Assembly: GCA_025594325.1 (NCBI GenBank)
Contig: JANHCV010000002.1
Location: 1,240,001 to 1,304,000 of the forward strand
DNA: 64,000 nt
Direction: 5' to 3'
From: Blastocladiella emersonii ATCC 22665
Taxonomy: Eukaryota; Fungi; Blastocladiomycota
Part shown: in pieces, positions 1 to 64,000 of the stretch
Layout of the letters: the number at the start of each line of letters is the position of its first letter
Numbering within the stretch: position 1 is the stretch's first letter
Made by a program: the position numbers and the translations under genes
Notes under the pieces: generated by a model
Seen by the model: the letters and a program-made list of their open reading frames with translations, nothing else
Databases searched by the model: none
Told to the model about the DNA's origin: nothing

Positions 1-689
1 GCTGGCCTCGGGTGCAATCGCAGGCACCAGCTCGCCCGAGTGGTCCGAGGTGCTCAGTGCTGCGCGCCGCCATGAACCAGTCAGTTCCAGATGGGCTCAA
101 GGGAGCGCGTCGCGCCGCGTTGGGGTAGGACGCACTCTCCATGGCGGACACAAGCTCACTGCATCCGGCAGCATTGCTACAATCGCAACCAGCGTTGCTG
201 CATGCATCGTGCACCGGCGCTACGGCGGCCTTTGCCTCGAGTGCGGCAGCGTTCATGCTTTCCGGGTCTCGCAGGGCATTTGGGAGACTGAGAGAGGACA
301 CGCTCAAACCCGGCCAGGCGAGCGAGGCGCCGATGGTCGGGAGTCCCTTGGTTGATGCGACGAGGCGTACTCGCGCAAACGCCCTGTTTGATCCAGGCAA
401 GCGAAGTTGACATGGTTAGTGCGTAGCGCTTGTGGCGGGAGCGGAGGAGAGGGAAGGGTTTAGGGGACGAGAGCGTAACTCTACGAGTGTTGCGGGCTGG
501 GACTCTGGTTTGTCGGATCCTGTGAGCCCACATGCGATGCATACTATCAGTCAAAGCCCCTTCTTAGCTCCACGTTGGAGTGCCTGGCCACACGCAGCTG
601 CAGGGGAGTCCTCCGCCTAACTGCTAAGGTCGCTCTGCTCAGCGCACTAAGGGCTCTCTCCCGCAAAAATTGATGTTCGGAGCTTGGCG

Positions 690-1217
690 ATGTTGAAAAC
701 AGCTAGTTTTGACGACGCAAAACAACCACTGTCACCTGCCGGACGGTTCGCACAAGTCTTTGCAGAGCTAGCCTCGTGTGTTGAAGCAGGCATGCGTCGG
801 GTGAGACGAACTACTTTCTTTGTTCTGGCTTCAGCATCTCAACTACAACGCAACATTGCAACTGTTCTCGCAAGTGCTGAAGAGTTAAGCGAAGGAACGC
901 TTTTTCGTTGCAAGCAGTGGCCGAACGCATTGGGCCACAACCCCTTAAACTACTCCGTCCCAAAATTACAACTCGTCCTCGTCGAGATTGCAGCAGCACG
1001 CATACAGCTTGAAGAGCAAATGTCACAGCTCACAGAACTAGCAGCCGCGTATTCCGACATGCGCGGGAGCGAGTCCGATCTTTCCGACTTCAACGGGGAA
1101 AGGCGCCTTGTCCCGTTGTGCGTCAAGTGCGTTTCGCTATATGCGGAAGCAGAAAACCTGTCGACTTATTGTAAAACATTCTACGTTCTCGCTATAAAAG
1201 AGCGGACGCGTGCTTAG
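690..1217 (+). CDS. hypothetical protein, low-GC ORF with a possible coiled-coil segment
   Basis: 175-codon ORF from ATG 690 in an AT-richer segment. Heptad-like LQLVLVEIAAARIQLEEQMSQLTELAAAY. No family recognised. Confidence 0.3.
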   Translation: MLKTASFDDAKQPLSPAGRFAQVFAELASCVEAGMRRVRRTTFFVLASASQLQRNIATVLASAEELSEGTLFRCKQWPNALGHNPLNYSVPKLQLVLVEIAAARIQLEEQMSQLTELAAAYSDMRGSESDLSDFNGERRLVPLCVKCVSLYAEAENLSTYCKTFYVLAIKERTRA

Positions 1218-1529
1218 TACGACTTTTGTCTCAGAAAACCCAGCGAGTCAAAGCTGACCATCCGCCCACCCCCTCCCTCCGTTTCGGTCACCAAGGATAA
1301 CGCGATTACCACTATCAAACGACGCGTTTAAGAGTTTTGATTGAGTTGTCGTCGAACACGCTCGACACGCGACACGTCGAGGCGTCGAACCGCGAGACGT
1401 GAGACGCGAGACGCGTCGCGATATCATGTGACGACGCGTGAGTGGCTCAGCCGCGCCTGCTTCAGCTCATGCCCACGCGCGGCTGCCTCGGTCGGACGTA
1501 TTCCCAGTACGGGGTAACCCGTTGTTCGA

Positions 1530-2886
1530 TTATACAACCTCCTTTTCCTTGTCGCTCTCATGCAGAGGAACCGGCTGCCCCGAGTTAGACACGCTCGCTG
1601 CGCTCTTGGCCACGGCCGCGACGATCGGGGCCGTGAACACGGGGTAGCTCGCGGTCGAACCCCGCCGCGACACGATGATGTCCGACGCTTTGAGCTCGGT
1701 CGCGGCTCCCGTAGACGAGGTTCCAGCTACGCTCACCGCACTCTTGGCGATGCCCAGCGGCGGCGCCACGACCATCGTATGACCCGTGATGGAACCGCGG
1801 CGAAGCGTCGAGAAGCCTGGTCGAGGCTGGTCACCGTTGAATCCAAGATCGGCCGTCTTGCAGCTCGACGAGCGCCCACGGATCGACTTGGGAGAGGTGC
1901 TGCTCGCAGTGTTCGATGCAGCCGAAGCGGCGGCTCTCGCGGCCCACATACCGCCCGCGTTCTGAGCGGCAAACAGGACGTACATGGCGCCCGCGTCGAC
2001 GGCGTTGGCCAGGACCAAGATCGAGGTGATGAGGTAGATGACGATGGCGGCGACGAGACGCGTCGAGTGGTCGCGAAGGAGCCGGCGCAGCGGGTTGTGC
2101 GATCCGGTTCCACCAAGGTCACTCACTGCCCGTGCGCACGACCGTCGGGCCGCTGCTGCCGGCAAGGTTGTTGTCGCTGCTCCGAGTATGTGCAAGCATG
2201 GGCGGAGCGAAGACGAAGAGTACGCCGGCGTGGACGGCAAACTGGAGGAACTTGCCGATGGCGTTGGTCCACAGCTGCGTCGTCCCGCACTTGCCGTTTG
2301 GCGCCTCGTACATCGGCTTCCAATATGAAGAGTAGACGAGAAAGCCCATGGACACGAGGTGCAGCGCGCCGAGAATCAGACGCGCGACGTGGCGCGGACT
2401 CCGGATAGACTTGCCAACGGCCGAGTGCTTGAACGAGGCGACCGAACTGCGGCAGCGGAGTGTCGAGCCAGGAGCAGGCACGAGCGGGTCGCCACCGGCC
2501 GTGGTCTCGGAGCTTCGTCTTGTCGGATCAAACGTGAACAGCAGGCGCGACCAGGTGGTTGGCAGCGTGTGCGTGCTGCGAAGGATGAGCACGGATGTGG
2601 CTGTGAGCTGGAACCCGAGATAGAGCGAGGTCGAGATGAAGAGGAAGGCATGACAGCCGATGGCGATGGATGCGCTGGCAGCGGAGATGACAGCAGCCGA
2701 TCCGCATTGGTTCGCGAGATGGAGCACCGCCGCAACAAGTTGGAGGATCGACCACGGCCGCGCGCGACTGCCGGCCGGAGTCCGAGCCAGTTGCTTCAGC
2801 GCGACGGCCACGAGGTAGGTTCCAATCGGGATGGACGCGCCGATAGCTAGGAGAGTCGCGTCGCGGCTAGCCGTCGATGTATCCAT
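1530..2886 (-). CDS. 7TM GPCR-like protein, copy 1 (apparent +1 frameshift in the TM5-TM6 loop)
   Basis: ORF 2886-2119 (TM1-5) and ORF 2240-1530 (TM6-7 plus tail) align collinearly with the intact paralogues at 8021 and 9664 (FQLTATSVLI.RST, G.C..TQLW.N..GK, LRRLLRD..RL). The frames must switch between about 2190 and 2119, and no usable intron was found. Confidence 0.7.
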
Positions 2887-3342
2887 GGTCGGTGATCAGA
2901 AATGCTCCATTTGCAGAGAGAATGCATTGCTTCAAGTTTGGTCAATGTGATCGAGTGGCACAGGAGGAGACATGACAGGCTTGCCGTGCACGGATGTGTG
3001 CGTTGACAGGCTTGGACAACCGGTGCGAGACATTCGGTGCGAGACGCGTCAAGGCGCGCCCACAACGCGACACCTCAGATGCTTCGCGAGGAGCAACCGT
3101 GTCTCCCGTCCACACCGTCCGCTCATTCGGGAAGGCGTGGTACGCTCGTCGTGTCCTGGAGCTCGGGACCGGGGCAAACCCGTCTCTTGATCGCGCCGTG
3201 ATCGCGCCGTGATCGCGCTCCGTGATGGCGAGGCGCATGTCCGCGTGCACGGCGAGGGAGTGACTCGCAGCCGAGTCGCTGCCGACTTCGTTGCTCCCTC
3301 TCCGCTATACCATGAAACAAAGCAACTAGTCCATGTAACTCG

Positions 3343-5741
3343 ATGCATACCAACCGCAGGCCTCCAAAACCATCATCTACGGCGGCCAATGTGCCCATGA
3401 CGCGAATCGGGGGCGGGTCCTCGACGGCGCCGCAGTTCCGCGTTCCTGCGCTTCCCGGCGGCGGTAACACTGGTCGCTCTACTCCGACACCGCTTACAGG
3501 CAACGGTGGTCGCTTCACTCCGACGCCGCTCGCAGACTTGCGCGATGGCCTGACCAACTTGTCGCTCTTGGCTGTCGTGACGGGAATGACGGCCGCCAAG
3601 GTCGGGAACAACAACAACGCTTCCATGATGTTGCTGCTGCACGACACGTCCCGTCCGCCAATCGGCCCAGGTGGTGGGAACGCGGTCCGCCTCATGATTT
3701 TTCGGAAATCCATCGCGCAGATCCCGGACGTCCGCGAAGGCGATATCGTGCGCGTCACTGGAGCCCATGTACGGCGAGCTGTATTGCCAGGTAGATAACG
3801 CACTGTTATTGACCCCATGTCGTGCGAACCGATAGGCTAAAATCTATCAGGGGAAGATGCAGGCTGTCGTCTCTCACACCTCGCGCGACGCCAAACTCTC
3901 AGTGATTTCGACTGAGCCGGGCGCGGCGCTCGCGAATCGACCTCAATCTGATGCCGTGGCCGCCGCCTGGCCGCCATTCCCGCTGCTGCGCTCCGACTTT
4001 TCCGACGTCGAGGCCATCCGCGAGTGGTGGCGCCTGCTCCGCAACCCCGTGCGTCCGTCGCAGCTCGAGTCACCCGGCGCCTCGCAGTCACCCGTGCTCG
4101 CCGGATCGCTGTGGGGCCCAGCTACTCCCGGCCAGGATACGACGCCGTCGCGCGGCGCATCGAGCGGGCTTGGGCTCGGGCTCACGCCCAGACGAAATTC
4201 GCCGCTCGCGGTGCAGTCCCCGCTCGCGCGACACTCGACGACGCCGAGTGCGTCGCGCCGCCCGCTCGTCACGGACATGGGCGTCCTACAACCGGGCTCG
4301 TTCTACGACGTGGTGTGCCAGGTCGTCGAGAACCAGGGGATCGTCGTGCCCAGCGCCATCGTCGTCGTCACCAACTACACGTTTCTTCCGCGACCCGAAA
4401 TGTACGCTTTGACTCGCATTTGTCATCGCACCGCCGCTCACCCGATCCGCTACCGCTAGGGTACACGCGCACACGGCCGACCGCACCAACTGGATGGGCC
4501 TCTCGCTGCTCCCCGCGGCCATGCAGATCCGTGCTGTGTTCTGGGACGAGGTGATCCCCGCGGCGCAGTCGCTTCACGTGGGCGACGTGGTCCTGTTGCG
4601 CAACGTGCGCGCCAAGCAGCAGGGCGGCGGCGCGGCGCTCGAGCTCGTCCTCCACGGCGAGCGCGCGCGAGACTCGGTCACCACGAACCGGGTTCAGGTG
4701 CTCGACGCGACGCCGGGTCCCGCAAACGAGCACTACCACCTCGTCAAAACGCTCGAGCGGCAGCGCGACATGCTCGTCGACACGCAGGTCCAGGAGGACG
4801 TCGTCGTCGCGCGGCCCGATCGTACTCCTGCTCGCGCGCGTGACGAAGCAAGCGGCCCGGCGGGTGCACCATCACCAAAGCGCGCTCGCGTCGATTCGAG
4901 TCCTGAGCGCTCGCCGGCCTCCGCCGAGGACGACAACACGCTCACCGAATTTGCGACGGGTACGTCTGGAGCGCATTCCTTTCTTTTCGCGACAACGGCT
5001 GACATTGCAGCGCTCACTCGAACGTAGTAACCTGTCACGCGTACATTCCAGCAACGCCGCTGGCCGAGGTGATCGGCGACGAGCGCGTCCCATACAAGTA
5101 CCGCTGCCGCGTGCGCTTCGTCGGCATCCAGCCCGCACGGCTCGCTGAGATGACGAGACTCGTGTGCATCGCGTGCAACCGCGAGTGTCCTCGGCCTCAA
5201 GAAGGTTCCGACGCAGCAACTTGCTCGTGTGGTGGCGCGGCCGCGTGGGTGTACCGGTTCGCGGTGACGGTGACTGACGGCTCAGGCGCGCAAGTCCAGG
5301 TCCTCGTCGCTGGCGAGCGCGGCGCGGCGCTACTCGCGGGTATCCCGCCAACCGAGTACGTAACGGTCATGGACTCCATGACTGGCTTGGCTTGCAGCTC
5401 ACTCGTACAACGATTCGTGTAGCCTGACTCGTGACGGCGAGTCCGCGCAGCGGCTTCTCTCTCGACTCGCGTTCGTCCTGTACGGCCTGCACGAACTCGA
5501 CCCGACGGCCGTGGCGGCCATCTGCGCCGGGTCCGCGCCCATCTCGTCGCTTCAAGACTCGGTCGCCGAGCGAAACGCGGGCCTCGTCGCCGCGCCATGG
5601 TGTGACGTGTGCATGCTCGGCTACCTCGCGAGCGCCGACCCGTCCGAGGCCATGGACAGCGACGACGCGGGCCGCCGGGATCCCAAGACTGGCCGACGGA
5701 TCCGCTACCAGTTCTTTGACACGAGCATTCCGGACCCTTGA
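3343..5741 (+). CDS. POT1: telomere ssDNA-binding protein POT1 (OB1-OB2-OB3 with Zn-binding Cys), 4 introns
   Basis: OB1: LLAVVT...LHDTS...RLMIFRKSIAQIPDVREGDIVRV. OB2: VVTNYT...FWDE...GDVVLLRNV. OB3: PYKYRCRVR, CIAC..CSC, RFAVTVTDGSG, WCDVCMLGY...RYQFFDT. Intron 3769-3835 (GTACGG..TAG) restores RVTGAHAKIYQGK. The start codon is uncertain. Confidence 0.85.
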
Positions 5742-6479
5742 ATAGACCAGCAGTCTTCCGCGCTCCTAGTGTCTCGAACCAACGTGTGTCCGACGCGTCG
5801 CCGCGTCGCGGTCCTGATCCGTAGCTGCTGCGTCTCCTCCCCTCGTGGCCGCCCTCCGACGCCCGGGTTCTCGATGCTCTTGCGCCACGAGCGTGTACAT
5901 GCACGTGTTTGCGAGAGCAAGCGAGTGAGAGTGCTGAGAAAGCAGGGCCAGCGCCATGGTGCGCTGTTCAAGTCAGGCGTCACACGCTCGGGTTGGGTCT
6001 TCAACCTCGTCGGATTCTACCAGGCGTTGGGCCATCTCAACACCCTTGACCTGTCGCCGACTGAGCGCGTGTTTCTACGCGAGCCCAGCCGGGCGTGAAG
6101 CGGACAATTGATGCTGCAGAACATGCTTTGACTTGAACTACCGTGACGTGTGTGCTCCGTTATTTGGCGAGTGGAAGTGACCGAACGAATTACTCAGTCG
6201 TGAGGCGCGGTAAACGACGTGTACTTTGCGTCCCATACGCTGCGAAGTAAGCGTTCAGAGGGCTGGAGTGGCGCAACGCGTGAACTCAGCCACATCGTGT
6301 CGTGACTGCGGCGCGCGCTGAGTGGTCGCGGCCGAAATGTCTCGCACCGTGTCTCGCACGCCACTCCGCAGCACCAGTCAGTCGAACCGGTCAACAGTCA
6401 GTCGCACTCCGCGAATGCGAATGCGAATGCGCAGACTCAGTTGGGAGCATGCAGCGCAGCGGCCTGCTTGACCCGACCC

Positions 6480-6486
6480 TATAAAG
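6480..6486 (+). promoter_or_regulatory. TATA box of Q-rich gene 1
   Basis: TATAAAG 93 nt upstream of ATG 6573. Identical in the duplicate at 54282-54288. Confidence 0.7.
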
Positions 6487-6572
6487 ATCGGCCTCGCCTC
6501 GCCCTTCTCGTACCGTTCTTCACTCTTGCATCTCAAGAAGCATCAAGTCACTCCTACCTCATCCTTTCCAAC

Positions 6573-7754
6573 ATGGGTCGCACTCAGATCAACTCCGCCC
6601 AGCGCCAGGCTGTCCACCAGCAGCAGGCCCAGGCCGCCAACGCCAAGACCATGCAGGCGCCCGCCGCCGCCGCCAAGTCGCAGCAGCAGCAGCCGGCCAA
6701 GCAGCAGCAGCAGGCCGCTCCGGCTCGGGATCAGTCGCCCCAGGCCAAGCAGCAGCAGGCTCCTCAGCAGCAGGCTCGTGCGCAGTCGGCGCAGCCAAAG
6801 CAGGCCGCCGCAGGTCCCCAGCAGCAGCAGAAGGCCATGGCCGTGGCCGCGCCCGCTCAGGCCCGCGCCCAGTCGCCGCAGCTCAAGCAGGCCCAGGCCG
6901 CTCCTCAGCAGGCCACCGCCCGCACCCAGTCGGCGCAGCCCAAGCAGCAGCAGGCTGCCGCGGCCGCGCAGGTGTACCGCGCCTCGCCCGTCCGCGAGCA
7001 CCCCGACGACGCGTTCCTCTCGGGCGCGTGGATGTTCGACGAGGCCCGCGTCCCGCAGTGGATGGCGCCACAGCTCCCCAAGCAGCAGGCGCAGCAGCAG
7101 GTCCGCGCGCAGCAGGCCGCGGCGCCCGCTCAGCAGCAGCAGCAGCAGCAGCAGCACGCTCAGTCGGCGCAGGTCAAGCAGGTCGCTCCGGCCCAGATCA
7201 AGCAGGCCGCCGCGGTTCCTCAGCAGAAGCAGGCTGCTCCCGTCCAGCAGCTCAAGCAGGCTCCCGCTCAGCAGAAGCAGCAGTCGGCCGCCCCGGCTCG
7301 CGCGCAGTCGGCTCAGCCCAAGCAGGCCGCCGCGGCTCCTCAGCAGCAGCAGATCAATGCCGCCGTCCCGCAGCAGCAGATCAAGGCCGCTGCCCCGCAG
7401 CAGCAGAAGGCCGCCCCCGCTCAGGCTCGCGCCCAGTCGCCGCAGCTCAAGCATGCCGCGCCGCAGCAGCAGCAAGCTCGCGCCCAGTCGGTGCAGCCCC
7501 AGCTCAAGCAGCAGCAGCAGGCCGCCGCGGCGCGCCCGCTCTCGCCGCAGTCGAAGCAGGCAGCCCCCGCCGCCAAGCAAGCGCCCGCCCAGCAGCAGCA
7601 GCGCGCGCAGTCGCCTCAGGCCAAGCAGGCGCCGGCCGCGGCCCAGATCAAGCAGGCTCCCGCTCAGCAGAAGCAGGCCCCGGCCCAGCAGCAGAAGCAG
7701 CAGCAGGACCAGCGCCGTCCTCAGTCGCCGACGCGCGGCAACAAGCGCTCGTAA
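6573..7754 (+). CDS. basic Gln/Ala/Pro/Lys-rich repeat protein, copy 1 (393 aa)
   Basis: Intronless ORF with strongly C/G-ending codons and a TATA box. About 12 copies of R-x-Q-S-[PA]-Q-x-K surround a unique core VYRASPVREHPDDAFLSGAWMFDEARVPQWMA. Reading frame is conserved in the paralogue at 54375. Confidence 0.85.
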   Translation: MGRTQINSAQRQAVHQQQAQAANAKTMQAPAAAAKSQQQQPAKQQQQAAPARDQSPQAKQQQAPQQQARAQSAQPKQAAAGPQQQQKAMAVAAPAQARAQSPQLKQAQAAPQQATARTQSAQPKQQQAAAAAQVYRASPVREHPDDAFLSGAWMFDEARVPQWMAPQLPKQQAQQQVRAQQAAAPAQQQQQQQQHAQSAQVKQVAPAQIKQAAAVPQQKQAAPVQQLKQAPAQQKQQSAAPARAQSAQPKQAAAAPQQQQINAAVPQQQIKAAAPQQQKAAPAQARAQSPQLKHAAPQQQQARAQSVQPQLKQQQQAAAARPLSPQSKQAAPAAKQAPAQQQQRAQSPQAKQAPAAAQIKQAPAQQKQAPAQQQKQQQDQRRPQSPTRGNKRS

Positions 7755-8020
7755 GCTCGAGCTCGCAGCGATGATGCCTATACCCTCCTCCGCTGCGTAT
7801 CCGGTGTGAATACATGACCTCTTTCGTGATCAACAATCTTGGATCGTGTTCTTCCGGTAGTCGCTGCGCGATAGTACTGTTTCATGAGCCAGTTGCCGTT
7901 CGCGTTCATAGCCGTCGTGACCGTGGCCTTGGTTTGGCCTTGAGCACGGACGGACCTGACCGCGGCTCACCGTGATCTGTCACGATTCACAGCAATTGAT
8001 CACCTTCTCCACAAACATAA

Positions 8021-9241
8021 CTAGTCGCGCAACTCCATTGTCGACACGGAAAGCCCCGCGGGCGCGGCGAGCCGGCCCGAGCTCGATCCCACCGCGCCGG
8101 ATCCCTTGAGCGGCGATGCGAGAAGCATCGAGCTGGACGCGCGCGTCCCGGACGACGCCGGTGCACTGAGCTGCACGCTCGACCCGCGGATGATGCCGCT
8201 GCTACTGTTCCCGGTGAGATTGCCCGTTGATGGCGCGCCGAGGCCGCCAATCGTCACGTTGCGGCCCGTACTCGACGACGTCGATCCGCCCGTGAGTCCG
8301 CCCTGCGACGCGCTGCGCGACGTGGCGGCGGCCGCGGCGCACGCGGCCCACATCCCCGCCGCGTTCTGTGCCGAGAACAGGACGTAGAGCGTGCTCGGGT
8401 CGACGGCGTTCGCGAGGCCGAGGATCGACGTGACGAGGTACACGAGGATTGCAACGGAGAGCCGCATCGTCTGGTCGCGCAGCAGGCGGCGCAGCGTGGT
8501 CGCGGACGACGCGAAGCCCGATATGTGCGCGCGGCGGAGGTGGCCGATGAGCGGTTTCGCGAAGATGAACAGGACGCCGCCGTGAACGACGCAGAGGAGC
8601 AGTTTGCCGCCGTTGTTGGACCACAGCTGCGTCGACGCGCACCGGCCGGCCGCGTTGACGAACGTCGATTTCAGGTAGGACGAGTGCGCGATCAGGCCCA
8701 TGCCCGTGCCGAACAGCGCAAAGAGGACGATGCGCGCGAGCAGACGCGGGCCGCGCGTCACGCGGCGCAAGTTCACGGCGGACGCGAGCATCAGCGAGGA
8801 CCGGCGGCGGAGCAGGTTGAGGTGCGACACGGCGCCGCCGGACTTGGCGCTCTCCTGCGCGACCGCGCTGGTCGGCGTGGGAGGCGGTGGCGGTTTGGCC
8901 TTAGTGACCATGGCGCTCCACGAGGTCGGCACGATGCAGGTGCTGCGCATGATGAGCACGCTCGTGGCCGTGAGCTGGAACAGGATGTAAGCCGTGGTCG
9001 GGATCTGGAGGAACGCGTTGCACGGCATGGCGAGCGAGGCCGCGCTGACGCACTGGATGGCCGCCGACAGGCACTGGTTGAGCAGCTGGAAGACGGCAGC
9101 CGCGAGCTGGAAGAAGGCCCACTTGGTCGGCTTCTTGTACGCCTGCACGATCGACGTCTCGATGAACCGTAGCCCGACGACGAAGCTTGCGCCGAGCGCG
9201 ATCATGGTCACGTCGCGGCCCGCGGTCGTGGACGCGCTCAT
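8021..9241 (-). CDS. 7TM GPCR-like protein, copy 2 (406 aa)
   Basis: Seven hydrophobic segments. Cys at the top of TM3 (PCNAF) and in ECL2 (GRCAS), Arg at the end of TM3 (LIMRS), basic ICL3, Ser/Gly-rich tail. Intronless. Confidence 0.8.
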   Translation of the reverse strand: MSASTTAGRDVTMIALGASFVVGLRFIETSIVQAYKKPTKWAFFQLAAAVFQLLNQCLSAAIQCVSAASLAMPCNAFLQIPTTAYILFQLTATSVLIMRSTCIVPTSWSAMVTKAKPPPPPTPTSAVAQESAKSGGAVSHLNLLRRRSSLMLASAVNLRRVTRGPRLLARIVLFALFGTGMGLIAHSSYLKSTFVNAAGRCASTQLWSNNGGKLLLCVVHGGVLFIFAKPLIGHLRRAHISGFASSATTLRRLLRDQTMRLSVAILVYLVTSILGLANAVDPSTLYVLFSAQNAAGMWAACAAAAATSRSASQGGLTGGSTSSSTGRNVTIGGLGAPSTGNLTGNSSSGIIRGSSVQLSAPASSGTRASSSMLLASPLKGSGAVGSSSGRLAAPAGLSVSTMELRD

Positions 9242-9663
9242 GGTGGATAGCGATCAGTTTCGTAGTTCGTCTATCATGCTGGGAGAGAAAACGAGGACGG
9301 CGCCCTCGGGTTCATGGCCGTCGCTCGTGTTTCCTGCCCAAGGAGTGGTCCATTGTTCAGAAGTGCATGCATCGTGTGATGGTGGATCGCTTGCCTGCCC
9401 CCGAGTGCATGGGATAACGGAGTCCGACCGGGTGGAGACACTGACGCGAGCCTTACCGGCGCCTTGTTTTCCGCGAATAGCCGCGGTTGCCGCGGTTGCC
9501 GGCTGCGTCCGTCGCGAGACGCGCGTGTGGGACATCACGTGTGGCGCAACGCGTCCCAGCGCGTGCCGCGAACAATGGCCCCGCACGTCTCTCGCTCGTT
9601 CACGATCTCACGCTGGTAGTTCAGGTAGTAGTCTATTGATACACACGCCCACGTCCACGCCAT

Positions 9664-10806
9664 CTACTCGTTGAGGTCCTGGACCGCCGACCCGAGGACC
9701 GCGGGCGACGGGACGCGTCCGTAGCTCGCGCCGACAGCCGCCTTCTGCGGCAAGTTGAGGAGCGGCGACGACCCGCGGCGGCCTACGGTGCTGCCACCGA
9801 TCGCCAGGCTCTGCTGGGTGCCCATGCCCGACGGGTTCGTCGACGGGTTGGTCGCGGTCGTGACGCGGCCGCCGTTGCTCGACGACGTGGACCCGTCGTT
9901 CCCGCCGCCCGTCGTCGCTGCGGCCGCCGCACACGCGGCCCACATGCCCGCGGCGTTCTGCGCCGAGAACAGGACGTACAGGACCGACGGGTCGACGGCG
10001 CCCGCGAGCCCGAGGATCGACGTGAGGAGGTACACGAAGATGGCGACCGACAGGCGCATGGTCTGGTCGCGCAGCAGGCGGCGGAGCGTGGTGGCCGAGG
10101 CGGCGAACCCGGACCGGCTCGCGCGGCGCAGGTGGCTGATGAGCGGGCGCGCGAAGATGAACAGGACGCCGCCGTGGACCACGCACAGGAGCAGCTTGCC
10201 GACGTTGTTGGACCACAGCTGCGTCGACGCGCACCGGCCGGCCGCGTTGATGAAGGTGAGCTTGAGGTACGACGAGTGCGCAATCAGGGCCATGCCGATG
10301 GCGAACAGCGCGAACAGGACAACGCGCGCGACGAGCCGCGGGCTGCGCGTCACGCGGCGGAAGTGGAGCGCCGAGTTGTCGACGAGCGAGGACCGGCGCC
10401 GGCCCGTCTGCGGCGTGGCCACGGGCTTCCCGTCGGGCCCGACGGCCGAGGGGACGAGCGTCGGGGTTGCGGCGACCATGGAGCTCCACGTCGTCGGCAC
10501 GATGCACGTGCTGCGCATGATGAGCACGCTCGTGGCCGTGAGCTGGAACAGGATGTACGCCGTGGTCGGGATCTGGAGGAACGCGTTGCACGGCATGGCG
10601 AGCGAGGCCGCGCTGACGCACTGGATGGCCGCCGACAGGCACTGGTTGAGCAGCTGGAAGACGGCAGCCGCGAGCTGGAAGTAGGCCCACTTGGACGGCT
10701 TCTTGTACGCCTGGATGGCCGAGGTCTCGACGAACCGCAACCCGATGATGAAGCTCGCGCCGAGCGCGAGCAGCGTGAAGTCGCGGCCGGACGTAGACGC
10801 GCTCAT
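9664..10806 (-). CDS. 7TM GPCR-like protein, copy 3 (380 aa)
   Basis: Tandem paralogue of 8021-9241. True start is MSASTSGRDF at 10806. TM cores are nearly identical; ICL2 and tail differ. Confidence 0.8.
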   Translation of the reverse strand: MSASTSGRDFTLLALGASFIIGLRFVETSAIQAYKKPSKWAYFQLAAAVFQLLNQCLSAAIQCVSAASLAMPCNAFLQIPTTAYILFQLTATSVLIMRSTCIVPTTWSSMVAATPTLVPSAVGPDGKPVATPQTGRRRSSLVDNSALHFRRVTRSPRLVARVVLFALFAIGMALIAHSSYLKLTFINAAGRCASTQLWSNNVGKLLLCVVHGGVLFIFARPLISHLRRASRSGFAASATTLRRLLRDQTMRLSVAIFVYLLTSILGLAGAVDPSVLYVLFSAQNAAGMWAACAAAAATTGGGNDGSTSSSNGGRVTTATNPSTNPSGMGTQQSLAIGGSTVGRRGSSPLLNLPQKAAVGASYGRVPSPAVLGSAVQDLNE

Positions 10807-11329
10807 GGTGGTGGTAGTGATACTGCTTGATACGTTGCTCGAGGGAGGGAGGGGTATGTGCGCGGATTCGTGGGGTAATAATACTATCGCGCAGCTACTA
10901 CTGCTGTCGAGAGCTTGAGAGGAAGGAAGGAGGTGGAGCAAGCGAGCTATTCCTGCTCGCGGGAGACACGCGCGGCGCACACGCGGGGAGTCCCGCCATT
11001 TCGTGAGCGGGTCGAGGCGATTGAGCGTGTGGCCTCGCCAAACTGGGCGCTTGTTATTCGCGCGTGGCGCGTCCGCGGCGCGGGCTTGTGGACGCGTCGT
11101 TTGCACACGGCAGGTGGCGCGGGCTGCGAGACAAGGCGAGAGACATCACGTGCGGCTGAGAGACGCGTCCGGTCCAGCGATCTGGTACGAGGACAACGAG
11201 GGCCCGATCGATCGGCGAGACACTTCAATATACACAGGGGTATAGGAGAAATCGTCGTGATAAGAAAAATAGACACTCGCGTCACCGCACTGCTGCTCAG
11301 CACTGAGCACACTCTTTCGCCGACCACGC

Positions 11330-12257
11330 TTACATCTTGGGGGCGGCCGACCACACGTACTCCTGGCGGTCGCGGGCGACGCCGAGCTTCTCGAGCCAGT
11401 TGGTGAGCGCCGCGGGCCCGCGGGAGCCGTACGGGTACACCTCGGGGTCGGCCTTACCGGCGTCGATCTCGTGGAGGACGGGCGTGAACAGGGACCACGC
11501 GGCGTCGAGCTCGTCGTCGCGGACAAAGTTGGCCTGGTCGCCGCGCAGCACGTCGAGGAGCAGGGCCTCGTACGCGTCGGGGATGCGCATGCCGTCGTAG
11601 CGGACGCGGTACGACATGTCGAGCTCCGAAATGTGCTGGCGGAACGAGAGTCCGGGCTCCTTGTTCATGAGCTTGAGGTACACGGACTCGTTGGGCTGGA
11701 CGCGGATCACGAGCTCGTTGCGCGACAGCGGCGACGGGAACATGCCGGCGCCGGGCACGTCGCGGAACTGGATGCGCACCTCGGTCTTGGCCTCGTTGAG
11801 GGCCTTGCCGCAGCGCAGGAAGAAGGGCACGCCGTCCCACCGGTCGTTGTTGATGTGCATGACGGCGGCCGCGTACGTCGGGGTCTTGGACCCGGCGGGC
11901 ACCGTCTTGTCGTCGAGGTAGCCGGGCAGCTTGCCGTCCTCGGACTTGCCGTACTGGCCGAGCACCATGTCCGAGAGCTTGAGGGGCGCCATGGACCGGA
12001 GCACCTTGACCTTCTCGTTGCGCACGTCGTCGGCGTCGAGGGTGACGGGCCGCTCCATGGCGACGAGGGTGAGGATCTGGAGCAGGTGGTTCTGCATCAC
12101 GTCGCGGACAATGCCGAACTCGTCAAAGTAGCCGCCGCGGCCCTCGGTGCCGATCTTCTCCTTGAAGGTGATCTGGACGTTGGCAATCGAGTGGCGCGAC
12201 CAGACGGCGTGGAAGAAGACGTTGGCGAAGCGCAGCGAGATGAGGTTCTTGACCATC

Positions 12258-12288
<31 letters not shown>

Positions 12289-13119
12289 GCTCGTGCTCGT
12301 GCCAGCCGGCGGCGAGGGCGCGGCCGAGCTCGCGCGACGAAGCCAGGTCCTTGCCAAAGGGCTTCTCGACAATGACGCGGGTCCAGCCGTGCGGCGCGTA
12401 GTTGAGGCGGCGCAGGTGGTCGGCGACGGGGATGAAGACCGAGGGGGGCAGCGCCATGTAGAACATGCGGTTGTGCGACTGGTCGGGCGCCGCGTTGGCG
12501 CGCTCGTGGTCGAGGATCACCGTCTCAAACGACTTGTAGTCGTCATCCTTGTCGTAGGACCCGGCGTGGTAGTGGCACCGCTGCAGGAACTCGTCAATGA
12601 GCTTGGCGTCGCCCTTGAGGAAGCCGCGCAGGCGGTCGCGGAAGTCCTTGATCTCAATGTGCGAGCGCGCGTAGCCGATGATCTGCGCCGTCTTGGGCAG
12701 GAAATCGTGCTTGTAGAGCGAGAAGAGCGCCGGGTACGTCTTTTTCTTGGCGAGGTCGCCCGACGCGCCGAGGACTAGTCGCAGTGATAGTCGGGTGTGA
12801 GTTCGGAGCGGGAGAAGGCGGGAGGGAGGATCGGCGCAGGTCGGCGCGACTCCCCGAGCAAGCGAGCGCAGAGCGGGCACGTACCGATCACGGTCACATA
12901 CTCGGAGGGCGGGAGCACGGGCGAGGCGGGGGTCGGCGCGCTGTTGCCGACCGTGTTGGCGGCGATGGTGTCGATGGGCGACTTGGACATATCGGGCTTG
13001 GGCTTGGAGGCAGCAGCGGCGGCGGTCGCGGCGGGGGCAGCGGGCTCGGGGTCCGGGTAGTGGAAGGGCGAGGGCTTCGCAGGCGAGGCGGTCGAGTTGC
13101 TATCGATGGGCGGGTACAT
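11330..13119 (-). CDS. ZWF1: glucose-6-phosphate 1-dehydrogenase
   Basis: VIVLGASGDLAKKKTYPALF is formed across intron 12884-12775. Also RIDHYLGKEMV, EKIGTEGRGGYFDEFGIVRDVMQNHLLQ and YERL-like DAYEALLLD. Pro/Ala-rich N-terminal extension. Confidence 0.97.
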
Positions 13120-13749
13120 TGCAGTAGCGGCGGGTTAGATACGTCGAGGATAAGGAGGGGAGGGAGAGCGAGGTTCGAAGAGCGACGCGTTGGCTGTGGT
13201 CGGCTGGTCGCGGTTTTGGGGCGGGCGAGCGCGCGTGTGTGTGGCTGGGGCTCGCGCTGCATCAGCACAGGGCCCGCCGGGCCCGCCGCGAGCGACGCGT
13301 CGGCGGCGACCATGACAAGTCCATGACTTCGTAGTCGGCGTCGGCGCCGGCGTGGCGCGCGCGCAGCGCAGGGATCGAGATGATTCATGGGTGGGTGGGA
13401 GGCGTGTACCACAACGGGTGTTGTTGAGGACAAAGGGCGGGGCAGCGAGGGGGCAGGCGGCGGCTTTGAGGGGGGAGCGAGGAGGGCCGGCGAGGGACCG
13501 GGGGCAGCGAGTCGCGGGCAAAAGGGATCGGATCGCGTTGGCGCAGGGACGGATGATGAGCGCGGGTCCGGCGGGCCGACGCGTCGCTGGTCACGCGGCG
13601 CCGGCGGGACCGCGTTGCCGACGCGTCGTCGTGTTCGCGGCCGCGCGCTGCTGACACAGGCAAGCTGCCAGCCGGGATTCCCGATGGTCGCTTCACCCGC
13701 GACTCGACGGCACACGGCGGCAGTGGAGCGGATACCAAGAGATACGCAC

Positions 13750-14021
13750 CGGCCGAGCATGGACGTGAACCACGTCGCGTACGACGAGCTCACGAACGTA
13801 AAGTCGGTGAACTGGAAGCGGAACCCGCTCGCGAGCCCGGCAGTCGCGCCAACCTGCTCGGCCTTGACGGCGGGCGGCGTGAGCGGGTCCGCCAGCTGCT
13901 TGGCCAGCGCCGACCCGGCACCGCCCGCGTACCGGTGCCGGAACGCGAAGATGCGCGGGATCACTACGGCGCTACCGCTGCTGGGCTCGACTTGCTGTTG
14001 CTGCTGCTGTTGGGAGGCCAT
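13750..14021 (-). CDS. first exon of an unidentified protein (MASQQQQQQQVEPS...IPRIFAFRHRY...FQFTDFTFVSSSYATWF)
   Basis: ATG in ACCATGG context, strongly C/G-ending codons, GTGCGT donor at 13749. Downstream exons could not be resolved. Confidence 0.45.
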
Positions 14022-14224
14022 GGTCCAGGGATGGGTGGAGGAAGGGGGACAGGAGAGAAGAAGACTCGGGGCCAACCAGCGACCTGAACCGCACAGGGAG
14101 ACACGATGCGCCACACTCCGTCGTGCGCGCACTGCTTGAGGACTCATTTCTCCTCGCCCCTTCAAAAGGCACGCCGCGCTCGGCCTCCTCTCCCCCTCGG
14201 TTCAGTGCCCAATCAACTAGACTA

Positions 14225-17200
14225 ATGGATCAACCGTCGGCAACCGAACGCCGCCATCCGCGCATCCGCGCCGCCGCCGCCGCGAGGGCGCGCGCCAAGG
14301 CTGCTGCTGCTGCCGCCGCGGCTGCTGCGACTTCGCCGACCGCCGACCAAGTCACGGACACCCTCGCCGCCGTCCAGCTCGATCATGACGCGGAAGGCGG
14401 CGAGCGCAAGGCGACGCTGCTCGACGTGCTCGACGTCGACCTGCTGCTGAACCACCTGTACTTCTCGTACCTCGACCCCAAGGCTTGGGTGCGGCTGTCG
14501 GCCGCGAGCCAGCGCACGCGTCGCGCCATGGAGAGCATCCCGGCAGACCTGCTGATGCCGCGTGCGTCGACGCGAGCGCGCGCGCTGCACGACGCGGCCG
14601 TCGCGGGCAACGTGGCGCGCGTGCGCGAGCTGCTGCAGTATGTCGACCACGCGGACGTGCGGTTCCACCGCCGCGAGCCCGCGCTGCTCGCCGCCGTCAA
14701 GCACCTGCAGTACGACGTGGTGCGCGCCCTGCTCGCCGCGGGGGCCTCGCCCGTCCGCAACCACACCATTTCGCGCGGGAAACGCGCCAACGCGTACCAC
14801 ACGGCCATCAAGCTCGGCGACGCGCCCATGGTGCGCATCCTGCTCGAAGCGCCCGCTATCAAGAAGCGGCCCAACGTCGCCGTCAACCTCAAGGGCGCCG
14901 CGTGCCCCATGACCGCCCTGCACGCCGCCGTCATGAGCCGGTCCGTCGACGTGGTCGAAGCCCTGCTCGCCGCGGGCGTCCCGCTGCTGCCGACGCTGAC
15001 GCAGGCCGAGGTCGACGCCAACCCGCCGCCGCCGCTGCCGGAGCTCCCCGAGCGCCCTCCGCCGGCGCCCGTCGATTCCAGCCACCCGTTCCGCACCGCG
15101 CGCGCCGTGCTCAACGCCAAGGCCAAGCGCGCCAAGCGCGAGCGCCGCGCCCCGGATCTGCCGGCGACGCGCGAGTCGGAGGCCGCGCTGCTGCTGGGCC
15201 TCGCCTCGCTGTGCCGCAGCACGACCATGGTCAAGTGGCTGTTCGCGCAGGGCGTGCCGACCGCGGGCCACCCGCGCACCTCGACCTTCCACGGCCTGCT
15301 CGAGGGTCGCGCGGCGCTCATGATTGCCGTCGGCCACGACAACCTGCCCATGTGCAAGCTGCTCGTCGAGGGCGGTGTGCCGCTCAACCCGACGCCCGAC
15401 GCGACCGCGACGTCGGGCCGTTCGGGCATGCGGCCCATCGACCTCGCCCTCGACCCAGCACACGGACGTGCTCAAGTACCTCCTCGACGCGCACACGGCG
15501 CAGAACTGTGTCGCCGGGCACATCTGCGGCTGGGACTCGACGCTCAAGCCGGGCGACGAGCGCGAGGCCAAGTCGTTCCTCCAGTGCGCCACGCTGCGCG
15601 GGTACATGGAGGTCATCAAGACGCTGCTCGACTACGGCGCCCAGGTGTCCACGCCCGCGAACCCGTGGATCGAGCCCACCGGCCCCGCGAACCCCGCTGC
15701 CCTCGAGCGGATCCCGGGCGTCGACGACGTCGGCGACGGGGGCTACGTGCTGACCTGCTTCGCGCTGCGGTCGCAGCACGTGGCGATCGTCGACCTGCTG
15801 CGCGGCCGCGGGCACGCGATCCAGTGGAACGCGGCCGAGCACCAGCGGCAGCACGCCGAGGCGCGCGCGGCCGCCAGCACCGACGACGACCCGCTGGCGC
15901 CGCTCCCGCTCCTCGCGCCCGTGTACCCGGCGATGCCCCTGTACGGCAAGACGCCGCTGCATTTCGTCCTGTCGTGGTCGCCCGACAAGTGGGTCCCGCT
16001 CGCCGACCGCATGCTCGACGAGGGCGCGCTCGTCAACGTTGCCGACCACAACGGCCAGACGCCGCTCGATCTTGCGCTCGCTGCCGTCGGCGTCGGCATC
16101 GACCACCCGGTCGTCAAGCGGCTCATGGCCCACGGCGTCTACGCGTCCCACGACACGTACGTCGTGCTCCTGCACCACGCGATTGCGACGGACGACGAGG
16201 GGCTCCTCGCCATGGTTCTCCGCGCGGAACCGGCCAACGGGACGCGCGCGGGGCCTAGGGACCTCTCGCCCGCCGAGATCGGGGCCACGCATCCGCCGCG
16301 CGAGATGCTCCAGAAGACGCAGCGCCGGCCGGCCATCGACTGCGACCTCATGGTACTCTTTCTTGCTCTCGATTCGCCCGAGAATCGTGTCTCACCTCCC
16401 CCTGCGCGCGGCTAGGACGTCTCGCCGACCCTCATCAGCCAGTTCCCGGCCATCATCAAGCCGCTCGACCCCAAGTCGGAGCACACGCACGAGTCGCCGA
16501 AGCGCAACGACCACGGCCGGCTTGACCTCGCCGACTCGCGCGTGAGCTGCGTCATCACGCCGCTGATGCGCGCTCTGTTCCTGCGCCGGTCGGGGATGGT
16601 CTGCAAGCTGCTCGACGCCGGCGCGAACCCGAACCTGGGCGCCGTCGGCGAGCGCGCCGTCAGCGCCTTCTGCCCGCCGCCGGGCATCGCCATCTCGCGG
16701 TCGCCGCTCGTCCAGGCCATCGCCATGGCCGACCGCGATATGGTCGACCTGCTCCTCGCCCACGGCGCGAGTTTGCGCGTCGGCGAGCACACGGTCACCA
16801 AGTGCGCCAACGCACGGCCCGGCGACCGGCCTAACCACAAGGACCCGGCGCGCCGCAAGCAGACGCGCGGCAGCGGCGGGAACGCGGAGAACGCGGCGTG
16901 GTGGTCACCCGGGACCGACGCCGGGTGCCGCATCACCGCCGTCAAGTTCGCCCGCGGCCTGCTCACGTTCGTCGCCCAGCGCGAGCAGAAGAAGGCGCAG
17001 AACTTGGCCAAGAAGTCGGACGTGGCCGAGGACGCGGACAAGGCTGACGGCGACGCGGACCAGGCGGCAGCTGACGAGCCCGTGGCCGCGGCGGCGCCGT
17101 TGTCGACGACCCCATCACCAGTCGCTGCCGTCTCGCCACCCGTCGCGCCCGCAGCGCCGACGTCGTTCGACTTTGGCAGCTCCGACACCCCGTCCTTCGG

Positions 17201-17888
17201 CTTCCCCGCGCCCACCGTGCCCTTCGCCTTCCCGTCCGCCACCACGACGCCCGCGGGCACCTCCATGTTCACGCTGCGCGACCGCGCGCCCGCCGCCATC
17301 GACGACGAGCCGCACGGCGACTTAGCCGGCTTCTCGATCCGGGAGCTCATCAACGCCGACCGGTCCCTGACCTCGGCCCAACTGCGCCCGATCGTCGAGC
17401 ACCTCGTCGCCCTCGACGCGCCGTACACGTGGCTGCGCGTCCCGTGCGAGCGCGCGTGCCCGCTCGCGCGCCGGTTCGTGGGCGTCCGCGGGAAGGAGTA
17501 CGACGAGAGCGCACGGTGCCTCGACTGCGAGATCCCGCGCGCCGGAGGCGCGCAGGGGGGCGCGGGGGCGAGTCCCCTTGGCGCGCGGGCGAAGCGCGGT
17601 GGGGCGGCAGCGCGGCCGGCGACGGCGGCGGGGTTCGCGTTTGGGTCCGCGCCGTCAACGACGTCGGCGACCAAGGCCGAGGACACGGGTGCGACTGCAG
17701 CTGCCTCGCCGGCGCCAGCATCCGCCTTCTCGTTCGGCGCACCGAGCGCGAGCACCGCGGCGCCGGCCACGTCGTTCGCCTTCACGTTCGGCGCGCCCGC
17801 TACGTCGGGATCACCGTCGGCGAGCCCGTTCGCGTTCACGTTCGGCTCGCCCGCTGCACCGGCGACCACCAAGAAAGATGAGCAGTGA
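14225..17888 (+). CDS. F-box-like + ankyrin-repeat protein with C-terminal FxFG repeats and a Cys4 finger (apparent +1 frameshift at ~15455)
   Basis: F-box-like LLDVLDVDLLLNHLYFSYLDPKAWVRLSAASQR. Many ankyrin repeats (ALHDAAVAGN, ALHAAVMSRS, GKTPLHFV, GQTPLDLAL). Intron 16353-16415. Tail has SFDFG, GFAFG, FSFG, FTFG x2. The frame switches inside the repeat PIDLALD/QHTDVLKYLL. Confidence 0.75.
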
Positions 17889-18157
17889 GGGTGCCAAGCG
17901 TAGCTGATAAAAATACACGTTCCTCCGACTGCTTAGCCCACGGACTGGCCCACGGGCGCGTCGTATCGCGCGGTGAGTCAACGACGAGAGACCGAGTGTG
18001 TGAGACGCTAGTAGATATATATATACGAGAGCGAGCCGTGAGCCGAAGCGGACCCTCGCGACGAGGGCGTTCGGGCACGCACGACGCGCACGGAGAGTAG
18101 ACACACGCGAGAGAGATGAGAGGGGACAGATACAGCAGAGCAACCGTGCAAGGAAGC

Positions 18158-19160
18158 TTACCAACCGCGCTGGGCAAACTTCTGGTTGTCGAGGAGCGAG
18201 TCGCAGTTGATGCCGACCATGGCCTCGCCGAGGTCCTCGGAGACGGTGGCGAGGACGCCCGCGTCCTGGTAGTGGGTGACGGCCTGGACAATGGCCTTGG
18301 CGCGCTTGATCGGGTCGCCCGACTTGAAGATGCCCGAGCCGACGAAGACGCCGTCCATGCCGAGCTGCATCATGAGGGCCGCGTCGGCGGGGGTGGCCAC
18401 ACCGCCGGCAGCAAAGTTGACGACGGGGAGGCGGCCGAGCGCGGCCGTCTGGCGCACGAGCTCGTAGGGGGCGCCGATCTCCTTGGCGTAGTTGTACATC
18501 TCGTCCTTGGACATGGACTTGAGCTTGCGGATCTCCGACAGCATCGTGCGGCCGTGGCGCACGGCCTGGACCACGTCGCCGGTGCCCGCCTCGCCCTTGG
18601 TGCGGATCATGGCGGCACCCTCGTTGATGCGGCGCAGGGCCTCGCCGAGGTTGCGCGCACCGCACACGTAGGGCACCTTGAAGCCGTGCTTGTCGATGTG
18701 GTACGTCTCGTCGGCGGGCGTCAGGACCTCGGACTCGTCAATGAAGTCGACCTTGAGGTGCTCGAGGATCTGCGCCTCGACAAAGTGGCCGATGCGGACC
18801 TTGGCCATGACGGGGATGGTGACGGCGGCCTGGATCTCGCGGATCATCTTGGGGTCCGACATGCGGGCGACGCCGCCTAGACGTCACGGAGGGGAAGCGG
18901 GTGAGTTGCTGCTCGTTGAGCGGTCCGGGGGGCAAAGCGCACGAACCGTCCTTGCGGATGTCGGCGGGGACGCGCTCGAGGGCCATGACGGCGACGGCGC
19001 CGGCCTCCTCGGCGATGCGGGCCTGCTCGACGTTGACGACGTCCATGATCACGCCGCCCTTGAGGTTCTGGGCGAGGCCGGCCTTGAGCACAAACTGCTC
19101 GTGGACCTTCTGGTAGTCGGCGTCGCCGTTGGCGGTGAGGTTGGCAGCGGAGAAGGACAT
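18158..19160 (-). CDS. SNZ1: pyridoxal 5'-phosphate synthase subunit PDX1/SNZ
   Basis: [35 protein letters not shown] across intron 18946-18877, [32 protein letters not shown]. Confidence 0.97.
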
Positions 19161-19221
19161 GGCGAGATCTGAGGGCGAGGTTGTCGGAGCGAGAGGGGCG
19201 GGTTAAGGGGGAGCCCGGCTG

Positions 19222-19229
19222 TATTTATA
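19222..19229 (-). promoter_or_regulatory. TATA box of PDX1
   Basis: TATAAATA on the minus strand, about 60 nt upstream of the ATG. Confidence 0.65.
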
Positions 19230-20295
19230 CGGGGGAGACCTGCTGGCCGTGCTGACCGACACGTCGCGCCCCGCGGCCTCGCAGGATCAAGTCGTCGCGC
19301 AATCGGGCGCCCGGGACTTCCCGTGACTCGCCCCGGCCGAGCCCGCGCGCCCGCGGCTTGCGCTCGCGTCACGCCGTGGCGCACGCAAGCGCGCTCGTTC
19401 GCGGTCCTCTGCCGCCGAGCCGAGTCGCCACGTGCGGGGTTGACTCGACGCGATGCCGATGCGACCCGCGTCCATCTCGGCCGTGACCACGCTCGCTTTC
19501 TCTCGCGCGAGGGCCCTCACGTCGCCGTGCGCGATCACTGCCGGGCCGGCTCGGGTCGGAGAGCTGCTCCAGCGGCGCACCACCGATCCGGCCATCCTCG
19601 TCGATGAGTCTGGCCCTTGACTGGCGCGTCCTCGACGACAAAGGTCCGTTGAGCTCCCGCAACATCGCGTGGGACGCTGGTGCCGAGAGCAGGCGCGAGA
19701 CAAAAAAGGGGAGACAGCGGCGCACGTGGCTCGGCCACCGGGTCACGCGATGCTCGACGCACCAGCGATTTTCACTTTCCGCGCTGCCGCTGCGAGCGGT
19801 CGGCCGGCGGCCGGGCTGGGCTGGCTGGCGCAGGCGGCGGGCGAGCAGGCACCGTGCGTGCCGTCCAAAGCGCCCAGTCTGAAGGGGACTTGCTTGGCCT
19901 CCCCACGCCTTCTCGTATGTAACTCTTGATGCAATGGACTCGGATGCGGACGGTGGCGGGGAAGAGCGGGGGAGCAAAATTTGGCGGCAGCGCGGGGTGG
20001 CGCTGCTGCACCTTGTCGCAGCAGGCGGCCGAGATTACGACGTGGGCCGGCCGCTCGCCAACTCGATGCCGATGCACCAACTCGGGATGGTCGTCGCCCA
20101 ATTTCTCGCCGGCGAGACCACGGGCGCGGGTTCCATCGCCATCTCGCCGCTCGCCCGCCCATCGTCCGCCCCCGAGATCGTCGCGGCCGTGAGTCGCTCG
20201 GCGCAGTACGACTGACCGCACGCACTCCCGCAGTCCCACCCCCTTCTTCTCTAGCATTCCCACTCCACCCCGGCAACCCGACGCCTTCGCCCACG

Positions 20296-21474
20296 ATGCG
20301 CCAGACGTCGATTGCCCGCGAGTACGCGGACGTGAACCCGACCATGCCGCAGAGCTACTGGGACTACGACAACCTCGTGGTCGAGTGGGGGCTGCCCGAC
20401 AAGTACGAGATTGTGCGCAAGGTGGGCCGCGGCAAGTACTCTGAGGTGTTTGAGGGCATCAACATCAAGAACGGCGAAAAGTGCGTCATCAAGGTGCTCA
20501 AGCCCGTCAAGAAGAAGAAGATCAAGCGCGAGATCAAGATCCTGCAGAACCTGTCGGGCGGCACCAACGTGATCCAGCTGCTCGACGTGGTGCGCGACCC
20601 GCAGTCCAAGACCCCGGCCCTCATCTTCGAGCACGTCGACAACCTCGACTTCAAGGTCCTGTACCCGAACCTGTCCGAGTACGACATCCGCTACTACATC
20701 TACGAGCTGCTCAAGGCCCTCGACTTCTGCCACTCCAAGGGCATCATGCACCGCGACGTCAAGCCGCACAACGTCATGATCGACCACGCCAACCGCAAGC
20801 TGCGCCTCATCGACTGGGGGCTCGCCGAGTTCTACCACCCGGGCACCCAGTACAACGTGCGCGTCGCGTCGCGCTACTTCAAGGGCCCCGAGCTGCTCGT
20901 CGACCTGCAGGACTACGATTACTCGCTCGATATGTGGTCGCTCGGGTGCATGTTCGCGTCCATGATCTTCCGCAAGGAGCCCTTCTTCCACGGGTCCGAC
21001 AACTACGACCAGCTCGTGCGCATTGCCCGCGTCCTCGGCACCGACGCCCTCGACGAGTACCTCAACAAGTACGAGATCGAGCTCGATGAGCACTTTGACT
21101 CGATCCTCGGTCGGTTCCCGCGCAAGCCCTGGATCAAGTTCATCACCAACGAGAACAAGCACCTCGTCACCCCCGAGGCCATCGACTTCCTCGACCGCCT
21201 CCTCCGCTACGACCACCAGGAGCGCCTCACCCCGACCGAGGCCATGCTCCACCCGTACTTTGACGAGGTGCGGCGAAACGACCTCGCCGCCAAGGCCGCC
21301 GCCGACGCTGGTGGGTCCGCTGCCCCCACGCCCTCGGGCCCCGGCTCCGCTACCCCAACCTCGGCCGACCCCGCCGCCGACGGCGCCCTCGCCTTCGACG
21401 ACGACGAGGACGAGGACGAGGAGGCCAACGCGGCAGAAGGCGCCGCGGCCATGTCCGAGGACGCGGCCATCTGA
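20296..21474 (+). CDS. CKA1: casein kinase II catalytic alpha subunit
   Basis: AREYADVN...[62 protein letters not shown]. Intronless, with an acidic tail. Confidence 0.97.
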
Positions 21475-21599
21475 TTTGTCTCTACCTACCTACTGTGTGC
21501 TCTCCCCTCTCCCAGTTCCGTCTGTCCCTGCTCTCCCTCCTCTCCCCCTATTTGCAACCACCAACGCCAACTTATGTAATTTTCTCTTAATCACGCCAC

Positions 21600-22031
21600 T
21601 CACCAGTCGAGCTCCATGCCATCCGCACCCGCCTGCTTCTTCTTCGACTGCTGCTGCTTGTCCACGGCCGCCTGGACCGCGGCCTGAGCTGCCGCCGACG
21701 CGGTCACGACGCGCAGCCCCTGCGGGTTGCCCTTGCGCAGCGCCACCTCGCGCCGCTTGCGGTCGAACGTCCGCCGCCCCGACAGCAGGTCGATGTAGTC
21801 GGGCCGCGCAATGTCGATCTCGAACTTGCCGAGCTTCTTCTTGGGCGCTGCCGCCGCGGCGGCCGAGGTGGGCTTCTTGCCCGCGCTTGTTGGCGCAGTG
21901 GACGAAGCCTTGGTGATGGTCTTGTTCGCCGTCTTGCTGAGCGATGAGGAGGAGGCGGTCGCGGCAGCGGTCGCGGCGATCTCGCGCTGCTTGCGCGACG
22001 GGCGCTTGACGAATTTGGCGGAGCGGCCCAT
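21600..22031 (-). CDS. small basic conserved-looking protein (143 aa), possibly nucleolar
   Basis: MGRSAKFVKR N-terminus, RPDYIDLLSGRR motif, Lys-rich C-terminus, coding-like codon usage. Function not recognised. Confidence 0.65.
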   Translation of the reverse strand: MGRSAKFVKRPSRKQREIAATAAATASSSSLSKTANKTITKASSTAPTSAGKKPTSAAAAAAPKKKLGKFEIDIARPDYIDLLSGRRTFDRKRREVALRKGNPQGLRVVTASAAAQAAVQAAVDKQQQSKKKQAGADGMELDW

Positions 22032-22345
22032 GGTTGATGCGTTGCAGGGAGCGGGGTGGTCGGGTTGATCCGTGGGTGTGATGGGGGAGGGAGCGGTGAG
22101 GCAGGGAGGAGGAGCAACGAGGAAAGGTCGAGGTCGAATCAGCTGATGCTTCGCAGCGTGTGAGACAAGAGTGTCTCGCGCTTGCTCTCCCTCTCTCTCG
22201 GGACCAAGGCCGTACACATGCCAATCGAATGTATACTCAGCGCAACGCTGTTTTCATGCAACAACACACGACCTCCGCGCTTCGGCAACCGCCGTCCGCT
22301 CCTCTCCGCGAGACCCGACCCCCGAGACCCCGCCGCCAGCGCGAA

Positions 22346-22554
22346 CCGCGACCCCGCGCACGCGTCCGAAGGCACCGCCGACACACCCACTCCCACCCAC
22401 GCTTCCGTCCCGCGGTGCCCGTCTCCCTCGCCCGGGTTATCAGGGCGGCGTGCGCGCATAGCGAGCGAGGGAGACGAGCACGCGTTGAGGACGCCGGTGT
22501 GGGATGCTGGGAGTACGCGGCGGAGGCGGTGCCGACGCGTGCGCGCGATCACGG
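22346..22554 (-). ncRNA. candidate structured RNA hairpin, copy 1
   Basis: Imperfect inverted repeat with ~85-90-nt arms. Perfect inner 11-bp stem 22421-22431/22465-22475. Conserved core 22431-22463. Confidence 0.5.
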
Positions 22555-23430
22555 ACCGGGACTGGTGGAGGGTTCCGGTGACGGGCCGAGAGTGTGACGG
22601 CGGGCGACTTGACGTAGAACTCGGCTGCGAGCAGCCTTGAACTTCTTGTCGCCACCCGATCGGTCAGCGAGCTGCACACGGTCGGTTGCGCGTGTCGAGA
22701 CCGCTCCCGAGTGGGTGAGGTCCACGATGACGTTCAGAGGCAAGAGGTAGGCCGTGGGGTGCTGCGGTGTGGAACATTTCGTGGACTGAGTGTAATTGCT
22801 CCATGCCGCTGTCGAGCTCGAGTTTGAAAGTGTCGCAGTCGTTATCTCACGCAAAAACACCCGGATTACGCGGTAGACCTCGACGGATACCAGCCATCGA
22901 ACGTTCGCGTGATCGTGATGCGCGGTGGAGCTTGGCGGGCACCATACGGTCCAGCTTCATGCACCCGCTGGTCGACAATCGAGCGCGACGGTTGAAGGAC
23001 ATAGAACTTGTTCTTGGATCTGTTGAGCACGAGGCGCCGACGATCCTGCGCGCCTGACGCCTCAGGCACTCGGCCTCGCCCGTCCCGAACACCCGCATCG
23101 CGTTATCTTGGGCTGGTCGATGCGCGAGTGCCGGGAGTTGGTGCGCTACTTGTCGGCGAACTTGGACCCTTGGAGCTGGACAGGGAGCGAGGAAGGATGC
23201 GGCGTGCTGGGACCTTTTGACTCCACAAGCGCGCGCGCAGTTCGCGGAGCGACCACCATCAGCCCCCCTGCCACCATACTGGCCGAGTCCGCCTGCAGCT
23301 CTCCCTACCCCACTCAAACTCCATGCATCCGGACGCGAATCGAATGTATACTCTATGCAACGCTTCTGAGGTACCGTCGCCTCGCTTCCGCGCCCGCAAT
23401 TTTCACTTGAGAGACCCAACCGTCAAGACG

Positions 23431-23633
23431 GTCCGCGACCGCGCGCACGCGCCCGTTGGCCCGCTGAGCGCGACGACACGGGTCCACCGAGATCGGTGTC
23501 GGGCAGTACTCGCCTCTCCCACCCGGGTTATCAGGGCGGCGAGCGCGCGTAGCGGGAGGGAGAAGCGGGTAGGCGCGCGCGGGACCGTGTCGCTCGCAGT
23601 GAACGGCGCCGGCGCGTGCGCGCGGTCACAGAC
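23431..23633 (-). ncRNA. candidate structured RNA hairpin, copy 2
   Basis: Perfect 17-bp inverted repeat 23437-23453/23611-23627 plus further paired segments. Conserved core 23522-23554. Confidence 0.5.
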
Positions 23634-24484
23634 CGGGTCCAAGGGTGGGGTTCAGCGTTGAGATCGAGAGTGCGAAGACGGCGAGATTGAGAGTGCGAAA
23701 GCGAGCGCTCGAATTTGACGCGCAGGACGAGAATTGAGAGTCTACGCGGCGATGACGAGTGAGCGAGCGATCGAGGCCAGCGACAAGGGCGCCATGACGC
23801 ACCAAATCACAACGCATTCTCGGCCAAACACGATCCGGCCGTGGATGGTTTGTGAAAAATGATGTGTAGTCTGTGCGTATACGGCGTTCGTCCGTGCTCA
23901 GGCATTGCATTCAGCCAGCACAGCCCGCTCTGCCGGAACTTTGCACAGCACGTCCATAGCCCGCGTCACGCGGCAGCGAAACACAAACCAGGTGGCTCGA
24001 GCTTTCACACTCGGGCCGACATCTGCAGTTCCGCGACCAAAGTATCGGCGTGTTGGGCTCGCGCAGGCTGTCAGTATCTCTCCCGCAGCAGCGGTCGTGA
24101 ACTGCAACGCGTCTCAGGGTCCGACTTCGCCCCCAGCGAACGGCCGCGTTACAGTCTCGCTGGGCGTGCGCTGGCGTGGTTGCCGCTAGTTGATGCAGTT
24201 TTGCTTCATTAGTTTTCAGAGTTCTAGTGGTGGTCAAGGATGCTTGGAAGCGGGCGACGCGCTCGACCGTTTGAAAGACACTCGTCCACTCATCAGCTGA
24301 CCACGCGCCGCTCATCTCGACCATCCTGAGCGCGACCGCAATCGCACCCACGGCTGCGAAAAAAATGTCACACGCAAGCCAACGATCTACATACACTTGA
24401 AACTAAGGAATCGACCCATCCGGTCCACTCTGCTGACGACGCCCCGCAAGCAAAACCTCGATGCGAGTCCCCACCGCCAAAGCG

Positions 24485-24674
24485 GCCCGCGACCGCGCGC
24501 ACGCGCCCGTTGGCGCCGTCGGACCGCGTCAACACGGTCCCGTCGACGTCGACGTCCGTCTACCCCGCCCGAGTTATCAGGGCGTGCGCGCATAGCGGGC
24601 GGGAGAAGCGAGTACACGAACGAAACCATGCCGCTGACCGTGGGCGGCGCCGACGCGTGCACGCGATCACGGAC
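24485..24674 (-). ncRNA. candidate structured RNA hairpin, copy 3
   Basis: The arms pair mainly through G-U on the minus strand. Inner stem cccgcccg/cgggcggg. Conserved core 24568-24597. Confidence 0.5.
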
Positions 24675-25438
24675 CGGGTCCGAGCGTGGAGCTTGGCGTC
24701 GAGATCGAGAGTGCGAAGGCGACGAGATTGAGAGTACGAGTGCGAGCGCTCGAACTTGATGAGTAAGTCGTTGATTGTGAGCCTACGCAGCGGTAACGAG
24801 TTAGCGGGCGTTCAACAACGTGAGCATAAAGATGCCGTAACGCACTAATGCGGAAGACAGCGCTGAGGATGACGGGCTGGACATGTTGGATTCGTGACGA
24901 ACGGCGGAAAAAGGAGCCGTGCGGAAGCGCTGCTTGTCCGCGCCCAGGTGAGCACGTTGGCAAACGAGCGATGCTCAACTGTGCGCTTGCCCTCGGCCGT
25001 CCGTGGCCCGCTTGCTATGGGATCGAACACACGGTGCGTGGATCAAGCCATCGCGCTTGGACCCGGAATGTGAATCGCATGATAATAGTATCGGCGCGTT
25101 GGACCCGTGCTGGTAGTCAGCAGCGCTCCAACTGCATCGACGGTCCTCGACTCGACGCGTCCAACGGCCCGACGCCTTTTCCAGCGAATGGCCGCGTTCC
25201 GGACCCGTTCGCCGTGCGCTGGTGCGGTTGCCGCTAGTTGGTGCAAGTTTGCTTCATCAGTTTTCGGAGTCTAAGTGGTGGTTGAGGAGCGGGGAGTGGA
25301 TGCGGCGAGCGCGACCGCTTGAGCTCAACGCGCGGTCCGCGCATTAGCTGATCGCGCGTCGCTCATCTCGGCTTCCCTGAGCGCAACCACGGTCACAAGC
25401 AGGTCCCAAAACAAAGATATATCTATATATGCTCAAGA

Positions 25439-28171
25439 CTAAGAGCTCGACCCACTCGGTTGTTGCCCATCGAACCCAGTTCTGCCGTCACCCGGCCCGG
25501 TCCCGAAATCGAGCAGCTGCTGGATATATGCCGCGTTGTACATGTCCTGGGCCGACGCGAACCCGAGGACGCCGTCACCACTCCCGCCGTTCGACGCGCT
25601 CGGACTACCGCCGCCACCGCCGCCACCGCCGGGCGGCGACGTGAGGTCGAGCAGCGAGGCGACATCGTGCGCGTCGAGCAGGTCCGGGAACACGGGCAGG
25701 GCGAAATCGGGGCCGAGCGTAGTCGTACCCGCGCCCAGGGTGAGCGGGTCGGTAAGCTCGCCGCCGGGCGGGGTCGGGAAAAAGTTCATCCCCGCGATGG
25801 TCGGCGTGAACGGTATGCCCGACGCGGTCGCGGCTGCGGTCGCAGTGGCCGCGGGGACGGCGCCGGGCTGCTGATGCGGTTGTGGCGGCTGCTGCGCGGT
25901 CGACGGCGCGACCATGGTCCAGAGCGGGAGCGCGGACCCGAGACCCTGCATGACGGGCTGGAACGGCTGCAGCAGCGGCGGCGAGGACGACGACGCGTAT
26001 GCCAAGTTGTTGCTGCCGCCGTTGGCACCGTTACCGGTCCCCGATCCCGCGACGACGGCGGCGGCGGCGTTGGCGGAGACCACGTCGAGGGCGGCGTACT
26101 GGGCAACGAGCTGGTTGACGGTGGCGACCTGGGCGTCGTCGGGGAGGTCGACGAAGTCGAGGACGGCGGTCGCCGAGTCGAGCAGGCGGCGCGACAGCCA
26201 GTCGAGCTGGGCCTTGAGCGCCGACTGGTTGAGCGGGGTGTCGGCCATGGCGCTGTGGATCTCGCCGATGAACAGGAGCAGGCGCGCGAGCATGGGCGCC
26301 ATGCTCGACATGGTGACGAGCAGGATGCGCACGCGGTCGAGGTACCGGAGCGCGCGCTGGGTCTGGGCGCGGTCGGGCGTGTCGTCGTTGGTCGCGAGGA
26401 GGCAGATGACCGTCAGAAGGCACAGGATCTCATGCATGCCCATTGAGCTCGGGTACAGGTGGATGCTACCGCCGAGCCCGCCGGCGACGAGGTGCTCGGT
26501 CGTGTGCATGGCGGCGACCATGGCGTCCTCGAGCAGCGCAAGGTACTGCTGCTTGAGCGGCGACTGGATCGCCGTCGATTTCGTCGACACGAGCGGGCGG
26601 TACAGCGCGATGACGAGCCCGAAATACCGCAGCTGGATCGCGGCGGCCTGCGTCCGCTGCAGCGCGTCGGTCTCGGCGGGGTTGAACTGGAGGCGCGCGG
26701 GCAGCTCGCTGCGGAACTTGGAGAGGATCCCGTGCAGCTCCGGCAGCGTGTAGGGCAGATTTCGGCGCGTGGCGATGCCGTTGAGGGTGCGGGCGACCTT
26801 GGACGTGATCTCGGCGAGCCGCAGCGACCACACGAAATAGTGGTCCTCGTCGAGCAGCAGCGCGTCGTCGAACCGCGCCTGGTTCTCGGGGGTGCGCAGG
26901 TAGATGTCGGTGTTGAGGAAGATCTCCTCGGTGTGCAGCAGCAGCGGGCGGCCCGTGGTCAGCGACAGGTTGGCGTCCATGGTGACGAGCAGGGCCATGG
27001 TCTTGGCCCAGGTGGGCAGGCACGCGTCGATGGCGCGGAACTGCGGCGCGTTGAGGTGCAGGTGCAGGCCGATATCGGTCGCGCACCGACACGCGGTGCC
27101 GACCTGGAGCCACGGCGCCTTGTCGGGGAACACGGAGGCGTGCTGGGCGAGGAGCAGCGCGGCCTGTACGCTCTCGATCGACAAAAAGTGCGCGATGCGG
27201 GCCTGGAGCGCCGTGTTGGCAATGTCGGCAAAGATGCGCGAGAGGAGCGTGGTCGAGTTGACCGAATTGAGGCCCTGCATGAGCTCGAATTTGAGTGTGC
27301 CGCACGCGAGCACGGCGTAGGCGAGATGGTGGTTGCGGTGGGCCGGGGCGGACGCGCCAACGGCCTCGTCGAGCAGGGCGTAGGTGAGGCTGCGGTCGAG
27401 GATCGGGAACCACGCGTGGAAGGTCTCAAAGTAGACGTCGAGCATGCGCGAGGCGAAATGGCGGGCGGGGAACAGGGCGTTCTCGCGGAACAGGATGCGG
27501 CGCGGGACGCGGCCGGCGAGCGGGTTGGGCTTGTGGATGGCGGGCTCGCGGAAGGTGGAGCTCCACGGCTGCAGGGTCTGCAGCCCACTCGAGGACCCAA
27601 AGTTGGTGTAGTGGGTGGCCTTGTTGGACTCGGCGTCAATGTGGAAGAAGAGGGTCATGGACTCGGAGATCTCGTCAATGTCGGCCTGCGAGATGGGCTG
27701 CGACGCGACGCCCGACGGCGGGTGCGCCGTGAAGTGGTGGAGCTGCTGCTGCTGCGGTTGTGGCGGCTCGCTGCCGCTGGGCTCGCTGCTCCCGCGACTA
27801 TCGCTGGCGGCACCGTCGGTCAATGGCGCAGCGGTGGCGGCACCGGCGGCGGCACCGGCGGCCTTCTTGGCACCGCGTTTGGCGCGAGGTTTTGGCGGCG
27901 GGCGCTGGCTCGGGTCGACGTAGTGGCAGTCGGTGAGGCCGTGCTCGAAGCAGTGGCGGCACGGCTGCCCGCCGAGACACTTGACCTTGCGGCGGCGGCA
28001 GTTTTCGCAGGCGTGCGAGACGCGCGACCGCTTGTTGCTGCTGGGCGGCACGTAGGTCGACTCGGGGACGAGCGGCGGCGGCACGGGGCCGGGCGTGGCC
28101 GCGCTGCTGCCGGTCGGCGAGGCCGATCCCGAGCCCGGGCGCGAGCTGGTGTCCGAGTGGTCCTGTTCCAT
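25439..28171 (-). CDS. fungal Zn(II)2Cys6 transcription factor with middle-homology domain (910 aa)
   Basis: RSRVSHACENCRRRKVKCLGGQPCRHCFEHGLTDCHY. YFETFHAWFPILDR, SIESVQAALLLA, ACRCATDIGLH. Low-complexity activation-like tail. Confidence 0.93.
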   Translation of the reverse strand: MEQDHSDTSSRPGSGSASPTGSSAATPGPVPPPLVPESTYVPPSSNKRSRVSHACENCRRRKVKCLGGQPCRHCFEHGLTDCHYVDPSQRPPPKPRAKRGAKKAAGAAAGAATAAPLTDGAASDSRGSSEPSGSEPPQPQQQQLHHFTAHPPSGVASQPISQADIDEISESMTLFFHIDAESNKATHYTNFGSSSGLQTLQPWSSTFREPAIHKPNPLAGRVPRRILFRENALFPARHFASRMLDVYFETFHAWFPILDRSLTYALLDEAVGASAPAHRNHHLAYAVLACGTLKFELMQGLNSVNSTTLLSRIFADIANTALQARIAHFLSIESVQAALLLAQHASVFPDKAPWLQVGTACRCATDIGLHLHLNAPQFRAIDACLPTWAKTMALLVTMDANLSLTTGRPLLLHTEEIFLNTDIYLRTPENQARFDDALLLDEDHYFVWSLRLAEITSKVARTLNGIATRRNLPYTLPELHGILSKFRSELPARLQFNPAETDALQRTQAAAIQLRYFGLVIALYRPLVSTKSTAIQSPLKQQYLALLEDAMVAAMHTTEHLVAGGLGGSIHLYPSSMGMHEILCLLTVICLLATNDDTPDRAQTQRALRYLDRVRILLVTMSSMAPMLARLLLFIGEIHSAMADTPLNQSALKAQLDWLSRRLLDSATAVLDFVDLPDDAQVATVNQLVAQYAALDVVSANAAAAVVAGSGTGNGANGGSNNLAYASSSSPPLLQPFQPVMQGLGSALPLWTMVAPSTAQQPPQPHQQPGAVPAATATAAATASGIPFTPTIAGMNFFPTPPGGELTDPLTLGAGTTTLGPDFALPVFPDLLDAHDVASLLDLTSPPGGGGGGGGSPSASNGGSGDGVLGFASAQDMYNAAYIQQLLDFGTGPGDGRTGFDGQQPSGSSS

Positions 28172-28899
28172 GGTTCAGTTGCGTTGCATGAGGGTATCGG
28201 TTTGTTGAGGGGGAGCGAAGACAAAGGAGGGTTGCTGCAGCACAACGCGCGCGCCACCCACCGACCGACGTGTCTCGGTCAGCCTCACGTGGGCGCCATG
28301 CGCGTGCCACGGCTGTCAGGAAGCTGGCCAAAGCGCGTGACCGCGGCCGATCTTCCCTTTGGTTCTGGGCGACGCGCGTGTGCTCGAGCGGAGGCGTTCG
28401 CGGAGACACGCCGGGCGAGCGCAGAGTGTGGGAGCCGCGCCGCCGACGCCGCCCTGTGCTGCCTGCCCGCCCTCTGAGCGACGCGCTCTCCCTCTGCTCG
28501 AGATCCCCACTCACACGCAGCGCACCTCCCCGCCACGCGTGCTGATCTGCGTGTGCGTAACGCCCGCCATGCCATGCCAACGACGACCACTACGACGCTG
28601 CCCTGCCCGGATCATGAAGCACCACCGCACCACCACACCACCACCATGGATCAAGCACACCGGACGCGACCGTGATCGCGTCAGAGAGCCGACCCTCGCG
28701 TGTTGGCGAGGAAAGGATCACGGCGCGCTCTGGACATCCAATTCGGCCGTGTGAGCCACGCGTCCCAACGGCGGCGGTGCTTCATTGCACGACCGGGCGG
28801 CGCGAGTCGTCGCTGGCACGGCTTCTACCCCCCAAACCCACGTCGCTGACGCGTTTCTCTCGTTCCGCTCGTCTAGAACCCCCTCTTGATCCGCCCATC

Positions 28900-30606
28900 A
28901 TGACCCAGGTACGGCCTCAGCGCGCTTCCCACCGACCCGACACGCCAACGCTAACCACGACGCCCGCGCCGCACGTATAGCCTCAGCACCAGGCGGTCTA
29001 CGCCCAGGACGAGTACGGCCGGCCCTTCATCATCGTGCGCGAGCAGGGCGCCAAGGCGCGCCTGCGCGGCATCGAGGCCCAGAAGGCCCATATCCTGGCC
29101 GCCAAGGCCGTGACGCAGATCGTCAAGACGTCGCTCGGCCCGCGCGGCCTCGACAAGATCCTCGTCTCGCCCGACGGCGACATCACCATCACCAACGACG
29201 GCGCCACCATCCTGTCCGAGATGCACGTCGAGCACCAGATCGCCAAGCTGCTCGTCGAGCTGTCCAAGTCGCAGGACGACGAGATCGGCGACGGCACCAC
29301 CGGCGTGGTCGTGCTCGCCGGCGCTCTCCTCGAGCAGGCCGAGCTCCTCCTCGACCGCGGCATCCACCCGATCCGCATCGCCGACGGCTTCGAGCGCGCC
29401 TGCCAGGTCTCGCTCGCCACCCTCGAGCGCATCTCGGACGTGGTCCCCTTCTCCAAGGACAACACCCAGAACCTCTACAAGACCGCCTACACCTCGCTCG
29501 GCTCCAAGATCGTGTCCAAGTGCCACGAGCAGTTTGCCAAGATCGCCGTCGACGCCGTCCTCTCGGTCGCCGACCTCGACCGCAAGGACGTGGACTTTGA
29601 GCTCATCAAGGTCGACGGCAAGGTCGGCGGCTCCCTCGCCGACACGGTCCTCGTGCACGGCGTCGTCGTCGACAAGGACATGTCGCACCCGCAGATGCCC
29701 AAGTCCATTGACAACGCCAAGATCGCCATCCTCACGTGCCCGTTCGAGCCCCCGAAGCCCAAGACCAAGCACAAGCTCGACATCACCTCGGTCGACGAGT
29801 ACCACAAGCTGCGCGACTACGAGCGCACCAAGTTCGAGGCCATGGTCAAGCAGGTCAAGGACACGGGCGCCAACCTCGTCATCTGCCAGTGGGGCTTTGA
29901 CGACGAGGCCAACCACCTGCTCCTCCAGAACCAGCTCCCCGCCGTCCGGTGGGTCGGCGGCCCCGAGATTGAGCTCATCGCCATCGCCACCAACGGCCGC
30001 ATCGTGCCCCGCTTCGAGGACCTGGCCGCGTCCAAGCTCGGCACCGCCGGCAAGGTGCGCGAGCTCGCCTTCGGCACCACCAAGGACCGCATGCTCGTCA
30101 TCGAGGAGTGCGCCAACTCGCGCGCCGTGACCGTGTTTGTGCGCGGCGGCAACAAGATGATCATCGACGAGGCGCGCCGGTCGCTGCACGACGCCATGTG
30201 CGTGGTGCGCAACCTGATCCGCGACAACCGCGTCGTGTACGGCGGCGGTTCCGCCGAGGTGGCCTGCTCGCTCGACGTGGAGCGCGCCGCCGACCAGGTC
30301 AAGACCATCGAGCAGTACGCGATGCGCGGGTTCGCCGCGGCGCTCGACTCGGTGCCCCTCACGCTCGCCGAGAACTCTGGGCTGTCGCCCATCGAGACGC
30401 TCGCCGAGGTCAAGGCGCGCCAGGTCACCGAGGGCAACGCCCGCCTCGGCATCGACTGCATGCAGCGCGGCAACAGCGACATGAAGGACCAGCACGTGTT
30501 CGACCCCGTCATCTCCAAGCGCGCCCAGCTCCTCCTCGCCACCCAGCTTGTCAAGATGATCCTCAAGATCGACGACGTGATCATCAACGGCGCCGACGAG
30601 GAGTAA
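28900..30606 (+). CDS. CCT5: T-complex protein 1 subunit epsilon (CCT chaperonin)
   Basis: MTQ exon plus intron 28909-28980, then [76 protein letters not shown]. Confidence 0.97.
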
Positions 30607-30778
30607 GAAGTAGTGCGAGCGGCGGGTTTGCGACTGTACCACTCCCCACCCCACCTTTTTGTACTTGTTGTTGTTGTCGTTTTTGGATTCCATTTGTTAA
30701 AATTGATAAGCTTATATGCATCATCTCTCTTGCTCCGTGGTAGTTGCGTGCTCGGTGGTGGCGGTGTGGAGGTGATCG

Positions 30779-31240
30779 CGGCCGTGGTTGCGATCCTTGG
30801 CCACGAGTCTGCCGCGTCCGCGCCCGAGACGACGTTCACGGTCGTGGCCATGGTCGTCAACCTCGTCAGGAGCAGGACACGCGATGCATGCGTCTCATCA
30901 GGCAAAGCTCCTTCGCTTTTGTGGGATTGATCGGGCGTTCGTGGCCGCGACCATGGCCGCTAGACCGAGGCCCATGTCAGCCGCGCTTGGGCTCACTGCG
31001 CTGGCCAGGGCCATGGTCGTCACGTTTGTCGACGGCAGCGCATGCGATACGCGTCCCTCAGCGGTCAGCGCTGGCTTGCCCACCGCGAGAGACCGCGGGA
31101 CTGACCGCGGCGGCCGTGGTCGCTCGCGCGGCGGCTGTTCATCCAGGGTCGTGAAGGCCACGATAACGCAGGGCCACGACCACGCTCATGGTCGCTCGCG
31201 GAGCAACTCGCACAGGGCCACGGTCATGGCCACGACCGGG
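30779..31240. repeat. cluster of degenerate G-R-Y-C-R-Y hexamers (GGCCAT/GACCAC/GGTCAT) between convergent genes
   Basis: Examples: ggtcgtggccatggtcg (30840), gcgaccatggccg (30947), gggccatggtcg (31008), ggccacgaccacgctcatggtcg and ggccacggtcatggccacgacc (31172-31237). Confidence 0.5.
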
Positions 31241-31419
31241 ATCCAAACTCTCAGCCGACGACACAAAGCAGAGAGAGTTTGAGCAGAAAGAGCATGGTGC
31301 GCGTGGTGTGTATGTACTCAATGGAATGAATCGCGTGGTGGAAGATGGGGACAGCCGAGGGAGGGAGCGGGTTTAGAGACGTGAGCGTGGGATGGATGGG
31401 CGTTGGAGAAGAACGGAGA

Positions 31420-34400
31420 TCAGCGCGCAGCCTGCTGCGGCAACGACGCGCGCGACGCCGACGACGCCGGCGCGGCCGCCGACTTGGCGAGGCCCGAAGA
31501 TGTCCGCTGCTGCGCGTGCGCCGGTGCAGCCGCCGCGGAGAGACCCGCGTGCGACGCGGCCGACGCCGAGGCGGGGACACGGACGACCGAGGCCGCACTC
31601 GCGCCGCCGACGTTGAGGACGACCGTCTTGACCGACTCACCCTCTGCGGCCGCGGTACCGAGCATCAGCCCGCGCGTCTGGTCGAGATGCACACGGGCCC
31701 ACTCGCGCTGCAGCGACTGGACGAGCATGCGGAACACATCCCCGTCCCCGCCGGCCTTGGCGCGGAACGCGAGGCACGGGCGGAGCATGCCGAGTCCCTG
31801 CCGCGTGAGCTTGACGGTACACACGGTAGGCCGACGGCGCGTGGTCTGGGCGAGACTGGGCGTGTGGCGGAGGATGGCGCCGGTGGGCGAGACGCCGTCG
31901 GCCGTGATGTGCAGGGTCTTGGCGATCTCGACGAGCCGCGCCACGGGGTCGGCGAGCGCGAGCCCGCCGTCGGCCGCGGCCGCCGCGTAGTTGGACGGCA
32001 GCGTGATGACGTGCGACCCCGCGAACAGGGACTGCACGCTGGGCTTGCGCGCGACGACCGTCTTGGTGCGCGTGAGCGGCGCCGGGGTCGTCGGGGAATA
32101 CGAGCTCGCGGTGCTGGACCGCGGGAGCGTGGCCGCCGACGGCGTGTTGGCGAGGACCGTGGTAGGCGTCGTGGCGCTCGACGCGACCGACATGGACGAC
32201 CGGCTGCTGGCGAGCGGCGTCGGGCGGTGGCCGCGCGCCGGCGACGGCGGGAGCTGCTGCGGGCCACGCTGCGCGCGCGGCGGGGACGCGCGGATCGAGG
32301 GCGACCCGGGCGCCGCGAGCGAGTTGACGGCGAGCGTCGGCGTGGGCGCAAACGAGAGCACCTGGCCGAGCGGCGGGTGCGCGCCGGCGAGCCGCGCGTG
32401 GACCGAGTGCGGTGAGTCGGGCGTCAGGCACGGGCTGGGCCACGGGATCGCCGACGACGACGCGCGCGACATGGGGCTGTTGGGCGCCGAGCACGAACTT
32501 CCCCCAATCGCGCCCGACACGGACCCGTTGGGCGTCGAACCAGGGGCAGCGACGCCGAGCCGCGCGATCACGGCGGCGGGCAGGACGGGCGAGACGCCGG
32601 GCACGTACTGGTTGCGTGCGAGCGTGGCGGGCGGCGACGGGAGCGTGAAGGGGCGGTTGATCGAGTCGTGCGACACGACGATGGCCTCGTCGCTGCCCGT
32701 GCGCTGCTGGTGCGCGAGCTGGCGCGCCTGGATCTGCCGCGTGCGGCGGCGCTCGGCGACGGCCTCGGACGCGAGCACGGCAACGGACCGGCGGCGGCCG
32801 ATCACGGCGTCCGGCGCCACCGCTGCCGAGGCAGCAGCAGCCATGGCGAGCGGGGACGGCGCGAACAGCGTGCTGGGCGGCGCGGTCCGCGCGTTGGCGG
32901 CGGCCGCCGACGAGGGCGCCTGGGCGCGCTCGAGCCACTCGTAGACGAGCAGCTGCAGCGTGTGCAGGTGGTGGTGCGGGTCGCCGATCCCGGCGACGAG
33001 GTCGGCGCGCGGCAGCTGCGTGAGCTGCGTCAGCAGGATCATGGCGTCGGCGTGCAGGTCGCCGAGCGCCGGGTCGCGCGACTGCGCGCGCAGGTCGTTG
33101 GCGTGCGCCTCGAGGTCGTCGTCATCATCCTCATCTTCGCTCTCGGTCCCGTCGGCGGGGTCAAACGACGACGCGGACCCAGCGAAACGACCGTGGTTTC
33201 GTGGGCGGCCGCCGTACGCGCGGGCGAGGGCGTGGGCGCGGATCGCGCGGTCGGCGGGGACCTTGGCGAGCGGGAGGATGGCGCCGGCGTTGGGCGGTGC
33301 CGTAGGGGAAGCCCCACCGACGACCCACGGGTGCGCGAGCACGTCGGCCATGGGGATCCGGCGCGCGGGGTCGACGGTGAGCATGCGGCGGAGCAGGTCG
33401 ACGAGCTCGCGCGAGAGGAAGCCCGGGAAGTGCACCTCGCCGCGGCGGATGCGGGCGTGCAGCTGCGGCAGCGTCGGGGCGTCGAAGGGGACGCGCGCGG
33501 TCACCAGCACGTACAGGATGACGCCGAGCGACCACACGTCCACCTCGGGCCCCGTGTACGGGTGCGCGGAGATGAGCTCCGGGCTCGCGAAATACAGCGA
33601 GCCGCAGAAGGTGTGCAGCTGCGACGCCGGGTCGTAGAAGTTGGACAGGCCAAAGTCGACGAGCTTGAGGTGCCCGTCGCGCGTCAGCAGGATGTTCTCG
33701 ATCTTGAGGTCGCGGTGGACGATGTGGTGGGCGTGGCAGTAGGCTGGATGGTCATGGTTAGGGTCATGGTCGGTGGGCGAGAGCAGAGAGAAGAAGGAGA
33801 AGCCGTACCGACAGCGCTCAGCAGCGAGCGGGCGAGGCGCACGGCGTCGCGCTCGGGCAGGCGGCCGTTGGCGACGACGTGGTCGAGCAGCTGCGGGCCG
33901 TCGACGTACTCCATGACCAGGTAGAAGTGCGTGTCGGTGACGATGGCGTCGGCCATGCGCACAATGTCTAATGCGGGCAGGTCGGGGTGGCGAAGTCGGT
34001 TAGCCGTGTTTCGGATTCTCGCTCCACGCGCCGCGCCACTCGCGTGACCGCGCACCACCACGCAAAAAACGTACTCGGGTGGTTGAGCAGGAACAGGACC
34101 GAGGCCTCGCGCAGGACGCGCGTCTCGGCCGTCTGGTCGTCCTCGTTGGTGAGCTGGCCGCTGCGCGGGATGATCTTGACGGCAAACTGGTTTCGGGATG
34201 AGGCGAATCCGGTGGGTTAGCATCGCCGCCGCCACATCCGCAAAAACAGGCGTGCGTACCTTGTTGCCACACTCGTCGGTCGCCAGCTTGACCTTGCCCA
34301 TGGACCCCTGGCCGAGCGTCTTGCCGAACGTGTACTGGTCGAGCCGCGTCACGGACGCGAACAGCGTCTTGTCGGGCGACCCGGCCGAGGACGTCGTCGA

Positions 34401-34829
34401 CTTGGGCCGCGCGAGCGACCACCGCGACGGGCTGGCCGGTGTGGCCGCCGAAGTCGTCGTCGCGGCGACGGGCCGGCGCTCGACGACGAGCTTACCGGGG
34501 CGGAAGAAGGGATGGTCCCACTCGTCGTCCTCGTCGTCATCGAGATCGTCGTCGTCGTCGTCGGTCGAGCTCACCACCTCCTCGTCCTCGACGCGCAGCG
34601 GCATCGGGCGATCGAGCGACACGCGGCGGCCGCAGTGTGCCGCGGCGGCGACGGCATCGGAGGTCGTGGTGGTCACGGCGACGGCCGCGTTGGTCGACAG
34701 CGGCGACGAGGGCAGCGGCGGCGACGCACGGCGCATGTGCGGGCGGCGCGCCGTGGTGGTTGCCAATGGGGTGCCTCCGGCGGTAGCGGGGTGGCCGGGC
34801 GGGATGCGGGGGGCAACGAGGGCGGGCAT
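31420..34829 (-). CDS. KIN1: KIN1/PAR-1/MARK-family Ser/Thr kinase with C-terminal KA1-like domain, 3 introns
   Basis: LGQGSMGKVKLA, HPNIVRM (spliced), HRDLKIENILL, DFGLSNFY, TFCGSLYFASPEL..YTGPEVDVWSLGV. KA1-like CLAFRAKAGGDGDVFRMLV. Confidence 0.88.
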
Positions 34830-37336
34830 TGTAGGGAGGGGAGGGGTGTGCGTCTAGCAGTAGTGGATGGTGGTGGGAGGGGACGGGTTGGATGTCGAAT
34901 GGCAAGTCTATGGTGCCATATCACGCCGGATCGGGGAAGACGGCGGCGGCGGCGGCAGCGGCGGGAGGCGGGAGCAAGTCGGGAAGGAGGGCAAGAGGGT
35001 GCAAGTAGTGCTAGGGGGAGTAGTGGTGGCGCCGAGGAGAGATGGTAGCGAGGGGGAGGAGGAAGAAGCGCGACGCGAGATGTCAACAAGGTGCGCGGCG
35101 TGCGTGGGAAGCGCGTCGGACTCGGCGGCAGTGCACCGGATGAGGCGGATGGAGGCGCGCGCAACAAGCAAGGGCGCGGGAGCTGGTGGTGGGGGTGGGG
35201 TGTGCCGGCGAGGACAGCGGGGATTGCGGCGCGAGCAGAGAGAAATGAGCGGCGCGTGGGCGGGCGGGCGGCCGGTCGGTCGTGCACGGAGGGAAGGCGG
35301 GAGACGAGGCGGATCGAGGTCGACGTGAAGCACGCGCGCGAGTGACGGGCGATGAGCGCTAGATGATACAGGGCAGATACTCGTGCGGACGGCCGACTGG
35401 AGAGAGGAAGACCGATGCCTGCCGGGGCGTGCGTGGGGGGCGCGCCGGCTCCTTATAGTGCACAACCTTCCTCTCTTGCGACCTCGCGCGCGCGAAGCGA
35501 AGGCGGGTGGGGGCGCCGGCGGCGGCGGCGGCGCTGCACGCTGCACGCTGCACGTCGTGCGGACACGGAAAGTTAAAGTCTAACTGCTAGAGAACAAAGC
35601 GTCGAGACCCGCTGGCGTGCCACCGCGCTCGCCACCGCGCTCACCCGTCTCGCCCGCATTCGCTGCTGTACCAGGCACTCTGCCGTCCGGCTTGCTTGCG
35701 ACCTGACCATGCCCGCGTCCAACGTGAAAGCACTCGAGCAAGCGAGCGACCACGGCCATCACGTCCATCATCACCGCGATCTTCCGCGTGACGGTGGGGC
35801 TCGCAAAATAGAGTTACACAACCAGAACGCAATCGGCACGATCGCAGCCCTCTTTCTCTCTTCTTCACGCGCAGGCTGAAATGTGAGCGAAGTCGCTCAT
35901 GAAGGAGCGTGTCCCATCGCGACGGCAGCGGAGACGCTCCGTCACCGAGCGGATCAGCGACCACCGCGGCGACAGCGAGCCGACCCGGCCCGGGCTCCGC
36001 TACCGAGTTGACTCGATCCGCGCCAGGTACGGGGCCGCGACCTGTGCCGACCGTTTCGGCCGGCGCTCCAACTCGAATCCGCGGCGCTCGGATGCGGCGA
36101 CGCCCGCAACGGGCACCGCGCGCGTGCACGAGTTGGCGGCCACGATCACCTTCGGCCGTGATCAGCCCGGCCATCTCGTCGATGGATGTTGGTCAGCGTC
36201 GCAATGTCGGTGTTGGCGTCGGCGGCGATGGTCCGCTTGGCGATGGTCGGCGGCCAGGGTCGCTGCGGCCCGCCGTCGCCGCGCTCGTGCCTGCCAATCC
36301 CGCGCGCCTCAACAACGTGGCCACGCGTGCGCGCGTGCGTACATGTCCCTGAGCGGCATATCTGGCCGAGCGGGGAGGAGCGGAACGTTCGCGAGCAGCA
36401 ACGGCGGCGGTGAAGTTGAGGGTGGTGGCGAAGCGCGAGACGCGCGGGACACCCCCTGACGCCGGATCAGGCCAGCGTCCGCAGGGTGACGCGCGGTGAC
36501 GCACGCCTGTCTCACGACGCGTCATTCAGTGCGCGACCAACAACAACCTTGTGCGTGGGCGGCGGCGGCGGCGTGACCGCGTGACGAGCGCTCCTTGTCC
36601 GTCCTGCCAGGATGGCCACGGTGGCCACCGCGACAGCTGCTCCGGCGGCGCCGGCCACGATCGTCTTCGCCCGGCACGGCACGGCGTCGACCACGGCGAC
36701 CGAGACGCGATGGCAGGGCCTGCCGTCGCCCACCGACCGTCGCTGACCGACCCGCGGCCAGCCCCCTAGACTCCAACTTCCCGCACTGGGAAGCGCCGCC
36801 ATCCGCCTTTGCGCAGCGTGCGGAATCGGCTGACAACGTGCACGCGCGCGCGCGCGGGGGTGCGAGTGGAACGGCGGCGGCGGCGGCGGCGGTGATTGAT
36901 CACGGCAGTGATGGCTCGCCCTCGGTCCGCCCGCCCGATCCGAATTGGAAGGGATCCGGTGGAACTGGGGGCGAGGGTTGTCGCGCTACGCTCGCGCGTG
37001 CGTGCGTGCGTGGGGGTGAATTGGCGGGAGTGCTGACCGTTTTCGCGAGGGAGGGGCGGCGGGTCCGCGAGCGTGTGCTGCGTGGTCAAGTTTCAGCGGT
37101 GTCGCTCATGCAGGCGTGAGTTCAGACGCCACGCTTGTTTGGATCGGCACCGCTCCCAACCTCTCGAGGGCAGCACACTCCGCACCGGGGTCAAAGACTA
37201 GGGCTCTACCACGTCATTACATGTCGTTGTACACACACACGCCGCTGACCTCGGGGACGAGACGGCGCCAGAGCAGGGATGAGAACAAAAAAGGGGGAGC
37301 TATATGGGGGAACAGGACACACTAGCACACACCGCC

Positions 37337-37816
37337 TTAGTTGCCCTTGGGGGCCTCCTTGTAGGTGATGGCGGCCTCCTCGCCCATGGCGGCGATGACC
37401 GTGATGAGCAGGTCCTTGCCCTCGTCGAAGTCGGCCTCGATCTGCTTGCCGAGGTCGCCCTCGGGCACCTTGACGTCGTCCTTGGTGGCGCCGTCGGCCG
37501 TCATGAGCGACAGGAAACCGTCATCGATGTTGATGAGCTGGTACTCCTCGCGCTTGACGTGGGGCACGTCCATGTTGTGGGTCGAGGGCGACACGTCCTC
37601 GAGCTTCTTGCCGGTGAAGATGTCGATGGCGACCATGTTCACCTTGGCGTGACCGTGCTTGCCGGTCTTGGAGGTCGACATGTCGACGATCTTGCAGGGA
37701 CGGCCCTTGATGACGACGTGGCCGTTCTTGCGCAGAGCAGAGCACTGCATGGGGTAGGTGAGCGAGGCACCGGCGCCGACGGCCGAGAAGTCGTGATCGT
37801 GCTCAGTGTCCGACAT
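37337..37816 (-). CDS. HYP2: translation factor eIF5A
   Basis: [13 protein letters not shown] and [13 protein letters not shown] (hypusine site). Probable 5'UTR intron 38001-37827 (GTATC...GCTAAC...CCCAG). Confidence 0.98.
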
Positions 37817-38586
37817 GGTGATGATTCTGGGAGAGCGGTGGCAGGGCGCGAGTCGTTAGCACGGGTGGCGCTCGCGATCGGGCAGCGGCGCAGCGGTGCG
37901 TCCAGTCCAGCGGGTGAGGCGAGAGCCGATACAGCGTCGGGCGAGGCGGGCGGCAGGCGCTCGCGCAGCACGGCGGACGCCGAAGTCAAAGTTGTTGATA
38001 CATGGTGTTGAGACCGCGCCACCCGCGACCGCTCGCGGACGGAGGTGGAACATCACGGGCGCGACAGGCAGCGCTGCGCCGCACACGGTGGCGGCGGAGC
38101 GACGGTCGTGTTGATGGTGCCGGTACGGGTGCCGCCGGCCGTGACTCCACTCGCTCTCGCAACGCTGCATCTGCGTCGACGTGCACGCTCGCTCGCACGC
38201 ACGGGCGCTGGACTGGACGCATCATGGGCCAGCACGCTCGTGAGTGCAACGTACACTTGGCGACAGGGGTGGGCAAGTAGAGGGAGAGAAGGAGCGGAGC
38301 GCGAGCCGAGATGCCCCGTTTCCGCCGCCACCGCGGCCGCCCGCTCGCTGCGTGCCCTGCGGCTTGCGCCCGCGTGATTGGTTCCGCCGTTGCTAGGGGC
38401 CTCCCGAGCCACGGTTCCTTGCACGTGCGGCGGCTGCCACACCTCGCAGTGCGGATCCGAGCTGTCACTCGGAATCACCTGATGGGCGCGTCGCCGATCC
38501 TTGCCTCAGAGGAGACGCGACTCTGGCCCTTGCAGTCCTACCTCTCTTCCCGCAAAGTAATCCATGTAACGAGTCAACGCAACGTC

Positions 38587-39594
38587 ATGCCAAGAGACCG
38601 CATCTTCTTCCTGCCCGACGCCGTGGTCGCCGACGCACCGGCCGGCTCGCGGCTCGTCTCCATGGAGCTCCCGCACGCCCGGACAGGCGTGCCGGCCACG
38701 TTTCTCGTCCTCGAGTCGGAGACGACGTCGGCGGGTGGACTGAACCCGGCGCCGACCGTCCCGCTGCAGCTGTATGCGCTCGAGCACGTCGAGAACCCGC
38801 AGTCCTACTTTATCGACGACGCCGTGGTCCAGGACGGCTCGTTCTCCGTGGCCACGCCGTTCGACGTCACCTTTCTCATGCTGCGGTTGCTGAGCGAGCG
38901 TGCTGCCGAGGTGCGCGCACGCTTGACCCACCCTCCTGCTCGACGCAGCGCGCGCTGATCCGCGTTCGCGTCCCCCGTAGCGCTTCGTGATGCTCGACGA
39001 CCTGTTCCACCACCAGGACTTCCCTGACCTCGAGTACCTGGCGCGATACCCCAACATCCCTGCCCTGCTCGAGACGCACCTGTGTGACACGTCGGCCGTG
39101 ACCCCGACCGACACGGCGTACCGCCTGTCGCCGGCCAAGGCGCACCGGTGGCTCCGCGCCAAGTGCGACGCGCTCGTCGCCGCTTTCACCGCGCGCACGC
39201 CCCTGCACCCGCCCGACAAGCTCGGCGCTGCGGACCCGACGCGGTGGCAGCGGCGCGCCGTGGCGACACTCGAGGCGTGGGTGGCCGACGCGTGGGTCCG
39301 CGAAGCGCTCCTGACGCACTTCGAGTTCCCCGAGGAGCGCAAGGCCGACGCCCTCGACCAGCTCCTCCACAAGGCCGTGTTCCAGGGACCTGGCGCCGCT
39401 CGGCGCGACTCGTCTGCGGCGGGCGACGAGGGACCTGCGACCAAGGTACGCGTTCCCGCCGACCGATGCGGTTCGACACCAGCTAACGCGTCTCTTCCGC
39501 GCCGTAGAAACCCAAGCCGGCGCCGGCCAAACCGCCAGCCAAGCTCGCCAAGGGCCAGCGCACCATCTCGTCGTTCTTTGGCAAGAAACCCTGA
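38587..39594 (+). CDS. RNH202: ribonuclease H2 subunit B, 2 introns
   Basis: LPHARTGVPATFL, SYFIDDAVVQDGSFSVATPFDVTFLML, FVMLDDL, YRLSPAKAHRWLRAK. The spliced last exon ends in PIP box QRTISSFF. Confidence 0.85.
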
Positions 39595-39946
39595 CGTAAT
39601 AGAGCATATCATTGCGTGACATGACGTTTTTCACGCTGGGCGCGCAGGCAGGCGGGAACCGAATCTGTGGGGAAGGGATGCACGCGCCAGGCTGAAACCG
39701 GGGCCGCGCGACGCCGCTCCTTCGGCTGACCGTCGAGCCGAATCTTCCGCGCGGCCGCGGCGACCGCGTCCCTGGACGGCTCCCACTCATCTCCACCTTT
39801 GTCAGCGCGCGCCAGCGTTGCCGACACCCGAGTGATAAGCCTCCGTCGGAGCCCTCGCGGCAGACGTTAAAAGGGCCCGGGCTCCCCGCGTCCCTGGCCT
39901 CGTCTCCTCCATCCCCATCCAACGCAACGACCTCTCCCATCCTACC

Positions 39947-41458
39947 ATGACATCGCCAACACTCGCGCCCTCGGGCACCCATGCATCGTCTTCTCCGGCG
40001 CCTGCCTACGACGCCGTGCCGACCACGTCGACGGTCGCGGCCGACCGCCACGTCGACGATCACCACCACCACGCGGGTTCGCACTACCACGCCGACCACG
40101 CCGAGGAGCAGGTCGACCTGTCGCACATCAGCAAGGCCGCTGAGGCGACCGTCGTCGACGAGACGTCTTCGGGCGACGACGGCGCGGACCTCAAGGGCGC
40201 GACTCCCGCGCCCGCGGCCGACCCGTACCCGGGCCAGATTGACGGCGGGTGGACGGCGTGGCTCGTGGTGCTGGCGTCGTTCCTGGCGCACCTGAGCGCC
40301 TTCTCGATCCAGTACAGCTACGGCATCTTCCAGGTGTGGTACCAGACGGTCGACTTCCCGACGGCGTCGCCCGCGTCGCTGTCGCTCGTCGGCACGCTGG
40401 GCCCGGCGTCCATGTTCGTCGCCGGGCTCGTGTCGGGGCGGCTCGCCGAGGAGCGCGGGTTCCGCCCCGTGATGACGCTCGGCGCCATCATTCTTGGTGC
40501 CGGCATGGTGCTGGCGAGTTTCGCGACCGAGGTGTGGCAGCTCGCGCTGACGCAGGGCGTCATGTACGGCGTCGGGTCGTCGCTCGTCTACTTCCCCGTG
40601 ATTGCGCTGCCGAACCAGTGGTTCAACAAGAAGCGGTCGCTCGCCGTCGGCCTCGCCGTGTCCGGGTCGGGCGTCGGCGGTCTGATCGGCGCCAACGCCG
40701 TGCAGGCGCTGCTGCCCGCGGTCGGGTCGGCGTGGACGCTGCGGATCCTCGGGATCGCGTCGTTCGCGCTGCTCATGGTCGCCGTGGCGCTGTCCGAGTC
40801 GCGCATCCCGACCAAGAAGCGCAATGACCCGATCATCGACTTCACGATGCTGCGCGACAAGCAGTTCCTGCTGATGCTGGTCGGCTCGTGCCTGATCCCG
40901 TTCGGCTACCTCACGCCCTTCTACTACCTGCCCGCGTACACGGTCAAGATCGCGCGCAAGGCCCCGTCCTTTGCCGCGTTCCTGCTCACGATCCTCAACG
41001 TGGCGTCGATCGTCGGACGCATTGCGACGGGCTACATTGCTGATAAGATTGGGAACATCAACTCTTTCATCATCTCGGTCATCGCCGCGGGCGTGACCAT
41101 GCTCGCCTTCTGGCTCCCCGCCGGCACCTCGTCGGCGCTGCTCATCATCTTCGCCATCACGTTCGGGTACCTCGCCGGCGGGTTCATCAGCCTCACGCCC
41201 GTCGTTGCCGCGCAGCTGTTCGGCATCGCGCGCCTGCCGTCGATGCTCGGCCTGCTGTACGCCGTGACGGCCATCGGCAACCTGTCCGGCAACCCCATTG
41301 CCGGCGCCATCATCGGGTCGGCCAGCCACGACGTGATGCCGTCGCGCGAGTACACGTGGGCCATTGTCTTCTCGGGCGCCATCATGATCCTCGGCACCGC
41401 GGGCACCGTGATCCTGCGGTTTGTCGTGCTCGAGCGCCGGTTCTGGGTGGCGCTGTAA
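39947..41458 (+). CDS. MFS monocarboxylate-transporter (SLC16/Mch-like) protein 1
   Basis: PGQIDGGWTAWLVVLASF, 12 hydrophobic segments, QWFNKKRSLAVGLAVSGSGVGG, GYIADKIG. His-rich N-terminus. Confidence 0.92.
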   Translation: MTSPTLAPSGTHASSSPAPAYDAVPTTSTVAADRHVDDHHHHAGSHYHADHAEEQVDLSHISKAAEATVVDETSSGDDGADLKGATPAPAADPYPGQIDGGWTAWLVVLASFLAHLSAFSIQYSYGIFQVWYQTVDFPTASPASLSLVGTLGPASMFVAGLVSGRLAEERGFRPVMTLGAIILGAGMVLASFATEVWQLALTQGVMYGVGSSLVYFPVIALPNQWFNKKRSLAVGLAVSGSGVGGLIGANAVQALLPAVGSAWTLRILGIASFALLMVAVALSESRIPTKKRNDPIIDFTMLRDKQFLLMLVGSCLIPFGYLTPFYYLPAYTVKIARKAPSFAAFLLTILNVASIVGRIATGYIADKIGNINSFIISVIAAGVTMLAFWLPAGTSSALLIIFAITFGYLAGGFISLTPVVAAQLFGIARLPSMLGLLYAVTAIGNLSGNPIAGAIIGSASHDVMPSREYTWAIVFSGAIMILGTAGTVILRFVVLERRFWVAL

Positions 41459-42082
41459 GCCGAGTTGCGCGTGATTTCATTCGCTTGGGTGTGAATATAG
41501 TGACTTATTTAGCTTAGACCTCGTCGTTGTGTGAGAGCTTGCGTGGAGACCGGCTGCGAGACGCGTCCATCTATCACGTGTGGTGTGTTCGCTCGAGTGA
41601 TCGGATCAAGTCGAGTCGGCGGCCACGATTCCGTGCACCCGTCGCCGCCCACGTCTACGACCTGCCCTGGTCTAGGACGGCCATGACCATGGTCGCGGCC
41701 GTCAGCGAGCCGCGGGGCCACCACCGGGCATATCGTCATCTTCGCAAGGCAGGCTCAGGCTTGGCAACGAGTCAAGTGCGCTGATCCGTTTCATCAGGGC
41801 GTCGGCCCGCTTCGGGTCGGCGACCGAGCAAATCCGAGGCGTCGCGCCGCGCCTTGTCCTCGGGCTCGGCTCCCTTGTCTCGCACGCGTGTCTCGCACCG
41901 CGCGAGTGTTGCCCCGCGCTGCCGCCGATCAGCCGTGCCGACGGCATCTGTGGTCAGCGTGGGCCCGCCGCCGATAAAAGGGCCGGGTTCGGCGGCCGCG
42001 AGCTCGCGGCGATCCCTTCTCCCCTATATCACCCCGCCCGCCCCCGCACTGCTACGGAATATATTATTGCTTGCTGCACACT

Positions 42083-43683
42083 ATGAATTCTCGCGAGGCA
42101 AACGCATCAACTATCAGCACCGACTCGACCGTGCCCATGGCACTTGAAGCCTCGGTGCCCGCGGGTCCCCTGCACGGCAAGCACTCGGCGACGACGCTGA
42201 CGATCGTCGACGAAGATGCCGTGACGGCGTCGCGCGAGGAGATCCACGTCAGCACCACCGCCGCCGGTGGCGACAACGCTGCGCCGGCGCCGCGCGGCGA
42301 GGCCGGCGACGGGTACCCCGGTCAGATCGACGGCGGGCTCACGGCGTGGATGCAGGTGTTCGCTGCGTTCCTCGTCTTCTTCGGCGTGTTTGCGTCCATG
42401 AACAGCTTCGGCCTGTACGCCAAGCGGTACCGCGACGTCGACTTCCCCGACGCCTCGCTCGCGTCCATCTCGCTAGCGGGCTCGCTGTCGCCCATGTTCA
42501 TGGCGCTCGCCGGCCCGTTCGCCGGTCGCATGGCCGAGACCGTCGGGTACCGCTGGACGCTGTTCACGCACGCCGTCGTGTCGACGCTCGCCCTCGTGCT
42601 CGCCAGTTTTGCCACCGAGATCTGGATGATCGCGCTCACCCAGGGCGCCCTGTACGGCGCCGCGTGCTCGCTCGGGATCAACACGGCGCCCGGCCTCGTC
42701 GCCCAGTGGTGGGCCAAGCGCCGCTCGCTCGCCATTGGTGTGGCCGTTGCTGGGTCGGGTGTTGGTGGGCTCGTCTGCGTCAATATCATCCAGGCCCTCC
42801 TCCCCGCCATCGGCTCGCCCTGGACCCTCCGCGTTATCGCCGCCGGTAACTTTGCCTTCCTCGCGGCGGCGGCCGCTATGGCGCGCCCGCGTCTCCCGCG
42901 CTTCTCCAAGATGGCGCCCGCCGGCGGGTCGGACGGCGACGAGGCGACCAAGAAGAAGCGCCGTCCGCTCATCGACATCTCGCACTTCAAAAACATCCGG
43001 TTCAACCTCCTGTTCGCCGGCCAGGCGCTCATCGGGTTCGGCTTCCTCACGCCCATCTATCGTATGCTTGCGTCACCCGCCATCCGCCCATCCTCACGAC
43101 CTCGCGCTGACAATCCTCCCACCCCCGCCGTCTAGTCATGCCTACGTACATTGCCGAGGTGACGCCGCACTCGCCAGCCTTTGCCGCGCTGCTGCTGACG
43201 CTGTTCAACGTGGCGTCCATTTTCGGGCGCATCACCATGGGCTGGCTGGCCGACCGGATTGGCAACGTGACGGCGCTCGCGCTGTCGTTTGTGCTGTCGG
43301 GCGTGTCGATCCTGACGACGTGGCTGTTTGCGGGCAGCAACCAGCCGCTGCTGATTGTGTTCATGTGCATCTTCGGGTACGCGTCGGGCGCCTTCTTCAG
43401 CATCACGCCGAGCTGCATCGCGCAGCTGTTCGGCGTCGCCACGCTGCCGTCGGTCGCGGGCCTGCTGAACACCAGCAGCGTGATCGGGTACCTGTTCGGC
43501 ACGCCCGTCGCGACCGCGCTCATCATGAACCGCGTCGGCGCCGACCCCGCGAGCTGGGCGTTCCCGTCCCAGCATTACGCGGGCGCCGTCGCGTTCGCTG
43601 GGTTCGTCATGTTCGCGGGCGGCGTCATCGTGTTCTGGCTCCGCTACGCTGTCATGGATCGCCGGTTCTTCATCAAGCTCTAG
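42083..43683 (+). CDS. MFS monocarboxylate-transporter (SLC16/Mch-like) protein 2
   Basis: Tandem paralogue: YPGQIDGGLTAW, QWWAKRRSLAIGVAVAGSGVGG, GWLADRIG. Intron 43062-43135. Confidence 0.9.
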
Positions 43684-43733
43684 ATTTTTGTGTGTGTTTT
43701 GGTTGGTCGGTTTTGTGTGATTCCCCCCACTTC

Positions 43734-44676
43734 TTATATAGCTGTCATATCTATGCGCAGCTCTCCCTGGATCGCGTCCGGCCAGCTCGAGTACGCGCGC
43801 TGAGTGAAGCTGCCGTCGTCGGGGCTCGGTTCCAGCGCAACGACGCGCCCCGTTTCGAGTTCGGCGGCCACGACGCCGTCCTTGATCCAAACCAAGTGGA
43901 CGACATCGGCTTCCTCCTCGTCGTCGCCGTCGTCGCCCACAATCTCGAGCGGCTCAACCTCGCCGCTGTCGACCCACGCCATGAGACACCCGCCTACTCG
44001 CCGTCCACTCGTCAGTTTCGCCTTCACCCCAGCGACATCAAGCGTGCGTACCCGCTCGCACCACAGTCCACCCATCCGCGACCACAACCTGCTCCGCGTC
44101 CATCCCCTCGACCGCTTCCACAACCTCGGGCACGCCGTGCCACGCAAAGTCCACGGCGTGGCCCAGCTGTCCGCGGTGGTTCCACCCGAACATGGCGACG
44201 TCGCGCGTCCGAGCGCGGATCGCGGCGAACGAGGACCGGCTGCCCGACAGCGACGCGTACAGCTCGCCGTCGACGCGTTCGAACTTCGAGGAGCCGGGTG
44301 CGCGGACGTAGATGTGGCCGGCGCGTGACGAGACGTCGGGCGCGACGAGAACGGCGAGGTGCCCGCTCGACAACGCGGCGGCGGCGAGGATGACCGAGTC
44401 GGCGAGGGCTGAGATCGAGTGCGACGAAGTCGCGGTCCAGCTGCGCGACGCGGGCGAGTACTCGTGCAGGTTGCGTGACGTGGTCCAGATCGAGGGCGAG
44501 GCCATGGCGATCAGGTCTTCGCCGTCGAAGGGCGATACGAGAGGCCGGAGCGACACACACTCTGCGGCAGCCGTGCCCGTGAACGGGTCGCGGCCAACGC
44601 ACCACCACGACGCCGGCGCGCGCATGGCCAGGACTGCCCCGCTTGCATGCGAGTAGACTGCATCAAGTCGCTTCAT
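43734..44676 (-). CDS. small RCC1/BLIP-II-like repeat protein
   Basis: MFGWNHRGQLG...PEVVEAVEG RCC1-type motif. One intron (GTACGC..TAG, ~44050-43995) joins an acidic last exon. Confidence 0.55.
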
Positions 44677-44743
44677 GGTTCAAGGAATGCATGCGCGTAT
44701 ATATGTACAAAGTGGGGAGAAGCTTGAGCTCTCAAGCAGGCTC

Positions 44744-45862
44744 TCAAGGGGACTGCTCGGCGAGCATCTCCTCAGCCATCACGTCCTCGCTGTCGTCGAC
44801 GGGCAGAATCTGCTCGGGGACGGGCTTCCCGTCCGTGCCGTGCATCTTGCGCTGGGCCCAGTAGCTCGCGCCGTACGAGACGAGGATCTCCTCGTCGGGG
44901 GCAATGGGCCGCGTCGCCACGTACATCGCGTGCCACATGTTGTTGACGGGCACGTAGAAGACCTCGCTGTTGATGAGCTCGCTCGGCCCGTCGTTGGCGA
45001 AGCGGAACCAGTTGCCCTTGAGCTTGGCGTCGATGCCGAGGTCCAGAATCTCGCCGGGCTTCTCCGGGTTCGGGATCTCGGAGAGGTACGTCCACACGTA
45101 GTCGGTCGTGAACGAGGCGTTGGTCAGGACGCCCGCGTACACGCCGAGCACGTCGCCGCGGCGGATGTGCGTCGACGCGAACAGGCCGTAGCCGCGCACC
45201 GCGTCCGTGAAGCTGACGTAGAAGCGCTGGTCGCCGCCGGTCCCGCGCTGCGCCCACGACGAGAACTGCTTGATGCGCAGCGTGATCTCGGCCGGGTCCG
45301 CCTTGCCGTACTCGTCATCGTCGATGTTGTGCGCGTCGATGATGGGCTTGATCGACGGCTCCACCTCCATGTTGTGGATCGGCACCACGCCGAGGTGCGT
45401 CAAAAAGTGCTCCATGCCGTACTTGACGCACGGCGTGACGATGGCCGGCGGCGTCTCCTGCTGCTTGAGCTGCTTCTGCTGCGCGGCCAGCAGCTCGGCC
45501 AGCGAGGCCGTCAGCCGCGCGTTGCTCGCCACCGTCTCGTCGTGCACCCGGCGGAGCGCGTCGTTGGACGACACGAGACGGTCGACGGTCGACGCCAGCT
45601 CCTGCAGCGCCACGGGAGACACGGTTTGCTGCTGCGGGACCGCCGGGCGGGACTTCTCGAAGAGCGACGGCAGGCGAATGCCTGTCGTGTCGGTCGAGAT
45701 GCCGAGCAGCTGTGATGCGAGCATTATCACGGCGAGCGACGCGAGCAGCGTCACGACGCCCTGCGGGACCACCGACGCCGTCTTCTTGACAATGTACATG
45801 GCGGGGTCTGACAGGCGGCGCTGCTTGGTCGGCGTCGTGGCGGGGCGGATGGCTGATGACAT
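44744..45862 (-). CDS. SET-domain protein with N-terminal transmembrane helix and coiled coil
   Basis: TM segment VVTLLASLAVIMLASQLLGI. SET motifs RGYGLFA, GDVLGVYAG, IDAKLKGNWFRFAND, PDEEILVSYGASYW. ATG at 45862. Confidence 0.85.
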   Translation of the reverse strand: MSSAIRPATTPTKQRRLSDPAMYIVKKTASVVPQGVVTLLASLAVIMLASQLLGISTDTTGIRLPSLFEKSRPAVPQQQTVSPVALQELASTVDRLVSSNDALRRVHDETVASNARLTASLAELLAAQQKQLKQQETPPAIVTPCVKYGMEHFLTHLGVVPIHNMEVEPSIKPIIDAHNIDDDEYGKADPAEITLRIKQFSSWAQRGTGGDQRFYVSFTDAVRGYGLFASTHIRRGDVLGVYAGVLTNASFTTDYVWTYLSEIPNPEKPGEILDLGIDAKLKGNWFRFANDGPSELINSEVFYVPVNNMWHAMYVATRPIAPDEEILVSYGASYWAQRKMHGTDGKPVPEQILPVDDSEDVMAEEMLAEQSP

Positions 45863-46372
45863 GGTGGTTGATGGAAGGGGTCTCGTTGCCAGCAACGAAG
45901 ACGCGGAGTAGTTTGTGTATGGAGAGAATCGAGGGCGGGCGCCGGCTCCTTTTGAGGCCGCGCTCGCTTCTCGAACTCGGCGACACCGTGCGGTTGTCCC
46001 TTTCATCACCGCTTCCACTCGCGTGTCCCCATTATAGCGCTCATTTGCGGGGGCGGTGGTGCTTGAGGCTGGTGATGGTGGCTTTGATGGCGACCGACGC
46101 GTGCAATGCTGCGCCACCTTGTCGAGTCCGCGCGGTCACCTGGCCGGCGCCCCCGCGTGAGCATCAGCTGATGTTCGACGCGACGCGTCGCGCGTTCGCT
46201 TTTCGCCGCCGCTCAAAACCTCGAGCAAGGTTTGCACTGAGCCCACGCTCTCGTATCTTTCCGCCACCATTGCAACGTATTCGCACCTAGACTAGGCTGC
46301 ACGTCCGGCCTGCTCATTCATTTCCTCATCTCCTTCGCATTGCTACACCCACATCCACTATCTTGCATCACC

Positions 46373-47687
46373 ATGAAGCACATTCTCTCGCTCATCGTGG
46401 CCGCCGCGCTCGCCCTGTCGCTCGCCGCCCGCGTCGAGGCCTGGGGCCGTATCGGTACGCCCCACCCCACAGCTCCCGCGCGCCCGCCCACCCTGCTGAC
46501 CTCCTACTCCCCAAACTCCAGGCCACACCCTGACAGCGCGCGTCACGATGCTCCAGCTGTCGGACCAGACAAAGTCGGCGCTCCGCACTCTTTTGCCCGA
46601 GGTGAACGGCGACATTGCGCGCGTGTCGTCGTGGGCGGACGAGATCAAGCGGTCGCCGCGCTACTCGGGCACCGGCCCGCTCCACTACAGCGACGCGCAC
46701 GACGACCCGCCGCACGCGTGCTCGTACATCTACGCCCGCGACTGCCCCGACGGCAAGTGCGTCATCTCCGCCATCCGCTCCTTCACCGAGACCCTGCAGA
46801 ACGCGACACTTACGGGGTTTGGCGCGACGCGGACGGCCGAGGTTGAAGAGGAGTCGATGCTCGAGTCCCGCTCGCCTCGCCGCCGCCGTCGTCGCCCGCA
46901 GCGCCCCGCGCCCAAGCCGGCGCCCACGGGCGCGCCGTCGCCGCCCCCGCCCCACGGCCAGCTGCCCGCCTTCACGCCCATCGAGGCGCTCAAGTTCCTC
47001 GTCCATCTCGGTACGCCGCCTTGCTTTGGCATCCCACGCACCTTCCAACTCACCCTCACCTCGTACGCGCACCCGTAGTCCAGGACGTCCACCAGCCGCT
47101 GCACCTGTCGGGCCGCGACCGCGGCGGCAACGACGCGGTGGCGCACTTTGGCCGGCGCACGACCAACCTGCACTCGGTGTGGGACTCGCTGATGCTCGAG
47201 AAGGCGGTGCGCGACGACTACCAGGGCGACGAGGACTACATGGCGCAGGCGCTGCACGCCAAGCTCGAGCTCGAGTGGCGCGCCGAGGCGCCGGCGTGGA
47301 CCGCGTGCCCCGTCGCCAACGCGGACCGCGCGGCCACGAGCGCACGCTTCGCCATGCAGGGCCAGCAGGCGTCGCACCTGTCCCTCGCGGGCCCGTCGTC
47401 GCTCGGCGCGCACATCGACACCGTCATGTGCCCCGAGTTCTGGGCCACGGGCGTCGACCTGCTCAACTGCAACAACGTGTGGCTGCACTACAGCGAGTCG
47501 GCCGACCTCGCCGGCGAGTACTACGCCGAGAACAAGGCCGTGCTGCTCAAGTCGGTCGTCATGGGGTGCGTGCGTCAGCGAGCTCGCAAGGGAGACGAAG
47601 GCGATGAGCTAACAGAGAGAAAAACGGTTGTGTAGTGGTGTCCGGCTCGCGGCGCTCCTAGAGGCCGTTTTCAATCCGAGTCGCTGA
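46373..47687 (+). CDS. secreted S1/P1 nuclease, 3 introns
   Basis: Signal peptide then WGRIGH (spliced), SWADEIK, LHY, CVISAI, ALKFLVHLVQDVHQPLH, RGGN, NLHSVWD. Spliced end GGVRLAALLEAVF. Confidence 0.93.
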
Positions 47688-50236
47688 TCTCGATCGTTTC
47701 GGCTGCCGACGGCTGCGGCCTCCTCCTGCTGCTGCTTGACCCGCCGCCGTTCCTCGTGCTGGCGCCGGTGCTGTTGCGCCGCGTACCGGGGATCACGGCG
47801 GGCGCGTGCATGTACGACGGGAGGCGAGCTGGCGGCGCGGCGGCTACATTGCACATTCGCACACACAATTGTCAATATATACCCACTTTCTTGCTTGATC
47901 GCACGGTGTACCGATGAATCACGTACCTCGCTGGGAGAAAACACCCACCACGATGTCGTCGTCGTCGTCGCTGTCCGAGTTGCTCGACACGGTCACGACT
48001 TCGGCCTGGCTGCCGCTCGCTTGGCACCGGCCCTCGTCCCGCTCGTCATCGCTGTCGTTGACGACGACGACCTCGCTGGCGGCCCGTGACGCGCTGGTAC
48101 TGCTCGCGGCGGCGGATGGCGGTTGATCCCGCTCACTCAAACCGCTGGGGTGCGCCGACGCGCCGCGCGAAGTCGATGGCGGGCTGCCGCGACCGGTCGA
48201 CGTGTTGCTCGCAGCCGAACAAGCTGACCCGAGCCGCCCGCTCGATCCGCCCGCGTCCCGCGACGCACCGCGCGAGTCAGATGGCGATCTGCGTTGCCCG
48301 CTCGACGCGCTACTCGCGACAAACGACGCCGACCCGAGTCGCCCGCTCAATCCGCCCGCGTCCCGCGACGCGCTGCGCGAGTCTGGTGGCAACCCGTGTC
48401 GCCCGCCAAAGCCACCGGTGTGATTCGACGCGTGAGTTGGGACTGACAACGTCGCGACTCGCACGCCAAATCCGCCAGCGATGCGCAGCACGTCGCGCGA
48501 GACCGATGCGGACGACGACCCACTCGAGCCGCTGGCGGGCGGCGAAAATGTGCGGCGGCGGCGGTCGGCGCGCTCCTCCTCGTCGCTGTCCTCGACGATC
48601 ACCTCCTCGACCGGCCGAGAGCTGGTCCGCGGAATCGCGCCGGACGCAGCAGGCGCTGTGCTGGTCCGCGGGGTCGCGTCGGACGCAGTAGGCGCCGTGG
48701 TGTCCACGGCGTCCTCCTCGTCGCTGTCACCCAGCACGATGACCTCGACAGGCCGTGGCGCACGCGGCGGCGCGGGCGGTGGGGTCGGTACGCGAGGTGG
48801 AGTCGAGGATGAGGATGGCACGGTAATGACGGAGGGCGTAGAAGGAACGTCGATGGGCGATGGGGCGCGAGACGGCGAAGGGTCGCGCGGCGGGGTCTTG
48901 GGACGCGGTGGCGGCGCAGCGCGGGGCGGAGTCGCAACACGCAGCGGCGGATCGATGTGCGGTGGTGGCGCAACGCGTGGTGGTGTCGCGACGCGCGGTG
49001 GCGGGGAAGCACGAGCCAGCGTCCCAGTGCGCGGCCGAATCACCTTGCGAGGCGGCGACAGCGGAGGCGATGAAGATGATGGCGCGGGCGGTGCGGGAGA
49101 CGAGGCAGCGTCGCGAATCGGGCTCCATGGCTCGAACGTGTGGCGGTAATTGGTGGGGAGCAGGCGGTCGAGATCAGAGTCCTCGCTGAGGTCCCACCCG
49201 CTCTCCTCGATCTGGCCACGACGGCGGCGGCGGCGGCGCTGCGCCAGTCCCAGTGGCAGAGGTGCCCAGGATGACGGTGGCGGTGGCGATTCCGCGGGAC
49301 TAGCGCGCGGCGAGCGCGAAGTTGCGGACGCGGGAGCCTTCTGCTTCTGCTGCTGCTGATGAGTGATGCACTTGGGAAAGTCGACGAGGCCGAGCGTGAT
49401 GCGTTGCCGCTTCAGGCGCGACGTATCTGTGAGCGGCTTCGCCGCAGGCCGTTTGGATTGCGACGCGGTCGACGCAACGGCAGGATCCGAATACCAAGGC
49501 TACAAGGCGACTCGACGACGGTGAAATGATGAAAGCATAGACCAGCAACTATAGAACGTACCAAGCCAAACCCATCTAATAAGCTCGCGTCCGGCGTGAA
49601 ATGTTGTGCGGGGCGCTCGAGAGTGCGCACGAGATCGCAAATTTGCCTACATGGGTCGACAGAGTGTGAGCGAAGGCGATGGCGATGGGCAATGAATGAT
49701 CATACTTTATAGGGAGCTGCTTCGCGCCGCGACCACTCAGCTTGCCCTCGGCCTTACCGGTCCCGACTCGGCGCTCAAGCTCAAGCTTCAAGTGCTCCTG
49801 GACGGCCGCCCACATCTCCACCGCAGCGTGATCACCGACGTGCCTGCGGAAAGTCTAGGCGAACCGTAGATCAGGTACTCCATCACTGCAAGCCGAGCAG
49901 CGCTATTTCGAGTACCTTGCCGCAGTCGGCGTACGGGCACACGAAGCAGCCATCATCGGGCGACGGAAGCGTGTGTCTGACCGCTCTCGCGCGCACCACC
50001 GAGCAGGACGGCAACTCTGGGAGCGCGAAGCACGGGTCCCGCTCGGTGCGCGCAAAGTGGCTGGCAATCGCCGCCTGCGGAAGTGGAGGAGGAGGAGTCA
50101 AGTGCTTGGTGCCGGCGCGCCGCGTCCGCGACGATGCGACAGTCGACGACGACGACGAGCCCGTGTTGGCGCGCTTGGCCGGCTGAGCCGACTTACCTGG
50201 CGCGGCGCGCTTGCGGCCGGCTCCGCCACGCTCCAT
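47671..50236 (-). CDS. Zn-finger + Ser/Pro-rich poly-SUMO-interacting-motif protein (~725 aa, 5 exons)
   Basis: Frame-consistent model: exons 50236-49916, 49854-49758, 49575-49562, 49499-47927, 47843-47671. CPYADCGKTFRRH finger, R7 NLS-like tract, six V/I-rich + SD/acidic motifs. Confidence 0.65.
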
Positions 50237-50584
50237 TCTGGCGGTGCGGGCGAGACAGACAGCGGCGAGCGAGTGCGGGGCGGAGACGCGTCACCGAGGG
50301 CAGCAAAGAGGGGAGCGCGTGGGACTCACGTTGCGGGCGCTCACAGCTTCATCCAAGTCAAACCATGGGTGTGCAGACCGGTCGGGGTGCCGATGCGGCC
50401 GATGGGATGGTGGCTGCGAGCGGGAGGCCCCCGAAAATGCGGGACTCACATATTTTCGCACTGTAAAACGTGAGACCTGCTGATATCGCGACGCGTCCAC
50501 GGCCCCGCGCGTCGCGCTCAACTCCCACGGTCCCGTTCCAGCCACCAGTACGCGCTCGCATCAGATCAAGTCCCACTGAAGGCA

Positions 50585-53500
50585 ATGGAAACCAATGTAT
50601 CGTGTCGCCCCGCGCTCGCTCCGCGCTCGGTTGCGCTCTCGCGGTCGCCCTCTGTGATCGCCGCAGGCCGCCTCGTCTCGGGCGAGGAGATTGTCGTTTC
50701 AACCCACGGCGCGCAACTTCTTCTCTTCGTGCTGGCCGACGGCGAGCTTCCAGCTGCCACCGAACCCGCCGCTGCCTCCCTGCACCAAGAACCCGCCGTC
50801 GCGGTCGCACTCCATGGCAACTCGGGCCGCGTCTTGTCCATGGATGCCGCTGGCGTCGTCGCAGAGCACACGATTGTCTCTTCCACCACCTCTCGTCATG
50901 GACTCGCTCTCCGGCCAGTGGGCGAAGTCGCCCGGCTCCCGCTTCCGCGCACACGAGCGTCGCTAAGCCTGAGCGCCGACGGGTCCTGCTTCTCCGCATC
51001 CAGCGACTGCGCCGTATACGTCATGCACCAGCAGCGCCATCTTGCCGCTCGACCTGGACTCCCTGCCGACCCGCAACAGCACTCGTGGCGCGGCGCGACG
51101 CGGTACTGCCTCGAGGGCCACCTCGCCCCCATCATCGCGACCGCCATCGCGCCCTCGACCGGCTGGCTCATCACTGCCGCCGAGGACCGCACGTTCAAGG
51201 TGTGGGACCTCGCCCAGCAGCGCTGCGTGTACCAGAGCGAGATCCTGTCGCCCACGGCGCAGCTCACGTCGCTCGACATGGGCCCGCGCGGCGACACGCT
51301 CTACGTCGGCGCCGACGACGGCACGCTGCGCACGTACCAGCTCGCTCCCGTGGTCCGCGCCGCTGACGTTCTGCGCGGCAAGTCGGACGCGGGAAACGCC
51401 GTGCAGCCGCAGCTGCGACACACGGTCAACGTTGCGCAGTGGCTCCGCAGCACGCTGGCGCGCGAGGACGAGGCCGAGGCGCAGCCCGAAACTATCACCA
51501 TCTCGACGGCGGGCCGCCCGCGCATGCCCGCTGCAGACAGTGCCGTGGATCTCTTCATGGACGACGTCATGTCCTGCTCACCCGCCATCCTCGCGTGCCA
51601 CGTGGTTGGCGAGCACACGTTTGTCTTTATCGCGAGCCACGTCTTTGTCGCTGACGCGGCGTCGGGCGACTTGCGCCACGCCGTGAACCTGTGCGCGCCG
51701 ACTCCCGTCGTCGGCAGCAGCCTCTTCTCGGCTCAGCAGCGAGAGCATGCGCTTGGTCTCACGCGTGCCGTCGCACTTCTGGACGACGGCGCCGTCGACG
51801 GCGAGGAGTGCAGCGACCACGTCTCGTGGGCCGTCGTCCCGCTCTTTGCTGCCGACTCGCCCTGGACCGTCCTCAGCCTCTCGCTAAGCCGTTCCTCGGT
51901 CCAGCTCGATCCCGGCTCCTCGCACGAGTTCATCGCGTCCTACCTCGCCGAGCACGCCGTCGACACGCGGCTCGACCAGGTCCTACCCGTCGCGATTGCA
52001 GCCGCGCACGGCGGTGCCTCGGCCTGGACTCGCGCGACGGTGCAGACCTCGCTCGACGCGCTCCACCGCGCGCGGCTGTTCACCGTGGCCGACCTGCTCG
52101 CCTCGCGCGGCGCAGATCTCGCAGCCCTTGGGCTTCCCATGGGCGTCGCAGGGCTCGTTGCCGATATTGTCAACGTCGCGACCGCGCTCCAGTCCGGCCG
52201 CTCGCGGCTCTCGTTTGACGGCGTGCCCGAGTCAAAGCTCGACGCCGGATCGCCGCTGCGCAAATGGATGTGGGCGAGCAAAAGCGCTCCCGTCGCTGGA
52301 AAGAAGAAGTTGCTCGACAAGCCCGTCACGTTCCACGCAAAGGTGCGCTCGTCCGGGTACACGGCCGCGCCCGTCGTCCCGCGCCATCTTGCTATGCAGC
52401 GGCAGAAACGTGGCGGCGGGACGCCCGCCTCGAGCGCAGCAATGCGCCCACGGTCGGCGACACCATCCGAAGCAGGTGGTGAGACGAGCGGGACGTGGGC
52501 CGCGCGCGGCGCAACCTCGGCGCTCGCGCCTTCCGTCGTGCTCGCGGAACCCATCCACCCGGCGTCCATCAGCGCCGCGTTGTTCGCACCGTGCTCCGGC
52601 CGATACCTCGCCCTCGGCACCAACGACGGCGCGGTCCTGCTCGCGCGACCCAGTCCAGCCGCGGCCGAGTCGCGGTTCCCTGTCCTCGCCACGCATCGGC
52701 TACCTGGCGGCGCCGTCAACAGCGTCGGGTGGTCGCACGACGAGTCCATGGTCGTGGCGAGCACGGCGTCGACGGTGTCAGTGTGGCGCGCGCCGTCAAG
52801 CGCATCCGCGGTTCCTGCGACCGCCGCTGCGATTGAGGACGCGCGCATCCTCGACGTGAACGAGTGGTACTCGGCCGGCGCGACCGTCTCCGCGGCGCAG
52901 TTCTTCTACCAGTCCAAGTTCCTCCTCGTCGCCGCGGGCGACCGCGTCGAGCTGCTCAAATACCGCACGTCCGCGGCTGACACGGTTGGTGGTGGGACCG
53001 AGAAGCGCAAGCTGCTGACCAGCTCTGCCTCGCTCGCCGACGTTGCGCCGCGCCGGCTCGCCACGACCATGGCCAAGCGCGTGTGGTCGGCGGCCGCGCT
53101 AGACGGCTCGCACGGGATCACGGCCATGGCCGCGTGCAACGCGACGCCGAGCCCGCTCATCGTCCACGCCACGTCGGGCAAGGCGCTGTGCATCGCCGAC
53201 GCGAACACGGGTACTATCGTGACCAAAATCGCGTCGGGCGGCGGCGGCGGATCCGACGTGACGCTCGACGACCCCGCGGCGCGGTTCCTCCCACCACTCG
53301 CGACGGCAACGACGGCGATTCCGCCCTCGCTAGCGCGACACCCGCTCACCCGCGCGATTCACGCGATCCGTGTCCTCGATCCCGCCTTCTGCACGACCCC
53401 CGGAGCCGCGCACCTGTTCATGACCACGGCCGCCGGCGACCTCGTCAAGCTGTGGGACGTGCGCACCGCATCGCCCGTCGTCCGGCTCGGCGCCGCGCTT

Positions 53501-53908
53501 CCAGCTCCACGCGGTGCACGGACCATAGGTTCCGGAGCGTCGATCTCGCCCTGCGGTACGCTCGTGGCCGCGCCGACGGGGGACGCGAGCTGTGCGATCG
53601 CCGTGTTCGACGTGCGTAACGCGCAGATTGCGGTCAAGCTCCCAGCCGCGGTGCCGGCCATGTCCGCCGTGCGGCGGCGGGTCGCAGGGCCAGCTGCGGG
53701 TGCTGGGCGCCGGCCTGGGTCGGCCATGGGTAGCGGTAGCGCGGCAAGGGCGTCTCCCGCGTTCGGCAGTTCGACTGCGTCAACGGGCGTCGCGCCCGTC
53801 GTTCCGACCATGGGCGGCGAGGACGCGGGTGCCGTCGACTTTCATCCGATCCGGTCCGCGCTTGTGGCGGGCACGACGCGCGGGAACGGGGTGCTGTTCA
53901 GGTTGTAA
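50585..53908 (+). CDS. WDR27: WD40-repeat protein WDR27-like (1107 aa)
   Basis: WD repeats (LEGHLAPI...LITAAEDRTFKVWD). Recalled WDR27-typical segments KPVTFHAKVRSSGY, AQFFYQSKFLL, LFMTTAAGDLVKLWDVRT, ISPCG. Confidence 0.75.
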   Translation: METNVSCRPALAPRSVALSRSPSVIAAGRLVSGEEIVVSTHGAQLLLFVLADGELPAATEPAAASLHQEPAVAVALHGNSGRVLSMDAAGVVAEHTIVSSTTSRHGLALRPVGEVARLPLPRTRASLSLSADGSCFSASSDCAVYVMHQQRHLAARPGLPADPQQHSWRGATRYCLEGHLAPIIATAIAPSTGWLITAAEDRTFKVWDLAQQRCVYQSEILSPTAQLTSLDMGPRGDTLYVGADDGTLRTYQLAPVVRAADVLRGKSDAGNAVQPQLRHTVNVAQWLRSTLAREDEAEAQPETITISTAGRPRMPAADSAVDLFMDDVMSCSPAILACHVVGEHTFVFIASHVFVADAASGDLRHAVNLCAPTPVVGSSLFSAQQREHALGLTRAVALLDDGAVDGEECSDHVSWAVVPLFAADSPWTVLSLSLSRSSVQLDPGSSHEFIASYLAEHAVDTRLDQVLPVAIAAAHGGASAWTRATVQTSLDALHRARLFTVADLLASRGADLAALGLPMGVAGLVADIVNVATALQSGRSRLSFDGVPESKLDAGSPLRKWMWASKSAPVAGKKKLLDKPVTFHAKVRSSGYTAAPVVPRHLAMQRQKRGGGTPASSAAMRPRSATPSEAGGETSGTWAARGATSALAPSVVLAEPIHPASISAALFAPCSGRYLALGTNDGAVLLARPSPAAAESRFPVLATHRLPGGAVNSVGWSHDESMVVASTASTVSVWRAPSSASAVPATAAAIEDARILDVNEWYSAGATVSAAQFFYQSKFLLVAAGDRVELLKYRTSAADTVGGGTEKRKLLTSSASLADVAPRRLATTMAKRVWSAAALDGSHGITAMAACNATPSPLIVHATSGKALCIADANTGTIVTKIASGGGGGSDVTLDDPAARFLPPLATATTAIPPSLARHPLTRAIHAIRVLDPAFCTTPGAAHLFMTTAAGDLVKLWDVRTASPVVRLGAALPAPRGARTIGSGASISPCGTLVAAPTGDASCAIAVFDVRNAQIAVKLPAAVPAMSAVRRRVAGPAAGAGRRPGSAMGSGSAARASPAFGSSTASTGVAPVVPTMGGEDAGAVDFHPIRSALVAGTTRGNGVLFRL

Positions 53909-54374
53909 TTATATAATCAGTTCTCCGACACACGTTTGTGGCCACGGACAGCGAGGCGAGTCGCCGGGATCCCGCAACTGGGTGCCGGATATGCTATCAT
54001 TTCTTTGACACGGGCATTTCGGACGCTTGAGTAATTGATCAATTCTTCTCAAAGTTCAACGAGCGACAGCAGGGCTGGAATGGCGCAACGCGTGTTCTCA
54101 GCCACGGCGTGACCGCGGCGCGCGCTGAGTGGTCGCGGCCGAAATGTCTCGCACCGTGTCTCGCACGCCACTCCGCAGCACCGCTCTGTCAGTCGCACTC
54201 CGCAAATGCGAATGCGGATGCGAATGCGAATGCGCAGACTCGGTGAGGGGCATGCAGCCATGAACGGCGGCGGGCCGACCCTATAAAGATCGGCCTCGCC
54301 TCGCCCTTCTCGTACCGTTCTTCACTCTTGCATCTCAAGAAGCATCAAGTCACTCCTACCTCATCCTTTCCAAC

Positions 54375-55226
54375 ATGGGTCGCACTCAGATCAACTCCGC
54401 CCAGCGCCAGGCTGTTCACCAGCAGCAGGCCCAGGCCGCGAACGCCAAGACCATGCAGGCGCCCGCCGCCGCCGCCGCCAAGTCGCAGCAGCAGCAGCAG
54501 CAGTCGTCCAAGCAACAGCAGCAGGCCGTTCCGGCTCGCGCGCAGTCGCCTCAGGCTAAGCAGCAGGCTCCGCAGCAGCAGGCTCGCGCGCAGTCGGCGC
54601 AGCCGAAGCAGGCCGCCGCCGGTCCCCAGCAGCAGGCGAAGGCCGCCGCCCCGCAGCAGCAGAAGACCGCGCTCGCTCAGGCCCGCGCCCAGTCGCCTCA
54701 GCTCAAGCAGGCCCAGGCCGCTCCTCAGCAGTCCACCGCCCGCACCCAGTCGGCGCAGCCCAAGCAGCAGCAGCAGGCTGCGCAGGTGTACCGCGCCTCG
54801 CCCGTCCGCGAGCACCCCGACGACGCGTTCCTCTCGGGCGCGTGGATGTTCGACGAGGCCCGCGTCCCGCAGTGGATGGCGTCGCAGCTCCCCAAGCAGC
54901 AGGCCCGCGCGCAGCAGGCCGCGGCGCCCTCTCAGCAGCAGCAGCAGCGCGCTCAGTCGGCGCAGCCCCAGCTCAAGCAGCAGCAGCAGCAGGCCGCCGC
55001 GGCGCGCCCGCTCTCGGCGCAGTCGAAGCAGGCTGCCCCCGCCGCCAAGCAAGCGCCCGCCCAGCAGCAGCAGCGCGCGCAGTCGCCTGAGGCCAAGCAG
55101 GTGCCGGCCGCGGCCCAGATCAAGCAGGCTCCCGCTCAGCAGAAGCAGGCCCCGACCCAGCAGCAGAAGCAGCAGCAGGACCAGCGCCGTCCTCAGTCGC
55201 CGACGCGCGGCAACAAGCGCTCGTAA
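54375..55226 (+). CDS. basic Gln/Ala/Pro/Lys-rich repeat protein, copy 2 (283 aa)
   Basis: Same N-terminus, core and C-terminus as 6573-7754 but fewer repeat units. All net indels are in frame. TATA box at 54282. Confidence 0.85.
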   Translation: MGRTQINSAQRQAVHQQQAQAANAKTMQAPAAAAAKSQQQQQQSSKQQQQAVPARAQSPQAKQQAPQQQARAQSAQPKQAAAGPQQQAKAAAPQQQKTALAQARAQSPQLKQAQAAPQQSTARTQSAQPKQQQQAAQVYRASPVREHPDDAFLSGAWMFDEARVPQWMASQLPKQQARAQQAAAPSQQQQQRAQSAQPQLKQQQQQAAAARPLSAQSKQAAPAAKQAPAQQQQRAQSPEAKQVPAAAQIKQAPAQQKQAPTQQQKQQQDQRRPQSPTRGNKRS

Positions 55227-55456
55227 GTGCGAGCGCGCGGCGGTGATGCCTATACCCTCATTCGCTGCAATTTGTGTGAAAATATACGTTCTTTCGTGCT
55301 ACATACTTCTTTCGTGTTCCTCATGTGTTCGTTACGCAATAGCGCTCATTCATGAACCAGCTGCTGTGATCGTGTTGTGGCCATGGCCGTCTTGACCATG
55401 ACCTTGATCACCGCCCGCCATGGCCTAGATCGCGACTAATGTATATTGATCACCCG

Positions 55457-56245
55457 CTAGCATACACGGCACTCGTCGCGCAGCTCCATTGTCGACACGG
55501 AAAGCCCCGCGGGCGCGGCGAGCCGGCCCGAGCTCGATCCCACGGCGCCGGATCCCTTGAGCGGCGACGCGAGGAGCATCGAGCTCGACGCGCGCGTTCT
55601 AGACGGCGGATATGCACCGACTTGTGTGCTTGGCCCGCGGATGGTACCGCTGCTGCTGTTCCCAGTGAGGTTGCCTGTCGACGGCGCGCCAAGGCCGCCA
55701 AATGGCACGTTCCGCCCGGTACTCGACGACGTCGATCCGCCCGTGAGCCCGCTCTACGACGCGTTGCGCGATGTGGCGGCGGCCGCGGCGCACGCGGCCC
55801 ACACGCCCGCCGCGTTCTGCGCCGAGAACAAGACATAGAGCGTGCTCGGGTCGACGGCGTTGGCGAGGCCGAGGATCGACGTGACGAGGTACACGAAGAT
55901 GGCGACGGAGAGCCGCATCGTCTGGTTGCGGAGGAGCCGGCGCAGCGTGGTCGCCGACGTCGCGAACCCGGACCGGCTCGCGCGGCGCAGGTGGCCGATG
56001 AGCGGGCGCGCGAAGATGACAGGACGCCGCCGTGGAGCACGCACAGGAGCAGCTTTCCGACGTTGTTGCGTCGACGCACACGGGCCCGCGACAATGATGA
56101 AAGTCGACTTGAGGCACGACGAATGCGCGATCAGGCCCATGACCGTGCGGAAAAGGGCGAACAGGACGACGCGCGCGAGCAGGCACGGGCCACGCCTCGC
56201 GCGGCACAGGTTGATGGCGGACGCGAGCATCAGCGAGGACCGGCG
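55457..56245 (-). pseudogene. 5'-truncated, disrupted 7TM GPCR-like gene (copy 4)
   Basis: Lacks TM1-3. Frame is disrupted in the TQLWSNN/TM5 region. CAG->TAG at 55756-55754 relative to copy 2, plus further tail indels. Confidence 0.85.
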
Positions 56246-56810
56246 GCGGCAGTTGAACTGCGTTTGAATTGCAAGGCTCCCGTGAATCGACACCCTGCTG
56301 CCGGCCCCTTCTCGTCATCCTGCCCACAACGTGATCCCCGTCTCGCCTCGATGTAGATTGAGGAACCTAACCTTTTTTGTTTCGATTACGCTTCCGTTTC
56401 TTTTTTCTTCAACGTGCCGGGAGATGGTCCAAAGCGCAAGCAAGAACGCGACCTCGGGAGACGCGTCGCAAAAAGCGCGTGATCACTGATCAGTCACGCG
56501 TCGAACGCGAGACGCGTCGCGCCGATCATGATTGCATTTCAGCGCAGGGTTGAGGAGAAGTTCTTCCAGACGTGTTACCTCCGGGCGCCGCTGATCATTC
56601 GACTCTAAACGTATATTATGGCGAGAGAGCGACGACTGCGGTAGATCGCGGAGCACGATGGCGTGTCAATCGCGTTCTTCGCGCGCAAGCTGCACGCGGC
56701 GCGGCGCCGTCACCGACTGCCGGTACAGCTGCTCCAGCGCGTTCACCGCCGTCTTAAAGTGCCCGTGCGAGCTGATAGGGACGAGCGGTGGGGCGGTCGC
56801 GGCAAATCTG

Positions 56811-58208
56811 TTATCGCAACAACGAGTCCTGGAAGCGTTTCTGGCAGTACGCGGTCCACCACGCCGCGGTTTCTGGGTTCCCCGCCGTGTCAATCACGCC
56901 CGCCGCTGGCCTAATTGGCGTCTGGATCGGCTGTTCAGTGCGGCGGTCTTGCGTGGGCAGGTGGGCTCCTGGCCCATTGAGATGCCACTCGAGCAAGTCG
57001 ATCCGGCCACCTTTACTTGCGTACAGGAGGCAATCGTGCGTGCGAAGTAGCGGAAGCCCACTCGCCTTCCACAACTTGAGCACGGCGACGGACGGCGCGC
57101 GGTCAACGGCGAGCGACGAGTAGCGGATTAAGTCGGCGGGCGGCATGGCATACTCTGCGGCGCGAGCGAGCCACCAATCAAGTACGGGAAAGTCGCCGCG
57201 GATCGACGCTTGGTCCACGCTTCGTGCCCGGTACGGAAGCAGCGGGAACGCTTGCGCCGGGGTCAGCAAAGGTTCGTATTGGTGCGCTACAACTGCAGGC
57301 GCGTGGTTCCACCACCAACCCAAGACCTCGACTTGACCCGCTTCACCGATGGCAACACCCGCAGCCAACTTGGGGATCGGCCACTGGGTCGTGTGCACCC
57401 ACCAGTCGAGCAAGTCGGTGCGGCCCGCTTTTGTCAAGTTTTTAATGGACGAGTGAGACGCAAGCTTGAGCGTTCCCGTGCTGACGTGCTTGCGCCACCA
57501 CTCGAGGACGTGGAGGTGACCGTTTTTTGCAGCCAAGTCGACCGCAGCTGAAGAGTACTGGAACTCGAGTCCGCGGGATTGAGTGAACGAGAGCCACCAG
57601 TCAAGCACGCGAGCGTGGCCGTGTCGCGAGGCGCGGTCTGCCGGAGCGTTGGTGTGCGGTAGGTCCGGGAAGCTGGCCGGGTCCTCGACGTGGCGGGCGA
57701 CCCACCAGTCCAGGACCGCAAGAGTTGCGTCCTCGGCAGTTTGCACGAGCGAGCCCGGACGAGATTCCGACAGGAGCGAGTCTGCTGCAAAGTCGAGTGC
57801 GTGACGCGTGTACTGGATCGGGATCCCGAGCCGGCGGTGCGCGTCCACCCAAAAGTTCAGCACGTCGGGGTTCCCGCTTCGGCTCGCACACTCGAAGATG
57901 CGCGATGTCCTGGTCCAGCTGAGAATGCTGGCCCGCAAGACGGCGTCGAGGCTCGCCCACATGTTCAGGACGTCAAGCCGACCCGACCGCGTTGCGGCCT
58001 CGAGATCCGCGTGCGGAAAGGCCGAGAAAGCAGCACGATGTGCGAGGACGAGACCGGGCGCGACACCAAGGTAGGGTCGCAAGTAAGAAGCGTGGTCGTC
58101 CTCGGTGTCGTCGTCACGCTCTTCGCGGATGCACTGCGCCAGGGTAGCGTCGATGAGCTCGAGCGGCAAGTGTGGTGCCGCCCTCGGTGGCAGTTCATTC
58201 GTTTCCAT
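56811..58208 (-). CDS. ankyrin-repeat protein (VLDWW-type repeats) with N-terminal F-box-like start
   Basis: HLPLELIDATL start. Repeats ASRSGNPDVLNFW, ASRHGHARVLDWW, AAKNGHLHVLEWW, ASIRGDFPVLDWW. True ATG is METNEL at 58208. Confidence 0.85.
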   Translation of the reverse strand: METNELPPRAAPHLPLELIDATLAQCIREERDDDTEDDHASYLRPYLGVAPGLVLAHRAAFSAFPHADLEAATRSGRLDVLNMWASLDAVLRASILSWTRTSRIFECASRSGNPDVLNFWVDAHRRLGIPIQYTRHALDFAADSLLSESRPGSLVQTAEDATLAVLDWWVARHVEDPASFPDLPHTNAPADRASRHGHARVLDWWLSFTQSRGLEFQYSSAAVDLAAKNGHLHVLEWWRKHVSTGTLKLASHSSIKNLTKAGRTDLLDWWVHTTQWPIPKLAAGVAIGEAGQVEVLGWWWNHAPAVVAHQYEPLLTPAQAFPLLPYRARSVDQASIRGDFPVLDWWLARAAEYAMPPADLIRYSSLAVDRAPSVAVLKLWKASGLPLLRTHDCLLYASKGGRIDLLEWHLNGPGAHLPTQDRRTEQPIQTPIRPAAGVIDTAGNPETAAWWTAYCQKRFQDSLLR

Positions 58209-58344
58209 GATCGCGAGATGAGAGAGAGCGAGGACCGGCTGTGAGCGTGTTGCGCCGTCTTGACTGCCGCGGTCGCTCACCCTTGCTCGGGCTCCCCACT
58301 CGGACAACCCATGGAACTCGCGCACGAGCGCACGACTTGCTGAA

Positions 58345-59199
58345 ATGTATCTGAAGCTAGACAACGCGACCAAGGCGCCGCTCTTTGCGAACGTGTCGTT
58401 TGAGCTCGACGCCTCGCTGACGCCGGCCGTGGTCGCCGTGATGGGGCCGAGCGGGACAGGGTACGGCTCTGCGGGACCCGGCTGCTCATGCGCGCCGTGA
58501 CTGACATGAGGGACCGTTAGCAAATCAACGCTACTACGCTGCATCGCTGGGCTCGACACGTTCGACTCGGGCGTCGTGACGCTGGACGGAAAGTACGCCA
58601 TTCACCTTCACTCTTATCCGATCCCACTCTGACGACAACCACGACGCAGATCTCCCGCCGACCTCGGCACGACGCAGTGGCGAACGCGCGCCATGTACGT
58701 GCCGCAGCGCCCGCCGCTGATGCGCTCGACGCCGGCCGAGTTCTTTGCCGAAGTGACGCGGTACGGCGCACAGGCCGCGCGGCGCGAGCGGCACCAGGAC
58801 CCAGTCGACCTCGCCGAGCAGTGGAACGTGCCCGCGGCGCTGTGGCAGAAGCCCTTCACGGAGCTGTCGGGTGGCGAGGCACAGCGGATCATGCTGGCGA
58901 TTGGCGTCGCGCTCAACCCGGACCTGCTGCTGCTCGATGGTACGCCCTCTTTGTACTCTTCGCTCCCAGCGCGACTCACCCGCCACTACGTTGTAGAGCC
59001 GACGTCGGCGCTCGACCCAGACTCGACGCTGCTGGTCGAGGAGACGCTTCGGGCGCACGGCAGCTGTCTGTGGGTGACGCACAGCGAGGAGCAGGCGGCG
59101 CGCGTCGCGACGCACATTTTGCGGCTCGACAAGGCGAGCTCAGCGCCGCCGAGTTTCGCGTCGACGTCGGGGTCGCGGCGCGGGAGCAGTCCAGAGTAG
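58345..59199 (+). CDS. stand-alone ABC ATPase (single NBD; FetA/YbbL/STAR1-like), 3 introns
   Basis: Walker A GPSGTG/KS across an intron, YVPQ Q-loop, LSGGEAQR signature, LLLLD/EPTSALD Walker B across an intron, VTH H-loop. No TM domain. Confidence 0.88.
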
Positions 59200-59235
59200 T
59201 CACCATAATCGAGATCGTGTTGCGGTACATGAGAC

Positions 59236-60093
59236 TCAAAAGTCGGCGGCAGCGAGCGCCATGAGGGTGAACTGCATGTTGCCCGGGTCGCGCTCCATGA
59301 ACTTGCGCACGACGCGAGCCACGTTCTACGCGCAAGCAAGCGAGTGTCAGTAAGTCATGAGTCCGCAGAAACGCCATGGGCAACGTACGGGAAGCAGCGC
59401 CGGGTTCTCAGCATCCACGGCGCCGTGGTCGATCGCAAACGGCTTGCGGCCGTCGAGCTCGACAATGTGGCCGTCGACGTTGACAAACGCGACAAAGTGG
59501 AGGTCCACGTCCTCGTTGGCGTCGGGCGCGGCGGTCTGGCCCTGCTGGGCGACCTGCGAGTGGATGGACGCGACCGTCTCGCCGTCCTCGAGGTACTTGG
59601 CGCGCTCGTCGGGGTTGAGCGAGCGTGTTGCCGCGAGAATATCGGCGAGCGGGGTACCGGGCGCAACAACGCGGTCGGCGTTGTTGAGCAGCGTGTGCAG
59701 CACGGCCACGGTGCCGCACGCGTTGCCGACCGTCTGGCGCATGAAGTAGGTGGACGCGGGGAGCCCCGGCTGGCCCGTGCGCGCGAGCTCGGCCTGCTCC
59801 TTACGACGGAAGCTCCCGCACTAACGCCGTGTATGCGAGCGTCGATTGCTGGAGAACGCGGAAAGAGCAGGATCACCACGATGGCGGGCGACCATGGCGA
59901 GGAGCTCATCCTGGCGCGGGAATGCGGTCAGCATCTAAGGAAGCAGCCGAGCAGCGGGCAACCAGCCCAGGCCATGTCCCGCACTCGAAGCGAGACGCGC
60001 CCAACACGCGTCGATCAATCGCGTGAGCATCACCTGACCAATTCACAACCACGAATCGGAAGCGACCACAGTCGTGTCCGTGGTGTAGGCCAT
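59236..60093 (-). pseudogene. YUH1: ubiquitin C-terminal hydrolase (UCH-L3/YUH1 family) with disrupted 5' region
   Basis: Intact catalytic part: YFMRQTVGNACGT, LHFVAFV, ELDGRK and spliced FMERDPGNMQFTLMAL. Upstream motifs WL.., VMLTRL, LG..FE, DELLAMV and VILLFP lie in different frames, and PLESNP is lost. Confidence 0.7.
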
Positions 60094-60959
60094 CCTTGAT
60101 AGCCCGTTCCCACGCGATCTTAGGCGTGGATCTCGGTACTCGCGGCGGAGAGTCCACGGACGCGCACGCGGCCCCTGGCGTGGCGGTCATGGCCCGGCCT
60201 GGTCGAGCAGCGGCGATGGACCAAGACTGGCCGCTCCGTGCTATCTAGGCCAGACCAAGGCCATGACCGGTTCACGGACAGGAACGTTGGTAGCGAGCTG
60301 AGGTTCTCGGTACCCTGGCGACCACGGCCGCGGCCATCACGGACGAGCGCTCGAGACGCACTGTGACCATCGCGTGCGAGCGTTCGGCGCGCACCGCGGC
60401 CATCGCGATCGTGAGGACGTTCCGTTCATCGTCCATGGACCTCGAGGCTGAGAGGACGGGCCGACGTGGATGGTGACGGCATCCGCTCATGCCATGGCTT
60501 CGGTGCGTGGATTGCGCGAGTGGGTCCGAGGCTTCGACGCCGTGTTCCCCACCTCCGCCACCGCCAGCCACCGCGGCCTCGTCGTCGCCTCTCCGCCAAC
60601 TTGCTCGTTCACAGTCTTGGCCGCCGAGTACTAGATCACGGCGTCGCCCCTCCCTCCCCCGCGCCGCTGCACCGACTTGTTCTGCGCCCCGCTAGCTGCT
60701 GCGGCTCTCCACCATCGTTCGCGCGTCGTACGTTGCAGCATCTTATTTTCAGACACCCGCTGCATTCAGTCGGAAACAAAGGGCCGAACCTTTCAGTGGT
60801 CGGTGTCCCTCGGCGGGCATCGCCGTGGGTCGCAGCACGGGTCGTCCCTCGCGCTCCCTCCCTCCCCTTTCTCACGGCGGACGCAGGCTGATCGGTCCCT
60901 TCTCTCCTAGGCAACTTGCACGACTCCGCCACCCACTCTCCACCTCGCGCACCCCCATC

Positions 60960-62372
60960 ATGTCCTTCAGCTTGCCCGTGATCAGCATCGGCCTGCCCAT
61001 CACGCTGGGCCCGACGCCGTCGCCGCAGCCGCCCGCCGCGAGCTCGACGGCCGCGTCGTCGTCGCGCCCGACCAACACGCCCGCGCCACCCGCCTCGTCG
61101 TCGGCCTCGAGCGCCTCCCCGGCCCCGACCTCGTCCGCCGCCCCGACGTCCTCGCAGCAGCAGCCGCAGCCGACCTCGTCGCAGCAGCAGCAGCCGTCCC
61201 CGCAGCCGACGTCCGCGTCGAGCGCACCGACGCCGCCGCCCGCCGCCGTGACATCGGCCTCGTCCGCCGCACCCTCGGTTACGGACCAGCCGCCCCCGGC
61301 CGCCGCACAGCCCACGTCCGCGAACGCCGCGTCCCCGCCGGCGTCGTCGAACGGGAGCAGCGTGCTGGTGCCGAACCCGTCGGGCGGGCGTGCCGACGCC
61401 GCGGGCGCGCTCGACGGGTCCTCGGCGAGCAGTGGCGGGATGGGCACGGGCGCGCTGATCGCGGCTATCGTGCTGCCGATCGCGGCGGTCGCGGCGATTG
61501 CGTTTCTGGTGGTGCGCACGCGGCTGCGCCGGCGCCGGTCCATGGACGCGGCCACGCCCATGTTCGTCGTGCACGGGCGCCCGACGCAGGCGCGCGCCAT
61601 GGAGGCGGGCGCCGTGACCAGTGCCCAGCAGCAGACGGTCAAGCCTTTTGTCACGGGGAACACGGTCCTGGTGCCCGTCGCGACGCCGGCGCCCGCCGCG
61701 CGGCACGCGGGGACCGGGCCCAAGTACGTCCCGCTCGCGCAGCAGCAGCAGCCCCAGCAGTTCCAGAGCCAGCCCCCGGCGATGCAGCCAATGGTGCAGC
61801 AGCCGAACCCGGTCGGCCCGATGGCGGGGTACGCGGCCATGCACGCGGTGCCCGAGGAGGACGACGAGGACGGCCAGATCCAGTTCGCCGCGTCGTCGTC
61901 GTCCGCGTACCAGGGCAACGGGAACGGGTACGCGCCGGTCATGCCGCCGCAGCAGCAGCAGTCGATGGCGGCGCCGCCGGCGTCGGGCCCGTTCGCGCCG
62001 CGCCACGTCCCACTCGGTCCCGCGGGGCAGGGGTACGCGGGCCCGACGGTGCACGGCGCCGCGCCCGTGAACGTGCCGATCCCGGACCTCCCGCCGCTCC
62101 TCGCGCAGCAGCCGATGCAGCAGCAGCAGCAGCAGACGCAGCAGCGCGCGTCCGTGATGCCCGGCGCCGTACCGATGCACCCTGCCGCCCAGCACCAGCA
62201 GCAGCAGCAGCAGCAGCCGGAGGTCCAGCAGCAGCAGGGCCCCGCGCTCGCGTACCGGTCGGGCCCGCGGTCCAACGAGCCGCAGCTGGTGATCCCGTCG
62301 CAGCCCGTGCCGCAGCAGGCGCAGGTCTACCACCAGGGCAACGGGCCCATGTCGCCCGGCTACGACGACTAG
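60960..62372 (+). CDS. single-pass membrane protein with Ser/Thr/Pro-rich ectodomain and Gln/Pro-rich tail (Mid2/Wsc/mucin-like sensor)
   Basis: S/T/P/A-rich N-terminal half, TM GALIAAIVLPIAAVAAIAFLVV followed by RTRLRRRR stop-transfer. An upstream signal-peptide exon cannot be excluded. Confidence 0.8.
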   Translation: MSFSLPVISIGLPITLGPTPSPQPPAASSTAASSSRPTNTPAPPASSSASSASPAPTSSAAPTSSQQQPQPTSSQQQQPSPQPTSASSAPTPPPAAVTSASSAAPSVTDQPPPAAAQPTSANAASPPASSNGSSVLVPNPSGGRADAAGALDGSSASSGGMGTGALIAAIVLPIAAVAAIAFLVVRTRLRRRRSMDAATPMFVVHGRPTQARAMEAGAVTSAQQQTVKPFVTGNTVLVPVATPAPAARHAGTGPKYVPLAQQQQPQQFQSQPPAMQPMVQQPNPVGPMAGYAAMHAVPEEDDEDGQIQFAASSSSAYQGNGNGYAPVMPPQQQQSMAAPPASGPFAPRHVPLGPAGQGYAGPTVHGAAPVNVPIPDLPPLLAQQPMQQQQQQTQQRASVMPGAVPMHPAAQHQQQQQQQPEVQQQQGPALAYRSGPRSNEPQLVIPSQPVPQQAQVYHQGNGPMSPGYDD

Positions 62373-62856
62373 ATGGCGACGACGAGCGCGCATAGCTGAC
62401 GCGCGCACGCCTCCCGCCTTGCCTTACTCATTGCACACACATGTTTCGCTTACTAAAAGGATCCGTAATACATTGTACACCCACTTCTTGCTCACTCATC
62501 GCTTAGCTAAAGGAGGGGGAGCGGGGATCGGGCGCGGAGGTGGAGGCGACCCGCGCTCGCGTTCTCCATCGACCGCCGCGGGTCTCCGCACTTGCCTCTC
62601 TCGCGCTCCTTACGCACTCGCATGAATTTCCTTGCCGGATATCACGCACGCGGATCTCACTGTATCCGTTGTGGGAGCGGCGACCATCGACTAGGCACGC
62701 CGGCCGCGCGCGCACGATGCGAAGTGGACGCGAACGCGACCTTCCTCGCGCGTGTTGCGCCACGCCGCGTTCTCTCGAGTCCCCACCGGATGCCGTGCCG
62801 CGCGCAGCTCACCGTATCCGTCGCGCGGAGAGCGGGTTCCGGTGCAGGGGCCAGGT

Positions 62857-62863
62857 TATAAAA
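62857..62863 (+). promoter_or_regulatory. TATA box of the 2OG-Fe(II) oxygenase gene
   Basis: TATAAAA about 70 nt upstream of ATG 62928. Confidence 0.65.
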
Positions 62864-62927
62864 GGCGCGGGCGGCCCGCCCTCCCTTCCATGGCCAGCAG
62901 CGACTAGCAACCAACGCATCGACGACC

Positions 62928-64000
62928 ATGACCATCACCGCCACCAAGCCCCCGGCCTCGGCCTCGGCACTCCTCGACGTGCCCGTGTTCGACCAGATCC
63001 CGGTGCTCGACCTGTCGCCCTTCGCGGGCGTGCCGATCGGCAGCGAGGACCCGGCGACGCTGGCGGCCATGGGCGCGTTCCTGCGCGACGCGTGCACGAC
63101 GACGGGCTTCTTCCTGGTCACCAACCACGGGCTCCCCGAGTCGCAGCTCGACGCGACGTTTGCCGCGGCGCGCCGCATGTTCGCGCGCCCGCTCGCCGAC
63201 AAGCTGGCGACCAGCAGCGGGTCGGGCCGCGGGTATCTGCCGCTCGGCGGCGAGCTGCTCAACCCGGACAAGCAGGTCGACGGCGACGTCAAGGAGGTGT
63301 ACGGGCTCGGGCCCGACGGCGTCCCCTCGCCCTTTGTCCCGCCGCCCGAGGGCACCCCCGAGGTTGTGGCCACCATGGCCAAGACGATGCACGCGCCCAA
63401 CAAGTGGATCGCCGACGACCCGGCGTTCCGCGACACGGTGACGGGGTACTACGACGCGGTGTCGCGCGTCGCCGACCGCGTGCTGCGCGTCCTCGCCGTC
63501 GCCATGGGCCAGCGCGCGTCCTTCTTCCACGACGTCGGCGGCGACTACCCGTTCGGCCACCTGCGCCTCGCGCGGTACCCGGGCGTCCCCGCGGACGCGG
63601 TCTCAGAGGCGCGCATCGGGTGCGGCGCCCACGCCGACTTCGGGTGCATCACGGTGCTCGCCGCCGACGACGAGGGCCTGCAGGTGTACCTGACGCCCGA
63701 GGCGACGCGCAAGTACCTCCCCGCCACGCACCAGGTTGACCGCGACGCACCCGTGTCGGCGCACCACACGTCGCTCGAGTACGCGCACACGCGCGGCGGC
63801 GCGTGGGTCCGTGTCCCGCACGTCAAGGGCGCGTTCGTCGTCAACATCGCCGACATGGTCGCGCGCTGGACGAACAAGCGGTTCAAGTCGACGCTGCACC
63901 GCGTCGTCTACACGGCCGACGGCAAGGACCGCATCTCGCTGCCCATGTTCTACGACGTCGGGCTCGCCACCGAGGTCACCGTCCTGCCCGAGTTCCTCCC
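62928..64000 (+). CDS. 2-oxoglutarate/Fe(II) dioxygenase (IPNS/DIOX_N family), runs off the window end
   Basis: IPVLDLSPF, GFFLVTNHG, RGY, HADFG (HxD), VVNIADM..RWTN..FKSTLHRV (distal His), RIS (RxS). Confidence 0.93.
   Translation, partial: MTITATKPPASASALLDVPVFDQIPVLDLSPFAGVPIGSEDPATLAAMGAFLRDACTTTGFFLVTNHGLPESQLDATFAAARRMFARPLADKLATSSGSGRGYLPLGGELLNPDKQVDGDVKEVYGLGPDGVPSPFVPPPEGTPEVVATMAKTMHAPNKWIADDPAFRDTVTGYYDAVSRVADRVLRVLAVAMGQRASFFHDVGGDYPFGHLRLARYPGVPADAVSEARIGCGAHADFGCITVLAADDEGLQVYLTPEATRKYLPATHQVDRDAPVSAHHTSLEYAHTRGGAWVRVPHVKGAFVVNIADMVARWTNKRFKSTLHRVVYTADGKDRISLPMFYDVGLATEVTVLPEFL

Follow-up and report, generated by a model that had tools for sequence, protein, structure and literature searches.

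The window, the whole 64,000-nt stretch of DNA analysed, comes from Blastocladiella emersonii ATCC 22665 and carries the gene H9P43_002356 at positions 14225–17888 of the forward strand; its protein has been named by NCBI. The gene is made of several pieces and not of a single open frame, with an intron at 16353–16415 and a frame break at 15451, both of which were absent from the preliminary description of the locus. Coding piece A (14225–15451, +) runs from the start ATG through an Ala-rich N terminus, an F-box-like head and the first ankyrin repeats to the frame break; it is an open reading frame with Pfam Ank matches and a GC3 of 0.92, and it matches the public protein P0001. Coding piece B (15453–16352, +), in frame +1 relative to piece A and within the open reading frame 15324–16415, continues the ankyrin repeats, again with Pfam Ank matches and with a GC3 of 0.96. 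A phase-0 GT–AG intron of 63 nt (16353–16415, +), which has an in-frame TAG at its end and a GC3-equivalent of 0.52 and is spliced in the public model, divides this body from the last exon; its position and phase are the same in two paralogues, where it measures 67 nt and 60 nt. The last exon (16416–17888, +) is a single uninterrupted open reading frame that encodes two ankyrin repeats, a conserved cap segment (16893–16979, +), an acidic/Ala linker and the tail, up to the stop codon. All of its sub-segments have a GC3 of 0.82–0.97; the tail lies at 0.82–0.96, as against 0.52–0.62 in the intron and untranslated region. The predicted product is soluble and about 1,200 amino acids long, and the exon-by-exon references together with P0001 were used in the searches.

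The frame break (15451–15452, +) falls within an ankyrin repeat, where the window is without a GA dinucleotide found in the deepest read-derived contig. In that contig (run X1, depth 146, 11.8 kb), GA is inserted behind 15451, and because of these two extra bases an intact ankyrin repeat is restored, reading in frame as ...ALETQHTDVLKYLL, with ALEEKSIDVFNFLL as the equivalent in the paralogue. Since the deepest run contradicts it, the break in the reference is probably no feature of the intact gene. The public model spans the site with an 82-nt ‘intron’ (15377–15458, +), across which P0001 joins KLLVEGG to HTDVLKY. The skipped stretch has G or C at 24 of its 25 third codon positions, and its counterpart by homology in the C2 paralogue is coding sequence that stays in frame; on this coding-like composition and homology, the 82-nt intron is most likely an artefact bridging the frame break, and the public gene model is in need of correction.

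The break could also mean that the locus is a decaying copy in an expanded family, with a real frameshift at 15451 and a pseudogene or a truncated product as the outcome. Runs X2 (depth 10) and X3 (depth 3) resemble the window in having no GA, and several copies of the family are clearly broken; moreover, Illumina reads were used for Pilon polishing of the B. emersonii assembly (PMC9730499), so that the 2-nt deletion may reflect those reads. However, the contig at about 146× carries the GA that gives a perfect ankyrin repeat, GC3 stays at 0.92–0.97 on either side of the break with no further stops across about 3.6 kb, and 59% identity to an intact paralogue persists downstream of it. Because the missing GA is present in the 146× contig, we consider decay of this copy very unlikely: H9P43_002356 is a real gene, and probably an intact one.

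The body of the protein is an ankyrin-repeat solenoid with inserted loops (14573–16784, +), among them a basic KAKRAKRERR loop, which spans both the frame break and the intron. Ank_2 matches with an E value of 1.4e-19 and 70.8 bits (cut-off 27.3), Ank, Ank_3 and Ank_4 also score above their cut-offs in piece A, and matches to Ank, Ank_2, Ank_3, Ank_4 and Ank_5 extend across all three coding pieces; the many ankyrin repeats that had been noticed by eye are thus borne out by Pfam scores over the gathering cut-offs. The solenoid is 59% identical to that of the C2 paralogue, and an ESM-Atlas feature search with exon 3 gave generic ankyrin clusters only.

Ahead of the solenoid, the motif ATLLDVLDVDLLLNHLYFSYLDPKAWVRLSAASQRTRRAM is found at 14411–14542 (+), in an F-box-like helical head (ATLLDVLDVDLLLNHLYFSYLDPKAWVRLSAASQRTRRAMESIP). 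This head scores 12.7 bits with the Pfam F-box profile PF00646 (cut-off 20.5, E = 0.12) and 13.1 bits with the F-box-like profile PF12937 (cut-off 24.3, E = 0.083). Weak PF00646 matches occur in four of eight family heads (best E = 0.0013), all below the gathering cut-off, and none of the 70 F-box-like matches in a genome-wide F-box profile scan (E ≤ 1) falls in the family. When the head profile is aligned by hhalign with 20 genuine F-boxes from B. emersonii, the probability is 58% over 26 columns, with a pairwise E value of 1e-4. The L-P-x-E at the start of F-box helix 1 contacts Skp1. Of the 20 genuine F-boxes of B. emersonii, 16 have its L-P dipeptide; none of the eight aligned family heads has it, and these read LDVLDVD or LDLAHVD at this place.

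The AF2 model of the head has a pLDDT of 67.7 and helices at residues 13–19, 21–29, 33–42 and 44–51. Ten of its 11 top Foldseek matches in the PDB are F-box chains from F-box:Skp1 complexes, at E values of 0.55 or above, and all ten of its ESM-Atlas shape neighbours are F-box families (TM 0.43–0.51). In a geometry-only fold search, F-boxes could not be told apart from generic helical repeats, and the head profile against PDB sequences found ankyrin proteins only, through its last 35 columns. The N-terminal F-box-like motif of the preliminary description is present in the sequence and neither reaches the Pfam cut-offs nor has the L-P; the head is a probable, divergent F-box, and the models suggest a short, three-helix, divergent F-box-like fold.

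At the other end, the 287-amino-acid tail contains 9 FxF and 5 FxFG motifs, with 16 of its 19 Phe residues within FxF pairs. Cluster 1 (17163–17234, +) consists of SFDFG at 17163–17177, SFGF at 17193–17204 and FAFP at 17223–17234; cluster 2 (17631–17846, +), set in S/T/A/P/G spacers, consists of GFAFG at 17631–17645, AFSFG at 17724–17738 and FAFTFG at both 17772–17792 and 17826–17846. All of these motifs lie where they had been reported, and their number is not random: none of 20,000 composition-preserving shuffles reached the FxF and FxFG counts of the tail, and its six FG dipeptides have a shuffle P value of 0.002. The four motifs of cluster 2 are in the classical FxFG form and are spaced 12–26 amino acids apart; RanBP2-finger FG proteins of B. 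emersonii carry similar GFSFG/GFAFG motifs in S/T/A/G spacers. The tail appears to be a disordered, S/T/A/P-rich segment carrying FxF/FxFG short linear motifs. A recent microsatellite origin of the clusters is ruled out, as TRF found no tandem repeat there at the DNA level. We also rejected, on the DNA evidence, the possibilities that the tail belongs to a gene of its own or that it is an open reading frame arisen by chance in GC-rich DNA: it is physically continuous with two ankyrin repeats in the same open reading frame, its GC3 is that of coding sequence (0.82–0.96), and both the architecture and the intron are shared by two paralogues.

Conservation of these motifs is uneven. The SFDF of cluster 1 is kept in the C2 paralogue, in the paralogue Par3 and in the copies of a tandem cluster, and three of the four cluster 2 motifs occupy the same position in the C2 paralogue, with tails that are only 46% identical. 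More distant members have SFDFS, FDFS or FQWP instead of FxFG, and Par3 has no FxFG at all; the ancestral motif may therefore serve a different partner. An exhaustive HMMER search with the tail against 1.84 billion representatives returned only its own cluster and no nucleoporin homology, an ESM-Atlas feature search with the tail gave nothing, and a word search with it matched the H9P43_002356 protein only. The tail is conserved in paralogues; no relatives outside the species were found in these searches.

Between the two clusters lies a helical module followed by C-x3-C-x19-C-x2-C (17328–17540, +; FSIRELI...LVALDAPYTW), which is specific to the family. The module is common to 11 loci of the B. 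emersonii genome. Its Cys4 part, TWLRVPCERAC-x19-CLDCEIPR, is at 17427–17540, where the preliminary description had placed it while remarking that its Cys spacing is longer than in canonical RanBP2 fingers. The analogy with Nup153/RanBP2 fingers drawn there does not survive. PF00641 has no match to this protein, tail included, at E ≤ 10, and none of its 21 genome-wide matches at E ≤ 1 lies at the locus. The spacing is W-x4-C-x3-C-x19-C-x2-C, compared with W-x-C-x2-C-x3-N-x6-C-x2-C (WTCxxCxxxNxxxxxxCxxC) in the genome’s own fingers. The full set of four cysteines is confined to H9P43_002356 and its C2 paralogue; the corresponding residues of Par3 are C, C, C, H. Four of the five tandem-cluster copies have neither ligand 3 nor ligand 4, and the fifth (L045) retains ligand 3. 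Finally, the AF2 model of the module has a pLDDT of 52, falling below 50 over the cysteines, with no β-hairpins there. A RanBP2/Nup153-type finger is therefore rejected on profile match, spacing, ligand conservation and predicted structure. A profile of the tail module against the PDB and Pfam gave noise only (mL65, E = 0.009; DUF7563, E = 0.01), and the Cys4 element would at most be an addition to the helical module that binds zinc and is specific to this lineage.

The B. emersonii genome holds at least 13 copies of the family, some of them broken; genome profile searches gave 14 matches to the head (E ≤ 10) and 11 to the tail module. Two paralogues share both the complete architecture and the phase-0 intron. 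Beyond B. emersonii, no relatives were found by HMMER with the tail among the 1.84 billion representatives or by word searches: the whole protein matched only itself, and the word searches overall returned self, the paralogue relation and generic ankyrin proteins. Judged from these sequences, this seems to be a previously undescribed, B. emersonii-restricted and tandemly expanded F-box-like/ankyrin family in an early-diverging fungus, with a pattern suggestive of birth and death.

We propose, with confidence and doubt in about equal measure, that the protein is a modular adaptor in which a divergent F-box-like head, an ankyrin solenoid and an FxFG tail are combined, with links to SCF ligases and to karyopherins or the nuclear pore. 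The ankyrin solenoid would bind a target protein and the head would recruit the Skp1–cullin ubiquitin-ligase machinery, while the FxFG motifs could bind, weakly and multivalently, to importin-β-type receptors, to NTF2-like domains or to the FG phase within the nuclear pore; the adaptor would thereby be placed at, or passed along, the nuclear envelope. The three Skp1 loci of the B. emersonii genome (C15:2012492–2012704, C1:792512–792658 and C1:3199651–3199794) count in favour of this proposal. Counting against it are the five FxFG motifs, far below the number in true FG nucleoporins, an F-box score that nowhere attains a Pfam gathering cut-off and the moderate pLDDT (67.7) of the head.

A different account, which we consider rather doubtful, is that the protein serves as an ankyrin scaffold whose linear motifs are private to the family, with no SCF or pore link. 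The head would then be a mere N-terminal cap or oligomerization helix bundle, the FxF/SFDF motifs would bind a different partner, for example the ankyrin groove of the protein itself, an FDF-type pocket or an NTF2-like domain like the one in G3BP, and FxFG in this copy would have arisen incidentally through drift in a tail rich in G, S and A. The absence of FxFG from Par3, the conservation of SFDFS, FDFS and FQWP in place of FxFG in the distant paralogues, the sub-threshold F-box scores with the missing L-P and the non-specific geometry-only search are all consistent with such a scaffold. By contrast, every sequence-aware or shape search of the head that yielded any family (weak Pfam, hhalign, the Foldseek top list and all ten Atlas neighbours) gave F-box, and the four C-terminal motifs have the classical form and the 12–26-amino-acid spacing seen in the genome’s own FG proteins. 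Far less probable still, to the point that we give it almost no weight, is a genuine structural FG nucleoporin, an analogue of Nup153/Nup358 that has gained ankyrin repeats. FxFG repeats surround RanBP2-type zinc fingers in Nup153 and Nup358 (RanBP2), and the present protein superficially has the Nup153 order, with FxFG motifs in low-charge S/T/A/P/G spacers flanking a Cys-containing element. It differs in Cys spacing, has no PF00641 match, only five FxFG motifs and no nucleoporin targeting domains, and shows no homology to these or other nucleoporins. Canonical multi-finger RanBP2-type FG proteins are, moreover, already present elsewhere in the genome, on contigs C3 and C21, and a multi-copy, fast-evolving and partly broken family is unlike core pore components.

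The most specific form of the adaptor proposal, in which the family members are lineage-specific SCF substrate receptors whose working FxFG tails partition into the pore FG phase or ride karyopherins, we regard as unlikely. If it were true, it would describe a pore-resident or self-translocating E3 adaptor independent of nucleoporin ancestry. F-box and ankyrin modules are combined in the adaptor AnkB of Legionella (PDB 5k35) and in the ANK-PRANC proteins of poxviruses and Orientia, in which the PRANC is C-terminal. Those proteins are small, bacterial or viral, and have canonical L-P F-boxes and no FG tail, whereas H9P43_002356 encodes a 1,200-amino-acid protein of a eukaryotic host with a divergent head and a seemingly disordered FxFG tail; no sequence homology to them was detected. 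Nup50/Nup2, AGFG1 and Nup42/hCG1 likewise have few FG/FxFG motifs, in a disordered region joined to a folded, sometimes zinc-binding, domain, and these motifs contact transport receptors; unlike the present protein, they have neither ankyrin repeats nor an F-box-like head, and they show no homology to it. An earlier example of a zinc-binding, F-box-like protein located at the pore is ZC3HC1/NIPA, which has been discussed as F-box-like, has zinc fingers and resides at the nuclear basket (PMC8393659, PMC9582634). It differs in having BIR-like C3HC fingers, no ankyrin repeats or FG motifs and a eukaryote-wide distribution, and it is unrelated in sequence.

If H9P43_002356 does encode a ubiquitin-ligase-linked adaptor with conserved FxFG motifs, this would suggest that a short FG tail suffices to target enzymes to the pore barrier. 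FG motifs are regarded as working parts of nucleoporins. With five motifs here and fewer or none in its paralogues, the family could serve as a natural test case for the minimal number of FG motifs that allows receptor binding or partitioning into the pore.

The protein encoded by H9P43_002356 (window 14225–17888, + strand) joins an F-box-like head, an ankyrin body and an FxF/FxFG tail. The window is high-GC eukaryotic DNA at C11:1240001–1304000 of a 32.65-Mb, 21-contig assembly, 21 being the contig count given for the ATCC 22665 assembly (PMC9730499), and the gene is annotated as 'hypothetical protein H9P43_002356 [Blastocladiella emersonii ATCC 22665]', with a public model, P0001, of 1,172 amino acids. 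It runs from an ATG at 14225 to a stop at 17886–17888 in three coding pieces: 14225–15451, 15453–16352 in a different frame, and a last exon at 16416–17888. A search for RNA runs returned none; conservation supports the predicted splicing of the 63-nt intron at 16353–16415 (GT–AG, phase 0, with an in-frame TAG), whose codon position is shared by introns of 67 nt and 60 nt in two paralogues. The last exon is a single open reading frame carrying two ankyrin repeats and the entire tail, making the tail continuous with the ankyrin protein at the DNA level, and every motif listed in the preliminary description lies where it had been placed. GC3 is 0.82–0.97 across all coding sub-segments, tail included, and 0.52–0.62 in the intron and flanks.

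The frame break between the first two pieces sits within an otherwise perfect ankyrin repeat. We compared it with Logan contigs from three DNA sequencing runs on one sample. In the deepest run (X1, about 146x; 11.8-kb contig), an extra GA behind 15451 restores the frame, giving ...ALETQHTDVLKYLL, which agrees with ...ALEEKSIDVFNFLL in the paralogue; the GA is absent from the reference at 15451–15452, and two low-depth runs (10x and 3x) side with the reference. The HiFi assembly was polished by Pilon using Illumina GAIIx reads (PMC9730499), and we take the two missing bases to reflect polishing or a difference between cultures, not a dead gene. P0001 spans the break with an 82-nt 'intron' (15377–15458), which we judge to be an artefact because 24 of its 25 third codon positions are G or C and its counterpart in the paralogue is coding; it masks the frameshift and costs the public model 28 residues of ankyrin repeat.

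Sixteen of the 19 phenylalanines in the 287-residue tail fall within FxF pairs, and its counts of 9 FxF and 5 FxFG were matched by none of 20,000 shuffles. The closest relative, a paralogue on contig C2, has 6 FxF (p = 6.5e-4) and 2 FxFG in its tail, and a more distant third copy, Par3, has 3 and 0. The proposed FxFG-type tail is real and non-random. Motif positions are kept across paralogues and the spacers are divergent, which is how functional linear motifs behave. A DNA-level repeat as the source of the motifs was ruled out, no such repeat being present. With motifs such as AFSFG and FAFTFG set 12–26 residues apart in S/T/A/P/G spacers, the tail is like the genome's own RanBP2-finger FG proteins on C3 and C21. 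Distant family members have SFDFS, FDFS or FQWP in place of FxFG, which confines the nucleoporin-like form to H9P43_002356 and the paralogue nearest to it.

The Cys4 module between the FxF clusters (C-x3-C-x19-C-x2-C) had been likened to the RanBP2 fingers of Nup153, an identity excluded by the lack of any match to the PF00641 profile and by a spacing unlike that of the genome's own RanBP2 fingers. No relative of the module was found in Pfam or the PDB, and its AF2 model has a pLDDT of 52 overall and below 50, without hairpins, over the cysteines. In an alignment of eight family members, ligand 1 is kept in 7, ligand 2 in 6, ligand 3 in 4 and ligand 4 as Cys in 2, with His in Par3; within the H9P43_002356 sub-clade the module may bind zinc. 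The true Nup153/Nup358-type proteins of B. emersonii are likely to be two canonical RanBP2-finger FG proteins, at C3:550981–552180 and C21:1361624–1363054: a 932-aa ORF accounts for one of them and contains six WTCxxCxVxNxxSAxxCxxC fingers along with 15 FG motifs, and the other has a 1,761-aa ORF in which at least four fingers and 37 FG motifs occur. FG motifs are few in a third finger protein, at C11:1588013–1589122.

The claimed F-box reaches Pfam only below threshold (F-box-like, E 0.083; F-box, E 0.12). PF00646 matched four of eight family heads (best E 0.0013), with no families other than F-box and Ank seen, and none of the 70 matches in a genome-wide PF12937 scan fell within this ankyrin/FxF family. 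By hhalign, the eight heads aligned with 20 genuine F-boxes of the same genome at 58% probability, in register from the end of helix 1 to helix 3. F-box:Skp1 chains were 10 of the top 11 Foldseek PDB matches to an AF2 head model (pLDDT 67.7), but with E of at least 0.55, and all ten rows of an ESM-Atlas shape search belonged to F-box families whose C-terminal domains vary (TM 0.43–0.51). The head is probably a divergent F-box fold. The genome has three Skp1-domain loci (C15:2012492–2012704, C1:792512–792658 and C1:3199651–3199794), and divergent F-box-like families could have more than one Skp1 as partner.

Similarity searches used single exons and P0001 as queries. Exhaustive HMMER with the tail against 1.84 billion representatives returned its own cluster alone, and word searches with the tail and whole protein returned only the self-match. 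With the first exon of the C2 paralogue as query, the sole matches were P0001 (59% identity) and ankyrin proteins of a generic kind; no protein corresponding to the paralogue itself was among them. That paralogue (G000:C2:823000–832999) is full-length and shares head, ankyrin body, intron and tail (46% tail identity), in lower-GC DNA (locus GC 0.60; gene GC3 0.71 versus 0.92 in H9P43_002356); its neighbours include a Harbinger-like DDE transposase ORF (699–1484) and a further ankyrin ORF with a PLELIEDILIL head (2625–4205, minus strand). A more distant third full-length member, L017 (G000:C11:1193676–1197100, minus strand), lies 57 kb upstream of H9P43_002356; its intron, 60 nt long, falls at the same codon, its Cys module reads C, C, C, H, and FDF and FQWP replace FxFG. 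A tandem cluster at G000:C11:1972000–2038000 (1.97–2.04 Mb; L006–L011, L013, L018–L021 and L043–L049) holds at least ten copies of the head–ankyrin–SFDFS–helical-module family, several truncated or stop-bearing; at L008 one open frame runs from one copy's tail into the next copy's head. Over the whole genome the head has 14 matches and the tail module 11, several copies being broken. The family signature is LxLLDLAHVDxVWxxLCLRYLxPKDCxxLRxxSRAxRxAIDxLP in the head, then ankyrin repeats, SFDFS, the helical module RELDRYPxLTLDxLDxIIxxLxxHxAPLxWxALPCHLV, a second FDFS and FQWP.

We propose that the ankyrin solenoid would bind a target, the head would recruit Skp1–cullin, and the FxFG tail would bind, weakly and multivalently, to importin-beta-type receptors, NTF2-like domains or the FG phase within the pore. 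A basic cluster, NAKAKRAKRERRAPD, in a loop inserted into the ankyrin body (window about 15200–15260; P0001 residues about 325–345) and retained in the C2 paralogue as ERRARRVRRPLD, looks by its sequence like a classical nuclear localisation signal; this KAKRAKRERR loop could add nuclear import. Less likely than this adaptor is a scaffold with motifs that bind some other partner: the head's sub-threshold Pfam scores would fit it, its F-box shape matches would not. A decaying gene copy is improbable: the reference frame break and the broken copies elsewhere would fit it, and the frame restored in X1 and coding-level GC3 speak against it. Least credible by far is a true nucleoporin, a reading that the FxFG motifs would suit and the missing RanBP2 finger would not.

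Poxvirus PRANC proteins combine F-box and ankyrin in reversed order. Legionella AnkB (5k35), present among the matches listed, also combines the two, the Nup153/Nup358 pattern is FxFG around zinc fingers, and ZC3HC1 is a nuclear-basket protein that is F-box-like and has a zinc finger (PMC8393659). A literature search found no paper with F-box, ankyrin and FG repeats together in one protein, and we rate the family as species-restricted, with known modules in a new, predicted combination.

Convergent with H9P43_002356 and 270 nt from its stop lies a PdxS/SNZ-type pyridoxal-phosphate synthase gene (window 18158–19160, minus strand), assigned a short intron because its two overlapping ORFs sit in different frames.

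Follow-up and report, generated by a model that had tools for sequence, protein, structure and literature searches.

Long-foldback miRNA, hpRNA and fungal milRNA genes are non-coding, span about 1 kb and contain a single long imperfect hairpin. In these genes, one strand tolerates G-U pairs, stem segments which are conserved stand beside segments which drift in sequence and still pair, and paralogs are often found in tandem clusters. The same features were observed in a locus of the fungus Blastocladiella emersonii, including a local tandem duplication. Unlike these genes, the B. emersonii locus has a stem of about 110 bp in which base and apex are both conserved.

Palindromic transposable elements provide a second comparison. 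Stowaway-like MITEs, mimp elements of Fusarium and FB elements share with the B. emersonii hairpins a palindrome of about 220–250 bp, conserved terminal inverted segments, an intergenic location, and dispersed copies with unlike flanks. MITE-derived hairpins are also a known source of small-RNA genes. In contrast to MITEs and foldback elements, neither a target-site duplication nor a related transposase was seen for the B. emersonii hairpin, its centre is conserved as strongly as its ends, its decay is block-wise rather than uniform, its mismatch spectrum is strand-asymmetric, and the 1-kb tandem repeat takes in DNA which is not part of the element. In template-switch hairpins (Monttinen and Loytynoja, PMC8794818), the arms of an inverted repeat change together as well, which gives apparent compensation. 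However, template switching treats both strands alike and leaves the loop unconserved, whereas in B. emersonii no part is kept better than the loop, and wobble-type mismatches favour one strand by 21:4. Finally, TnpB/Fanzor omega-RNAs and transposon-end RNAs are likewise structures of 150–250 nt associated with a repeated element, but next to the three B. emersonii copies there is neither a TnpB/Fanzor-like ORF nor a remnant of one, and the units are non-coding.

The tandem array and its hairpins

All coordinates refer to the window, i.e., the whole 64-kb stretch of B. emersonii DNA analyzed here (JANHCV010000002.1; position 1 is its first letter). A homology map divides a non-coding array on the minus strand (22220–25440) into three tandem units, namely unit 1 (22220–23334), unit 2 (23335–24385) and unit 3 (24386–25440). 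Start-to-start distances are 1091 and 1046 nt (repeat families D4–D9), in agreement with the three tandem units and the period of about 1.05–1.09 kb described in a first-pass annotation of the window. Homology between units 2 and 3 extends over about 940 bp. What unit 1 has in common with both is the hairpin zone, about 80 nt beside the hairpin and a 16-mer; its body retains a faint trace of similarity to units 2 and 3 and is otherwise near random. Two minus-strand genes flank the array: a gene for a basic protein of 143 aa (21603–22031), which directly follows unit 1 in minus sense, and an annotated gene for a Zn2Cys6 transcription factor (25439–28171; Pfam Zn_clus and Fungal_trans), whose stop codon abuts unit 3. 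Homologs of the 143-aa protein are present in Allomyces, and a Pfam search assigned no family to it. No tRNA genes were found within the 64-kb window.

Unit boundaries carry an AT-rich motif, AATCGAATGTATACTC, which includes the palindrome GTATAC. It is located at 22223–22238 with an identical copy at 23338–23353, and is the sequence which had already been noticed as common to copies 1 and 2; these two are its only exact copies in the 64 kb, compared to 0.08 expected. Diverged versions are found at the boundaries at 24386–24396 and 25417–25435. In minus sense, the AT-rich motif lies 60–90 nt 3′ of each hairpin. The motif class forms 20 clusters in the 64 kb, 4 of them at unit boundaries, and for most genes of the window it also occurs 8–130 nt past the stop codon. 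It is just as possible that the boundary motif is a TATA box or that it acts in plus-sense transcripts.

Each unit contains one long hairpin, assigned to the minus strand. In unit 1, full pairing covers 22320–22582 (covariance model score of 215.9 bits on the minus versus 39.6 on the plus strand), in unit 2 the hairpin covers 23407–23659 (inverted repeat I1 with 39-nt arms; 237 bits, minus strand) and in unit 3 24461–24700 (228 bits, minus strand). The arms were recovered where the first-pass annotation had placed them (inverted repeats I1, I19 and I20), and pairing reaches about 240–263 nt per hairpin, beyond the limits given there. The apical core of unit 1 (22431–22463; about 33 nt) is conserved in sequence and without covariation; its equivalents in units 2 and 3 are 23522–23554 and 24568–24597, again on the minus strand. 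Only three exact or near-exact matches to the core, CCCGRGTTATCAGGGCG, occur in the 64 kb, and core identity between units is 84–92%, although the unit bodies are unalignable there. The outer stem of unit 1 is formed by the arm 22527–22564 (minus strand) and its partner 22346–22377 (repeat families D4 and D6), with 23415–23453/23611–23649 and 24483–24507/24643–24678 as equivalent arms in units 2 and 3. Outer stems measure about 25–39 nt and are 79–91% complementary (I1, I12, I19), as terminal inverted repeats are, and they are 83–94% identical between units (D4, D6). A conserved centre with variable ends had been proposed earlier. The former holds, as the core is kept in all three units, but since the outer stems are as conserved as the centre, the latter is wrong; the variable portion of the hairpin is the middle of the arms.

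Compensatory change, strand preference and a candidate RNA

The consensus structure of the three units comprises 83 pairs. Changes on both sides were found in 13 of them, which confirms the earlier remark that the arms differ between copies yet pair within each copy. Shuffles gave 5.9 ± 1.7 such pairs, with none of 500 reaching 13, and slid controls gave 0–3. The arms of unit 1 obtain a pairing score of 19.5 with each other, compared to 0.5–6.5 with the arms of the other units. The sample for this analysis consists of three sequences, and because units 2 and 3 lack independence, essentially a single split (unit 1 versus units 2 and 3) underlies the covariation.

All three units exceed dinucleotide-shuffled controls in folding strength, in line with the structured RNA suggested by the first-pass annotation. 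Unit 1 reaches −150.2 kcal/mol on the minus strand (z of −7.15; plus strand −6.19), unit 2 has z scores of −5.45 (minus) and −4.23 (plus), and unit 3 folds with −120.1 kcal/mol on the minus (z of −3.82) and −99.9 kcal/mol on the plus strand (z of −1.35). While the stability of the unit 2 fold is equal on both strands, the consensus fold has −120.3 kcal/mol on the minus versus −101.8 kcal/mol on the plus strand. In a native control of 1160 windows of 220 nt from the same 64 kb, regressed for GC, unit 1 ranked first on both strands, and units 2 and 3 were in the top 10 on one strand each; the z scores against native GC-rich windows are −1.9 to −3.1, placing the folds in the top 1% without making them extreme. 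Judged by the shuffle z scores and by 91% of consensus cells being paired, each unit has, on the minus strand, the single stable hairpin characteristic of a miRNA-like precursor.

A strand preference is visible in the mismatches. In a strand-symmetric alignment of the arms, 21 mismatches are G-U on the minus and 4 are G-U on the plus strand; the excess of C-A over G-T mismatches reported in the first reading of the DNA is therefore real and larger than counted at the time. For the consensus structure, the corresponding G-U values are 25 versus 5 cells and 18 versus 5 columns. No strand bias was detected in the unit bodies (74 A/G versus 63 C/T differences, p = 0.39). Since the G-U bias of the arms is absent from the unit bodies, selection on a minus-sense RNA is indicated, and the minus-strand fold favoured from the beginning gains indirect support from an asymmetry which has no matching regional mutation bias.

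Rfam (release 15, gathering thresholds) was searched with the whole 64 kb and gave no match, which agrees with the earlier proposal of an undescribed RNA family. With E-values up to 10, the only match in 22000–25600 was a chance hit to H19_3 outside the hairpins, and no self-cleaving ribozyme family was found in the array even at this threshold. The core reads CUGAUAA and differs from the hammerhead sequence CUGAUGA. A full-text literature search, judged by title and abstract, retrieved no work on small RNAs of Blastocladiella, and the non-coding RNA biology of Blastocladiomycota appears little explored.

From the hairpins, their conservation, compensatory change, tolerance of G-U pairs and dispersal (see below), and from the non-coding nature of the units, we infer the existence of a hairpin RNA. 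The B. emersonii hairpins are probably an undescribed, lineage-specific family of hairpin RNAs, which may have arisen from a transposon. More specifically, each unit most likely encodes a minus-strand non-coding transcript with an imperfect hairpin of about 250 nt, a reading to which we assign a probability of roughly 0.4. In such a transcript, a basal stem of about 30 bp and an apical stem-loop of about 33 nt would be conserved in sequence, while the middle stem would drift in sequence and keep its pairing. Further members of the hairpin's family occur elsewhere in the B. emersonii genome, and the family possibly began as a palindromic, MITE- or foldback-like repeat. A segment of about 1 kb with one copy may then have been duplicated twice, separating unit 1 first and units 2 and 3 later. 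The RNA might act as a long-foldback small-RNA precursor of the milRNA/hpRNA kind, in which conserved base and apex would be the processing determinants, or, as an alternative to a precursor, as a protein-binding scaffold.

If expressed, the units would represent a structured or small-RNA precursor family of an early-diverging fungal lineage without a match in Rfam. In B. emersonii, now being developed into a model organism, a family with this clear architecture (conserved base and apex, covarying middle) could be studied directly. We consider it rather doubtful that the family is built as a scaffold plus cassette, with an invariant base and apex for processing or protein binding and a middle stem which drifts while staying paired and holds a copy-specific small-RNA payload. 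If this were true, an early-diverging flagellated fungus would possess a lineage-specific, plant-like long-foldback small-RNA system. In Allomyces, one Dicer and eight Argonautes have been described (PMC4290597), and no Dicer was detected in the proteome of Catenaria, a member of the Blastocladiomycota (PMC12663654).

Dispersed copies and a possible transposon origin

Core and outer stems recur on other contigs of the same sample with unlike flanks; consequently, the hairpin belongs to a dispersed family. Other contigs match 22409–22447 and 24565–24603 with 2–4 differences, and also the outer arm 22527–22564. These matches are limited to blocks of about 35–40 nt (core and outer stems) with at least 80% identity. 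About three quarters of the matching sequence continues into unlike flanks, and in two of three runs the depth over the hairpins is about 2–3.5 times that of the flanks. The first-pass annotation had called the structure the opposite of a MITE, a statement which finds no support, as the outer stems are conserved and the dispersed copies have unlike flanks; the family may have a MITE or foldback origin. A search of metagenome contigs (using two patterns) and GTDB genomes produced two chance matches only, without a hairpin. Three paralogous Zn2Cys6 genes were inspected at their loci (68 kb in total, from the same genome), where no hairpin copy was present, and a covariance model of the three copies found no copies beyond those three in 162 kb. 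An inverted repeat was absent upstream of the orthologous 143-aa gene in Allomyces javanicus and upstream of the 143-aa homolog on a syntenic metagenome contig, where the CK2 kinase neighbor is kept.

As a possible, though somewhat unlikely, explanation of these data, the hairpins could be copies of a palindromic, non-autonomous DNA transposon of MITE or foldback type which has no RNA function. The outer stems would be its terminal inverted repeats, one insertion would have been carried along by two local segmental duplications, and descent of each copy from a palindromic master would account for the arms still pairing. The recurrence of core and outer stems on other contigs with unlike flanks points in this direction, as does the fact that several paralogs lose similarity at a common point just outside the outer stem (22559–22564 and 24676); a MITE would also be compatible with the size (about 220–250 bp), the palindromic shape and the site between genes. 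However, neutral decay should be uniform, whereas the mid-arms have diverged far more than core and outer stems, and the 21:4 wobble asymmetry is unexpected for inert DNA and missing in the flanks. Further, no transposase remnant was found when ORF pieces were compared to Pfam, and transposition does not yield a tandem period of about 1 kb. At the hairpin borders, no target-site duplication is recognizable, the flanks being complementary and not direct repeats, in three copies which are old and stem from at most one or two insertions. Should the locus be an inert palindromic transposon after all, it would be an example of transposon palindromes imitating RNA covariation.

Alternative explanations: template switching, regulatory DNA, coding remnants

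In a functionless DNA quasi-palindrome, template switching or arm-to-arm conversion would re-copy the arms and mimic compensation. This origin is unlikely, even though template switching both makes and maintains hairpins and apparent compensatory changes (PMC8794818), the covariation at this locus derives from essentially one lineage split, and the unit 2 fold is as stable on one strand as on the other. A strand-symmetric process does not predict 21 versus 4 wobble-type mismatches, it leaves the unpaired apical core as the best-conserved part unexplained, and it offers no reason for the same blocks being kept in dispersed copies.

Less probable still is a cis-regulatory DNA module (upstream activating or insulator) which was duplicated together with a TATA-like box and whose last copy serves the promoter of the 143-aa gene. 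In minus sense, each hairpin indeed lies upstream of the TATA-like motif at the short distance given above, and the last of these motifs precedes the ATG of the 143-aa gene by about 200 nt. Conservation of the core lies in its sequence, without covariation, and a GATA-like TGATAA as well as CCG/CGG triplets occur in it, beside a Zn2Cys6 gene; these might be binding sites. Nevertheless, binding sites need neither complementary arms of about 100 bp nor compensatory changes and a strand-specific wobble bias, and the element is absent from both the orthologous Allomyces promoter and the loci of the paralogous factors.

The hairpins had also been described as embedded in decayed ORFs, which is not supported. 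No gene is called in the 3.3-kb array by the public annotation, and its GC3 profile is flat with a phase contrast of at most 0.15 throughout, compared to GC3 of 0.9–1.0 and phase contrasts of 0.4–0.77 in real genes of the window. Units 2 and 3 differ by substitutions which show no period of 3, Pfam gave no match for 28 ORF pieces, and no homolog was found for the longest frame spanning a hairpin (112 aa, plus strand). Together with an exact look-up of 10 ORFs, these tests led us to reject the coding hypothesis. Units as pseudocopies of the neighboring 143-aa gene were rejected as well, as no protein or DNA similarity above shuffles was detected. Decayed copies of a protein-coding gene, with the hairpin as an mRNA or UTR structure outliving its ORF, are therefore highly improbable, despite open frames of 60–190 codons over much of each unit (a length expected by chance with an estimated 2% or so of stops per codon at 65% GC) and short peptide-like matches between units 2 and 3.

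The best-conserved stretch between units 2 and 3 (83–92%) is a block on the minus strand at 23660–23716, just 5′ of the unit 2 hairpin in minus sense, which consists of two repeats of about 23 nt with CACTCTC. Its equivalents are located at 24701–24757 and, more weakly, at 22583–22650 (alignment A4), and in unit 3 TRF reports an array with a period of 23 at 24695–24739.

Tandem array and its genomic setting

A repeat search of the window recovered three copies of the hairpin block with spacings of 1091 and 1046 nt and with arms at the positions named in the first-pass annotation, confirming a tandem array (units 1 to 3: 22220-23334, 23335-24385 and 24386-25440). The 17-nt pattern of the shared core has three matches in the 64 kb, a number that stays the same when up to three mismatches are tolerated, and the 16-mer AATCGAATGTATACTC, also reported as shared, is present twice (0.08 occurrences expected). 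Homology between units 2 and 3 spans approximately 940 bp. What unit 1 shares with this pair is limited to the hairpin zone (22323-22603), the 16-mer and weak similarity in the body (local scores of 21-24 vs. a null maximum of 15-18), making unit 1 the older duplicate.

According to the public annotation of the assembly (GCA_025594325.1, B. emersonii ATCC 22665; PMC9730499), the array sits in a 3.4-kb stretch without an annotated gene; G+C of the window is about 67%. A Zn2Cys6 transcription factor gene with the Pfam domains Zn_clus and Fungal_trans (minus strand, 25439-28171) borders the stretch with its stop codon; at the other border begins a gene for a 143-aa basic protein (21603-22031, minus strand), beyond which lies a convergent gene for a CK2-like kinase. 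The 143-aa protein belongs to no Pfam family; homologues of about 100 aa were detected in three Allomyces species and one metagenome contig of 45% GC (loci L007, 5564-5869, and L008, 8001-8330). On the metagenome contig a convergent CK2-like kinase again follows, thus synteny is conserved. The 497-aa mechanical ORF over the kinase (19981-21474, plus strand) exceeds the annotated product of 392 aa; since its GC3 periodicity first appears near 20200-20350, the kinase probably starts at a site downstream of 19981. The Zn2Cys6 factor has three B. emersonii paralogues with 39-40% identity (L004 and L005, both on JANHCV010000002.1 at 1.31-1.43 Mb, and L006), and no hairpin was found near any of the three.

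Dispersed copies and conserved blocks

Assembler contigs from three sequencing runs on DNA of the source sample were compared with 22100-25500 at 80% likeness. Unit bodies had single-copy depth, and hairpin bins reached about 2 to 3.5 times this depth in two of the runs (X1 and X2). In other contigs (2.8-3.8 kb), matches were confined to the core (22409-22447 and 24565-24603) and the outer stem (22527-22564); they carried 2-4 differences and gave way to unlike sequence. Several of these contigs ceased to be similar at a common position immediately beyond the outer stem, and joint records left out the middle of the arms (from 22377 to 22531 and from 24517 to 24646). Based on these depths and hairpin-only matches, we conclude that the repeated entity is the hairpin and not the 1-kb unit. 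Further, a 35-nt assembler unitig (22409-22443) had about twice the single-copy depth in X2, so a close paralogue of the unit 1 inner stem and core, with at least 31 exact bases in common, should exist elsewhere in the genome.

Within the array, identity is 84-92% in the apical core among all units and 83-94% in the outer-stem arms; the arm middles align poorly (approx. 50-75%). The first description, a conserved centre with variable ends, is right for the core but not for the ends: base and apex are fixed, and it is the middle of the arms that drifts. Variation in the core is slight and without covariation, which suggests sequence-specific recognition. Adjacent to the hairpin, two 23-nt repeats with CACTCTC in minus sense make up a block (23658-23716 in unit 2) in which units 2 and 3 are 83-92% identical. 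This 23-nt unit (plus strand about GGCGACGAGATCGAGAGTRCGAA) is found twice beside hairpin 2 (23663-23707) and hairpin 3 (24695-24739) and as a single degenerate copy beside hairpin 1; GAGAGTG lies just outside the outer stem in one paralogous contig.

The blocks kept between paralogues are those kept within the array, which fits a functional RNA family. We tentatively propose, with a probability of roughly 0.4, a lineage-specific family of predicted minus-sense long-hairpin RNAs, tandemly triplicated here and possibly transposon-derived; their likeliest role would be that of a putative small-RNA precursor or protein-binding scaffold. The same blocks also agree with a palindromic transposon family in which the cis-required parts are conserved, and the hairpin recurs between unlike flanks; an inert MITE or foldback element is the foremost competitor, though a doubtful one. 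Pattern scans of metagenome contigs and GTDB genomes, and a covariance-model search of 162 kb using a three-copy model, found no further copies. No inverted repeat lies upstream of the orthologous gene in Allomyces javanicus or on the metagenome contig keeping the CK2 synteny, so the element is not ancient at this locus.

Pairing, covariation and strand asymmetry

All three hairpins were more stable than dinucleotide shuffles on both strands, with better z-scores for minus than for plus in each unit (−7.15 and −6.19, −5.45 and −4.23, −3.82 and −1.35 for units 1 to 3). For a native control, folding energies of 1160 windows, each 220 nt long and taken from the whole 64 kb, were regressed on GC. 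Unit 1 ranked first on both strands, units 2 and 3 each reached the top ten on a single strand, and residual z was only −1.9 to −3.1; the stability is unusual, not extreme, for this GC-rich genome. The minus consensus of the three sequences (RNAalifold) is one rod-like hairpin of 83 pairs (−120.3 kcal/mol; 91% of cells are standard pairs); for the plus consensus the energy is −101.8 kcal/mol and the covariation term is positive. Pairing extends past the arms as first delimited, to 22320-22582, 23407-23659 and 24461-24700. In the minus consensus, both partners have changed in 13 pairs; shuffling of columns gave 5.9 ± 1.7, with none of 500 shuffles reaching 13, and sliding the partners by 1-3 columns gave 0-3. 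In mid-arm cross-pairing, the unit 1 left arm scored 19.5 with its own right arm and 1.5-6.5 with those of units 2 and 3, which were themselves indistinguishable in the control. Hence, the covariation is real, yet it rests on essentially one evolutionary split.

Such a single split would also suit a functionless quasi-palindrome maintained by replication template switching, a documented source of hairpins and of apparent compensatory change (PMC8794818). However, a strand-symmetric DNA process, be it template switching or arm-to-arm conversion, predicts equal numbers of the two mismatch classes. When left arms were aligned to the reverse complement of right arms with strand-neutral scoring, plus-strand A-C/C-A mismatches (G-U on minus) numbered 6, 6 and 9 in units 1 to 3, and G-T/T-G mismatches 2, 1 and 1. 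This total of 21 vs. 4 upholds the C-A excess originally noticed by eye and makes template switching improbable; on the consensus structure, the classes count 25 vs. 5 cells and 18 vs. 5 columns (p 0.01). Regional mutation bias could also cause a skew, but the unit 2 and 3 bodies differ by 74 A/G vs. 63 C/T changes (p 0.39). Purifying selection on pairing in a predicted minus-sense RNA is the simplest reading.

Boundary motif and coding potential

Hexamers of the class TATATA/TGTATA/TACATA/GTATAC form only 20 clusters in the 64 kb, four of them at unit boundaries (22230, 23345, 24388 and 25417). For most ORFs of the window that are confidently coding, a member of the class follows the stop codon at a distance of 8-130 nt. 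These AT-rich post-stop hexamers, rare in this 67% GC genome, include TATATA, TGTATA, TACATA and TATGTA (e.g., clusters at 21573, 25417, 44698, 55300, 31311, 11229 and 18015); they are candidates for the poly(A) efficiency element of B. emersonii, and the class resembles the corresponding element of yeast. In minus sense the motif follows each hairpin by 60-90 nt, which fits the possible 3' end named in the first-pass annotation. Near-palindromic in sequence and with some instances in promoters, the motif could also be a TATA box. The instance at 22230 lies some 200 nt upstream of the start codon (ATG) of the 143-aa gene, a position that would also fit a cis-regulatory DNA module, an explanation we regard as unlikely.

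In genuine genes of the window, GC3 is 0.9-1.0 and phase contrast ranges from 0.4 to 0.77. A relic of a coding gene, the "decayed ORFs" of the first reading, is very improbable, as phase contrast is ≤0.15 throughout 22050-25450, differences between units 2 and 3 lack 3-periodicity in all four gap-free blocks, and nothing was found in a Pfam search of 28 ORF pieces, a homologue search with the 112-aa frame across hairpin 2 or an exact-match look-up in a protein collection (0 of 10 ORFs). Kinship of the unit bodies with the adjacent 143-aa gene was rejected, as neither protein nor DNA similarity between the two exceeded that of shuffles. Units 2 and 3 have a 7-codon minus-strand micro-ORF in common (24181-24204, MKQNCIN; 25229-25252, MKQTCTN) with equal start and stop positions, located within 24177-24217, which is 88% identical and among the best-conserved body blocks; this sharing may be due to chance.
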